Origin: Tubulanus polymorphus
Taxonomy: Eukaryota > Animalia > Nemertea
DNA length: 64,000 bases
Reading direction: 5' to 3'
NCBI RefSeq assembly: GCF_964204645.1
Contig: NC_134034.1
Span: forward strand, 868,001 to 932,000
A program made the position numbers and the translations under genes. Every line of letters begins with the position of its first letter. Within the stretch, counting starts at the first letter, position 1. Of this stretch, positions 1 through 64,000 are shown one piece after another. The notes below the pieces were generated by a model. It was not told the origin of the DNA. It was given only the letters and a program-made list of their open reading frames with translations, and ran no database searches.

Positions 1-227
1 AGAGGGTTCTTTCTTAGTCCAACATTTTGCCCGGAGAGAAATTCTTTCTTTGTTTTACAAACCCCAAAATAACAATTTTTAGCTTGTTAGTCAATCCCCC
101 ACACCAAAAAGACCTCCACTCGGCAATTGTGAAAAAATATCCCAACTTAAGAAGTTATTCACAGATTAGGTGAAGTTGACATAAAAATAGTGGTAATAAA
201 ATCGGTGTATTTGTTATTTGAATTTAC

Positions 228-438
228 CTTTATCCATCCCGGTGCGGCGATCTTTGACGATCCAAACATCTTGTATTTCACCATATTTCTCAAAACTCTC
301 CCTAAAATCAGCTTCGGTGACTCCTTTAGCGTGTACGACGAATATCCGACTGAACGGGGGGTGGTCATCGCGCCCGAAATCCCATGTTCTAGGCCCGCCG
401 CGTCCTCTTTCGAAATTATTACTATCAGTCGACGCCAT
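228..438 (-). CDS. RBM45: RNA-binding protein 45-like, first coding exon (gene continues off the left edge)
   Basis: Translation MASTDS...DDHPPFSRIFVVHAKGVTEADFRESFEKYGEIQDVWIVKDRRTGMDKG matches the RBM45 RRM1 start (DxPPxSRxF, FGEIQDIWVVKD). Exon ends at a GTAAAT donor at 227. Confidence 0.85.
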
Positions 439-1330
439 TTTGTAAGCTGGGAAGAATGGATCTTTTAGACCGTCAAGTGCTGCCGCCTATCGTATGTGCA
501 TTGTGTCGTTCCAGTTCAAGTTGAAATTTATTTTAACGGATGGTTATATAGGCCTACAGAGATTAAAGGGGGAAACAAACAATGAAATTGTTGATAGTGA
601 ATATGTGAACCAACTTACTTATTACTCGAATGCCGCAGTAGGAATATTGTGGGCTCGGTTAGTTCACATATTCACCGCTATCGAGATACATAGCGGCAGC
701 ACTTTACGGTCACGATCTGATCCACCGATCACTTTCTGTTTTTTTTTCAAATCTGAAATCCTTAAATAACAAGCAAGAAAAACATCGTGATTTCAAAGTA
801 GATTACAGACTATGTTTATTATATAATAGCGTTCATTAGTTATAGTATTGATATAAAAAAATTGACATTGTTTTCACTTCAAAAACCACGGCGCTGGGTT
901 TCAGCAAATTCAGTCGTAAATTTCACAAATAATGTTCTGGCAAATCGTAAACTTATTATTTCAACATTTTGCGGCGTATCTTACAATGGCAAGGTTCTAG
1001 CAACGGTACAGTCTCCCAATCCTCCCCCCATAAGTCCATCAAATTTCTGCACACTGCAGTTAGAGTTTGTCACATAGATCACCATAGGTCCGGTTCCACA
1101 AAGTTAAACCAGACAATGGTTTACTTGCTGTTGGTTGTTTTTCATGTTTATCAATTTGAGGACAACAATTCAAACTTTAAACCGTTTCAAACTGAAAGGA
1201 ACTTTTTGAAGCCAGTTTCTGTGTAAGTACCATGTTTGTTCCGCACAGACGAGACCCGGCGCCCATCTCGTGCATCAATAGTTCATTCGGCAATCTAGAA
1301 ACTCCTTCCCATCCGCGGTTCAGCCTCATG

Positions 1331-1993
1331 TCATAATTCATCGCTATTTTCGATTTTATCCAAAAATTCGTCGACTTTTCGCAATTCGCGCGTCAGCGAT
1401 TTCCAAGTGGCCACGTGAACTATAGCCCTAACGACGTTCGAACGCTTCTTGCCGTGTCGGTCTAATTCCGGCTGGTGCGCCTGACCGAACGCCACTTCCG
1501 CTTCCTCGTGCATTTTTATTCGATGAGTTAAACTTTTTATTTTCAGGTTTAATTTCTCGTCGAATTTGGCCGTTGATAATCGCGTTTTCAGTGTCTCCAA
1601 CTCCGCGTAAAATACAACTTTATCTTCTTCGGAGTCAAACTTTTCATTATCCATAGAGTTATCCACAACTTTAGCCGGTTTATCCGCGGAGTTATCCACA
1701 TCTCCAGATGGAGTATCCACAGGGCTATCCACATCAGCAGCAGGGCTATCCACAGATTCCACAGCAGGTCGCTTAACCGTTACTTTTGTCCCCGAATCTG
1801 ATAGAATATCATACCGACGGTTCGACTGTTCGAATCTGTATTTATCGAGCAGTTTTTCGCGGAACGGAATCGTCTTCCGACGGCCGCCGCCGTCACCACG
1901 ATCTCGAGAATAATAACGATTCAGAAACATCGACACGAGAAACAGGGCGAATAAACTCGCACCGTACAGAACTAATCTTCGCTGCTGCATCAT
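1331..1993 (-). CDS. Uncharacterised single-exon signal-anchor protein (~220 aa) ending in SDEL
   Basis: Long open ORF (first ATGs near 1993) with an N-terminal hydrophobic helix (LVLYGASLFALFLVSMFL), a VDS/VDN-P repeat stalk, a helical C-terminal part and terminal SDEL*. Confidence 0.6.
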   Translation of the reverse strand: MMQQRRLVLYGASLFALFLVSMFLNRYYSRDRGDGGGRRKTIPFREKLLDKYRFEQSNRRYDILSDSGTKVTVKRPAVESVDSPAADVDSPVDTPSGDVDNSADKPAKVVDNSMDNEKFDSEEDKVVFYAELETLKTRLSTAKFDEKLNLKIKSLTHRIKMHEEAEVAFGQAHQPELDRHGKKRSNVVRAIVHVATWKSLTRELRKVDEFLDKIENSDEL

Positions 1994-2189
1994 TACTCCA
2001 CAAACACAGATCAAACTTAAACGACTTGATGAGATTTAGATGTACAGGATTTATTATCATACTGATTCGAGAGACAAGATGTTACACGCGGATCGATACT
2101 GACAGCGAGGCCTAACTCGTGGCAGATCGCTTGTCACAGATGTCACGAACGTTGCCGTGATTTTCATGTTTTTATTTGACTCGATATCG

Positions 2190-2495
2190 ATTTAACATCT
2201 ATAGGCAATTTTTGTCTGTAACCCGCTTTTGGAATATCTCTAATTGACCATAAATCTATAGGCTATTCAATAATATTGTTCGCATTGTCTGTAGCCAGAC
2301 TTTTTTGGATTTTTCGCTAAATTTTTTTCAACAACACTTATATACATATATATACCTCAACGATTTAGCATCTGTGTCGATTTAGCCTAATTTTGTCTGT
2401 AACCCGCTTTTGGAATATATCTCTTATTGACCATAAATCTATAGGCTATTTGATATTATTGTTCGCATTGTCTGTAGCCAGTTTTTTCAACAACA
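2190..2495. repeat. Local direct duplication (~2 x 130-180 bp)
   Basis: ttttgtctgtaacccgcttttggaata...ttgttcgcattgtctgtagccag occurs at ~2210 and ~2391. Confidence 0.8.
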
Positions 2496-2720
2496 CAGTG
2501 TATTATAGCTCAATTTGATCTTAATACGACTAGTGAAACTGTGCAGCAGTCTTAATAAACCATCGTTAAAACTATCATTTCATTAAAATGTGATAAACTT
2601 ACAAATGATAGTGAGAAAACCCGATCAAACGCGTTGGTTCATGTACAAGTCTTACACGTTTGAACTATATCAGCCGGGCATCGATGAATCAAATCAGTCA
2701 TTCTTCCATCAATGACACGA

Positions 2721-5700
2721 TCAGAAACTCGTGGAAACTTGTTTGCGCTTATCTTTCGAAGGTGGCGCTTTGATCTTGTTTAGGTACAAATATTTCAGAC
2801 AGAAGACGACACCGGATGCCGGTAAACCGATCAGCAACATGACAAACACTCCCGAGAAATCGCGGATTCTTACTTGATTCGGTGGCGTTTTCGCGTCTGA
2901 TGTGCACGGGTCGGTGCCTTTAATCCAACTGAAAAATATACAATATACAAAATATACGATTACTTAGTAATTTAGCCAACCAGCCAGCCAACCAACCAAC
3001 CAGCCAACCAGCCAGCAGCCTGCTAGCCAGCCAACCAGCCAGCCAGCCGGCTAACCAACCAACCAGCCAGCAGCCTGCTAGCCAACCAACAAACCAACCA
3101 ACAAACCAACCAGCAGCCTGCTAGCCAACCAACCAGCCAGCAGCCTGCTAGCCAACCAACCAACCAACCAACCAACCAGCCAGCCAGCAGCCTGCTAGCC
3201 AGCCAACCAGTCAGCTAGCCAACCAACAAACCAACCAACCAACCAACCAACCAGCAGCCTGCTAGCCAACCAACCAGCCAGCAGCCTGCTAGCCAACCAA
3301 CCAACCAGCAGCCTGCTAGCCAACCAACCAGCCAGCTAGCCAACCAGCCAGCAGCCTGCTAGCCAACCAACCAACCAACCAACCAACCAGCGAGCCAGCA
3401 GCCTGCTAGCCAACCAACAAACCAACCAACCAACCAACCAGCCAGCCAGCAGCCTGCTAGCCAACCAACCAGTCAGCCACCTTCCATCCTATAGTTTGAG
3501 TTAACCTAACAACATTGAATTAAAATAAGTTAATTTTCAGTGAGTTACGTAGGAATCAGGTCTGAGCTAAGGAGGCTGTGCAACTGGGTCGACGTGCAAC
3601 GATCTTAATCTTGACAAAACACGTCCTGAGCCAACATCGCCCTTAATAGAGCAACTTTCTGAACGGTTTTCGATACACTTACTAGGCCATAACAGTGCGA
3701 GCCTTTCCGCTGAGTGCGATGTGTTGAAACGCTCGTTTCAAAGCTTTTGCGTACGGAAAATCTTTATTCATCGGAACAGCGAAAGCTTGCGGAGCCACGT
3801 GGATATTACCGATAGCTAATTCACACAACTTGTTGCGAGCTACAGAGAAAACAAAAAGCAATAAATGTACAAGAAAAAATCTGAACGTATGAATCTATTG
3901 AAGTTGTGTATGACGGATGCAAAACATGACCCTAGATAACAGAATCGCTCAACCATCAGAATCCTAGGGGAGAGGTCAATCCGAACCCAGGAAGACCCGT
4001 AACCCTAACCCTAGCAAGACTCGAACCTGCAAACCCTAGCATGCCAGCCGAACGTACTAACCACTAGACCATAGAACAGTAGTGATTTACGGTGTTTGTA
4101 AGTTTGTCTGGTCAGTGTGTCGACCGGTGACCAGTCAGGTGTGGTGGCTGTACTCACTAACAACACCTACTATCATTCTCTGATTGCAGGTTGTGTTTTA
4201 TAGCCTTGTATGAAAAAATGCAACAGCGTATTAATATTATCAGGTTTTTTACATCTCGGTTTGATGGTTTGTCCGGTGGTAATTGCGATGAATAATTAAT
4301 CAGATACATCACGACGGCTGCAGACGAGAATCCGTAGTTAAGGACGGTGGATATCGGCAACACCCTTTCTGACTTTTTGTCGCGTGTGGCTGTAACGATT
4401 TAGAAGAGAAGTGACGGTGAAATTACCAGCTCTCAGAAAAGCGAGCATATCCACGACCAGTTAGATCAATAGAACTATTATAGTCCAATCGACCGGGGAT
4501 AGAACCCGAGTCTACCACTTAGAAAGCAAACGCCCTAACCAGAAGACTTGGTTACACAGAACATTTGTTTTGGTTCGTTTTAAGGTTCATTTTAAGTTCC
4601 ACAGACGCTCGTATTTGAGGTTCTCTGAGGTAAAGAGTGGCTTAGATCCTTAAGTATATACATGTGATAATAATGGGTCTCTAAGCGACTTGTCACCTAC
4701 AAACTTCAAATGGTTTGAACAAGGCATTGAGCATTCGGTTCACTTTCAGTGAGTTTAGAAATCTTAACTCACAGCTTATGTGGAGCTGTAGCCTGAAAAC
4801 GGAGCCGATTATGGTTGGTATGATCCTTTATGAGTTGGCCGAAATGTGGTTCAGGTGGAATATTTAATCGCTGTAAGAAAACAAGGGAAACATCGCTCCT
4901 CTGAGCAGCCTCCCCTCCACCGATAACGACGCCCTTGTCCTTGCCGCGTGACATACACATTGATAAACAATGATTTATAATAGGGGATGAAAGCACTTTT
5001 GGAACATTGTCAAACATTCGCGTGACAAATGTCTTTGAAAAAACCCAATTAAAAACCAGGACGCGTTGATAAATATTGATAGTTATGCGGTTTGTCGACG
5101 ATTGAATTGTATATTAAACATAAGGAAAACCTGCGACTTAATTGTTTCCGTAGGGAAATTTATTCCAAACCAAACAAACGCAGCGACGTCAGGAAGTTGT
5201 GTGGTTCTGATATAAGGAGGGCAGCTCTGAGCTGAGATAAAGTGAGCTGATAAAATGTGACGATGCGACGTTTGATCTGAGTTCCCTGAACTGGCTGGCG
5301 CTGCAATATTCCATATCGTCTCTGCCCGCGGTTAATTTTGGATAAACTGGATCGGTTGCTAGCTTTCTGAGTGTTGATGACGACAAAAGTCATAGTTACG
5401 TACATTCTATTGATATCATTAGGAAGATACGTTTTGTATGGGAGAACTACATTAATGAAATACATATTATTTTGCAAGCGTGTTTGAATAGCGGAAATAT
5501 GACAAGTGAGTACAATTAATGGCTATATAAAGTCCATCTATTAATTGACGGGATTTTTCAGCGATTCGGGGGTATAACACACATATACCTCATCTAAGTT
5601 TAGAAGTAACTCCAGAAATCTGGGACGATAGGGTTTTTTAGAGTTTTCTATGAATTCAAGTTGATATACCATAGAAAATAGACGCCTATTTCAAATCGGT

Positions 5701-8700
5701 ACGGTTCAGCTCATGTCCAGATTTTTTAGGTAAAATAATAAGGAAATTCAGGCAAAATTCAGGCAAAAATCCAATATGGCGGCTTTGACTCTGCATATAA
5801 TGTCCTCCTTGTTTTCAGGGGTTGGTGATATAGATGGCGCTGAAGACGATGATTGGATCGATAATTTGCTACAGTCTGTTCGACATCAGATTATCCGCGG
5901 CGTCAGTAATGACAACATTTCCATGTTTCTGCCCGAATTCGAAAAATGGTACGAGATCCTCTCACTCGACGACATCGCCGCCTATCGGCGCTTGAAGAAA
6001 CGAGCGACGTCACGCTGCGAATTTTCGGCGTTAGTTAGCGGACAATTCTACAGCGACGAACTAGACTTCAGCGAAAAAGCGTCCGCTACCAACTTCCGGC
6101 GACCGCTTCACGTGGCCATCATGTTCGCGTCGCAGCGCCTCCTATCGGCGTTACTAGTCGACGAATACGAAACGATATTTCTGACGGATATTAACGGTTG
6201 TAATTGTTTGCACGTGCTCGTCCAGGCGGCGACACTGCGCACTGAGATGGAGGAACAATACATTGGCTGCTTGCAGACTCTGTACCTGCAGGTGGACTCT
6301 ATCGCCCGGAAGTACCTGTTACACCAAGAAAATAGCGACCACTTCCGGCCGGTGGAGCTGGCAGCTAAGGGGCAGTGTTACGGTTTGTTCTTACAGATGT
6401 TCACAGACGAGACCTACGTCATCAGGTTGGTTTCCATAGAGACAGGTGACAAAACCCACAATCATGCATGAAGATTGAGACAAGCTGTAAAAGAGTAAAA
6501 GAGCTTTGAATATGGCTCTAGCTCTTGCTTTTTCCAACTCTCCCTCTTTTTATCGCTTTTCTTCATAATTGTAGGTGACCGATGTATTCTAAATGTATTA
6601 TATAAATGGCAATCACTGTTCGTCGAAGATATTTCGAAGTTTAATGATTTGACAGTTTCAGGATTTATCTGAATTCCATCTTCAGAGAAGCAGTAAGGAG
6701 TTCAATCGGTTTCCGTGAAGATGGGTTTCAGAGATAAACTTGAAAGCCGTCAGATTTATTCAACTTTGATGAAATATCATCAGTTGTGGTATGCTTGTCT
6801 TTTTTCATGTCTACGTCATCAGCTACAAACGTCTGGCCTTGACCGAGATAATCGTCTATGACGTCACAGAGTACGAGGATTTCTCCGACAGGCGACGGGA
6901 ATTCCGATCACCGCTGAGGATGTTGATGTATCTGACGGACGACAAACGAGATGGCGTTATCAAATACGCCAAACAACAAGGCACCAGCGTCATATCTCAA
7001 TGGACAGATTACAAGATCAAACGCTCCTTACCATATTTGGTCATATGGATGACGTTCAGATGTTTATATCTGATATTACTATCCGTTTTGACGCCTGCGC
7101 ATTTCAGAGATCCCGACTTCAAGTCGATGCATATAAACGCCTCGTGTAACGACTTCATGAACGAAACGGCCTTTGTATCCAGTAAATGCCGTCTACTTCG
7201 TGACGTCACGTCCGTGGCGGTGTACACGATGACTTTATCGGTCGTGTTTCTGTTGTTCGATATTATCGAACTGATCGTGAACGCAGCCGATCGCGACAGA
7301 CGGATCATCTACAAGGGCATGTCCGAAATGGCCGCCTACGTCGGTTACACTCCGTTCTATCGTATGAACCAGTTCTTCTTAAACGTCACGTCGACGTTCG
7401 CCATAGTTTTCACGTTTTTCAACAAATACCAGCCGGAGACGGTGCAGACGGTGCTACGCTACACTAAAGGCGTCTACGTCCCGTTCCTGTTCGTCAGTTT
7501 TATGTACGTTGCCGAGTTCCTGCCGTATATGGGCCGTTTCGCGATAACGATGCAGAAAATGATCTCGATCTTGTTGAAGTTTTTGTTCATGTCGATATTC
7601 GTGAAGATCGTTTTCATCGGGTTTTTCCGCGACGTCAGCGCGGATTTCTCGTACGGTTACGCGTCGGCGATATATGTGAGTTTTCTGTTGGATAACGGCG
7701 GGTATAATTTCGGTTTGCAGCCAGAGTTAGAGTTGGGTTACGCTTACGTCGTGTATTTCTATTTCTCGGCCGTTTTACTGATCAACTACCTGATTGCTGT
7801 GATGTCGGTAGAAGCCGCCAGCACCGAAGAACTGAAATTTGTCATACAGAAGATCAGGAACCTACACGGCGCCTTCCTGGCCGAGGAGCGGTTCGGACGG
7901 TGGGTGACGTTGTTGTACTATAAGCTGAAACGCTGCAAACCGCCGCCCGTTTTCATCAAGGTCGAACGGACGATCAAACACAGGGAACAGTGGCGTATTC
8001 TATGGAAGAATCGATCAGCTGACTAATCTACCCGAGGTAGCTATTCTATACACTATGGTTGCGAATGCTCATAATTCAGATGAATTCTAGTTAACCTACA
8101 AGGTATTATAGCAGACTCCGCTCTAATCGGATCTGTTCAACTCGGAGATAACCGTTATACTTTGATAACCGTTAAACTTTTCTTGTTGTTGTGATACATG
8201 CACTATATATGAAATACACAAACCACCGGGTCAACTCATAAGCTCAGCAGCATGGAGAAACAAGGATAGAATCAAGTTTTTTTAGCCATAACATTGTAAC
8301 TTAGTATTGCAAACATGTAACAAGGTTTGTGCATCTAAACGACTGTAAGCCAGGTGACCACGGTGAGACATGTCGACGCCGATTACAGAGTTTAAAGATG
8401 TCACGAATCTTCTATCAGTGAGAATGTTTTTACTGAAACATTACTGTTGCTCTGAACAATTATAGTTCCATTTGGGCATTACACGGCAACGTTAACGATT
8501 CTGTGAATACGGAATTTAGATCTTAAATCTTGTAAGATTGATTTTAACTGTTAATAATGAGAAAACTCGTTAATAACCTACCCCTCGTAGCACTTAGATA
8601 TAAATTCAACGATATGAACGCGTATTTGCCTTGTTTAGCGCGTTCGATGCCTTCAGTAACGGACTCGGTGAAACTACCGGTATGCTTCATGTGTTCGTAC

Positions 8701-11700
8701 ATGCGATGATAGTCGGGATCAGCCGTCGCTCGGAAGAACGACTCGTCTGATGTACTTTTCTCGACCCCGTATTCGTAGTGTGTTTGCTTGAGCAGTTGTC
8801 GCATGCTGTTCAACGATTGGAATTTTTTATCCGTTAGAAAACTGGCCATATTACTCGTGTAACAACCTGCAAGAGATCGAAGAGCTTGCTGTTCTGCACG
8901 ACCTTGAAACAGGGATGAATCTAACAGGCCTCGTACACATTGAACCGATAATAAGATAAAAACCCACTATCTCTAGGGTGAGATCGAAACGTCGTGTATT
9001 CTATATATTTTAGATTGAATAAATAAATTCTTGTTTTTAAATTCTTTTAATCTGTAGTAGATAGTGGGTTTTATCTTATTACCTACCGACCTAGTACTAG
9101 AATCCAGTCCCTTCCCATCAATGTCGCCCACTTTTCTAACCAGTGAATTAAATTTTTGGAACCCCACCTTCCAAAATCGTAGCTGAAAAAAAGCTTCAAA
9201 CTCTGTTGCCAGTAAAGTTATGTGCCGGCCTCCCACACACTATTGCCCACGCTCTGGGAACAGATAGTTCTTCAGCATGCTTCTGTGTTGAGGAACCCTT
9301 ATAGGTTCTCGAAAGAACCAGTTCAAGTGAGTTGCAGCGGTAGAAATCGAAAAAGCTTCCTCGAAGAACTTCAGATAAAAGTTCTTAAAAGCCCGGTGGA
9401 TGTGAAATGTAGGCTTCATTAGAGAACCTTGGGGTACTACTTAACACTTTCTGTTCTGATATGGTTTCATAGGTCACTTACCGAGTACGACCAGTGCAAA
9501 AAACATTAGGAAGATAGTATATATTCTCATTGGTACCATAGTCGGCTCAAAGGGGGCGCCAAGCTGTAATATAGTCCCGTAACTGTACCAGGCTGACTCC
9601 TTCATGTTGAATTGTCGCTGTACGTCCTGGCGTTCTCGTAACGGGTTCAAATATTCTAAAAATCTCAAGTATAAAACCGACAACAGCAGAGCACCGAAAA
9701 CGATGCACCAGGAATCGATGTGGAAAGGTTGTAAAAACGAGTGGAATATATGGTCGGTACTCTCCTGTCGCAGGTACAAGTACGTCATACCGTCGAGCAT
9801 GAGCGGCGGCGTGAAATCTATGACTTCTAATCGCTGTTGAGTTTTAATCATTCCGCCAACAGCAATCTATAGATATAAACAGAGAAAATGAAAATACATC
9901 AGTGCTTTCAGAATGCGAGTCGAAAACATTTGCCTCCCCCTTCGACTAATGAGAATTAGCGCGTGATTCACCAGCTATCCCGCTAGATGGCGTGCTGCTG
10001 CAGCTGGCCCACTAGATGGAGCATGTAGGAAAACTCGATCAAAATCTAGTTCATGTTTGATTTATTTTATCATGATTTTGACAGAAATACGGATACAGTG
10101 ATTGGTGCCTTCAAACTACCCGCAAAACTTACCCTTCCCCACACGATCGACCAATAAACTTCAGCGTCCATTTTTACTCCCGGCTCTCGAATTTGATTTA
10201 ATTGTTCAAAACTTAACTTGTTTTCCATTTGTAACAACACGTGGACCAGTTGTACAGTTGTTTCCTAGCTTTAAGAACAGTTTAAGACTACAGTTCTACA
10301 ACTAAGAACAACCTTATGATTTAAGACAACGTTTGGACTGAAGTCAAGACTCTGTGCTACTAGTCCAAAGGTCCAGTTTTCGTTGATTCAAAGTTGTTGA
10401 AGTCCGTCATCTATCATCTCTGCCCCTAATGCGCCCCCCTGATACGAGAATGTACTCACCGGGAATTCACCCCTTCTCAATAAATCGACCACTCCACTCC
10501 AAGTTCCGTTCTCTTCGGTTCCGTACGCCAGACGACCTCGATCAATAAGCTCGTATTCGAGATTTATCTTCAGTTCGTCGCGAAGATGCTCAACGGCTAG
10601 GTTAAACAGGTCCAGAGCTAAACCCGTGAATCTGGCGTTACCGGTTAGAGTCGTGTCCGCGGGATTCACTTTAAACATGAACGGATACTCCTACAAACAA
10701 CGTCAAAAACAAATTTGAGACCATTTTGAGACACTCTTTATGGATAGGAGACCACTTTCCCAGTCTAGACGGTGCCTCCTAATGGATAGGAGACCACTTT
10801 CCCAGTCTAGACGGTGCCTCCTAATGGATAGGAGACCACTTTCCCAGTCTAGACGGTACCTTCTCATGGATAGGAGACCACTTTCCCAGTCTAGACGGTA
10901 CCTTCTCATGGATAGGAGACCACTTTCCCAGTCTAGACGGTACCTTCTCATGGATAGGAGACCACTTTCCCAGTCTAGACGGTACCTTCTAATGGATAGG
11001 AGACCACTTTCCCAGTCTAGACGGTACCTTCTAATGGATAGGAGACCACTTTCCCAGTCTAGACGGTACCTTCTCATGGATAGGAGACCACTTTCCCAGT
11101 CTAGACGGTGTCTCCTAATGGATAGGAGACCACTTTCCCAGTCTAGACGGTACCTTTTCATGGATAGGAGACCTACTTATTCCAGTCTGGACGGTGTTTT
11201 CTGATGCGCACGAATGTGTGTTATTCTTCTTCAATGTTGTTCGCACTTTTTACCTGTAGAGCTAATACTTTAATGTTGACATCCTTAGTCGCTGATTCAT
11301 CGTCGTGGCATCCATCGTTGACCTCCATCAGATTGGGTCTTTCTGTGGTACTGGTATTTCTGAACCATAACAACTTCTGTGGAACACACGGCACACGGCG
11401 ATTCATTAAAACAAAAAATACACATAGGTCAATCCCCGATATACCACCCGCCCATATTGGTGATTTATGATTTTGGCGTGCAGAAAGTATGACGGTACAT
11501 CGAGTCAGGTCTTAAGTTATAATATAGTCTAATTAACCAAAAAGTGCCCAGAAGTTGTTAGATTGATTATACATGTACAACCGAAATGCGTTTAGACTAG
11601 TATAAAGTAGCTAGATTGGTTATAGATCCAAATTGAGCTTAGGCTGGTCTTAAGTTGTTAGATATACTGTAGAATCAAAATGGTCATAGCCTGGACTTAA

Positions 11701-14700
11701 GACCAGTCTAGCACCAACTTAGTTCTATAGCCAATCTAACAACTTAAGACCTGTCCTAAGATTTAAGACCATTTTTGGACTTAAGTCACGACTGTGTAAC
11801 TGGCCCCTGGTCTTAAGTACGAGACATGGCAGTCTGCAATCGAACCCAGCAGAATTCGTTTACCTTCGGATGATCAATCAATGTTTTTATGACGTAATGG
11901 GGTGGTGACCGGAAGCCGTACTCGTCGAATTTCAGTGGCAGATCGTGAGATCTTCGAGTCAAGTTACATTTGGAATTCGACATTCTATCGTGCGACAAAC
12001 TTCCCTGCATAGAAAAAAGAATCAACTCATCGTAAATAGGCTTCTTGCTGGTAGTCGGCTTTTCAAGCGAGGGTTCCCCTTTTCAATTAAACATTAAATG
12101 CCTTTTTATCTAAAAATCGACCCCTTGTTACTGAAGTAAACACTTGTGGTGTAGGTGTTTTAAGGGGCACACGCGTAAGCACACCTGCGGTGTAGGTATT
12201 TTTAGGGACACATGCGTGTGCACACCCGTGGTGTAGCTGTTTTAGGAGCACGAGTGTGCGCACACCTGTGCTGTAGATGTTTTTAGGGACACATGCGTGT
12301 GCACACCTGTGGTGTAGTAGGTGTTTTAGAAGGACGATTGTGCGCACACCTGTGCTGTAGATGTTTTTAGGAGCACTAGTGTTCGCACACCTGTGGTGTA
12401 GGTATTTTTAGGGACACATGCGTGTGCACACATATGGTGTAGATGTTTTAGATGGACGAGTGTTCGCACACCTGTGGTGTAGGTATTTTATTCGCACTTA
12501 CCGATCTGAACTCGTTAAAGAATTCGGTGGCGTTCGGTTTTTGTAGTTTTCGCATCGTCAGTCGAAAAGCTAAATTGAACTGGTGCAGATATCGATCCGA
12601 TTCTGTGATACCAGCAGCAGCGCCATCTAACGCCGTCGTCGTTAAAATTCTAACGTTCGCACAACCGGAACAGGAAGAATCACCTCTGCCCCCTGTTGTC
12701 TGTAAGCGGGTTTACGAAATTTGAATTATAAATACAAGATGGCGACTGATGAATTACGATAATACGGGTCAAACTTCACTTTAAGGTTATAGGATAATTA
12801 GTTATCGATGGACTATTCGCCTAGGGGACCTACCGTCATTCCGCAAACCCACATTATATCAGACGTGGAATAGTCATATTGTTCATAGAACTGAAACATT
12901 TTGAAACAGACTCTAAATTCAAAACATTATCAAACAAATATCAAAATTAAACTGTATGTAAAGATATCATAAAATATTCGTGGTTCCAACCCACTTTTTC
13001 GGCTGAATCCCTTGCCAAAAATCGCCAATGAAATACCAACAAATTGATTGAAATATTTCCTTGGAGATTCTGATTAAAATGCCCTCAGACTGCTTCATTA
13101 TTTTCATACATCGGATTTATGCTTCACGCAGTACAGATCTGGGACAGTTCCGCTTCTCATTCTAGTGAACTCATCCCTTTTCAAAATCTAACATCGACAC
13201 TGCTTTTATTTACCATGTTAACTTTCTTCCATCGAGTCGCTGCACTAAACCAGAAAACGACCGCGTTGAATTTGCCGTTTCGGACGATGTAGGTAATTTC
13301 CTGTACGCTGTGTCTACTGCGACCCGGTACATGTACACCGGCTACGTGTACATCTTTGCTTAAAGCGTACTGTAAAACAGTTTCTATCGTCGGGATCGTA
13401 GTTAATCTGGCCGCTACCAGTCCAGCTTCTAGAAAGAAATAATACAATAAATATAGCCGCAAAGCAGCGTTAATGAGCATTCGGAAAATACAATGAATAA
13501 AGCCGCAAAGCGGCGATAACGGGTTTACAGAAAAATACAATAAATATAGCCGCAAAGCAGGGATAACTGGACCTTTTTAAAATACAATAAATATAGCCGC
13601 AAAGCAGCGATAACAGGACCTTTTTAAAATATTATAAATATAGCCGCAAAGCAGCGATAATTTCTATTCAGAAACGAATACCTACTAGTCCAGATTAACA
13701 CCTAGGCCCATTTACCTTCTCCAAATGCCAGTTCAAATAACAGTAATATTTTCCTGGCTCGATGTGTCACCAAATAAGCAGCGATTGCCTCAACAAATGA
13801 ATCGTTATATGTGGGAGACGTGAATAACGTCATACCTGTAAATATATTTACATAAATTTGTATAAATTATTGATCATATTCCTGAATTATTCGAAATCAT
13901 TCAGACTTTGAATACGAAGTGCAGTTCATATCTTGAATTATTGTTTCCCACAACTAACTCTTACTAACTTTTGAGCACATGATCCAAGGGTCAGTTCCTG
14001 GGAGCTCGTTAGAAAGATTTAACTGCTTGACAAATACCGTGATGGCAGTGTGCCTATGGTATTGACCCACTAGTAAACCAAACTTCAACTGGACCCAAAC
14101 TGAACTGACAACTGTAGAACTGCCCCCGGTTTACAGGTGGTTTACCTGGATACGGTTTTGTTGTAAGTCTTTTCTCAGTGTTGATATCATTGACTGGTGT
14201 TATTATGATATACGGAAGATTTACATAATAGGTAGTTGTCAGTTGATGAATACTCGGCACGTAGGTTCCAATAATCAGATCCAATTTATCAGGAAACGAC
14301 TTGAATTGCCTCTCAACTGAAAAAATACACAATCTGACTTCACAACCGACCCAAACTGTTTTAAATGTTGATGTTTTGATGTGTATGGTCAAGAGAGTAA
14401 TTTTTTGAATGTTTCTTTTCATTATTGCGCGTCGTCTGCCAAACTTTGAGTTCGATGATTGATTGGGAATGTTCCATTTTGTAGACATGTAAACATATTG
14501 TTAATCTTGATTTATATAGAATATCATTAGTCGCTGCTTTGCAGCTATATCAATTGTATTTCGCCGAAAACCCGTACCGTAATCGCTGCTTTGCGGCTAT
14601 ATTTTATTTTTTTGGTGTTTTTTCTACGAGCTGGACTTGTGGTGGCCATATTAACCAGAATCACGGCACATGTGAATAATTCTAACATTTCACTCTTTGG

Positions 14701-15210
14701 TAATTTTAACTCCAATATCATGATTATAGGCCTACTCCAAAGACTGCCTGGGTTATGGTGAACGATATCATTTCAAACGAGTTGAAATAGACGTCAGTCT
14801 AAGTCTCACCTTGTTCGGTGACAATCAGTGAATATTCGTCTGGAACTGTGATATTGATAACTTTGATGCGATGACTACACCAGTCTCTTGTGTAGAAGAT
14901 CCCGTCGGAGGCATTCTCAAACGGGTCCGTCAATATTGTCCGGGCCATCTCTGGCAAGCGAGCATACACAGGTTCCGATACTACCGATACCGCACCTAAA
15001 GGTCGTCATTGAGAAATTAAAGTTGACAAAAATAAATCAATTGAAATGAAGATAGAGATTATCAGAGGACGATATAAATAGTGAATAACTTTTACCTATT
15101 GTGAAAGTGGAATTCGGTTGACAAGTTGATGCGGAAAGGTGTACAGCGATACTTAGCACAAGCAGACTGACATACTCGACCAACTGCAGTAACTGTGTTC
15201 CAAGCGACAT
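2721..15210 (-). CDS. Divergent ionotropic glutamate receptor (iGluR/IR-like) with amino-terminal domain, 13 exons, ~844 aa
   Basis: Phase-consistent exons: 15096-15210, 14810-14995, 14146-14316, 13716-13835, 13214-13428, 12502-12699, 11864-12004, 11254-11376, 10460-10690, 9482-9866, 8582-8866, 3683-3839, 2721-2928. Motifs: signal peptide; S1 (EYPFMF, FTGLALDL, YGTEENGTWSGVV, QRLEVIDFTPP); M1 (FLQPFHIDSW); pore (WYSYGTILQLG); M3 (CYTSNMASFLT); S2 (EGIERAKQGKYAFI); M4 (DFSGVFVMLLIG). Confidence 0.9.
2973..3480. repeat. Compound (CCAA/CCAG)n microsatellite with interspersed AGCAGCCTGCTAG units
   Basis: Directly visible tandem repeats in the last iGluR intron. Confidence 0.95.
3985..4160 (-). 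mobile_element. Dispersed repeat family A: tRNA-like segment followed by TTAGGG-like repeats
   Basis: Minus strand reads ...GACAAACTTACAAAC...TGGTCTAGTGGTTAG (A box)...GGTTCGAGTCTT (B box) GCTAGGGTTAGGGTTA. Homologous copies at ~29255-29390 and ~44800-45005. Confidence 0.75.
5819..8026 (+). CDS. Ankyrin-repeat TRP (TRPV-like) cation channel, nested antisense in iGluR intron 11
   Basis: Exons 5819-6425 and 6823-8026 join in phase (AG|C). Ankyrin motifs (RPLHVA, DINGCNCLHVLV, RPVELAAKG), TRPV-like linker (IIVYDVTEYE, SPL), six TM segments, S6 LLINYLIAVMS. The 5' end is uncertain; a candidate upstream exon ends ATGACAA|GTGAGT at 5505 and is phase compatible. Confidence 0.8.
10738..11200. repeat. 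39-bp minisatellite (~11-12 copies), intronic
   Basis: Unit ATGGATAGGAGACCACTTTCCCAGTCTAGACGGTACCTTCT(C/A). It generates the spurious repeat ORFs on both strands. Confidence 0.95.
11500..11815. mobile_element. MITE-like family with internal CTTAAG/TTATAGAACCAAAATGAGC subrepeats
   Basis: Related copies at ~10240-10375, 21700-22090, 37450-37565, 55070-55370 and 56725-56800; ends resemble GACTGTGCAACTGG. Confidence 0.6.
12140..12490. repeat. ~38-40-bp minisatellite, intronic
   Basis: Repeated GCACACCTGTGGTGTAGGTATTTTTAGG units. Confidence 0.9.
13437..13660. repeat. Tandem AATACAATAAATATAGCCGCAAAGCAGCGATAA units of a dispersed repeat
   Basis: About 5 copies here; related single or inverted copies at ~14530-14610 and ~36950-36980. 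Confidence 0.8.
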
Positions 15211-16813
15211 ACTGTTTTTTTTTATCATATACAAAAAAAGAACAATGAGGAAAACCTTCAAAAATTCCTTTTTTTCAGCGTTCAGCGGGACTCGAATCCA
15301 CCTTTTAATAAGCACTGTGGAGAGTGGTCAAGCGGTTAAAGTCTTGCCCTTGCTATCGAGATGCCATTAAATAGAGCATAATCTGGTCGCAACGAACGCG
15401 AGAATTCCCGAATCGAAATCGAAACCCGACTTAAAGTTTATAGTTGAAATGATCTCGATATTTTAATATTCATACTAAAATAGCTACGTATTAATGATAT
15501 TATAAATAGTTTGTGAAATATCGTTTTTGTGCCACGTATATTAAGCCTTACCTGCTTCGATCTTTTTTATCCAAATTCTATTCCTCGCTCGCATCCAGTT
15601 CACGGAGATCCCGGTAACACATTGATACTAACGTTCATACGTTTAAAAAATCATTATCAATTCGTCGTGTGCGTTTAGTGCTTTTTTATATGTTGCTGTT
15701 GCATAATTTAACAATTCTCGATTCGTTGCCAAATTAGATACTACGTAATCATAAACAAATTGTGCATTTAATCGTTGCATGCATGAATTTATTATGGATA
15801 TAACCATTGATGAAACAAATTGATTCCATGATGATAAAGATAATAGAAAATCTTGCAAATTCAACCTTTCTAATATGTTATAATAGTCATCTTCTTCAGG
15901 CTTTCTAGTTTTGTGTATCTCATAATTTTGTTATCAACACTAGTATTCCTGAAAATGACGATTAGGATTAATATAAAAAATCCGTTATGACGTCACTGCT
16001 CGATAAAAAAAAACATGGCGTTTAACGAATTTCGCAGCTTTAGACAGAACGATATATCCATTGAATTTGAGTTGGATTAAGCAATTTTTTCTCTGGAAAA
16101 TGATGTCAGTGGCCCTAAAAAGGACTTTGACTATAGTCGTAACGTCAAATTAACTACGTGTATTATTAGCTCAATGAAATATATCAGGAATCATATATTA
16201 TCGGGGCTTTTTCACACATCATTACCTTCAATATGATTTACGAAAAAAATGGTGTATCCCCATAAGAATTATGTTTCCGATGCTGGCAGTGTGTGATGTA
16301 TGTGTATGGTACGCGCACGATACGATATTGTTATAGTGAGATAAGCGGTATTGTAATCTGCGCACAATAAAAACATCAGGTACATATTATATCTAATCCG
16401 TAACAATCTGTTGTTAACAAAACGCGCGACCTTATATTCAAATATATGCAAATCATCTACTGGGGTTCAGGGTTTGAACCTGTAGTACTAGTGGTCGCTG
16501 AAACCATTGCTCTTAGACTTAAAGACGAATACCAATACTCGAACCTCACAACAGGCCGGGTCGTCTGATCTGAAAAGTTACCCCCAGAACAGATGAAAAT
16601 CAGTAGGTTATAAAACGATGGCGAACGCTGTACAATAAATAAATACCTTATTTATTTCATAAACAAAAAGCACAATCCAAAAATATACTTCAATTTGTTT
16701 GTATCTAAACAATAAATAACAATAGATTCAAAGCGAATGGATGCTGATACTTGAAGCAGGTACTTGATGCTGGTACTTGATGCTAGTACTTGAAGCAGGT
16801 ACTGTACATCTGT

Positions 16814-19800
16814 CTATATGGCAGAATACGACTCCCTTTTGAATATCTTTCCACGAACAAATTGAAAACCATCCTAAAATATAAATTCCTTGCGAATAAG
16901 ATTCATTGTCTTCTAGTCAATAACATAGCTGGTAGCAATTTCAGGAAGGGTCATTAAAAGCAGCTATCTTTTCAAATAGTGCCATTGAAAGCAGCTTTCC
17001 TTTCTGGGGGATCATTGAAAGCAGCTTTCCTTTCTGGGGGATCATTGAAAGCAGCTTTCATGCCTAAAAGGGCAATTGAAAGCAATTTTTCTAGTCTACC
17101 AATGTCTTTGGAAGCATCTCTCCTTTCTGGAAGTGTCTATCGAGGCTGCCATTTGTTGCATAGGTCTATATTTTCATGAAACAAAGTCAGAACAGTGATA
17201 CGTGCAGATTGTATTTCAGTAACGTACGGTTATTAATCCGGGTAAATTCGACCAGAAAATGTAGTTCGGTATCTTGTCCGCTCCTTCGGCTTTCATCACA
17301 AAATGCGTGAATATGAATCCCAGTATGAAGTAAGCGAACAGCAAGCTGAAAAAACTGAACAATAAAACAACAGATTTTAGTTCGTTTGTTTTAATTCACG
17401 TCTTTTGAATTCTAATCTTCAAGATTTATCCGTTTGGATTGTTCGTTTAACCTCACGACGGGACCGCGGTTCGTTTTGAGTGTTGCCCGTGCAAAGTAAG
17501 CAGCCAGCAGGACTCGAACCCGCTTGTCACTCAGCACTGATAGTGAATGCGACAGCATCACGCCTCGCCCCACTGACCGAGGTAGGTCATGATCGTTAAC
17601 AATCAAGTGTGCAAGGTTGATTGGTGGCGATCGATTCGTAATCGTCAAGAGAATCCAGTTTCAGTTCGGGCGTTAGTGCATTGTACGGTGCTGCCACCAC
17701 ATCGAGCATGGACTGGTGCCGGCTGGGGATTTCCCCGAACGGAAGTAAGATGGCGGTGCATATTGAATCTAAACCTGAATATTGAAGTTATTGGTCGTAT
17801 TCGAAAGAGAAATTGTTATTTGATCGGTTCCTTTGTAATTGTGGCATTGATAATCGAGCAAAACTACCATCAATGATTATGTACATCTATAATTGCCATA
17901 TTACTTTACTCACGTGATGCACAGTATGGAACCGACACTGAGACTCGTGACTGGACAAACCTCTGATGACGTCAATTCAAAATTATACGAAAAAGTCTAC
18001 AAAAGATACGTCTAGATGACAGTTCAGTGAATAATCATTTGCATAAGACAACAAGTACGACTCAAGAGTTTAGAGTCCAGCTTGACCAGTCTGGGGCCCT
18101 AAGATAGTCAACTGGACCAGACTGAGGACTGACAATAGTCAAGCGCTGGTATAAGTTGACAAATATGCATCATGGTACTAATGCAGTCTTCAATTACTTT
18201 CCAACGATAAGCGTCGACCATCTTTTAAACATTTGTGGCCCCAGACTGGTCCAGCTGAGCAACTGTCGGCCCGGACTAGTCCAGTTCGGACAGGAACACC
18301 TACCCGTGGATCGGTACCGATGTATTTGAACTGAGGTGTCGTAACGCCCGTGTTACATCTTAATTTCACAACAGTTGATGAAGTTTTGCTGAAAATATGA
18401 ACGATTAACACCGGTGCTTTAGGTGTCAGTCTTAGGCCTACAGTCAATCCCTGACAAACGCGGCGATATTTTGTGATTTAGGATTTTGGTAGCAGAGCCT
18501 ATAGATAGTGGCGTATCGACGGTTATTTTTAACTACATGCAGTTCTAACTAAAATAACAGAATAATTCCATATTTTAGAACTAAAGATGGCATTAGCGGG
18601 GTGTAGTTGAGGTACCTTTTGGATATTAACGGAAAGTAATTTGATATAGTCACAGAATCTCGTATGCTATCGATTGTTATTTTCGGGTGGACAGAATATG
18701 TTTAGCCTAGGATCCACAGGAACTCCGAAATCTGGTCGCACTATGGCAAAGGGTCGTCGTCGTACCACTAAACGTTAGCCAATCGCATCTCCTGGCAGAT
18801 GGAAAAGTTGCATTTAACAAGATAGACGATATAGTTAACCTTAGGAATGCGCCTATATCGAGGGGTTTGACTGTAGAGTGTAAATACTTCAGGACATAGC
18901 ATATCTTAAAACTTACTCCGTAGTAACATACGATACTTTGACGGTTTTATCAGTTGTATCGTACGACCAAACAGTAGGTGACGGTTTACCCAGTGCAATG
19001 AAGCCGCGGGAATTCAAGACGAGGCACGCCTGCGAGTGAGGAAAGACAGAGAATAATTATACAACAATTTAACTACGACAAAAACGCTCACGTTTGAAAA
19101 ACAATTGATCTGACATGGGCGTCCCCAGGATTTTTTTTTGGGTCGTTTCTAGGAATAGAGGGGGTCTGGGGGTCCGACCCCAGAAATATTTTAAAATTTC
19201 GTGCAAGCAGGCGCGTTCTGGTGCAATCTGAGGCCGATAGGTCACCGTTTACTTAGCAAGTATCGATTTTGATTTGCTATGCAGACCATGTGCCGACGTT
19301 CGTCGTTGTATGAAAATTCAAAAAGGGGGTTCGTTCGAACTACCGAACCCCCCTTCCCCTTGTGACGTCCATGTATCAATTAATTCTATTGAATCTGGGG
19401 CACTGGTAGTCCAATTACGTATTATCCACGTGGTGGCAGGGCTGATCAAGGGTTTCCGGGATCCAGTCTATGGAAGTTGCTGCCTTTTTTTTGTCATATT
19501 GAGATCAATAAAACCTCTGCAAGTATGACACTCATCCGGGATCTTCTCTGTTGGAAATATCTTCGGGTGGGTTCCAATCCAAAGGAAAGGGAGGGGTGCA
19601 TGTGACTGCTGCATGATGCGTACTCTCTACGACCAGCGGATTTCAATATTCATTTATTCCACATATTTTACTATTTTATTTGGTATTAATATTTTAGCTT
19701 TAGGTGAACTGGGATGTGTGTGACTGTGTGCGTGTGCCGCAGGGTTTCAGGGTCCGGGGACCTTACGCATTATATTTCCGTCTGGTGCAACGCAGAATAT

Positions 19801-22778
19801 CCACCGCGTTGCTACGGAAACGTCTGTTAACAACTAGATACAAGATTACGTTCACTAAGGAATCTATTTTACTTCCGGTTTCGGCGGCATATCTGAATAG
19901 ATTTCGTTCTACTATTCCGCGTAACCAACGAAAATCGAAGTTCAACAACGCGAACATATTCGGAAATTCACAAAGCAAATGCGCCGTTACTATGGTTATA
20001 GTGGTCACCAGCGCCATTGTATCTTTGTTGCTGCTCGTCTGCTGCGAACTCTTCGCCAACAATGAGCGTCGTTTCTTTTGAACGTTTATAACGTTCGTAC
20101 ACAAAACGGCATTACCGATAAATAAAAGTAAGATCGGGGTGACTGTGCCGAAATATACGACTAGTGGTCGGGTATATCTGCCCATAGTGAACGACGGCCA
20201 AATATTGCCGTAACTATAGAATTTCTCCGATTTGAAATAATATCGACATTGATTGTTAACCGTCGGATAAACCTTATACAGCAAATTCGGCATGGACGCG
20301 AGCACGTTGAAGCAGACGACCGCGGCGATCACGTGATTCAACGATCGTACGGTCGTCCATCGTTTGACCTTGAACGGAAACAGAACGGTAAGCACTCGTT
20401 CCAAGGTGACACAGACTGTTATCCAGTTACGTATCATATAGATGCCGTACACGACGCCCGGTAGATATCCGTCGAGATACGGAAATAACAGATTTTGGCG
20501 GATGTAGATAAATCGTCGGCCATATTGGAAATATCTGTACAGTGCACCTACGCTGAATTCGGGAACGCTTACCAGCGAAAATAGTGCGTCAACTATTGTC
20601 AGCGCTTTCAGTAAATGATAGGTAGGCTGGAACGAGAACCGTCTGAGCACGAAATAACAGAACACGTTTAGAATCGTAGCCACTAACGCGATAGGTGTCG
20701 CCACTAACGTGTTGATATAGAAACGCGACCACGTGATGTAATTGGGTCGACATGTTTTATTGAAATCATGAACTAAACGCTCGTCGTATAGCGGCCAAAG
20801 TCGCGAACGAGACATCCTTGACAGCTGTCTGCTGCGTGGCTGCTGTCACTATGGCTGTGTTCGAAGCTGTCAGTGCGACTACTGTCCCAGTGGCTGTCTG
20901 TTGTCTGTCTGTTTGGCTGCCCTCACTACTGTACAGACCTGACGCCGTCACTTAATCACCGCCTGCTGTCTAACCGCGTGGTCGACGAGTCTGAGACGCG
21001 TTCTGCTGTCCTTATGGCGGTCCCCTGTATCTCACTGTCAGTCCATGTGTGTCTTCTAGAATCTACAATGTGTCTCCTGAATTTCGATAATTTGTCACTT
21101 TATCAATTTCAACCACCGCGCGCACGCGCGAACCAACAGCTTTTATCGCGTATATTGTTTGTTTCATGTCATGATAGATAATTTAAAGATGCATAAATAC
21201 GTTGTCCGCTAATGGAAGCAAGAAACAAATCTTTTCGCGCAATAAATCTAAAATGCTGTAAACTGGTAAAATGGTACAGTGCGCTTTTTCTGATTTGAAA
21301 CAAACATCGGGGGACTGAGACGAGGCGAGTTGCAAGCTGTTTAGAGCGGGGGAGGGGGATGGGAATGGGGGGTGGGGTGGCAGGTATCGTATGGAATTTC
21401 ATCAGGCATCACAGACACCCAGGCGAAGCTTGTAGTAACCCAAGGCCCAAGTGTACACGATGTCTTACATAATCAATGTTAGCTAATGCTTTAGTGTAAA
21501 CTTACTGTAACGTTCACGCACGGTTGCTGCAAGGTGAAGGCCAAACATGGATTGTAGTAATAGGTCACAGTTGGTTGATAAGTGACGGAAAATCTGCAAA
21601 CAAAATATTCACATTTCTGATGAGATCATTTGGGCTATAATAAGCACCTTTAACTGTTTCTGATGGCCAGCCGGGTAGTTACCATTGGCATAAATGTGGA
21701 TCTTAGACTCTGGTCTTAAAGTTGTCAGATTGGTTATATAACCAAAATGAGCTTAAACTGGTTCTAAGTTGTTTGATTGGTTATAGAACCAAAGTGAGCT
21801 TAGCCTGGTTTTAAGTTGTTTGATTGGTTATGGAACAAAATGAGCTTAGCTTAGTTTTAAGTGAACCAAAATGACATTTAACTGGTCGTAAATTATGAGA
21901 TTGGCTATAGAACCAAAGTGAGCTTGGACTGGTTTTAAGTTGTTTGATTGGTTATGGAACAAAATGAGCTTAGCTTAGTTTTAAGTGAACCAAAATGACA
22001 TTTAACTGGTCGTAAATTATGAGATTGGCTATAGAACCAAAGTGAGCTTGGACTGGTTTTAAATCTAAGCCATGACTGTGTAACTGAGTCCAAAGTGAAA
22101 TTCACCCCATCCTCCCTCTGCAGGGACTCGAACTTGATGGCATCGCTACACTCAGCCACGGCACGAACCCCTGCATCAGTAGACCGGGTGCGCAGGTACA
22201 TGCGCAGCTTTCCGAACGAAAACTGGCGGCACCAATCAGATTGCTCGTTGTATAATCGTTGAGGCAAATTTCAAGGATGAACTATAAATGGGAAAACCCG
22301 GGCTAAAATAGAACGGGATTTCTGATTGGCTAAAAATCACATCATCTGAACTGCGCATGTATCTGCGCACACGGTCGATTATGGCAGGGTTTAGTGCCGT
22401 GGCAATCTCGATGCCATCAGGTTCGAATCCCTGCCGGGGGAGGATGAATTCACCCAGGCCAGTCCTGGCAGTGGTTGTCTCCACAGAGATCTCCATTGCT
22501 CTACGAGATCCTAGTGTATACATCAGACACTAAGGTTCTTGGTGAAAAAGTGAAACTGATTGATCGGTCAGCCTGAATTATCCCCATTTCCCGTACCTTG
22601 GTTTATTGTCGGTATTGGCTAATGACCGGATGTTGACCAATCCACTTCCGTCCGACATAAGACAGCTACAATCGTCGATTTTATCACATGACGTCACAAC
22701 TGACGTCACGCTGGCGGCAGACGACATCACGATTAAAACAACAGAGACGAAACGACCGATAGCGAGGATGAATTTCAT
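16814..22778 (-). CDS. Cation-dependent mannose-6-phosphate receptor/ATG27-like type I membrane protein, 7 exons, ~245 aa
   Basis: Phase-consistent exons: 22597-22778, 21506-21593, 18917-19029, 18304-18388, 17914-17996, 17228-17354, 16814-16873. Signal peptide; MRH-like Cys pattern (CSCLMSDGSG, YYYNPC, VKLRC, FELTSSEVCP); LSVGSILCI TM; tail GADKIPNYIFWSNLPGLITDGF with terminal YSAI (YxxPhi sorting motif). Confidence 0.88.
17500..17585 (-). mobile_element. tRNA-derived SINE family B copy
   Basis: Reverse complement closely matches 41025-41112 (GGTCAGTGGG...CATTCACTATCAGTG...GGGTTCGA(A/G)TCCTGCTGGCTG). Confidence 0.7.
19763..20815 (-). CDS. Intronless class A GPCR (FMRFamide-receptor-like/Srw-like), 350 aa, nested on the same strand in intron 2 of the M6PR-like gene
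   Basis: Seven TMs: TM1 ILNVF, TM2 LKALTIVD, TM3 RNWITVCVTLERV (DRY variant) followed by VLFPFK, TM5 TPILLLFIGN, TM6 LLCEFPN, TM7 DSLVNVILY and helix 8 RRFR. Confidence 0.9.
   Translation of the reverse strand: MSRSRLWPLYDERLVHDFNKTCRPNYITWSRFYINTLVATPIALVATILNVFCYFVLRRFSFQPTYHLLKALTIVDALFSLVSVPEFSVGALYRYFQYGRRFIYIRQNLLFPYLDGYLPGVVYGIYMIRNWITVCVTLERVLTVLFPFKVKRWTTVRSLNHVIAAVVCFNVLASMPNLLYKVYPTVNNQCRYYFKSEKFYSYGNIWPSFTMGRYTRPLVVYFGTVTPILLLFIGNAVLCTNVINVQKKRRSLLAKSSQQTSSNKDTMALVTTITIVTAHLLCEFPNMFALLNFDFRWLRGIVERNLFRYAAETGSKIDSLVNVILYLVVNRRFRSNAVDILRCTRRKYNA
21700..22090. repeat. ~40-bp subrepeat array within a MITE-like element
   Basis: Repeated GATTGGTTATAGAACCAAAATGAGCTTA units. Confidence 0.8.
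22097..22455. mobile_element. Fold-back (palindromic) element with tRNA B-box-like arms
   Basis: Left arm GAAATTCACCC...GCAGGGACTCGAAC...GTGCGCAGGTACATGCGCAG...CCAATCAGA mirrors right arm TCTGATTGG...CTGCGCATGTATCTGCGCAC...GGTTCGAATCCCTGC...GGATGAATTC. Confidence 0.8.
22450..22548 (-). mobile_element. Short dispersed repeat family C (CACCAAGAACCTTAGTGTCTG...CTGTGGAGACAACCACTGCCAGGACTGGGTGAA)
   Basis: Copies at ~29508-29612, 33742-33855, 33878-33980 and 34152-34250 (inverted). Confidence 0.7.
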
Positions 22779-23785
22779 CTTCGCGTCGAATCCCGAATTA
22801 CGCTCCACTCTCAAAAATCAGTACCGGTAATCACGTGATCAGTGAGGTCAGTCGCGTACGTGGACAGTAGTCACGTGATCAGTCTCTACAGTCACGTGGT
22901 GCTTGCATCCTACTCCTACAAAACTACATTATACATTTGAATTAAAACTTGGCATGAAAGACGTTTGGTGCCAAAACTCGGGCCTCCATACCTGACATAG
23001 GTTTTAAAAATGAAAAGCGCAGATATTAACAAAATGATGACTTACACTCAATGAATTGGATTGGAAAATGAGGAAGTCACTAATATAGCGAGGACTTCAA
23101 TAATGTGAGGCTTATCCAAACCGACGACTTACACTTTTGTAGATTGGCGAACCCTGGACTCAAAAATAAACCTGACTTCAGTGCTCGACGACTTCAAACG
23201 ACAGAGTTTGACTATTCCTGTATTTTGTCCCCGAATGCCTGAAGTTTTACTGCACAGTGTCCAGAGTATAGTGTGTTAGAAGAATCAGTATTCTGGTCTC
23301 TCTCTCCCTTTCACAACGTTAAGTCCTATCTATACCAATACTAATATACTTGCGAGGTCAGCAAGCAGACGGCACTATGTAACGTATATAAACAGGTTTT
23401 GCTGTGTCACGAGGGCTCATTCAAAAACCATTAGCTCCCTATATTGAAAATAACCAGTTTTTACACACGTCGCATATAGCTCGCAAGAGGTCACGTGTAG
23501 GTCACGCGAGGACCAGTCATTACAAATACATATACAACAATGCGTTCAGTTATTCGTCGTCATAGCGATGAGGAAAAACCGGAAGAAAAAACGAGAAAGA
23601 TTATAATTGAATTCGAAAAAAGTAAAGTTCTATTGTATTATAACTTAGAAAATATGCGAGAGATCACCAGGAGAACAAAAGTTGAAGATAACAACTGCGC
23701 AAGTTTTAGAGAATGAAGTCCATTGATGCATTTACTGAAGAAGTTCTTCTTTTGTTTCGAATCTCATTAACAGGTGGCGCTTTCT

Positions 23786-25425
23786 TCAATTTCTGAATTC
23801 ACAAACAAGGTTGTAAGTATGATCGTTACAATCGCGAGTCTTCAGTAACCCGTCCGCGGTGCTATCGTCCTTTTTGATCGCCACGCAATGTTGATCGATC
23901 TCTTCCGTATCGGACGGTAACCATAGCGACGCTTCGACGACCGGGCCAGTTCCGTTGAACCATCTCATGTCCGCCTGTTGTATAGTAGCGGCTCGCGCCG
24001 ACAGCCAATAATCGCCTAAGAAACAAATGATAAAACCATCAATTATGAAAAAGGGGATTTGCAGTATATTAGAATGTCCCTATTATAACCAATAAACCTA
24101 ACTAACACTAGCGCCACGTAGTGGTTAAGCGATCTACTAAAGTATTTGTGCTTACAGGTAAAAGTGGAGTTTCAGAGGCGGATTCAGAGCTTATATTGAG
24201 AGGTAGCACCCGACAAGAAGGGCAATAACTATTTCAAGGAGGCACTACCCACGCGTAACGAAAGGGGGGTCTGTTGGCCCTCCCCTACGAAAATTTTTAA
24301 AACTAAACCCCTGCAGATGAGATTTCCAAGGATTTGAGCTTGTTTCAACCAACGAAAGAATTAGAGGGTAGCACGTGTCCCAGGTGCTACACCTTGTATC
24401 CGCGCTTGAGTTTAGGTGGCATATTTAGTTAATTATGGCCAGGGATACGTACACAATTATCGCAATATCGTTCCAATCAAATATTAATAAATTAACGGAT
24501 TGAATTGTTTTTACCCGTCAGATCACGAAGTAGCTCGTTCAACTTCTGCACTTCCGGTGACGTAGTCATTGACGCGAGGGTTTTCCCCTCTGATTCGCAC
24601 AGCTTTGCCGCTTCTTCCATATTGGCGACGCTTTGCTCGATCACAAAATATTTAACTGTTCCAGGTTCGCTGATCTTCTACAACATTACGTACATCATAC
24701 CTCAGAGGTTATTTGTTATTTTGTAAGTAACTTATTGACCAATCGGCTTTCGTTGTTAGGACAGTCTTTGTCTTTCAGAAACAAATGATGATCAATCTTG
24801 AATTGGTTTTTGCAGTTGGGGCTCAATTTTATGTCTCAGCCATTTCATAAACAGTCACTAACAACCTGGCGCTACTTCCCTCAATTTCAATTGTAAATGA
24901 ACTATATTCATTAAACTGTTTTGAAAACAGCGCATAGAATTGAGTCTTAACCACACTACTCTCTTAGTTTTGAAAATGGCTCGTAGACTTAAGTTTTTTA
25001 AGAGATATTTTACAAACTAAGACAGTAGTGACGTTTAGACTCGATTCTTTGAGCTAAACTTTTTACGGAAAGCAACAATTTCTGAAAATCAATTTTCACA
25101 AACTTACCTGATAATGAGCGACAGTGGCGCCGCCTGATGGTTGATAATCGTTCATACCATTGAGCATCGTCTCCTTATGGGTCAAACATTCACCAGTGTT
25201 GCCACCTTGCGAGGGTTCAGTGAACACAATCCCAACGCATGCCAACACCTGGACGCAGGCCATAGCGCATTCGGTTACGCTAACCACTTGCGTTTTGGTC
25301 AAGGTCGCCGCGGAGCTGACGACTTGGTTATCGCGTTTAAACATCGCAACACGTGACTCCAAAGCCTCGCTATGGAGTACAATATACCACGTGATCGACA
25401 GCCACAACAAAGCAGCCGAATCCAT
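23786..25425 (-). CDS. Secreted PAN/Apple + C-type lectin-like domain protein, 3 exons, ~236 aa
   Basis: Exons 25108-25425, 24515-24677, 23786-24015. Signal peptide; PAN motif SVTECAMACVQVLACVGIVF...C; CTLD motifs EAAKLCESEGKTLASM, YWLSA, MRWFNG, HCVAI, RDCND, LVCE. Confidence 0.85.
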
Positions 25426-26739
25426 CGTAGAATTGAACCTGGATTTAAATCGAAACCAGGCCGTCGTGAACCGGTTTTAACCTGTATCTTATATCAAATC
25501 TATTCGCCTACTTCAAAATAAGGCGGCCATATTGGAATCCTTCTCCAAGTCCCGCGAGAATAGGGCAAAATCCTGCTGTCAGAGCCCCGATTTCTCGCTC
25601 ATAATTTGGACAAATTGGAGCACGATCTCCATCATGGCCGTCTTATTGTACCAACCTATAAATCTAAAATGTCGGCTCTCGTCGCATTCAAAATAACCGC
25701 ACCAGAGTAAATACCGCAGCAACAGAGACAGACGATATGTCACTTTTCATTAAAAGCACACACAGTTAAGTAGAACGCACACGCGATCACAAACAAATCA
25801 ACAAAACTATTTTATAGATTTTATAAAAGCTTTCGATTGTGTTCGCCGCGCTAAAAGTGATATAGAGTGTGAACTCCCAGCACGGTTCCATCATCAAGAT
25901 ACCCGGGACACATTGAACGATAATAACCCTTTTAAGCTTATATGAAATGATGCTTTGTTTTCCATTCGTGCATTTTCTAAGGGCCAGTAAGGGTTTATTG
26001 CGGTTCCTTTTTACCGAATGATCTTATTTGTGTTTTTAGCCATAGAAACACGGTATTTCTTTAGAAACCATCACTGGCACGCGAGATCACTTTGCGTCAT
26101 AGAAATGGGACGTTTCTAAAAACTACCACCGGCAGGCAAGGTCGCTGGGCCTAATTGGGCGTTTTAAACCAACACTGCCATTCGCGAGGTCACTGAGCTA
26201 TAACCGAACTACCACTGGTAGGCGAGGTCGATGAGCCACAGATATATTGGATACTTCTACCCCCATATAGACAGACGACAGAAGTTTTTTCTTAAGATTT
26301 AATTTTCTGTTCGCAGTCAACCCGAAAAATGGTACTAGGTGGGTAAATGAACTAATATATCTAGAATGGATGCCAGCTGCACCGTGGCGCCACTGTCGCG
26401 ATAACCATAGATAGAAACAAAGATATCAGTCAAATGTAGGCTAAATGAATAAAGCTTGTTTTATTGAACGAAATTTGTAAAAGTTTTATAGATATTGAGC
26501 TATCATTATACGTAGGACCATATATGACGTCACAAATAGACCTCCCTCGTGGTCACCAATCAGCCAATCAAATTCATTCATTTCTAGTTTATTAAGTTAA
26601 TGATGATGATGATGAAATAGCCAAGTCATTTCTAACATTGATTGTGACTTTGAGGTAATAAAACGAATCATTGCTGTTTTTTTAAGATTTTCTACCGTCG
26701 CCACCAGATGGCGGAATAGTGGTAGTTATGAATTGATGT

Positions 26740-28537
26740 TTACAGTTGACAAATGGCTAGCGGCATGAACTGCTTGAACTCTTCGAAACTGAGTTTGCCG
26801 TCGTTATTCGTGTCGCATTCCTTAACTTTCTTCCGTAGAGCGTCGGCCAATTCGGGGCTGATGTTGAGTTCTTTAGCGATTTCGTCGACGGTCAGTTTGT
26901 TGTCATCATCCTTATCCGCTATGTTGAACATATGTCTGTATTGAGATTCCTTGTCCTGACTGGAATGGAAAGTATCAAATAGAAATCCAATCTTCAAAAT
27001 CGTGCTATCTAGAAATTCTAGGTAATTCTCTTTATTTAAATCAACTCAATATCTGGAACATCTCTGTCTGAACGCACTTCTGACACTGAGACCTTCCCCT
27101 ATACATGGAACTCTACCATAACGTTGGGTCCCCCAGGGTACGACCCCTCCGATCTTGAACCCCTGAGCACTGACACAACCCCTCCAATCTAGAACCCCCC
27201 AAGCTCAATATCTGGAACACCTCTGTCTGGACGCACTTCTGACACTGAGACCTTCCCCTATACATGGAACTCTGCCATAAGGTTGAGTCGCCCAGGGTAC
27301 GACCCCTCCGATCTTGATCCCCTGAGCACTGACACAACCCCTCCAATCTAGAACCCCCAATTTTTGTTGCAAACCCCTCCAATTTAGAACCCCCAAGCTC
27401 TGTTGCAAACCCCTCCGATTTAAAACCCCCAAGCTCTGTTGCAACCCCTCCGATCTAGAACCCCCAAGCTCTGTTGCAACCCCTCCAATTTTGAACCCCT
27501 CAGCTCTGTGTTGCAGTCCCTTAAATCTAGAACCTCTCTGTTGCAACCTCTTCAACTTAGGAGCGTTAACTAGTTGTTCCAGATTGATGAGTTATTTTGG
27601 GCATACGTACACGTGTAAGGCCGCGAGGAATTCTTTTTTACTGACACCGCCCCTTTGATCCCTGTTCATAAATTCGAAATACTCCTACAAAATATAAAAA
27701 AAACAACCATCGATCTAGCAGAAGTAGATTAAAAAAAAAAAACTAACGTAAACCTCAACTATATCGGTGAACTCGAGACTTTTGATCATCTTGGACTGAT
27801 TTACCAGAAGTAGATGCCATCGTTAAACTAGACTATTGTTACGTGTGTGTACTACCGTTGTGCCGATCTGAACGGGTCGGATGTCGACCTAGTCGGGTCG
27901 TATGTCGACCTAATCGGGTCGTATGTCGACCTGAGCTTACATTTATATCAATGTTATACTACTAAGTATTTTGTTCATGTATTTTGAAGGTTGAAATTCC
28001 CCAATTAGTTTTTTACCTTTGCCTGGCATGGATTTTTGAACATTTTGACACACTCATCCAAGCACAGCGTACCGCTTCCATCGAGGTCCTTCTCATCGAA
28101 CAGTTTCAATAGTGTATCGCATCTTTTTCGATCCGTCGGAGACAGTTTCAACTTGTCGCCTTCAAAACAAGATCATATAAACATTAACAGAGCGAAAACG
28201 TAATCTTGATATCATAAACGAAACAGTTAAGTCGTTATCTTTCGCACTCTCTCTAAATTGTAAAAACTGTAAACTCTCAATTGTAATAGCGGCCTCCGTA
28301 GCAAAACGGAAAATGGAAACTGTTAATTGTAAATCTAAAACTGTAAATTGTAAATGCAGAACTTTTACTTGTAAATGGTAAACATTTACTTGTAAATGGT
28401 AAACATTTACTTGTAAATGGTGAACATTTACTTGTAAATTGTAAACAGTTACTTGTAAATGGTAAACAGTTAATTGTAAATGCATGACTGTTAATTTCAA
28501 ACCTACCGGTAGTTTTGACAATTTCGTCGTTACTCAT
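26740..28537 (-). CDS. EF-hand calcium-binding protein (calmodulin-like), paralog A, 4 exons, ~155 aa
   Basis: Exons 28507-28537, 28017-28159, 27611-27684, 26740-26959. Loops DLDGSGTLCLDE, NRDQRGGVSKKE, DKDDDNKLTVDE, DTNNDGKLSFEE. Confidence 0.88.
27040..27560. repeat. Intronic ~160-bp duplication plus ~35-bp tandem repeats
   Basis: CTCAATATCTGGAAC...CCCTCCAATCTAGAACCCCC occurs twice, followed by GAACCCCCAAGCTCTGTTGCAACCCCTCC units. Confidence 0.85.
28310..28495. repeat. 21-bp intronic minisatellite
   Basis: TTACTTGTAAATGGTAAACAT repeats; source of the VYHLQVN repeat ORF. Confidence 0.85.
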
Positions 28538-29254
28538 TTTGATTGTTTTTTGATGAAGACCTCAGACGTACAAGCAGAAAGTAATATCCCCGGCGAATGT
28601 CGTAAATCAGGGCGTTGTTACCAGTTTTGTAATAACGGCGGCGGCGGGCACCTGTTCAAGTGGTACTCCCGACGACATACGTCACCCACATCACCTATAG
28701 AAACTTCACAATATGTATAGTTCTAGAAAAAGTGAAACAAGTTTGGCTTTGTGTATGCATTATTTGTTCGAAATCGGTTTCTATCGTCTCGTTGCATCAT
28801 AAACCGGGTTGCAGTAGCGAGAACAAATGCGACAGAACGAGAAATCGGTTTGAGTCAGCGGACACCGGAGGTTTATTCCGCTATGGGAAAAGTCGGTATG
28901 ATCTTGCGAACCCCCGGCGAACGGTTTAGTCGGTTTACGCCTAACCTAAGACACCGGTTTATGAAAACCCGTTTATGAAAAGATATGAAGAAAGACGATT
29001 TTCCTATAAACCGATACGGTTTGTGCAAACCGATTTCAAACAAATGCGCCTCTGTACATGGTAGACTCTAATGTCGTTAAAATCCAGGGCCCGGTTGTGT
29101 AGACTGGTATTACCTTTAACCCGTGGGCTAACTAAATAGAAAATAAATTAAGTTAACCCCCGGGTTAAAGGTAATACCAACAAAACGGCTCCAACAAAAT
29201 GTGTAACTTCTCATGCGCAACTCAAAACATAGATGATCGGACAGTAAAATCAGC

Positions 29255-29390
29255 ACCAGCCCTAAACATAACCCTAACAGGACTCGAACCTGCCAACTCC
29301 AGAATGCTAGCCATGCACACTAACGACTAGACCATAGAGGTACCTGAGCTTGAATGTTTGTCTGGACTGTGTGGTGACTGGTGACAGTTA
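29255..29390 (-). mobile_element. Dispersed repeat family A copy (tRNA-like + TTAGGG-like)
   Basis: CCCTAAC...GGACTCGAACC...ACTAACGACTAGACCATAG...TTTGTCTGG is homologous to 3985-4160. Confidence 0.7.
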
Positions 29391-31041
29391 AGATAGTTGA
29401 TATAGTGATGATTGATTACTACACTGTCGTCAACCTATTTATCGGGGGCCCAAAAACTGGTAACCGTGGTAACAACACTGTTTACTTATCAACTGTAAGC
29501 TTGCTTTCTTCACCAAGAACGTTAGTGTCTGATATACCAGGGTGGGAACTCTAGGATTGTAGAGCGATGGAGATCACTGTGGAGACGAACACATCTAGGA
29601 CTCGGATGAAACTTAACCAACTTTCGAGCAACTGCGACTGTGGCCCATAATGGTTGTTTGCTAGTTGAGCAGTGCCCTCTGGCGGTAACTGTGGCTGGGC
29701 AGGCTATGTAAGCCTCTACAACGTGCTGTTTTTGTCTTTGTCAACGAGGATATTTTTGCGTGGCGAATTCTTCAAGAAATGTCGAGGCACATACTCGTCG
29801 ATATTTACCCGAACTAGTTGAAGTGTCGAGGAGACCTACTCGAAATTTAATTCGCGCGTAGACAAGTGAATTTGCGAATAACTCAGGTACTCGAAGAACC
29901 AGTCGCGATCGTGAGAATCAGGATAAGTGGCTGTTGAGATTCTCTATCGCGTCGCACTTTTAATCGAAACCACGATTTTTTATCCAGGGTTCATTTTAAA
30001 ATACCGACACACCGCCTGAAATAGAATTGTGCTCGAATTTTTTAAGGGGCAGTTTTGATACTGAGACCGACATGTCTAGCATACCTTAAAAATATTAAGC
30101 AGGAAGGTCTTCGCTTGTTTGTACAGTCGTGCTTAGGAATTACCTGTATACATATCTATCAAGGGGGGGGGACTTTGGTTCTGTGCAAAGTATCAATTTT
30201 TTGTTTGTACACGAGGGGCTACTTCGCATTTTCTTAGATCGATTTCCATAGTTCAGAGTTAAGTTTGACTCAAGATTAACTCACAACTGTGGAACTGGAT
30301 CCTGAGTTCAGAGTTAACCTAACACGCAAACCGTAGAACTGCATCAAGAGTTCGGAGTTGACTCTAACATATGCCATCGGAATGGTTAGATTCCAATCCT
30401 TATTCCTAAGACTGAACTTCGCCAATACATTCAATCCATTCGGAAACTTTGACCCAGAATTTCCAAGCAAAATGGATTAAAGAAAGTTCAGATAAGTTTG
30501 GATTCCTCCTGTAGTGCATTGTAGATGGTACATTTGTATTTTTATACCTTGCATGTTTTTAAAACGTCTTTATTTTTCTCCTTTTTAAGAAATATTATTT
30601 TCTTCCTCCGTTTATCAGAGATTAAATTAAAAGAAAGTCAATGAACTTATCTCACTTCTGATGGATGCGAGCACCGTGGCGCCACAGCCGCGAAAACCAC
30701 AGATAAAGACAAAGATTTCAGTCAAATGTTGGCTAAATGAATATAATGTTTTATTGAACTAAATTTTGTATATAAGTTTTACGGATAACCATCTATTAGA
30801 ATATATCGGACCTATATGACGTCATAAATACGTAGACCTCCATCGTAGTCAACAACCAGCCAATCAAATTCATTTTTCTAACCACCCAGTTCATGGTGTT
30901 AACATCATTACGACTTAAAGCAATCATTAACATCGATTGTGACTTTCAGGTAATGGAACGAATTATAATTGCTTTTTTAATACATTCCGTCAGACGGCGG
31001 AAGAATAGAATAAGTAATATGTAGCGGTAAGCTATGTTTAA

Positions 31042-32797
31042 TTAATTGCGTTTTTGGCCCGCCTTTCCGCTGACGGACATCTTCATGAACGTCTTGAACT
31101 CCTCGAAGTCGAGTGTGCCGTCTTTGTTCGCGTCGAAATGATCCATCACTAACCTCTGAACGCTGTCTGTAGTTTCTTGGCTACCGTTTAGTTTGCCCAG
31201 GAACTCTTTCATTTCTTCCAGTGTCAACTTGTTGTCGTCATCTTTATCGCACTTGTTGAACATTTGTTTGTATTTTGTTTCATCGTCGTGACTGTAACAG
31301 AAACAGATGATAGTAATATCAATGGCAATAGCAATGTGAGTGTCAATGTAAATGGGTACATGGCAATAGCAATGGCCATGCCAATGGTAAGGGCAATGGC
31401 CATGTCAATGGTAAGGGCAATGGCTATGTCAATGGAAAGGGCAATGGCTATGTCAATGGTAAGGGCAATGGCTATGTCAATGGTAAGGGCAATGGCTATG
31501 TCAATGGTAAGGGCAATGGCTATGTCAATGGTAAGGGCAATGGCTATGTCAATGGTAAGGGCAATGGCTATGTCAATGGTAAGGGCAATGGCTATGTCAA
31601 TGGTAAGGGCATTGTAATTGTCAATGTTTATATCGATGACAATGGCAATTTAAAGGGCAATGTCGATGTTAATGGCTAGGACAAACGCTTCAACTTGAAA
31701 CCCCTTTAACTTGGAACCCCTTTAACTTGGAACCCTTTAGCCCTAACGCACCCCTCTAGGCCTATAGGCTGTTCCGATAGATATCAATGATAGTTACGTA
31801 CAAGACAATAACTTCGAGGAACTCCTTTTTGCTGATGCCGTCTTTCTGGTCCAGATCCAAAGATTCGAAATATGCCTGCCAAATATAGATACAACACCGA
31901 CTGTAAACAATCACATAACGATTTCATGAATTGATTTAGATACCACAATAAGTTTATCCGAAGTTATCCGTGTTTTACCATATTCAAAATGAATGGGAAG
32001 TGCTCCTATATCGCAACGCTTAAGACATTTTATCATGTTTATGTGTTTCTGAAGTTGCTTGAAATAGAACAATAGATTTCGTTCTCTGGACCCAGTTTCA
32101 CAAAAAAGTTTCACTCAAATTTTTGGTGTAATTGCTATTGGTTACTTCATGTTTTCAATGAGGACAACAATTCAAACTTAACCGTTTTAGGCTTAAACCT
32201 TTTCGTGAAACTGGGCCCTGTTTCCCCTTCTCCTCCTCGTCCACTGGGATATTCCCGAACTGGTTTTCTTACCTTTCCTGTGGCTTTATTACCGAACATC
32301 GCCTCGCATTCTCCTACGCTCAGCGAACCGCTGCCATCAGTGTCCGTCTTATCAAACAGTGACAATAGACCTTCGCATCTTTTGCGATCGCTCGGATTCA
32401 TTTTCTTCTTTGAATCTTTAAAGAAACATCAAGATCATCATTCGTAACAGGTATATATTAGAGTATATAAATTGAAGATTGTTAACTGTTTACTGTTATC
32501 CGTCAACTGTTATCTGTTATTTGTTAACTGCTTACTGTCAACTTTAAACTGTTTACTTTAAACTGTTTACTTACTGCAGGAAACTGCAATCATCATTCGT
32601 AACAGTAATATATCAAGTTAGGTAGACGGAAGATTGTTAAACGTTTGTTAACTGTTAACTGTTATCCGTTAACTGTTCTCTGTTATTTGTTAACTACTAA
32701 CTGTTAACTTAAAACTGTTAAATTTAAACTGTTAACTTACTGCAGAAAACTGTAAAAACCTACCAATAGCATCGATAATTTCTTTGTTCGTCGGCAT
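31042..32797 (-). CDS. EF-hand calcium-binding protein, paralog B, 4 exons, ~166 aa (in-frame upstream ATG at 32941 would add 48 aa)
   Basis: Exons 32764-32797, 32273-32415, 31802-31875, 31042-31291. Internal exon sizes (143 and 74 nt) are identical to paralog A. Loops DTDGSGSLSVGE, DLDQKDGISKKE, DKDDDNKLTLEE, DANKDGTLDFEE. Confidence 0.88.
31360..31620. repeat. 24-bp intronic minisatellite
   Basis: GTCAATGGTAAGGGCAATGGCTAT, about 10 copies. Confidence 0.95.
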
Positions 32798-34276
32798 TTT
32801 GGTTTTTTTTTCGGGGAGATGTTCGGTGGTAGGTCCTAGTGAATGTCGCGAAGACGCAATGTACACGAAGGGCGTTGTTTCGAGTTTAATATCGGCGACA
32901 GCGGCGGCGGGCACCTGTTGAAGTGGTACTCCCGACGACATACGCTAAGTGCAATCCAGATTTAAACCTATTGCAACTTCACAAGGTATAGTTCTAGAAA
33001 AATGAGGCCGGCTCTGTGTAAACATTTATACATAGAGTCATAATGTAAATAATGTAAATGTGTCGATATTGCTGCAAAAATGGAATTTTCGATCCATGAC
33101 CAAATGAGGCAGCTCCGCCAACAGAGACTACGCCAGGCACGTCTATTGTACTAGACCCTGAGTTCAGAGCTAACCTCAACTTACAACTGTGCAACTGGAT
33201 TCGTAGTTTCGAATGAGGCCCTATTTTTTACTGATCCTGAATTCAACTCTAAAATTACTGTGTAAATGAATCCACCGTTTCTAGAATTAAATGAAATTAG
33301 TTCATAATGTTTGTACAGACTGTGTTGAATATCTTAGTATTTTCTGGAAGTAGCAATGGTGCGATGGCGTATTAAATAGCCACACAAAATACTATTTGGT
33401 GTGGGCCACATTTTATGTCGACCTTTCACAAAAACAATTCGACAAGGTTCCTGTTCACAACAATCAGCACAGATAATTGTTGCCACGAAAACGGATGATC
33501 GAAATTACTACGAATTCTATTTCGAATTGAAATCATGTTGAAATATGAAGAAATCGACACGACAAACCCCTTTTACATTTACAGCCTCAGAGTATTCCAC
33601 CCAGACTACTTCTACCGATGCGCGGCGCACTGGAAACGGAACTAGGCGCACATTCGCGAAAACATTAGGTACGTATTAACCTAGTTTAGATCCTACCGAG
33701 AAAAATATCAGAGGCTTCAAATTGATTTTCAGATCTATTTTTCACCAAGAACCTTAGTGTTTGTTGTACCAGGTGTCTTAGTGTCTGTGGGGGTACAAGG
33801 CTCGTAGAGCGCGGAAATCACTGTGGTGACAACCACTGCCAGGGCTGGGTGAAATCTATATCAACTTGTTTCAATTTCACTGAGAACCTTAGTGTCAGTG
33901 GTATATCGGTTCACGCGAGCTCTTAAGTATAGGCAGTATACGGAGCTCCGCGAACCGGCCATTCTCAGGACTGGGTGAAGTTTCAATGGAAATTTTACTT
34001 GAGAGGGTCAGATAACCTGATTTTTACCTTACTTAGTATTTAATCTTGGTAGTACATGCCTGTAGATCTTAAAAGGTCCTACAAAGACGGGCAGCTAAAA
34101 TGAAACATTTATCAATTCATTTTTTGCTTTGATGGATAGATTGGTAATTTGTTCACCCAGTCCAGGAAGTGATTGTCTCCACAGTGATATCCATCACTCT
34201 ACGATCCAGTGTCGTGGTACATCAGACACTTAGGTACTTTCGGGTGAACCATGAACCTTGTTTTAGCAACAGTTCA

Positions 34277-34388
34277 GGACCCAGTTCCACAGTTGTGAGT
34301 TCGAGTTAACTCAGAGATAAAGTTAGTTTATTTTCAATGAGTTAACTCAGAGTTAAATCTTAACTCGGAACTGTAGAACTGGACCCTG
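34277..34388. mobile_element. ~110-bp MITE with TIR GGACCCAGTTCCACAGTT
   Basis: Terminal inverted repeats with internal GAGTTAACTC palindromes; relatives at ~30240-30365, 33150-33260, 43295-43520 and 56582-56722. Confidence 0.75.
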
Positions 34389-34519
34389 GTATTCCAACAG
34401 AAAGACGCATTACCGGAAGCCAAGCAGCATCAGCAGCACTGACTCCAATCGACCAGACGATCAGTCTATTAACAAGACGAGCTCGACAACGAAATATTCA
34501 ACAAATTCTTCACCAGGCT

Positions 34520-34638
<119 letters not shown>

Positions 34639-35898
34639 TACTGACGATACGTCATACAGTAAGAAGAGCTAACATGAATACCAGGGGCTGCTAAGTTGGT
34701 CAAGAGTTGGTAAAAGATAACCGACGGATAAATGCCATAGTAACAATGAACTGGTCACTGTGTCAACTATCCACTTGTAAACTACAACCAACATTTCAAC
34801 AACTGCAGCTCCTGATCTGGTTAGGATCCGGTTTCACAGTTCACAGTTCAAGATTTGACTCTAGGTTCAAACTTTTACTAATGATTCAAATTTTAACCGA
34901 AGACTGTGGAACTTGATTCTGATTGGTCAGTTTAAATCGACCGTCGAATACTGATCTCTTACCATTGTTTGATTAAGTTGAAGGTCATTTGAATAAAGAA
35001 GGCAGAATTAAAAACCACAAAAATATCTTCCCGACGAAACGACGAATTTCTCCGGACTATGTCGGAGATGGCGACGACGACTTGTGCGCATCATCCGGTG
35101 CACAGACTCGGTCACAGGTCCATACTCATTCCCATACACTACGAGCTGGTCAGTTGATGAAATCTCAACCGAATCTGATAAAACCCGTCCAGCGCCCGAG
35201 ACACAGCCACAGCGAGTCTCTATGTAAGTGATACCCACTGGCGCACCTGGCGGATCCTCGATTGCCACAGTAAGACTATAAAATTTAGTATTCTCTAGTC
35301 GCAGGCAGCTCGTGCTCTGATTGGTCAGATGTCGATGAAGAAGAACTCGCCATTTATTCTATGCATAGTTCACCGGAAGCTACACTTATAGACGAGACGC
35401 ATGCGCGGCAACCGAAACAGTTGAGTATAGAATCAGACCTTTGGTCTCTGGACCCAGATCCTGGGTCAAATAATGTTCTTAAAACCAATAGTCCTGATTC
35501 TCGTGGGATGCTATTTATAAAACTTTAAAACTTTAAGCTCAACACGGGCAACGATTCAATAAACTATGTTTTGTTATAATTGTTTTTTTAGTACGATCGA
35601 CAAGTGCGTGCAAGTGCGAATCATGTCTCCACCTATCGGCACAACTGTGAACGAGAGTGCTACTGGCCAGGTAAACACTACACGTCACAGTCGTTTCTTT
35701 CGTTGAGACGCGGTCTGAAATAGTACCGTACGTTTTAGATATGGATTCGTCGACACATCTTTTAGTAATGTTCTTCTCGATAATTCATTTTTCTTCACGT
35801 AGCTTATTTTTTCAACGATTGGAGTTTGATTATAAGAATTACTAAATTTGAAAAATTACTTTTCCGTGGGAAAACAATCACCGCAAAAAAGGAAAATA

Positions 35899-38800
35899 AT
35901 GTCCATTTTTCCCCCAATGTATTTGAAGGCTAGTAAGACGGTTCGGTCGGCGCTCTCGTGGCTGGTCGAATCGGACAGTGAACTACGAGTCAAACAGACG
36001 ATATTCGATGAAACGAAGGATGAACTGACGCCGTTAGAGGATGTTTACCTACTCGACGATCTTATATTCACGGATAAGAAACGGTAGTAAGAATTAAACA
36101 GGGGTCGAAATATCAGAAACATCGAAATTGAACTAAATGTCAAACTCACACGGTGCAGAATGTTTTTTTTAAATATTTTTCTTTTTTTTCATTTCAACAA
36201 CAACAGAACTGCTGGTGCTAAGAAACGCGGGTGGATGGTAAACACGCGGGCGACGATGAATATATTTCAACTGATGTTAAGTGATTTTCAGGTAGGACCT
36301 TGAACCCCCTCACCTAATCAATGCCTGAGCCCCAAACCTCTCCCGGGTCTGCGTCATCTGATCACAAATCTACTTCAATTGTTCAGCGTAGGCATTTATT
36401 TATATACAGAATTGGCGCCGGAGATGGAAATATAAGAAACACGGTTTGCCGCTGTTCAGAGAAAACATCAAAAACGTCGAAGGTAACGACAGAAATCAAA
36501 CTGAAATCACCGCCATTTTGATATCATGTGATAAAATCGATGCGTCTCATCGCTAGGTGGCGCTGTAGTTTTGTTACACATTTCACTGTGCGCGATAGCA
36601 AATATAAACTTAAATCGAAAATTACTTTATTAAATCTTTAGATGTCTACTTCTTGCTGAGCACACTAGGTTTTTGTCATATGTGGCACCGAACGTTCACC
36701 CACTGGACCCTGACATCCTCGCCCCCTTACTGAAACCGTATGATGTTGTATTGATAATTAACAGGTGGTTTCGGTTCGGGAGTGGTATCGTTTTTCCTTT
36801 ATTGTCGATGGTTGATATTGATGAACGTGTTTCTCACTGTGGTCTGGTTCGGTTCGACAGTTCTGCCCACGGCTATCTACTTCGATTACGGTAACATGAA
36901 CGAGACCTTTCAACTAACAAGTCTATTCGATGGCCAGGTAAAATCTACGAAATAAATATAGCCGCAAAGCAGCGATAGAGGGTTTTCTATGTTCGCTGGT
37001 TTAAGTGGCCGTAAAATGAATAACAGACAAAAAATGTGTTCGAAAAAATTAAAAAATGTTTGATGGTAGTTACTTTCCCCTTGGCCTGTTTCACAGTCAA
37101 GGCTAAGGTTATTTTGCTTTTAAAGCCAATCTAAGACGAGTCTACGAGCATCTGAGTTCAACAGCCGATGTAACAACTTGGATAAGACAACTTCGTGATT
37201 TCAGCCATGACTTGTGCAACTGCGCGTCAAATTGATACCTTTAAACTTTGATAAACCTTTTGAGTGAGAATAGTTTGTTTGTTTGTCTGTTGTATAGAGA
37301 GCGATGTCGAAGTCGTGGGTGTTTTACTGTAGTTATACACCGTATACAGGACCCTATCACACAGCGTTAGCCTACCTCATAGCTATATTCATCTCATACG
37401 TGGCGCCAATATTCGCCATCATTTACAGGTAAAGAACATCATGGGAAACAGTTAGGTTTAAGATCAGTTTAAGACCAACTTAGTTCTATAACCAACATAC
37501 ACCTTAAGACTAGTCTTTGGATTTTAGACCACTTTTGGACCTAAGTCTCCATTATGGAATTGGCCACTGTCACTTAGAGTCTTATTGAGTCATTGTACCA
37601 CAGAGTTGGGTCCTGATCGCAGAGTATCGTTGACGATACAACTACTTGGAAACATGTGCAAGTCTCCAGCACTGGTTGGGCGAACAAAACTATGGTGTTT
37701 GCCTACTAGTCTTCTTTAAAACTGAGGTGGTCTTAAACTGGTCTTAAATCTAAGCCACATATGGGCAACTGATCCCTGATTGGCAAACAAACCATTTACA
37801 GGACATCACGTGCCATAATTCTAAGATGATCTGGGACTGTTGTTGAATCTATGCCATACCTGAACATATCGTGCATCTCTCTGTATTTTCAGTATTTCAT
37901 TGGCACAGAAATTAGAATTACCGACTCTTACTAACGACAGATACAAATTCGGATTGTTAGTTTTTACGAGTTGGGATCATTCTTTAGTGAACGAAGCCGC
38001 CGCAGAAAATCTGTCCAATACAATTACAAACCTCGTCACGGTGAGTTGAAGTAGGTTTCGGTAGGTCCTACACTAATTCGGGACTTGAATTTTCTTCTGG
38101 TGCGTTCGTTTTGACCGGAATATTCCATCTATTCGTTCAGCGTCAAAACGAATCATTGTCCCTTTTTCAGGAAAACATCCACGAATTTAAAGCTAAAGCG
38201 AATATCAAACAGCGCAGTAAAAAACAACGATACTTGATCATATTTAGACGGGTTGCCGCCTGGATTATAACATGGTGAGAGACACATCGTAAACAACTTA
38301 TCACTAGGGGGCGTGTTGTAGTGATCATGCTCACGGCTAGGGCGTGTAATGGTAACATTAACTACAAGGGGCATGTAGTTATCAGATTTATCGCTAGGGG
38401 CGTGTAATGATCAGGTTCAATGCCAGGGAGAGTAATATATTATTAGGGGGCCTGGTGTTAGTACTTTATATCGATTAACATTGCAGTATTCTGATTGGTG
38501 GAGGATGTTCGACTATCATCTATGTAGTAATGTTTGTGAAATTGGAACAGTTAGTGACGGATTGGACCGGGGATGAACAACACTTCCTCAGCGTCTACTG
38601 CGTCATCATTATCTTCCAGACTATTAATATCATCGTTCCGAAATGCGTTACACAGGTCAGTACTCCCCCAATAAAAAACCCTCTGAAAACCCCCTGTTTC
38701 GCTCCCGGCAGGTGTGGTGGGTCTGTAAGGGACACTCAATCGAAAAATCAAACAAAATTTACCAGCCAAATAAATAAATAATGGGGACAATCCCTATTTT

Positions 38801-41800
38801 AAGATAAAAAAACCCCTCTGAATCGCCCACCCTCTCTCTTCTCTCTCTACAAAGTACTCAACGACACTTGACAATTCCGATGTACAAAACGCTAAGGTTC
38901 TTAGTGAAGTAGGAAGGAGATGAAGAAATTCTCCTAGTTGTGGAAGTGGTTGTTTCACAAAAAGTGCTCAACGACACTTGATGAATTCAGTGTGTCCACC
39001 ATGCGGTACACACTGACACAAAGGTTACCTCAGTGATCTCTCATCATTTCTCATTTCTGTGTGTTTGTAGTTGCCTAAGATGGAGAGTTACGCGTCTGGT
39101 AAAGAAGAGATCAATGTAACTGTAGCTCGTATTTATCTGCTCAGACTCGTCAATTTATTCAGTTTAGTCGCATCGCTTTATCAGAAAGTCAAAGAGGTAT
39201 TAATCAACGAGGCCGCTATCAGGGGGTAGAACTAGAAACCTGCCGCCTTCCTATTAAGGTTCGCCCTACTCGTCAAGATAGAGATTGTTGAAACCTAGCT
39301 GTAGTACCCTATTATTTCCTTACACTTGGATATCGACCACACCACTATATCAGATAGAGTTAGAATCCTGCTGCCCGCTCTATTGAGGTCGCTCTTTTCG
39401 TCATGACAAAGATTGTTAAAACCTATACTCTAGAACCCAACCTTTCCTAACTCTTGGATAACTCTCGATAGGGTATCCGTAGCATAGTAGAATTTCGGTC
39501 TTTTAAGTGAGTGTTCCTGTTTATTGCTGGAATATTTGCCTAACTGCATGGATTTTCGATATATTTCCAGAACAATGCGAGTCAATGTCCGGGAACGGTG
39601 ATTGGTCAAGAGTTTTATAAACTGGTCATACTGGACACAGTGACGCATGTAATCATTAAAACATTCTCTCCATCAGTATTAAACATTGGACCCAGTTTTA
39701 ACCCAGCTTGAGTAGATTCTTAACTCGCAATGTGAGACTGGGTCCTAGACTGGGTTCTGGACTCAACCAGGAGTCAAATTAAACCCATATGATTATATTC
39801 AGTTTTTTCCCATTCAGACTTTAAGTACAGTGTTCATCAATTTCGCCGTTTATTACTGGACGAAGAAAAAGGTCGAATTTCGTATTTCGAAAGAGGTTTT
39901 AGCCGTGGTTTACAAACAAGCTCTTATATGGGTGAGTACTGAGACAAGGGGGTAGGGCATCTACAAACAAGCTCTTACATGGGTGAGTACTGAGACAAGG
40001 GGGCAGGGCATCTACAAACAAGCTCTTATATGGGTGAGTACTGAGACAAGGGGGCAGGGCATCTACAAACAAGCTCTTATATGGATGAGTACTGAGACAA
40101 GGGGGCAGGGTATCTACAAACAAGCTCTTATATGGGTGAGTACTGAGACAAGGGGGCAGGGTATCTACAAACAAGCTCTTATATGGGTGAGTACTGAGAC
40201 TAGGGGGCAGGGTATCTACAAACAAGCTCTTATATGGATGAGTACTGAGACAAGGGGGCAGGGCATCTACAAACAAGCTCTTATATGGGTGAGTACTGAG
40301 ACAAGGGGGCAGGGCATCTACAAACAAGCTCTGATATGGGTGAGTGAGTACTGAGACTAGGGGGCAGGGTATCTACGAACAAGCTCTTATATGGGTGAGC
40401 ACTGAGACAAGGGGGCAGGGCATCCACAAACAAGCTCTTATATGGATGAGTACTGAGACAAGGGGGCAGGGCATCTACAAACAAGCTCTTATATGGATGA
40501 GTACTGAGACAAGGGGGCAGGGCATCTACAAACAAGCTCTTATATGGATGAGTACTGAGACAAGGGGGCAGGGCATCTACAAACAAGCTCTTATATGGAT
40601 GAGTACTGAGACTAGGGGGGGGGGGGGCAGTGTATCTACAAACAAGCTCGTGACTGTGGGTAGGTTTCTGCATGCTGTGAGAAAGAATCAGATGTTGCCG
40701 CTCTGTGTTTCAGATAGGGATGCTGTTCTGTGTTTCAGATAGGGATGCTGTTCTGTGTTTCAGATAGGGATGCTGTTCTGTGTTTCAGATAGGGATGCTG
40801 TTCTGCCCAATTCTACCCTTGATCGGCGCCGTTTCGTTGGTCGTTTTCTTCTACGTTAATTATGCAGTTGTCATGGTAACGTGTCGTCCGCCATTAAAAC
40901 GATGGAACCAATCACGTCACAGCACGTTCTTCTACTATTTGTTATTGATAATGAGCGTGATATTAGTTTTGTTGATGGCCTTCATTCTGGACAGGTAAAT
41001 ATCAGCAAAATATTATCTCTCAGCCAGTGGTCTCTGTAGGTCAGTGGGATAAGGCGTGATGATGTTGCATTCACTATCAGTGCCGCAAGTGGGTTCGAAT
41101 CCTGCTGGCTGTTTAGGGCAACACTCCAAAGGCCGTGGTCCCATCCTGAGATTAAATACACAATCCAAGGGTTCAGTCATTGGGAAACCAAAATCCGAAC
41201 ATCGTAAAGACGACACAAACGAACCAAACCAAACCCACTCAGCCCATCCCATGAAGGGCCATGTCATTGTGGAAACATGTTACATGTTTCAGCTGTATAC
41301 ATTTCCACGGCTTCATGAATTTTGTTTTCTTGTTTCAGTCGCGGTAACTTTCTATATCTGGACACGGCTTTAGAAGGTCCGTTCCGGGGACAGCGCCCCC
41401 TATCGGTATTAACCGATTACATCGAGAGTCAGGCCGCTGTCTGGGTGGCGACACTGGTCGAATGGATGACGTCAGTTTTCGCGTTAATGACCGTTTTCAT
41501 ATTCATGATGTAAGTAACTGTATCGCCACGAGGGGGCGTAGCAGTTAAATCACGACCCCAAGTTCACTGATCGTCAGACCTAGCGGGGTTTAGGGAGGAG
41601 GCCGTCTTTGCTATGGATTAGTTAGCCCTAAATCACCAAGCAATTTGAGGGATTTATGAAGGCAGTCATCTTTTTGCGGAAGGGACTTATGTGAGATGAA
41701 ATCGGTAGTAGGTCATTCGTATGACGTCATAGGAGGATTTTAATCGGCCATGTTTTATTGCGGAGGTTTTGTGTTGTATATTTTGTAGAGTAATAGTCGG

Positions 41801-41918
41801 TTATCAGTTCATGAGGATTAAATTGGAACGATCACAGCGACACCTATACAGCAGAGAACTCAATGACGAACGACTGGAAAACAAGCAACTTATACATAGA
41901 ATACATCAACTCGAGTGA
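35899..41918 (+). CDS. TMC: Transmembrane channel-like (TMC) protein, at least 14 exons, at least 630 aa; the N-terminus may extend upstream to ~33545
   Basis: Phase-consistent exons: 35899-36083, 36207-36291, 36410-36482, 36765-36937, 37298-37428, 37893-38040, 38171-38274, 38487-38655, 39071-39196, 39571-39648, 39818-39931, 40789-40994, 41339-41509, 41789-41918. TMC motifs IKNVEGGFGSGVVSFFLYCRW, FTSWD, MESY, RIYLLRL, IGQEFYKL, EFRISKEVLAVVYKQALIWIGMLFCPILP, GPF. Confidence 0.92.
39911..40650 (+). repeat. 51-bp minisatellite (~14 copies) that includes the TMC exon-11 end and splice donor
   Basis: Unit TACAAACAAGCTCTTATATGG|GTGAGTACTGAGACAAGGGGGCAGGGCATC. Confidence 0.95.
40703..40805 (+). 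repeat. 25-bp tandem repeat (4 copies) spanning the TMC exon-12 splice acceptor
   Basis: Unit TGTTTCAG|ATAGGGATGCTGTTCTG with AGs ending at 40713, 40738, 40763 and 40788. Confidence 0.95.
41025..41112 (+). mobile_element. tRNA-derived SINE family B copy
   Basis: A-box-like GGTCAGTGGG and B box GGGTTCGAATCC; homologue at 17500-17585. Confidence 0.7.
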
Positions 41919-42617
41919 CACCTACAGAATACATCAACTCGAGTGACACCTACAGAATACATCAACTCCAGTGACACCTACAGAATACATCAACTCCAGT
42001 GACACCTACAGAATACATCAACTCCAGTGACACCTACAGAAATACATCAACTCCAGTGACACCTACAGAATACATCAACTCCAGTGACACCTACAGAGTA
42101 CATCAACTCCAGTGACACCTACAGAATACATCAACTCCAGTGACACCTACAGAATACATCAACTCCAGTGACACCTACAGAATACATCAACTCCAGTGAC
42201 ACCTACAGAAATACATCAACTCCAGTGACACCTACAGAATACATCAACTCCAGTGACACCTACAGAAATACATCAACTCCAGTGACACCTACAGAATACA
42301 TCAACTCCAGTGACACCTACAGAATACATCAACTCCAGTGACACCTACAGAAATACATCAACTCCAGTGACACCTACAGAATACATCAACTCCAGTGACA
42401 CCTACAGAAATACTGATCAGCTCGAGTGACACCTACAGAATACATCAACTCGAGTGACACCTACAGAATACATCAACTCCAGTGACACCTACAGAATACA
42501 TCAACTCCAGTGACACCTACAGAAATACATCAACTCCAGTGACACCTACAGAAATACTGATCAGCTCGAGTGACACCTACAGAAATACTGATCAACTCCA
42601 GTGACACCTACAGAAAT
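41898..42617 (+). repeat. 28-29-bp minisatellite (~25 copies) starting in the last TMC codons and including the stop
   Basis: Unit AGAATACATCAACTC(C/G)AGTGACACCTAC; the first copy encodes RIHQLE*. Confidence 0.95.
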
Positions 42618-44089
42618 CAAGATGGTCGCACTGCAGCTGACTGGTCGTCACAGATATAGTGGTAATGATGAGTGGATGACGACGATAGACTGATCAGATA
42701 AACTAACATTTCACTCAGTCACAAAAATAGTGATCACCAGCGAGTTTGATTGGTATCCAGGGAGGTCCCGGGTTTCAATCCGGCACGGCTTGATTTTAAG
42801 CGTAAGGTTTGGGTCGGTTTAAGGGCCGGATAAGATCTGGTTGGTCGGGGCTATTTTTCTCGCGCTGTTATTTCGTGTTCGCTATAACCGCTCTCTGAGT
42901 TTATAGCTTAATCTACTAATACCACACCTGTCCACACGATGATACACTGTTTGCTGTCTATCAGAGCTGTCTATCAGAGCTGTCTAAATATATCGATACT
43001 ATCACACTCACTTTACACGCTCTAAATAAAATGCGTTTATTTTTTTTTGCTGGGATGGTCGACGACGGCGCATCAAGTTTTATCTCCGCTGAATCAAGTT
43101 GTTTCAGATCTCATTCGCTCTATATCGGTTGACCTCGTGGTGATCCGGTATTCGAAGAATGCGAATTATCCTCAACTCGCAATTCAACCCTCCTCGTCTC
43201 AACCGATCAGGAATAAGTGCGTAGAAAGAAATTCCAATCACTCTCCCTCTCTCACTCACTCTCTGTCTGTCGAGGATGAAGATGAAATATCGGGGCCCAG
43301 TTCAATAGCTGTGAGTGGGAGTTAACTGTCAGTCAAAGTCAATTCGTTTTCGATAAGTTAACTCTGAATCAAATCTTAATTCACAACTGCAGAACTGTGA
43401 ATCCAAAATATTGATACTGCAACTTTGGTTGGAGCGCAGTTTCATAAAATTAGTTCATTTTTGCTGAGTTAACCCGGAAGAGTCGAATCTTAACTCGGAA
43501 AACTGTGGAACTGGATCCTGTGTTTAATCAATCGCCGGCGATTAGCTCAGCTTCAAAGACGAAATCCTCCTTAAACTGCGATCGCGCGAACGTTTAACCC
43601 CGGTTTACTCGGGCCCGGTGAAGATCGACCCGGAACAAATCGTCTGCGTGTGATCGCGGTTTATGATTAACTAGAATGGTGTAAGTTGAGACCTGTCCGG
43701 CAGTATTGACCGCTTGGTTTAAAAGTACCGACCTTTCTCTCGATGCGTGCTGTCTACGTGTTCACGTGATGCGTCTTTATATCTAGTTATCTTTAAAACA
43801 ATCTTCGTGAAAGCCTCAAATCACAACCGAACACCCGACACCTCTAGCCCTGCAGCCTGTAGCCTGCGGCTTGTCTGTCAATATATCTAATTCAATTTTA
43901 TTTCAAAAAGCTTTTAAATCAATGATTTTTACGAGATTTTTCAGTATCTTTGTATCGATGTCTTTTCTCTATTTCGTTCAGAAAGTCATTTCACAAATGG
44001 CATTATTTCTATCAAGTTTCGTGGGAGGGGGGCCCGGGGTTGCACCTCTTTCTTCGGGGGATACTTTTTTTTGTTTTTCTTTAAAAACA

Positions 44090-44572
44090 AGGTTTGTAAG
44101 TTTGTCTGGTCAGTGTGGTGACTAGTGACCAGTCAAGGTGACTCACAATAGCCGCCAGCGACTGATAATGTTTAAACGGCAATTATTTTCTTTTTATGAT
44201 AACTTAATCTTTCAAGCAATCTCCTAATTACAACAATTTCTAACGATTCTGTAAGAAAACATAGATTAACAAGTCCCGTGTTCGAAAACGTGCAGCTGCT
44301 GCTGCTGCTGCAGGGTTTTTTAATCATGATTTTAAGAATCTGAAATTTGATTTATTGAAAGCTAAACTAATAACGCCTGTGTTAACAAATTGGTAATAAT
44401 TTGAAAAACAATCTATTGAAAAGGTAATGTAATTACGCCTATACGCATGATAACGGAATCGATAACGAACTTTGATGATTTCATCTGAAATCAATTTAAT
44501 AACAGACGTTATTAATTTACCTTTTAAATTAGTTTCAAGGTTCTTATTTCATGATTAAAAACCCAGCTGTGG

Positions 44573-44624
<52 letters not shown>

Positions 44625-45005
44625 GGCAGAGGCACGTTTTCGCACACGGGACATGATTTGATTAATCTATGTTTTCTAACAGAATCTTTAGAAATTGTTG
44701 TAATTAGGAGATTGCTTGAAAGATCAGGTCACCACTAGAAGAAAATAATTGCCGTTTAAACATTTTTGGTCTGATAGGAGACCCGTGTGATAGCGAGTAT
44801 TGCGAGTTACCACACCTGACTGATCGCCAGTCACCACACCTGACTGGTCACCGGTCGACATACTGACCAGGCAAACTTACAAACTCCAACAGTCACGACA
44901 GGTCTATGGCCTAGTGGTTAGCATGCTCTGCTAGCATGCTTGAGGTTGCAGGTTCGAGTCCTGCTAGGGTTAGGGTTACCGTGCGAGTTAGGTTTAGGGT
45001 TATTG
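44090..45005. mobile_element. ~800-bp imperfect palindrome; right arm continues into family A tRNA-like and TTAGGG-like sequence
   Basis: 44168-44355 is the reverse complement of 44525-44765 (including CTG/CAG tracts), and 44090-44150 mirrors ~44790-44885. A box TGGCCTAGTGG at ~44907, B box GGTTCGAGTCC at 44951, then TAGGGTTAGGGTT. Confidence 0.8.
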
Positions 45006-45379
45006 TGCGCGATGATCAAGTGTTAGGGATGTTTTCTTTTTGTGAATTCCTGGTGTTGTCTGACTGTGATATCCGCTGTGTCCCGGTAAATCCGTTGGAA
45101 GAACATCTCTTTCGAATGATTTAGTTTATCGGTTCCACGCATCCTTGACTGCCATTTTAACCCAACAAGAAACAACACTAAATGAATTCGATATTTACGA
45201 TAATAAATTATTATTATTTCTTGAATTATAATCATCAATATTAATATTCATATATAATTAATATTTGCTGAAGAAATAAATATATAATATAAGATATATA
45301 TAGTATTTTGTATCATCATAGACAATTAAATAGCACAATTTCTTTTTTAAAGTTGATTTTGATCACAGGGCTTTATATG

Positions 45380-45648
45380 GTCAATAGCCAATTAACATAT
45401 TGGTCACGTGAAGAATAGCCAATTAACATATTGGCCATGTGTAGAGTAGCCAATGACACATTGGTAACGTGAATTAACATATTGGTCACGTGAAGGATAG
45501 CCAATTAACAAATTGGTAACGTGAATTAACATATTGGTCACGTGAAGGATAGCCAATTAACATATCGGTAACGTGAATTAACATATTGGTCACGTGAAGA
45601 ATAGCCAATTAACAAATTGGTAACGTGAATTAACATATTGGTCACGTA
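45380..45648. repeat. 22/31-bp minisatellite whose terminal unit supplies the DUF917 gene stop codon
   Basis: AATTAACATATTGGTCACGTGAAGAATAGCC units; TCA (TGA on -) at 45642. Confidence 0.9.
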
Positions 45649-48640
45649 AAGAAAGCCTGTTTCTCATTGGGGAACGGAGTAGCCGCCTGGACCGTTATAA
45701 TCATGCCGGATTTCTGCAATGAACTGTCCAACATGATACGGCAGTTTTTACTGAACGAATCGCTGACCCCGGTGACGTCACACGTCGTGCCGATCACCGC
45801 CGAATTGATGACGTCATCGTTTTCGTGGTGGTCGTTAGTGTTGGTCGTATCGTCTGCTAGTAACCACGGTTCGTACTGACTGGTGTACACGTGCGCCGAA
45901 TCATGCTCTCTAAACATGCGGTAGATACTCTCGAAACTCTTGATCACTTTATCGGTTTTGATTTTCTCGTCCGCCTGTACGACGATGACGTAGACCTCGA
46001 GCGGATTATCGGCCGTTCTCGGGTCGGGGATCATCGATATGTCTAACGGCTCGTCGACGGCCGGTAAGATACAGATAGAATCGGGCGCCATAAACAGCGG
46101 TTTCTCGCGCGGTTTTCCCGCTAAAATAACCTCGTTTTTATACCACATTTTCAATTTAGAAGTGACGTCATTGATATCGGTGACGGTCAGGTGACCGGTG
46201 TCCTTGACATTGCTCGATTGAAGCACCTTTTCGGTGATGTGTCCGTGAAAGGCGATTTTATTCGGGCGTCCGTGGGCGGTGAGGATATCGCTGATCTGTT
46301 GGGCACGTTCTTCGCCCTGAAACGTGTTCAGGGCTTGTCCTATTTCGAGCGCGACCGAATAAGAGCCGAACACGGGCACGTCACCCATCTGTTCACCCGT
46401 TATCACGTACGTACCGTAACCGATATACGGCGAAAACGGTCCGTTCTCGTCGGAGATCAAGGCCGCGGCCACCTCCTCGACCATTTTCTCGGCGCCGCAC
46501 GGGAAGTCCAGTAAAGTGCTCGGAATACTTTGAAAGTCAGGTCCGGCGTGAGGCGACATGATCGCCGTCGGCGAAACGGAGAACTTGTCGGCGTACGTGA
46601 TTTGATTGACAAGCGGGACAGATCGCCCCGCCCCGTCGCAGTCGACTATAGACACGCCGTTGATGGCGCTGAGATACAGGGCTGTAGCCATATTGACGGC
46701 GCCCAGTTCACCGGTTAGAATGTACGAGAATTGATTAAAACTGGCGAATCGTGGATAGTTTAAAGGGTCCCTCGAACGGAGGTTACACTGTTGTTGCAAA
46801 TAAAGCAATGTGTTGCGGGCCGCGTTGTTCGGCGTGCGGCCGAGATTCTCGTCGTCAGCGCCACCTAGGTTCACGTCGGGAAAACCGTTACATAAGAACT
46901 TCACGCGCATCACGTGTTTGACGATTTCGTAAAAACTCGGTTTCGGCGATCCGGACTCGCTGCCGTTGAGTAAATCGTCCTGACTACGACTCAACGGCGA
47001 CGTCCGTCGCAAACGATCGGGACTCGTGCGCGGGCTATTTCGCGGACTAACTCGCGGACTGGATTTCGGACTGCCCCACGGACTGATTTTACGGGCCGGA
47101 CGTCGGGTATGGCTGACGCGGCGTTCGTTCTGTACTTTAGACGGAGTTCCGACCAGAGCGATCATCGTCATCCACTCGTCATTACCAACACTCTGCGGGG
47201 GTTCGATACACGCGTAATCATCCTCGAATAGATCATCTAGAATTAATCTGTAAATATACACAAATATACAACAGATCAGTATTAGAGTAACCACCAGGTG
47301 TCGCTAGTGTACAGTAGGTCATCAACTACTGCGGCAAAATGATTCCACTTGTGGCAAGTGAGGATCCACCAGGTGTTGCTAGTGTACAGTAGGACATCAA
47401 CTACTGCGGCAAAGTGATTCCACTTGTGGCAAGTGAGGATCCACCAGGTGTCGCTAGTGTGCAGTAGGATATCAATAGAGGATTCCACCTGTATATAGTG
47501 AGGATCCACTAGGTGTCGCTAGCGTATATCGGAACAACAACGCTCGGATTTTTAACGGTCGGATTATTTCTCGGATTCAATTTTTCTCGAAATGCAACGA
47601 ATGAGGAATATGAATCGCTACAGAGCTACGACAAAACCCTTAAAAGATCAATCCTAGTTTAGCTAGAAAGGTGTGGGTGATTTATCTTCCCTGAATCATT
47701 GTCATCACAGGAATCGATAATGATGACAAATTGATTCTATTCGCTACGGTTTCGGTGTTCAGAATTAGAGATTGAAGGCTTACTATTAATCACATTAAAC
47801 TATTAACAGTAGAAGAGCCCCCTCCCCCTCCCTCCATACACTAATCATAATCAGATTATAACCCATTTCATAGAAATTCAAAAGATCAAGAACGTGATTT
47901 ATTCGTTCATCAAGAATCGAAATCGAAAATGTAAAGTACACAATATTTTGGACTCTTTCTAGTATCGCTGAAACGGATATTTCTTATCCAAATTGCCGAA
48001 CAATTTGCTCGATTCAAAATTTAAATGATCTATTTACAAATTCAGCCAATGAAATACGTCGTGGAAAATAGTGAAAGTTTCCATTTCTAATATTCTTGAT
48101 GGAATAGATTAGATTTTTAGTCTTTTAAATTTGTATAGAGTGGATTTCCAATCTTAATTCTCCACGTTTAAGACACGCGTGGCCGCGCTCTCTCGATTAA
48201 GGTATCATCGATTAGCTTAAGATTAATTTAGATATTTTCGAATCTTGATGGATGAATTTAGTTTTTAATCTTTTAAATTCTAATATATCAAGGTTGGTTC
48301 TAATGTTAGTATCACCCCCCTCCCCCACGTCCATGAGTTAGTGTTACCATTCTCCTAAGTATCAAGTCATATCATAACTTAAGATATTTTTGGTTATCGA
48401 AAGAAAAATTTCTTTTTTTTTAATCTTCTAAATTTGTATGAAATGAATTTTTTCACATTAACTTATCAAAAGTGACTTAAAAAGAACCGATATCTATTTA
48501 CTTTCGAGACTGGAAGCTTGAATTGTCGTCAATCGTTAATCTTACCTTGAGAAATGTAAGGGTCCTCCGCCTCCGCAGGCGAGCACTACCGCCCCCTGGA
48601 GGACTAAATCACATTCGTCGCGGTTTAGCTGTCGACTCAT
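45642..48640 (-). CDS. Stand-alone DUF917-family protein (thiohydantoin desulfurase-like), 2 coding exons, ~566 aa
   Basis: Exon 48546-48640 (MSRQLNRDECDLVLQGAVVLACGGGGP) splices in phase to 45642-47247. DUF917 hallmarks: GAxxLxxGGGG, VGTP, GELGAVN, IVDCDGAGRSVP, GSYSVALEIG, FHGHI, DTG, WYKNE, APDSI. Confidence 0.85.
47290..47525. repeat. ~78-bp intronic tandem repeat (about 3 copies)
   Basis: CCACCAGGTGTCGCTAGTGTACAGTAGG...GATTCCACTTGTGGCAAGTGAGGAT repeated. Confidence 0.85.
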
Positions 48641-50463
48641 TGTTCGTCGGCCTGAAAATATAAGAAGAAAATAAATGCATGAATAACAAGTTTTAGATGA
48701 AATACAATCAAGTCTGGACTCTCTCGAGTCCTAGAGTCATTTGTGTAGCGCCCAGCGGGTGTAGAAAGATGCTAGAATCCCTAAATCTATTTTCCTAGGA
48801 GCGGTTTCACTTTGTTACAGTGTGTGCGGTTAAATATCTCAACCACAATTTTACGTTTCTTAATGTCGTTTGTTCGCAACATTAATTGGAGAAAACCGTT
48901 TCATACGCGAAATTCAATTCTCGACGTTGTTTGCGTAATTGCCCTTTCTGCTAGGTTTGGAGCCGCCCTTTAAAACGCCGACACGCCGTCTCTAAAGACG
49001 AGTTAAAACTCTTGGTTGGTTAATGAAAAATGACAAATCCAGTCTCAGTAGTGCGTGTGTGCGTGTGTGCGTGTGGACTTTCACGAGTGAAATGTCGTTA
49101 TTAGTGATTAACTCGATGAACTGATATAAGATAGTGTTTGCGTAACACATGTGGATAATCATCGAATTACATCGAATACTGTCTCCATTCGCGATGTGGT
49201 TTACACATTCAGAAATTAAAATCATACGCGTATACTCAGAAATTGATATCAGATCTACTGCAGTTAAAGGTCACCTATCCACTGTGTGGCGCGCGAGTGT
49301 TACTAAAGAATAGTGTTATGGTTTGGATAAGCTACATTACCATTAGGGACACCTAAATTGTAGTCGCTCCAGAAACTGTTTTGTTAGTTTAGGCATATAG
49401 AACTTACTTGGTCTAAGACTTTTCTCAAATCTAAGCAACAACTAACATGTAACTATAATACATCAACCGATTCGGGATGTCCCGAAACATGTCGTAATAA
49501 AAGGGAACTGGCGACTATGATTGAGTACTCACTTGTGTCCAGATGAAAGTTTCTCCTATAACTAGTCCCAGTTATCACTATACAACCCATTATGAATACG
49601 TTAATTAATGAAATCAGTGGCGCTAATTAAATCCTGGTCAATGACAGTGATGACCTACCCCCTATCTAGACTTATTGTAGCCGAGAATAGCCTCTTCACA
49701 CAGAGCGGTCGTTTTCATTATCGCCCTAAACCGTTCATTATCACACCGCCCGCCGACTGATCTATGACGCGTGTTCTTTTAACCTTTATCAATCGGAACC
49801 GGGCTATCGCTATAAATAAACACCGGTCACGATCCGCCGGGTCGAATGACCAAACCGATATCGATCGATTAGAGAGCGACCGACACGCCACCTAGTAGCC
49901 GCAATCGACAATACACTAGATAAGATCGTACTGTGATACATTTATCGCGAATAATGCCTTAGAGCGTCCATTTCATATGCTATAACGAATTAGTTTTAAT
50001 AATCGAGTTTCTCCATGTTTGGTTACCTTGTCCGTCCAAAACGTTTGAATCGAATTACACGTTTAGTCAATACAAACAAAACTCTGATGACAACTTTTCG
50101 ACACTTTTTAAACGATGACTTTTTGAATGTGAAACGGGTGAAAAAATTGTCAAGAAAATGAAATCAGAAACTTCATTTCACACCGATTAGTTCAGTTAGA
50201 ATAAATAATAAGTAATTTCTGCCCTAAAGTTACAGTTCGATTCGTAAGATTCAGTAAGATCATTCATAAGTATCATCACAAAATATTTCATCTTTCAATT
50301 TATTTTACGTTTAATTTCCTTACATTCTCTACACCTTTCGTATATTCCCTTTTTGTATGAATTTATTAATAAAATAAAAATCATCCAAAAAAAATCTTAA
50401 TATTCTTTTAAAACAATATCAGATGGATGACGATATTTTCCATTAAGATTATGATTTACTTAC

Positions 50464-50595
50464 TGGGAATCACGTAGTCAAACATATCGCCTGATGTATA
50501 AAACTCTCTCTCTTTCTGTGAGCTGTCGTCTGCTGGTGATGTTAGCGTTGTTTATGTTTGGCAGACGATGCGATATTCAGCTGTATTTATACTGG
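50464..50595 (-). promoter_or_regulatory. Candidate TATA promoter and non-coding first exon of the DUF917 gene
   Basis: TATAAATA on - at 50584-50591, GTAAGT donor at 50463, and a downstream acceptor TTTTCAG at ~48652 just before the ATG. Confidence 0.5.
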
Positions 50596-51214
50596 ATATC
50601 GCAGTGTCAGTGATGACGCATGCGCGCTGGGGGAGGAGACAATGCGCGCGTCAATCGCTAATCGATTTTAACCTAGCAACATCAAAACATTATAAACAAC
50701 TCCCCGTCGCTATATTTCACGTGAATTATTGATTTTTAAATATATCGTTTTAGGTCCAGTTTGTATCCGGCGAGTGGGTGAAGTGGAGAGCCTTACGAAT
50801 CGTTTATTGATAGCGGTTTAAAACGTCCTATAAAACCAATACAAGTCCTTTTGGAAAGTTTCGAGACCCCCAATTCATTATATCCATCATGGTTATCATT
50901 CTTATATTATCATTATGATAAATTATAATTATTAGAATTATATATAACCATCATAATTATCATTATAATTATCATGGGGACTTTTTCCGTCTGATCCAAT
51001 AAGAATATCCGTTACCAGCAGGACCGTGTGGTGGGAAAACAATCAAATCAAATCAAATCAAATCAAATCATACGAAATCTACCAATCAAATAAATAAAAG
51101 GGTTTATCCCTATTTTATACCAATCAATCTATAGAAATATTATGCTTTTCAACTTTTTCAAGAGATTTGAAAATTCACTTTCGTTCAACCGATTTTCGAA
51201 CTAACAGTGCGCGG

Positions 51215-51560
51215 GTGGATGACGTCATCGGTGTGAAGAGGGATATCCCGCTTTCACTTGTCGGTATCGATCTATTCTCGAGTATGCGCGGCTGCGACGT
51301 CGAGAGATCTCAGGTACTCTACCTCGGTCCTCTCTAGTTCGGATTACGTGATATAGCGCACGCGCCGACGTTACGGTTAGATCCACTACTCGAGAGCAGA
51401 TCGCGGTCGGATTACGCTCGATGACGTCATCGACGGCGGTGACGTCACGCCACCCGTTGCCGGTGAATTAATCTCGGGCTCGACCACGTGACACGCGTGG
51501 ATCAAAGGATTATCGGTTGGTGGCAATTACTGTCGGATTGGTTAAGTATATAAGCCGGCT
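51215..51560 (+). promoter_or_regulatory. CpG-rich CRE/CCAAT/TATA promoter-like module
   Basis: Perfect TGACGTCA at 51220, 51422 and 51440; CACGTG at ~51485; ATTGG at 51537; TATATAA at 51547. Confidence 0.5.
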
Positions 51561-54500
51561 AGTGACAGTGATAACAGGATTAGCCGGCAGTGTCTGTGGG
51601 ATTCTGATTGAGCCGTTTATGAAGCAGTTGAAGTGTTTGACACTTTCTCAGAAATCCGTCCGAAAATAAACATCAAAATAGTACAAACATTTCGTTCATT
51701 CATACCTCAAAAAACATGTACCGGGTACCGACGCGCTCAGCTAAAATTCATTGAGCTGCCACCCAGGCCTGTGCCACCGAGCTTTTGTGGGCTGAGCAGT
51801 TCTCAAGAATAATGACACTTTTTAATTGCCGAACAATTGCCGAACGGTTGCCCGAATAAATCATTTTAGAATGGATAACTTTTCATTTTTGCCAAAAAAA
51901 TTATGAAAAACTTAACCCAACCTTTTGGTTTTTTGAAGGGGTTAAAATTCAGTTGTTAAGCGCGAGCAGTTTTGATACGTCTCGTGAAACTTGGACAAAA
52001 TCCAAAATGGTCGCTTTACTGGGAACTAGTTTTATAGGGAGAGGCCGTACTATAATATCGACTACGTTCTTTTTTTCGATTTGACCCACTTATCGATTTT
52101 CAATATTACGGACGCTGATGAAATACGCGCCGTAGTTTGGAACCGATCCAAAACCACCTGACAATTTACGACGAGGCCAAACGAATACGGTTATTCGTTT
52201 GCCATCTTGATTTCTGGTTTCGTAGTGAAGTATTTGAAACTGTGTTTTTCTCCGTTGCTTTAGTTTTCATTGAATCAGCAAAACTTGACTCCACGTACCT
52301 TCCGAGACGTTGCCATGACGTCAGCGCCTAATTTGCATTACAAAATCAAGTAGGCGGCGCCACGTTACGGTGCGCGGAGGCCGCACCTCAGCAGTTTATA
52401 AATGAGAACTTAATAAGTTAATTTTAAGATGATATAAGAAATGATTAAAGATCTATTTGTGGAAAGAGTCATTGCGAACAAACTGATGCGTTTTGAAAAT
52501 CGATGAAATCATTATTAAGAGAAATTGCAAATCAAAAACTCGCAAGGATAGGTCGTATGAAACCTGGGTCGTGCCGATTGGAATAAACGATGTATTCACT
52601 GTGTTCGGCCTATTGAACTATCTCCAGTTACGAGCGTTCATCGTATTTCATTCATGAGTCGTCAGTGGCACACAGCTGGTCCTATAGGCTTCCCTAACAC
52701 ACCGCGCCTGCCTGCCAGCTCGCCAGCTTGCGCGCGTGTCTGATGATGTTGTCTAAACAGTAGGGATTGGTTTTAATTGTTTGTTATATATCGATTATGA
52801 AAAGTATGTTCACGCTGTCAGGAAAGTGTGAAAATGATCTATAGCGCGCGTAAGAGATTAAAAATGACGACGGGTTTTATACGACAGCTGACGCCAAAAA
52901 ACGGCATCGTGTCTTCAGACATTTCAGACGACATTTTCTCAGAAATCTCACGATTCTTACTATATTCACACCGATTGAGACCCGACATGCTGTGCCCAGT
53001 AGGAGAAATCTACTGTAATGTCTTATATTTCAACGTTGCGAAAAAAGACTTTTTGAGATCCTTAAATACAGTAAATTTGAGTAGAAATCAATATTTAAGT
53101 TCAGCAATGTTTCTGTTTGAAATAGACCTTTAGTGTCTCACTGATGAGACCGTCCTGCTGTTAATTTTGAAGTAACCAATTTAGCAATAAGACCAAATTT
53201 CTTTAAACTTAGTCGTATAACTAGAAATTGAGGTGAGGTTTGTCCTCATTGATAACAAGAAGTAAGCCACAATTTTGGTTACAAAGTGTTATCGAACGCA
53301 TGAAACTGGACCCGAGCATGACCAGCGTCATACGATCAACAGACCAGACGGACCACCCTGCACGACTGGTCTCAAATTATTGTAATACCAGACGACAACG
53401 AGATGAAGGACCACTGCGCGACTGGTCTGAAATAACTTTTTTAATCTACAGTAACGCGATAGCACTGATATAAATTAATGATTAATCAATATTAATTAAT
53501 TAATTAACGAATGATGAGTATATCGATGACGGCGTCCGGTATCCAGGCGAGCGATGGCTATTTAGCTGTGGACGTTATCCGGTATCCTGGCGAGCGAAGA
53601 CTACATTTAGCCGTGGACGTAAACAATATGCAACGGATTCAGAGATTTTCAGTTTAAAGATGGCGGATGTATCCTTCTTATAGGCTTCGACTGAACGTGA
53701 CGTGTGACGGTTTTAAATATCAGTTCCAGGGTTATAGTTTACGATATACTGATAACGAAGATTACATACAAGTCGTTTTACGCATCTTGGTGTTAAACAC
53801 TGCGTTGAATAATAACTCAAGACTTATTTTCAACTTTCTATATTTCCCATCCAGCTAAATTTTATTATACCCTTATATTACAAACGAACCACATAAAGCG
53901 CTCTGTATAAAAAGTCTCTATTTGATCCCGTGCTGAGTTTACCGTTTATATATATATATATTTATACAACGTTGAGCTGAAAGTTTATTGCGGTTTTTTA
54001 GACGCGTTTTTTGACCGCGAGCCAAATGTGTTACTAAAACAGAGGCGGCTCTTTATAGTAGTTCATCTTAAAGATGAAAGGGATGAAATGTAACTCGACC
54101 CTGCAGCTGTATCCAGCATCCGGATTGCCGTTGAGGTAACCACGTGACCCCACGCGTTTCCGGCTATTTGCATATTTTCGCCTGCGTTTTGTGGTCACAT
54201 AATTTGAATAAAATGATTTTATCGAATATATGATGATGATAACAAAATAGATTGGGATAGAATGTTCCGAATAATGCATGTTTAACAATGCCCACGCAGT
54301 CAGGGTTGGATCTAGGGTCCGATTCAGGAAGGGTTGCATTCCCACAATAGGACACATCCAATTTCAAAAAGGACCCGGTTCGAGAGCTCTTCGCAAAAAC
54401 AATAGCATTTTTTTTTCTCGAAAAACAGACAAACTTATGAATTTGAAATTTTTTAGGCATCAGTTTAATATTTTTCATTTCCCCCGTAAATATTCAGTGG

Positions 54501-54739
54501 GGTAACTTGACATTTTAAGTGGTGCGCGCCCCTACACCTCCCCTTGAATGCGCCTCAATTCCACCCACCCATCAGTTCCACGATATCCATCAGTTCCACA
54601 TATCCACCAGTCCCACATATTTCCCGTGTTGAATGTTTAGATGTTGTTGATTCAGTAATTAGATTAAGATAGCGATAAAACGATGTGAAAACTCTACAGT
54701 CGCGGGTGATGACCTACAAATATTGTTTACCCGTACATA

Positions 54740-54928
<189 letters not shown>

Positions 54929-57900
54929 CCCTTTTATAGTTCGGGAGACACAGGAAATAAATAATTCACGAATTATAGACAAACCCACTTTTTATCTCTC
55001 TTCAATAGAACATCGTTTATCCCACAACAATGTCCAGTAAAATGGTGCAGTCATATAGCTTATATTTTTAAGACCAGTCTAAGCTCATTTTGGTTCTATA
55101 ATTAAACAATCTAAAAACTTAAGACCAGTCTAGGTTTATTTTAGTTCTATAACCAATCTAACAACTGAAGACCAGTCTAAGCTTATTTTGGTTCTATAAA
55201 CAATCTAAAAACTTAAGACCAGTCTAAGCTCATTTTAGTTCTATAACCAATCTAACAACTGAAGACCAGTCCTAACTCGCCTGACCAAATCTAACACCTT
55301 TAGACCAGTCTAAGCTTATTTTAGTTCTATAACCAATCTAACAAATCAAGACATGTCTTGAGATTCAAGAAACCTTTGGATCAATGAATCAAGTCCGATT
55401 TCTTTTTCTAATGAAATCAAATGCGTGAGTAACCCAAGTATCTCGTGTCTGTTAACAGGGCATGAATTCATAGGTATTCACAACAAAGTTCAGTGTTTTA
55501 GATAACAAAAAAATAACTTAATTACCTGCGAGGTCATCAGACTGAATGATAAATCCAGCACGCACACGGCGCACGCAGGCGCACGCCGCGCACAGTTATG
55601 ATAATTGCTTCGATCGCAATTTTACAATCATTATTATCCCGTAACTAATTAGGATAAAAAACAACAAACAGTCAGAGGCGACAATTTTGATTACGAATGA
55701 ATGTCTCTATCTCCTCGCTGCCCTATAACCATTGGTAAGCATTATAAAATCCCTGCACATTAAGAATAAAAAAGATCGTCTGAAATGTTTCCTTGAGCTA
55801 GTGTAGTTCACTTAACGTTCCGATCATAAAATCCTGATATTCATCTCCAGGAATACTAGGTGTTTTATCTCCTAATTAGTCTCTGTGCTCTGAATACACG
55901 TGTACTCCTGAAGATGACCATTAAAACAAAACGTCGAAACATTGCGTAACCTATTAGCTCTTAATGAAACATATCTGACTCAGGTACTTCTCATTCCGAC
56001 TGAGGCTGCAGGTTTTTATCTGATCACCGATTTGTCGGTGGTGTGTCGGTGTCCTGTGAACTATTGATATGATATTGACTCATATTTTACCGGTAACCCG
56101 ATGAGTCGCCTGCGTGTCTGTCCGTGCGGCTGCACCCGTTTCAACCAGCGCCGAGAACCGGAGCCATCCGCCCCTTCGAGCACCGAACGCCCGAGCCGTG
56201 CCGCCCCTTTCCTCTTAACGATTCTTCGGCCTTACTCAGCTCACAAATGATTTCGTAGGCTTTTGAGATACACTTTCATTTTTCGATAAGACACTCATAT
56301 AGCGGTATAGCTTGCCTTATATAGCTCACAATATCGTGCAATTTTGTGATATAGCATACTTAAACATTCTTACACTCTTAGAGGTATTTTGTATCGTGTG
56401 GTTTTATGATGTACTTAAAACATTTTTCAATATTATTTGAGGAGCTCAGATTAGACACACCTATTTATAGTGAGCTGACGGGCGGACCCAGTTCCACTTA
56501 TGAGTCACTAATTTGACCCTACATGTGAAACATTGGAAAAATAAATGGAGCTCAACCGACATCACAGTAGAACTGAAGGCCCTGGACCCAGTTCCACAGT
56601 TATGAGTTAAGACTAGAATTAGGGTAGAAGGATTCAAGATGAATTCATTTTGATTCCAAAGAATCGAATTTAACGATCCACTCAGCGACAGAGTCGTCAA
56701 CTGTGCAGGTGGAACTGGATCCATGGTTCATACTTAAGTCCAAAATTGCTCTTAAATCTAAAGACTGGTCTCAAGTTGTTAGGATTGGCTATAGAACTCG
56801 CGGACCTGGACTGGTTCAACTACGGAGTCGGCCTGTGATTTCTGATCCAATGTTGAATTCCCACCAAGAACTGTGGAAATTGGGTTTGACGTATGTTTAA
56901 GTCTAATGTCATTGGACCCGTATTCACAAAATTCTATATGAATACGGGGTCCGATTACAATACACTGTACAGTTTGAATATCGGGTGTTTCAATATCAGG
57001 AGAATCCACACTATTCTCACATCATCGCTGACGAAAAAAACTACTTCAATTGCAGCCGATATTTACAAGCGGGGCTCTCTCGCCACTTGTTATCAATGGA
57101 CACCATGGAAACTAAATGATTAAACGTTTTCGCCCCGCTCTTCGAAATCCATTATTGTAATAGATATCTAATGGTTATTTGTTTAAAGGTTTCTAGTATC
57201 GGGGAACCATATCGCATCTCCAGCCAAAATAACATTTGGGATTTCGGTAATGAAATGATGCATTTGAGTTTATGTTTTGAAAATCTATATATAGCCCCAA
57301 GGTTCCTTCGTTAAGTTTGAAATGTCAGAAAAATTAAAATTTGACCAGAAGCGATCTAGGACCCGTTTCCACGGTTACGTATCCACATGTTTGAGTAAAC
57401 TCCGAGTTGAGATAAGCTCATTTTCATTACACAGTCAAATTCCAACTCACTGTGGACTGGCCACTTCCCGAAAAATTGGTTAAAGTTAACCAGTGGATAG
57501 TTGACAAGAGTTAACCAGTGGATAGCGGACCAGTGGATATTCATCCACTAGTTATCTTTGCGCGACCTTTGAGCAACTGGCCCCCGGTTTACACCGTTGG
57601 ATATCGATGGTTTTTAAGAGGTGGTGAAGGGCGGTGGCTCTGGTAAAGTGTTTCAGACAACTCTGTTCGCATATCGTATAGCTATCATTATCGATACGAC
57701 TAATTCTGATACATAAACTACGGACCGGAAATGATTTTATAGCCACTTATTTGACAAGGGATTCACAGTAACCAATGGCAGCGCTAAAACGATCAGATTA
57801 TTTATACAACAATGATGACGGTTTGTCACGAACGATTCAAAATGCAGACTGATATATTCTCGGGCCATGTGTCGGTTCCGATACCATTAAAATTGATTAG

Positions 57901-60149
57901 TCCATTAAATTATAAATTAAGTCATTCGATAATATATTGAATATCGATATCGTTTCTAAACGTTCTGAATGGTTATTGTATATGCAGATAGCAATTTAGA
58001 CAGGAAATGTCTGCGTGTGGGTGGTGGCTGCGGGGGTGTCGCCGTTTCTAGCACGAAAGTTCCGCAGTGTCATTAAACAAGGTTAGTTACTTATCTGACC
58101 TCTTAGATACGAACCTCCCGTACACCTGGAGGCCACTTTCGCAACAAAGACGATTAAATATTTTCGATTAATGATAAACTTGAGTTAGAAAATCGATTTT
58201 GGAGTTGCTATCGTTTTGGAGGGGGCTGGAATTTCGCGGATCGGAATTCGTAGCACGAATAGAATGTCAAATCGTGGTCTAGATAATTACAATTAAGATA
58301 AGAAAGCTTTCTAATCTTTCACTTCGTTCATTTTTGTAGATAATTTTCTCCAACATGAAACATAAAGCGCTTACTATATCATGTTTTCTTGGGAATGAAT
58401 TGAATTGATTGGAATAGTTGATGACAGTTTCCTGGTTTGAATATGATTGATATTATAGTTGATAATATTCACATCAGTGATTTATTTATCTAAAACAGGT
58501 GTTTTTTCTCATGTTTAACAGAATCAATCATTAGCCGTATTTGAACCTATATAGTTAATCACAGCTGTCTCCAAATGGTTACTGTTTAGATTCATTAGAA
58601 AGTTAGATTTTATATTTCCTTCGATAACTTTGAAGTCCGCTCTACTGAAGATGAATGACGCAATTGAATACTAAAAATTCACGAAGTTGAAAGTTTGCTG
58701 TTTAACCCTAATTAAACGTTTAGAAAAGAACTATTTCCAACAGTCGAACGGAACAAATCATCATTGGCCTCATCATGATAGAAACAGCTATAACACTGAC
58801 GATCAATATCAGCAGAATTAACATCGTTAGATCAATGCGTTAATTTAGAATTCTATTTAATTCGTTTGTAAAGTGTATTAATAATCGTAATTCAAACGAC
58901 TCGAAAACAGAAACAGAAATATCCGGTATTACATCGATTACATAAGAAACTTTTTAAGTTATCCTGAATTACTCTGTAATCCGCATAAATAATGATTACG
59001 TTTAAGTTCCGTTAAGTTGCAAACTTCAGTTGGTCAAAACCTGTAAAACGTTAACCAGTCGATAGTTAACATCGTAGCAACTAAAACTACATGGTTTCTA
59101 TATATTGAATTTATCCGCCAGTTATCTTGCACAAACTTTTGACCAACAACTGCAACCCTCTTGCTCATCCATCCTTATCAGAAATTTAAAAACTCTTCAT
59201 AACAATAAGAAGATTTAAGCGTTTGCTCACCTTTGAAACCAGTTGAAAAGAAATATCTCGCAGTTTTTTTAAAACAAACAACTCTCAGAAAAATCCGACT
59301 TTGACCGTGCAATGCAGTAATTATTGTCACCTCCGGGTGATGTGTCTGGCTGCATGCAGCAGTAGTAACTATTAATTGTTCGCACTGCAGCCCCGTTTAT
59401 TTATACCGATACACACACGCGTTTATTTTTACCCCAATCGGAAATTCCCTTTATCGTGACTAATCGGCAAGTTCCGGAAAACCGATTGTCGTCTTGACAC
59501 GCGGCGCATGCGCACTAGTACGACGCGTGTAATTGCACTTAATCAAAAAGTTCCATAAATGTATGTATATATGGGATCGGAATGTAGGAGATCGCGGCCT
59601 GAGTGACACAGTACTGACTGACTGCTAGCCTTTGTTTGATAACAACCCGCTCTTTCACCTCCATTGATGACACAGCGATCGCGCGCGCCGACAGCGCTGT
59701 CATCCGCTATTAAAATTCCTCAACGCCATAAAACTATTTGTTTTAAATATTATCGATGATGCGATATTAATACGCTATTGAAGGTACTTAGAACCATTGC
59801 ATAGCACAAGGTGTGGGACATATCGCGGAACACGTGACGTGTGCTAATATTTACTATTTAGACAATCAACGACCTCCGTGTAAAGCGCAATCGGTGGTGA
59901 CAAAACAAAATTCCGAAATTCAAAAACTTTATTGAAGTGATTAACATCGTGGCCGTTTCGGCTTTTGAACTTCTGTGGAGAAATCCTACGAGAAAATTGA
60001 CGTTTAGATTCAATTCTTGCGAGCCGTTTTTAAAAGACTAAGAAAGTAGTGACGTTGAGACTCAATTCTGAGAGCCATTTTCAAAACATGTTTCGAAAAT
60101 GGCTGAATTTGAAATAAACTGTCAAGAACTGTAAAACTGAGTCATAAAA

Positions 60150-60335
60150 ATGTGGAACTGAGTCCAGAACTGTGGAACTGGGGCGAGAACTGTGGAACTG
60201 GGTTCAGGACTGTGGAACTGGATACAGAACTGTGGAACTGGGTCACAGAACTGTGGAACTGGGTACAGAACTGTGGAACTGGGTCACAGAACTGTGGATC
60301 TTGGTCCTAAACTGTGAAACTGAGTCCAGAACTGA
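60150..60335. repeat. 20-bp minisatellite
   Basis: AGAACTGTGGAACTGGGT(C/A)C units resembling the MITE TIR end. Confidence 0.9.
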
Positions 60336-62764
60336 ATTCTTTTTAAAACCATTGATGATAGTTTCCTAGCCTGATCTGCAGTGTAATTAAGTAGTTTAAA
60401 CGAGCAGTGAGTCATTATACAATAACGACTTTCATGCCGGATTTTATAAACGATAAATAGTTTTATCGCTGTATCAATCAAACCAATGTTTGCTTCCTGT
60501 TTTTGTTCGGCCATAAATAGAGAATAATAGAGAATTCGGTGAATTCTATTTTCGACCGAGAAAATTTCCACCCGCACGTTATTAATATCGCTCGACGTCC
60601 GTTAATGATCGCGAAAAACAGAAAAACCCTGAAACTTTTAAAGAATTGTTTTGTTTCGCTCATAAAACGTACACGCGTCAAGCGAAGAGATTTTATACTC
60701 GTTGAAAAAGAAATTATTTTCGCTTTTTATCTTTTTGGTTGTTTTACTTAAACGCCAAATGGGATTCTCTTGCAATCGGTATTATCGTCGCTCTTATCCT
60801 AATCTGTTTGATTGATAAACTTCGCCAACTCAGATTTTTAACTAACTTTTAGACAAAATCTTTCTCTAACTACCTGACGTATTGTACTATCCCTCGCTCG
60901 GACACTGCCGTTTATACCTGACGTCTCAGTTTGTCCAAGTCAATTGCGATGATTTCGAAATCGGAAATCGAAGTACAGATATCAGAATTTCTTGTTTAAA
61001 GGAAGCGGTAGATTTTATTAAAGAGCCTTCAGCTATTTATCAAAAAAGGCAAACGTAATTTTGACTGTTCAAATGAAGGGTGGCTCCGATGAGCTATGAA
61101 ATGTAATAAATGTATACTTTTTGCCGTTTTAATCTAAACCGCTGGCAAGAAATTGGCCATTTTGGTTAGGTTTGAACTGACTAGCCTGTGATATAGAATT
61201 ATCCAGGCTACCCGTCTGTTGGCTGTGGTCTGTATCACTGATATTCCATTGTTTTGTAAACCAGGAAAATATTTTCAATATTTAGAGAAAAAAAACCCGA
61301 TCGGTAACGTTTTTCGGAAAGTAACGCAGAAGTTATTGCGGTTGAATTCCACGAGGGATTGTTATCTGTTTTATTCAAGAATTGCAACATAACGGAATTT
61401 TCCGAGGTCCCATCAGCTCGGGTACACGTGGAGTTCTACTACGAGAACTTACCCTGGCAAGCAGCCATTAAACACTTGACATACCTGAGAACAGATAACG
61501 GCGCGGGAATGAATATAGCATAATAGTTTGTTGCTCGCGTCTGTTCGATACGAGACCCGGTTTTAGCGGTTTCGATTTAAAGTAGGATTGGTTTTATTGC
61601 CAATCGAAATTTCAGAAAAGTATTTTATCACTGACACTAAGGTTCCATCTAGAATTCCCCGGTGAACAATTCCAGGAGAAGATTTCACAGTTATCGAAAT
61701 TGCGTTGAGATCGCTCTTTACGCATGTTGAATTCTCGAGCCAAATTCCGCAGTTAATCGGTTAATCTATAACACTATAAACCTTAAAAAAATGTGAATGA
61801 ACTGATTTAAAGACACCTTCCCAGGGAGCTGTGCTACTGGGGTCTGATTCACTCCCGGGATGGTTAGGGCGGGTTTATAGGAATCTTCTATAGGAATCTT
61901 ATATAGGAGAGTACCTGGAGATAGGAATGGGCACTTAATTTGAAAAGGGCAGATTTTTTTTTGAAAATGTGAGGGCTGCAAGGACGATATTTGATGTGGG
62001 CTTCTGGTGGCCCTCCCACCGAAATATTAGTGTTGCTTTTTGCTCTGGGTTGCTTTTTATTTTCATTTTTACGACCTATTTGGATTTATTCGTTGTCCTT
62101 GCCAGACTTTTTAGAAGGAACATTCGAATTTTGAAGGGGTTTGGACTAGTCCACCCGGTCACCCTCCTATATCTACCCTTGGGGGTTACAGAGAGCAAAC
62201 ACCGAACTATAGCCTTGGAATGATAAGAGGGAATGGAAAAGGGAGGGGGTGGGGTGAAGGGAGGGGGCGAACATCAAGCGACGACGCATCGCGATAAAAA
62301 TATTTTGAAGGGTTTCTATCTTCCCGCATCTTTCCCACCCGCCAACCCGTCGGCATCAGACGGGTTGGCGCTGCTCGATAAGGCTTCCCTAAAAAGTTCT
62401 GACATTTCAATAAAAGTCGTGGCTTTTTGTGCGACATTTAACTCGAATTATAATGTTTTTCGAGACCAGAAATAAAAATCTGGCGGTTCCTGAATCGACG
62501 ATGAAAGTCAGTGCGCGATCGAAGATAACGATCAGCAGGATTTATTTATACTCCGCTATTACTTGTTATAATCGGTTAAACGCTGTTTGTTACAACTCTA
62601 GGAGTAGTAATCGGTTAAACGTTACTCTAGGAGTAGTAACCGTAAATAAACTATAGAAAAAAACTAGAAATAGTAGCAGTAAAAATAGCGGCATCAGTTT
62701 ATAACGGGTAACAGAACCGCATTTTTATATGAACCATCTTTTATAAACAAGTCAGATTTATTAT

Positions 62765-63380
62765 GATGTCTTTTATGAACAGATTAAAGATAATATTATG
62801 ATGTCATAGGGGGATCTATGGGAGACGGACTTATTTTCTAGAAGTACCTTTTCAGATCTTTGATGATGTCATAGAGGGTGTATAGAGGCAGACTTATTTT
62901 CTAGAAGTGTCTATAGATCTAATCACTAAAAGACAATTTGATGATGTCATAGGGGGATTTATGAAGGCAGACACTAGAAGTGCCTATAGATCAAATCACT
63001 AGTAGACAACTTGATGATGTCATAGGGGGATTTATGGAGGCAGACATCTTTTCTGGAAGTGTCTATAGATCAAATCACTAGTAGACAATTTGATGATGTC
63101 ATAGGGGGATTTATGAAGGCAGACACTAGTAGGGTCTATAGATCAAATCACTAGTAGACAATTTGATGATGTCATAGGGGGATTTATGGAGGCAGCCATC
63201 TTTTCTAGAAGTGTCTATAGATCTAATCACTAATAGACAATTTGATGATGTCATAGGGGGATTTATGAAGGCAGACACTACAAGTGTCTATAGATCAAAT
63301 CACTAGTAGACAATGTGATGATGTCATAGGGGGATTTATGGAGGCAGACATCTTTTCTGGAAGTGTCTGTAGATCGAATC
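62765..63380. repeat. Satellite with alternating ~66/~77-bp monomers
   Basis: TGATGATGTCATAGGGGGATTTATG(A/G)AGGCAGAC...GTCTATAGATCAAATCACTAGTAGACAAT repeated, with short and long variants alternating. Confidence 0.85.
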
Positions 63381-63947
63381 GTGAAGCAGTGGTGGCAAGC
63401 TGTTGACTTTCTACAGGTTTCTACAAGTCTGTATTTATACCAGTTAAACATGAATCTATTTTTTCCCTTTCGATTTTAATTAAATTCAAACAATCGATTC
63501 TTCTCACACTTGACCGACCTCAATTCAACAACGCGCGATCATTATTTCAATTCAATTCATATTAAAGTTTTATTTTACTGTCAACATTAATTTAATTCAT
63601 GTACCGTAAACATAAACCTTCGTTTTATCGAGTTTAAAGTTAGTGAAATATGTTTGAAATATTCCGGAAAATTCTTGACATGATTTCAAAGTGACATTTG
63701 GCGGTCAATTGTTGTAGGATAGCAGTACAAACTTCAAACACACACGTTCAATACGTGGAGATTGCTTGAAAAAATGACATTCTTTCAAGCAATAGTTAAA
63801 ACGTTATTCGCCATGCTCGTGGCCAAAAAACCCTGATATTTTTCCAAGTGGCTTTTGCCCTTTTCGTGGCTTGATTTGGACCTGCCCTTGAAAATCCTGG
63901 CCACGTTCATGCAACCTACGTATTTGTATCTGAGTTAAAAAAACAGA

Positions 63948-64000
63948 ACTGGGTCCAGTTTCACGAAAAAGTTTAAGTCTTAAAACGGTTAAGTTTGAAT
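63948..64000. mobile_element. MITE end (CTGGGTCCAGTTTCACGAAAAAGTTTAAG...), truncated by the window edge
   Basis: Related elements at ~1085-1222 and ~32085-32220. Confidence 0.65.

Follow-up and report, generated by a model that had tools for sequence, protein, structure and literature searches.

Evidence for an old bacterial transfer behind a stand-alone DUF917 gene of ribbon worms

A stand-alone gene of the DUF917 family lies among the genes of the ribbon worm Tubulanus polymorphus. Where did this gene come from, and what does its product do? The DNA analyzed here, hereafter the window, is a stretch of 64,000 nucleotides (C10:868001-932000 of the genome), and positions refer to it unless another sequence is named. 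The first question has a well-supported answer, namely that ribbon worms acquired it by gene transfer long ago. The second leads to a group of bacterial relatives that are associated with signal transduction, and probably to a substrate other than an intermediate of ergothioneine breakdown.

Structure of the gene and its product

The gene corresponds to LOC141911785, which is annotated in RefSeq as "uncharacterized" and whose product (XP_074658936.1, 566 aa) is identical to the spliced product obtained here. The initial annotation had joined a 95-nt exon in phase to a long exon, and both the reading frames and the splice sites agree with this: GTAAG follows directly after 48546, a pyrimidine tract and CAG precede 47247, and the junction codon (AG+A, Arg32) is in frame with the 534-codon exon that ends with the stop TGA at 45642. 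Moreover, the spliced junction is present in public run X2, where one contig joins 47247 and 48546 exactly at a depth of 205. The same contig extends 126 nt into a non-coding exon 10.6 kb upstream; thus, the gene consists of three exons and two introns (table 1). The earlier layout was therefore right about the 95 coding nucleotides, but these belong to a 106-nt internal exon, and a further exon precedes it. Contig depth in run X2 reached 324 over the coding exon versus about 2-5 in the intron, and because the exon depth is far above the intron depth this run, although not recorded as RNA, behaves like RNA; all four public runs come from one study, and their contigs give no expression levels.

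The surroundings are clearly metazoan, as had been proposed, with exons of TMC, 7TM GPCR and ligand-gated channel genes nearby in the window. The GC3 of the DUF917 gene (0.64) is within the range of the other open reading frames of the window (0.46-0.68). Three tandem repeats were observed in the same region. A 75-bp repeat (2.5 copies, 47291-47475) lies inside intron 2, and its summed contig depth of about 57,000 in run X1 indicates that it is a very abundant genomic repeat. A 52-bp repeat (4.6 copies, 45421-45657) runs over the stop codon and occupies the first part of the 3' UTR, and a third (39899-40742), just upstream of the TMC exon, gives spurious open reading frames on both strands.

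Table 1. Positions of gene and protein features in the window
Feature	Position	Strand	Remarks
Exon 1, non-coding	59231..~59358	-	126-nt loose contig end maps from 59233, GT donor next; 5' end undefined
Intron 1, in 5' UTR	48652..59230	-	10,579 nt, GT..AG
Exon 2	48546..48651	-	106 nt: 11 nt UTR and 95 nt coding, ATG at 48640
Intron 2	47248..48545	-	1298 nt, GT..AG, phase 2, within the Arg32 codon
Exon 3, coding part	45642..47247	-	Residues 32-566 and stop; remainder of PF06032, whole PF20906
Insert of ~100 aa (residues ~70-170), after the G65-x-P67 loop	46833..47135	-	From alignment; partly disordered
Six SPxx repeats, period 4 (S87-S107)	47013..47084	-	Within the insert
Core E212-x-G-x-x-N217 ... 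D234-x-D236-G-A-G-R240	46623..46709	-	Putative metal/substrate site
N403-E404 and P420-D421, C-terminal domain	46080..46136	-	Conserved residues
C-terminal tail (residues ~497-566)	45645..45854	-	Low-confidence in model; absent from bacterial kin and C3 paralog

The product was predicted earlier to be a complete DUF917 protein, and this was borne out by profile and structure searches. The long exon matches PF06032 with 40.4 bits and PF20906 with 62.4 bits, both over the gathering cut-off of 27, and the short exon, which codes for the initial helix together with the GGGG loop (G23-G26), matches PF06032 positions 3-21. All of the motifs named in the initial annotation are present. The structure model (133-row alignment) had a pTM of 0.80 and a pLDDT >90 for 364 residues, and it adopts the two-domain fold of 2o3i, since the sole Foldseek match was CV_3147 (2o3i; E 2e-20, TM 0.82 by target; next match at E 0.27). 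The residues G23-G26, E212, G214, N217, D234, D236, R240, P243, N403, E404, P420 and D421 are kept in bacteria and do not vary among the nemertean rows; the core residues are 82-100% conserved in each bacterial group, with the exception of N217 (70% in one group). The worm protein thus retains the full DUF917 fold and every family-wide conserved residue, and the putative metal and water-activating site appears intact.

Relatives in ribbon worms and bacteria

When 1.84 billion representatives were searched with a profile, four nemertean-type proteins were recovered at E<1e-195, and the next match appeared only at 4e-46. The matches below this gap could be assigned to bacteria from their names or their genomic surroundings (Marinobacter, Mangrovitalea, Longimicrobium, Nitrococcus, Sulfuriferula, Leptolyngbya and others); the 150 matches are mostly without a taxon name, and some of them could be microbial eukaryotes. 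In an IQ-TREE analysis of 80 rows (LG+C20+F+G4), six nemertean rows formed a clade (100/100), whose stem was long (1.3) and which was sister (100/99) to a 22-row group holding the named bacteria and also some unnamed rows. This tree has no external root, and the placement agrees with that in a 189-row FastTree tree. Based on the identity of about 30% to the nearest bacteria and the long stem branch, the donor cannot be named; a search of the JGI metagenomes for a closer donor gave only 25-29% matches, and no viral carrier was found in viral contigs.

The search for close kin recovered one paralog in Tubulanus, two copies in Lineus and three in the animal of JGI sample 3300040954, and none elsewhere, so that the range of the gene, as far as searched, covers nemerteans and this animal; hoplonemertean sequences were not among the matches of these searches. 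The genome of T. polymorphus contains three DUF917 loci: the window gene on C10, the paralog on C3 and a native hydantoinase fusion on C1. The paralog (XP_074645472, 491 aa, C3:10330131-10331697) is 42% identical to the window gene and has the same intron and a shorter insert lacking the Ser-Pro array. Its position in the tree suggests, with a support of 95/71 only, that the duplication took place no later than the split between Tubulanus and Lineus, which we take to be that between Palaeonemertea and Pilidiophora. Lineus longissimus has two stand-alone copies in an independent assembly, and no microsynteny with Tubulanus was seen within the fetched flanks. The three copies of the JGI sample, animal DNA in a metagenome, are on genomic contigs and are 70-88% identical to the Lineus copies. 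In all seven stand-alone genes, of which the three JGI contigs show the acceptor side only, an intron interrupts the equivalent Arg codon downstream of the GGGG loop. Because all seven share it, this intron was gained once, before the duplications and before the Tubulanus-Lineus split.

The coding sequence has been constrained. Between a second sample and the window gene, all eight coding differences are synonymous and in third positions, and a comparison of 325 core codons with the Lineus ortholog gave 98 identical codons, 138 synonymous differences and 89 amino-acid differences. The gene is therefore spliced and under purifying selection; it resides in a host chromosome among host genes, has spliceosomal introns and has been retained in related species. 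In view of the nemertean-only close kin, the bacterial sister group and the shared intron, the proposal of a domesticated bacteria-to-animal transfer with intron gain at the 5' end held up, and we consider it highly probable that the gene came from bacteria. In this scenario, the donated gene would have belonged to a non-canonical DUF917 branch of bacteria that is associated with signalling; after its entry into an ancestor of Tubulanus and Lineus, it would have acquired a single intron close to the 5' end and duplicated afterwards. Since the gene was acquired before Tubulanus and Lineus diverged, with the intron and the duplicates arising later, the acquisition can be used as a dated marker and as a piece of lineage-specific metabolism.

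The insert and the tail were overlooked by the initial annotation, and both are largely low-confidence in the model (pLDDT <50 at protein residues 86-131 and 140-148, within the insert). At the position of the insert, bacterial kin mostly have about 10 aa in the alignment. The number of SPxx repeats rises to eight in the Lineus ortholog (copy A) and in one JGI copy; there are none in the C3 paralog and Lineus copy B, both of which also lack the tail. Six SPxx were reached in 0 of 100,000 shuffles of the insert. Ser-Pro arrays of period 4 are GSK3 relay sites, as in NFAT, and the array of the worm protein resembles sites of this type. A short motif at the end of the tail, I-T-V-x-A-x-x-x-P-F (residues ~548-557, window 45660-45700), is kept in Lineus and resembles linear docking motifs, being loosely PxIxIT-like.

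Bacterial gene neighborhoods and possible function

The non-canonical bacterial DUF917 genes occur in a distinctive setting. Among 24 loci, which include near-duplicates and only seven members of the direct sister group, a PAS-GGDEF-EAL gene is directly downstream in 6, an AAA_16 STAND gene adjoins in 16 (with a kinase or cyclase head in those scanned), a Ser/Thr kinase gene faces the DUF917 gene in 1, and 1 follows a racemase-fold gene. Hydantoinase A was found in none of the 24 fetched flanks, whereas canonical DUF917 copies adjoin hydantoinase A, mostly together with transporters. The nearest single bacterial match follows an nSTAND1-WD40 gene, and at several further non-canonical loci genes of the Asp/Glu/hydantoin racemase fold are adjacent or fused. 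Taken together, the neighbors include STAND proteins (kinase, cyclase, sigma54 or HTH-AAA-TPR), nSTAND1-WD40, TIR-WD40 and PAS-GGDEF-EAL. We regard non-canonical DUF917 with STAND or PAS-GGDEF-EAL as a candidate for an undescribed signalling module. The occurrence of DUF917 with hydantoin racemases has been reported in a preprint (10.1101/2023.09.25.559410), whose authors suggest a hydantoinase-like hydrolysis of the ring. We found no paper on the transfer or on the signalling-linked branch in a literature search that left most subscription journals outside.

On balance, we favor the reading that the worm protein is an active, cytosolic and metal-dependent hydrolase of a small hydantoin-like ring, acting on a substrate other than that of the ergothioneine pathway. 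The acidic cluster E212, D234, D236, E404 and D421 would hold a divalent metal and activate a water molecule, which would attack a small cyclic ureide, such as a hydantoin- or thiohydantoin-like ring, at its C=S or C=O carbon; the metal dependence and the pathway order are taken from general knowledge and from NCBIfam names. Judging by gene order, the most likely task of the bacterial branch is to produce or remove the small molecule that serves the adjacent STAND or PAS-GGDEF-EAL protein as input, and in the worm the enzyme may clear or convert such a compound. The Ser-Pro array may bring the enzyme under kinase control. A bolder version, in which the bacterial module (a DUF917 enzyme, sometimes a racemase-fold partner, and an output protein of the STAND or GGDEF-EAL type) relies on a hydantoin-like small molecule as its signal and ribbon worms took its DUF917 part and wired it into kinase signalling through the NFAT-like SPxx array, is conjectural and as a whole decidedly unlikely.

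Alternatively, the transferred gene might encode a ligand sensor or regulatory scaffold, which binds a small heterocycle and signals through the phosphorylatable insert and the C-terminal tail. This possibility is unlikely, but it has several observations on its side: signalling genes (STAND, GGDEF-EAL, kinase) adjoin 23 of the 24 bacterial loci, with outputs as varied as kinase, cyclase, AAA-TPR and GGDEF-EAL; the sigma54 and HTH-AAA versions were found on plasmids; and the SPxx array is common to Tubulanus, Lineus and the third animal. However, all the family-wide acidic residues are retained, the C3 paralog and Lineus copy B are conserved without array and tail, and no partner gene came along, as far as tested, a racemase-fold partner not being found in the worm genome, whereas AAA_16 matches do occur there. 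The missing racemase-fold partner also counts against the hydrolase favored above.

A different role had been proposed in the initial annotation, which tentatively assigned the gene to the catabolism of ergothioneine or ovothiol. According to this idea, the protein would be a thiohydantoin desulfurase acting in the breakdown of thio-histidines of the ergothioneine type, and it might complete a route that starts with the worm's own histidase and urocanase or in gut bacteria. The only characterized DUF917 activities named in the libraries (NCBIfam names) are indeed thiohydantoin desulfurases, the catalytic-looking residues are intact, and an intron-rich OvoA-like (ovothiol synthase) gene exists in the genome (C1:5706239-5710433, ~180 kb away from the native fusion). 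Nevertheless, the worm protein scored only 26.2 bits on NF058529, whose cut-off is 440, and did not match NF058532 (cut-off 450). Proteins of the canonical clade reached 62-117 bits on the desulfurase models; thus, even these are not members, and the worm protein is farther still. Ovothiol has its sulfur at C5 and would therefore give no 2-thiohydantoin. The breakdown of ergothioneine starts with ergothionase. This enzyme lacks the MIO cofactor (PMC13405746), whereas the single HAL-family locus found in the worm retains the ASG (MIO) motif of an ordinary histidase; its exons (C3:14756377-14799773) extend over 43 kb, the last match being set apart by a gap of 35 kb. Urocanase was likewise represented by one intron-rich locus, and a search for ergothionase and thiourocanate hydratase, in which only the best candidates were scored, gave no extra HAL or urocanase copies. 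Neither HAL nor urocanase was among the genes called around four bacterial loci. Considering that the bacterial kin adjoin signalling and racemase-fold genes rather than genes of ergothioneine breakdown, the job of the worm gene is probably not ergothioneine breakdown, and the desulfurase role is quite unlikely.

Alternative origins and comparison with known systems

In place of a transfer, the gene could be an old eukaryotic paralog, or a DUF917 part split off the native hydantoinase fusion, that persisted in nemerteans and was lost or diverged in other lineages. The long branch would fit such a history, eukaryotes do hold DUF917 (fused clusters occur in Ascomycota, and the C1 gene is native), and eukaryotes are sparsely sampled in the tree: it contains no full-length fungal or animal fused proteins, and its vertical eukaryotic copies are two exons of the worm's own C1 gene, entered as separate rows. 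These two exons, however, nest in the hydantoinase-operon DUF917 clade of Actinobacteria, Rhizobium and Haloferax (100/97), and forcing the nemertean and native rows together was worse by 93.7 log-likelihood units (AU p=3.6e-27), so that the window gene does not share one clade with the native copy and a fission of the native fusion is largely refuted. The native gene (C1:5888064-5891876) is also intron-rich, with a Hydantoinase_A exon directly upstream, and reads through the Arg32 position without an intron. In the profile search, moreover, no non-nemertean animal match fell between E 1e-195 and 1e-46. The earlier description of the window gene as unfused was accurate: it has no N-terminal hydantoinase A domain, its upstream exon is non-coding, and PF01968 matches were found on C1 and C3 only. 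An old paralog or a fission product is very unlikely. Bacterial contamination or mis-assembly, for which only the bacterial-type sequence speaks, has a negligible probability, being refuted by the introns spliced in a public run, the even contig depth of exon and intron in run X1, the animal flanks and the orthologs in the independent Lineus assembly.

With transfer from bacteria as the preferred origin, the gene joins a known kind, the domesticated bacterial enzymes of invertebrates; new here are the insert and the bacterial context. The analysis also exposes a large uncharacterized branch of DUF917 that is linked to signal transducers of bacteria. The substrate lends itself to direct tests with soluble single-chain proteins, both of the worm and of cultured bacteria such as Mangrovitalea or Nitrococcus.

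Compared with the DUF917/S-Me-THD-like family as a whole (PF06032 and PF20906), the worm protein has the same fold and the GGGG, ExG, DxDGxGR, NE and PD motifs, but it is the product of a spliced animal gene, adds the insert of ~100 aa with its SPxx array and the tail of ~70 aa, and has lost the GG of the bacterial GGxDxG motif and the Asn of a late N-x-D motif. The only solved relative, CV_3147 of Chromobacterium violaceum (2o3i), is related by sequence at E 1e-10 and shares the DGAGRxVP and APD motifs; with 17% identity in the structural alignment, this structural-genomics protein of unknown function offers no clue to the substrate. The thiohydantoin and S-methyl thiohydantoin desulfurases (NF058529, NF058532) belong to the same family and share the acidic residues, but their gene context is different. 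The eukaryotic hydantoinase/oxoprolinase-DUF917 fusion, represented by the native C1 copy, has the DUF917 module in the same genome, whereas its many introns, its DGMGRAFPE-type motif and its clustering with the hydantoinase-operon DUF917 of Actinobacteria, Rhizobium and Haloferax are features of its own. The signalling-associated bacterial DUF917 of Marinobacter, Mangrovitalea, Nitrococcus, Sulfuriferula, Longimicrobium and Leptolyngbya PCC 7376 is the sister group at ~30% identity; these uncharacterized proteins likewise have no hydantoinase partner, and are encoded next to PAS-GGDEF-EAL or STAND genes, some of them also having an Asp/Glu/hydantoin racemase fold as a fusion or as a neighbor.
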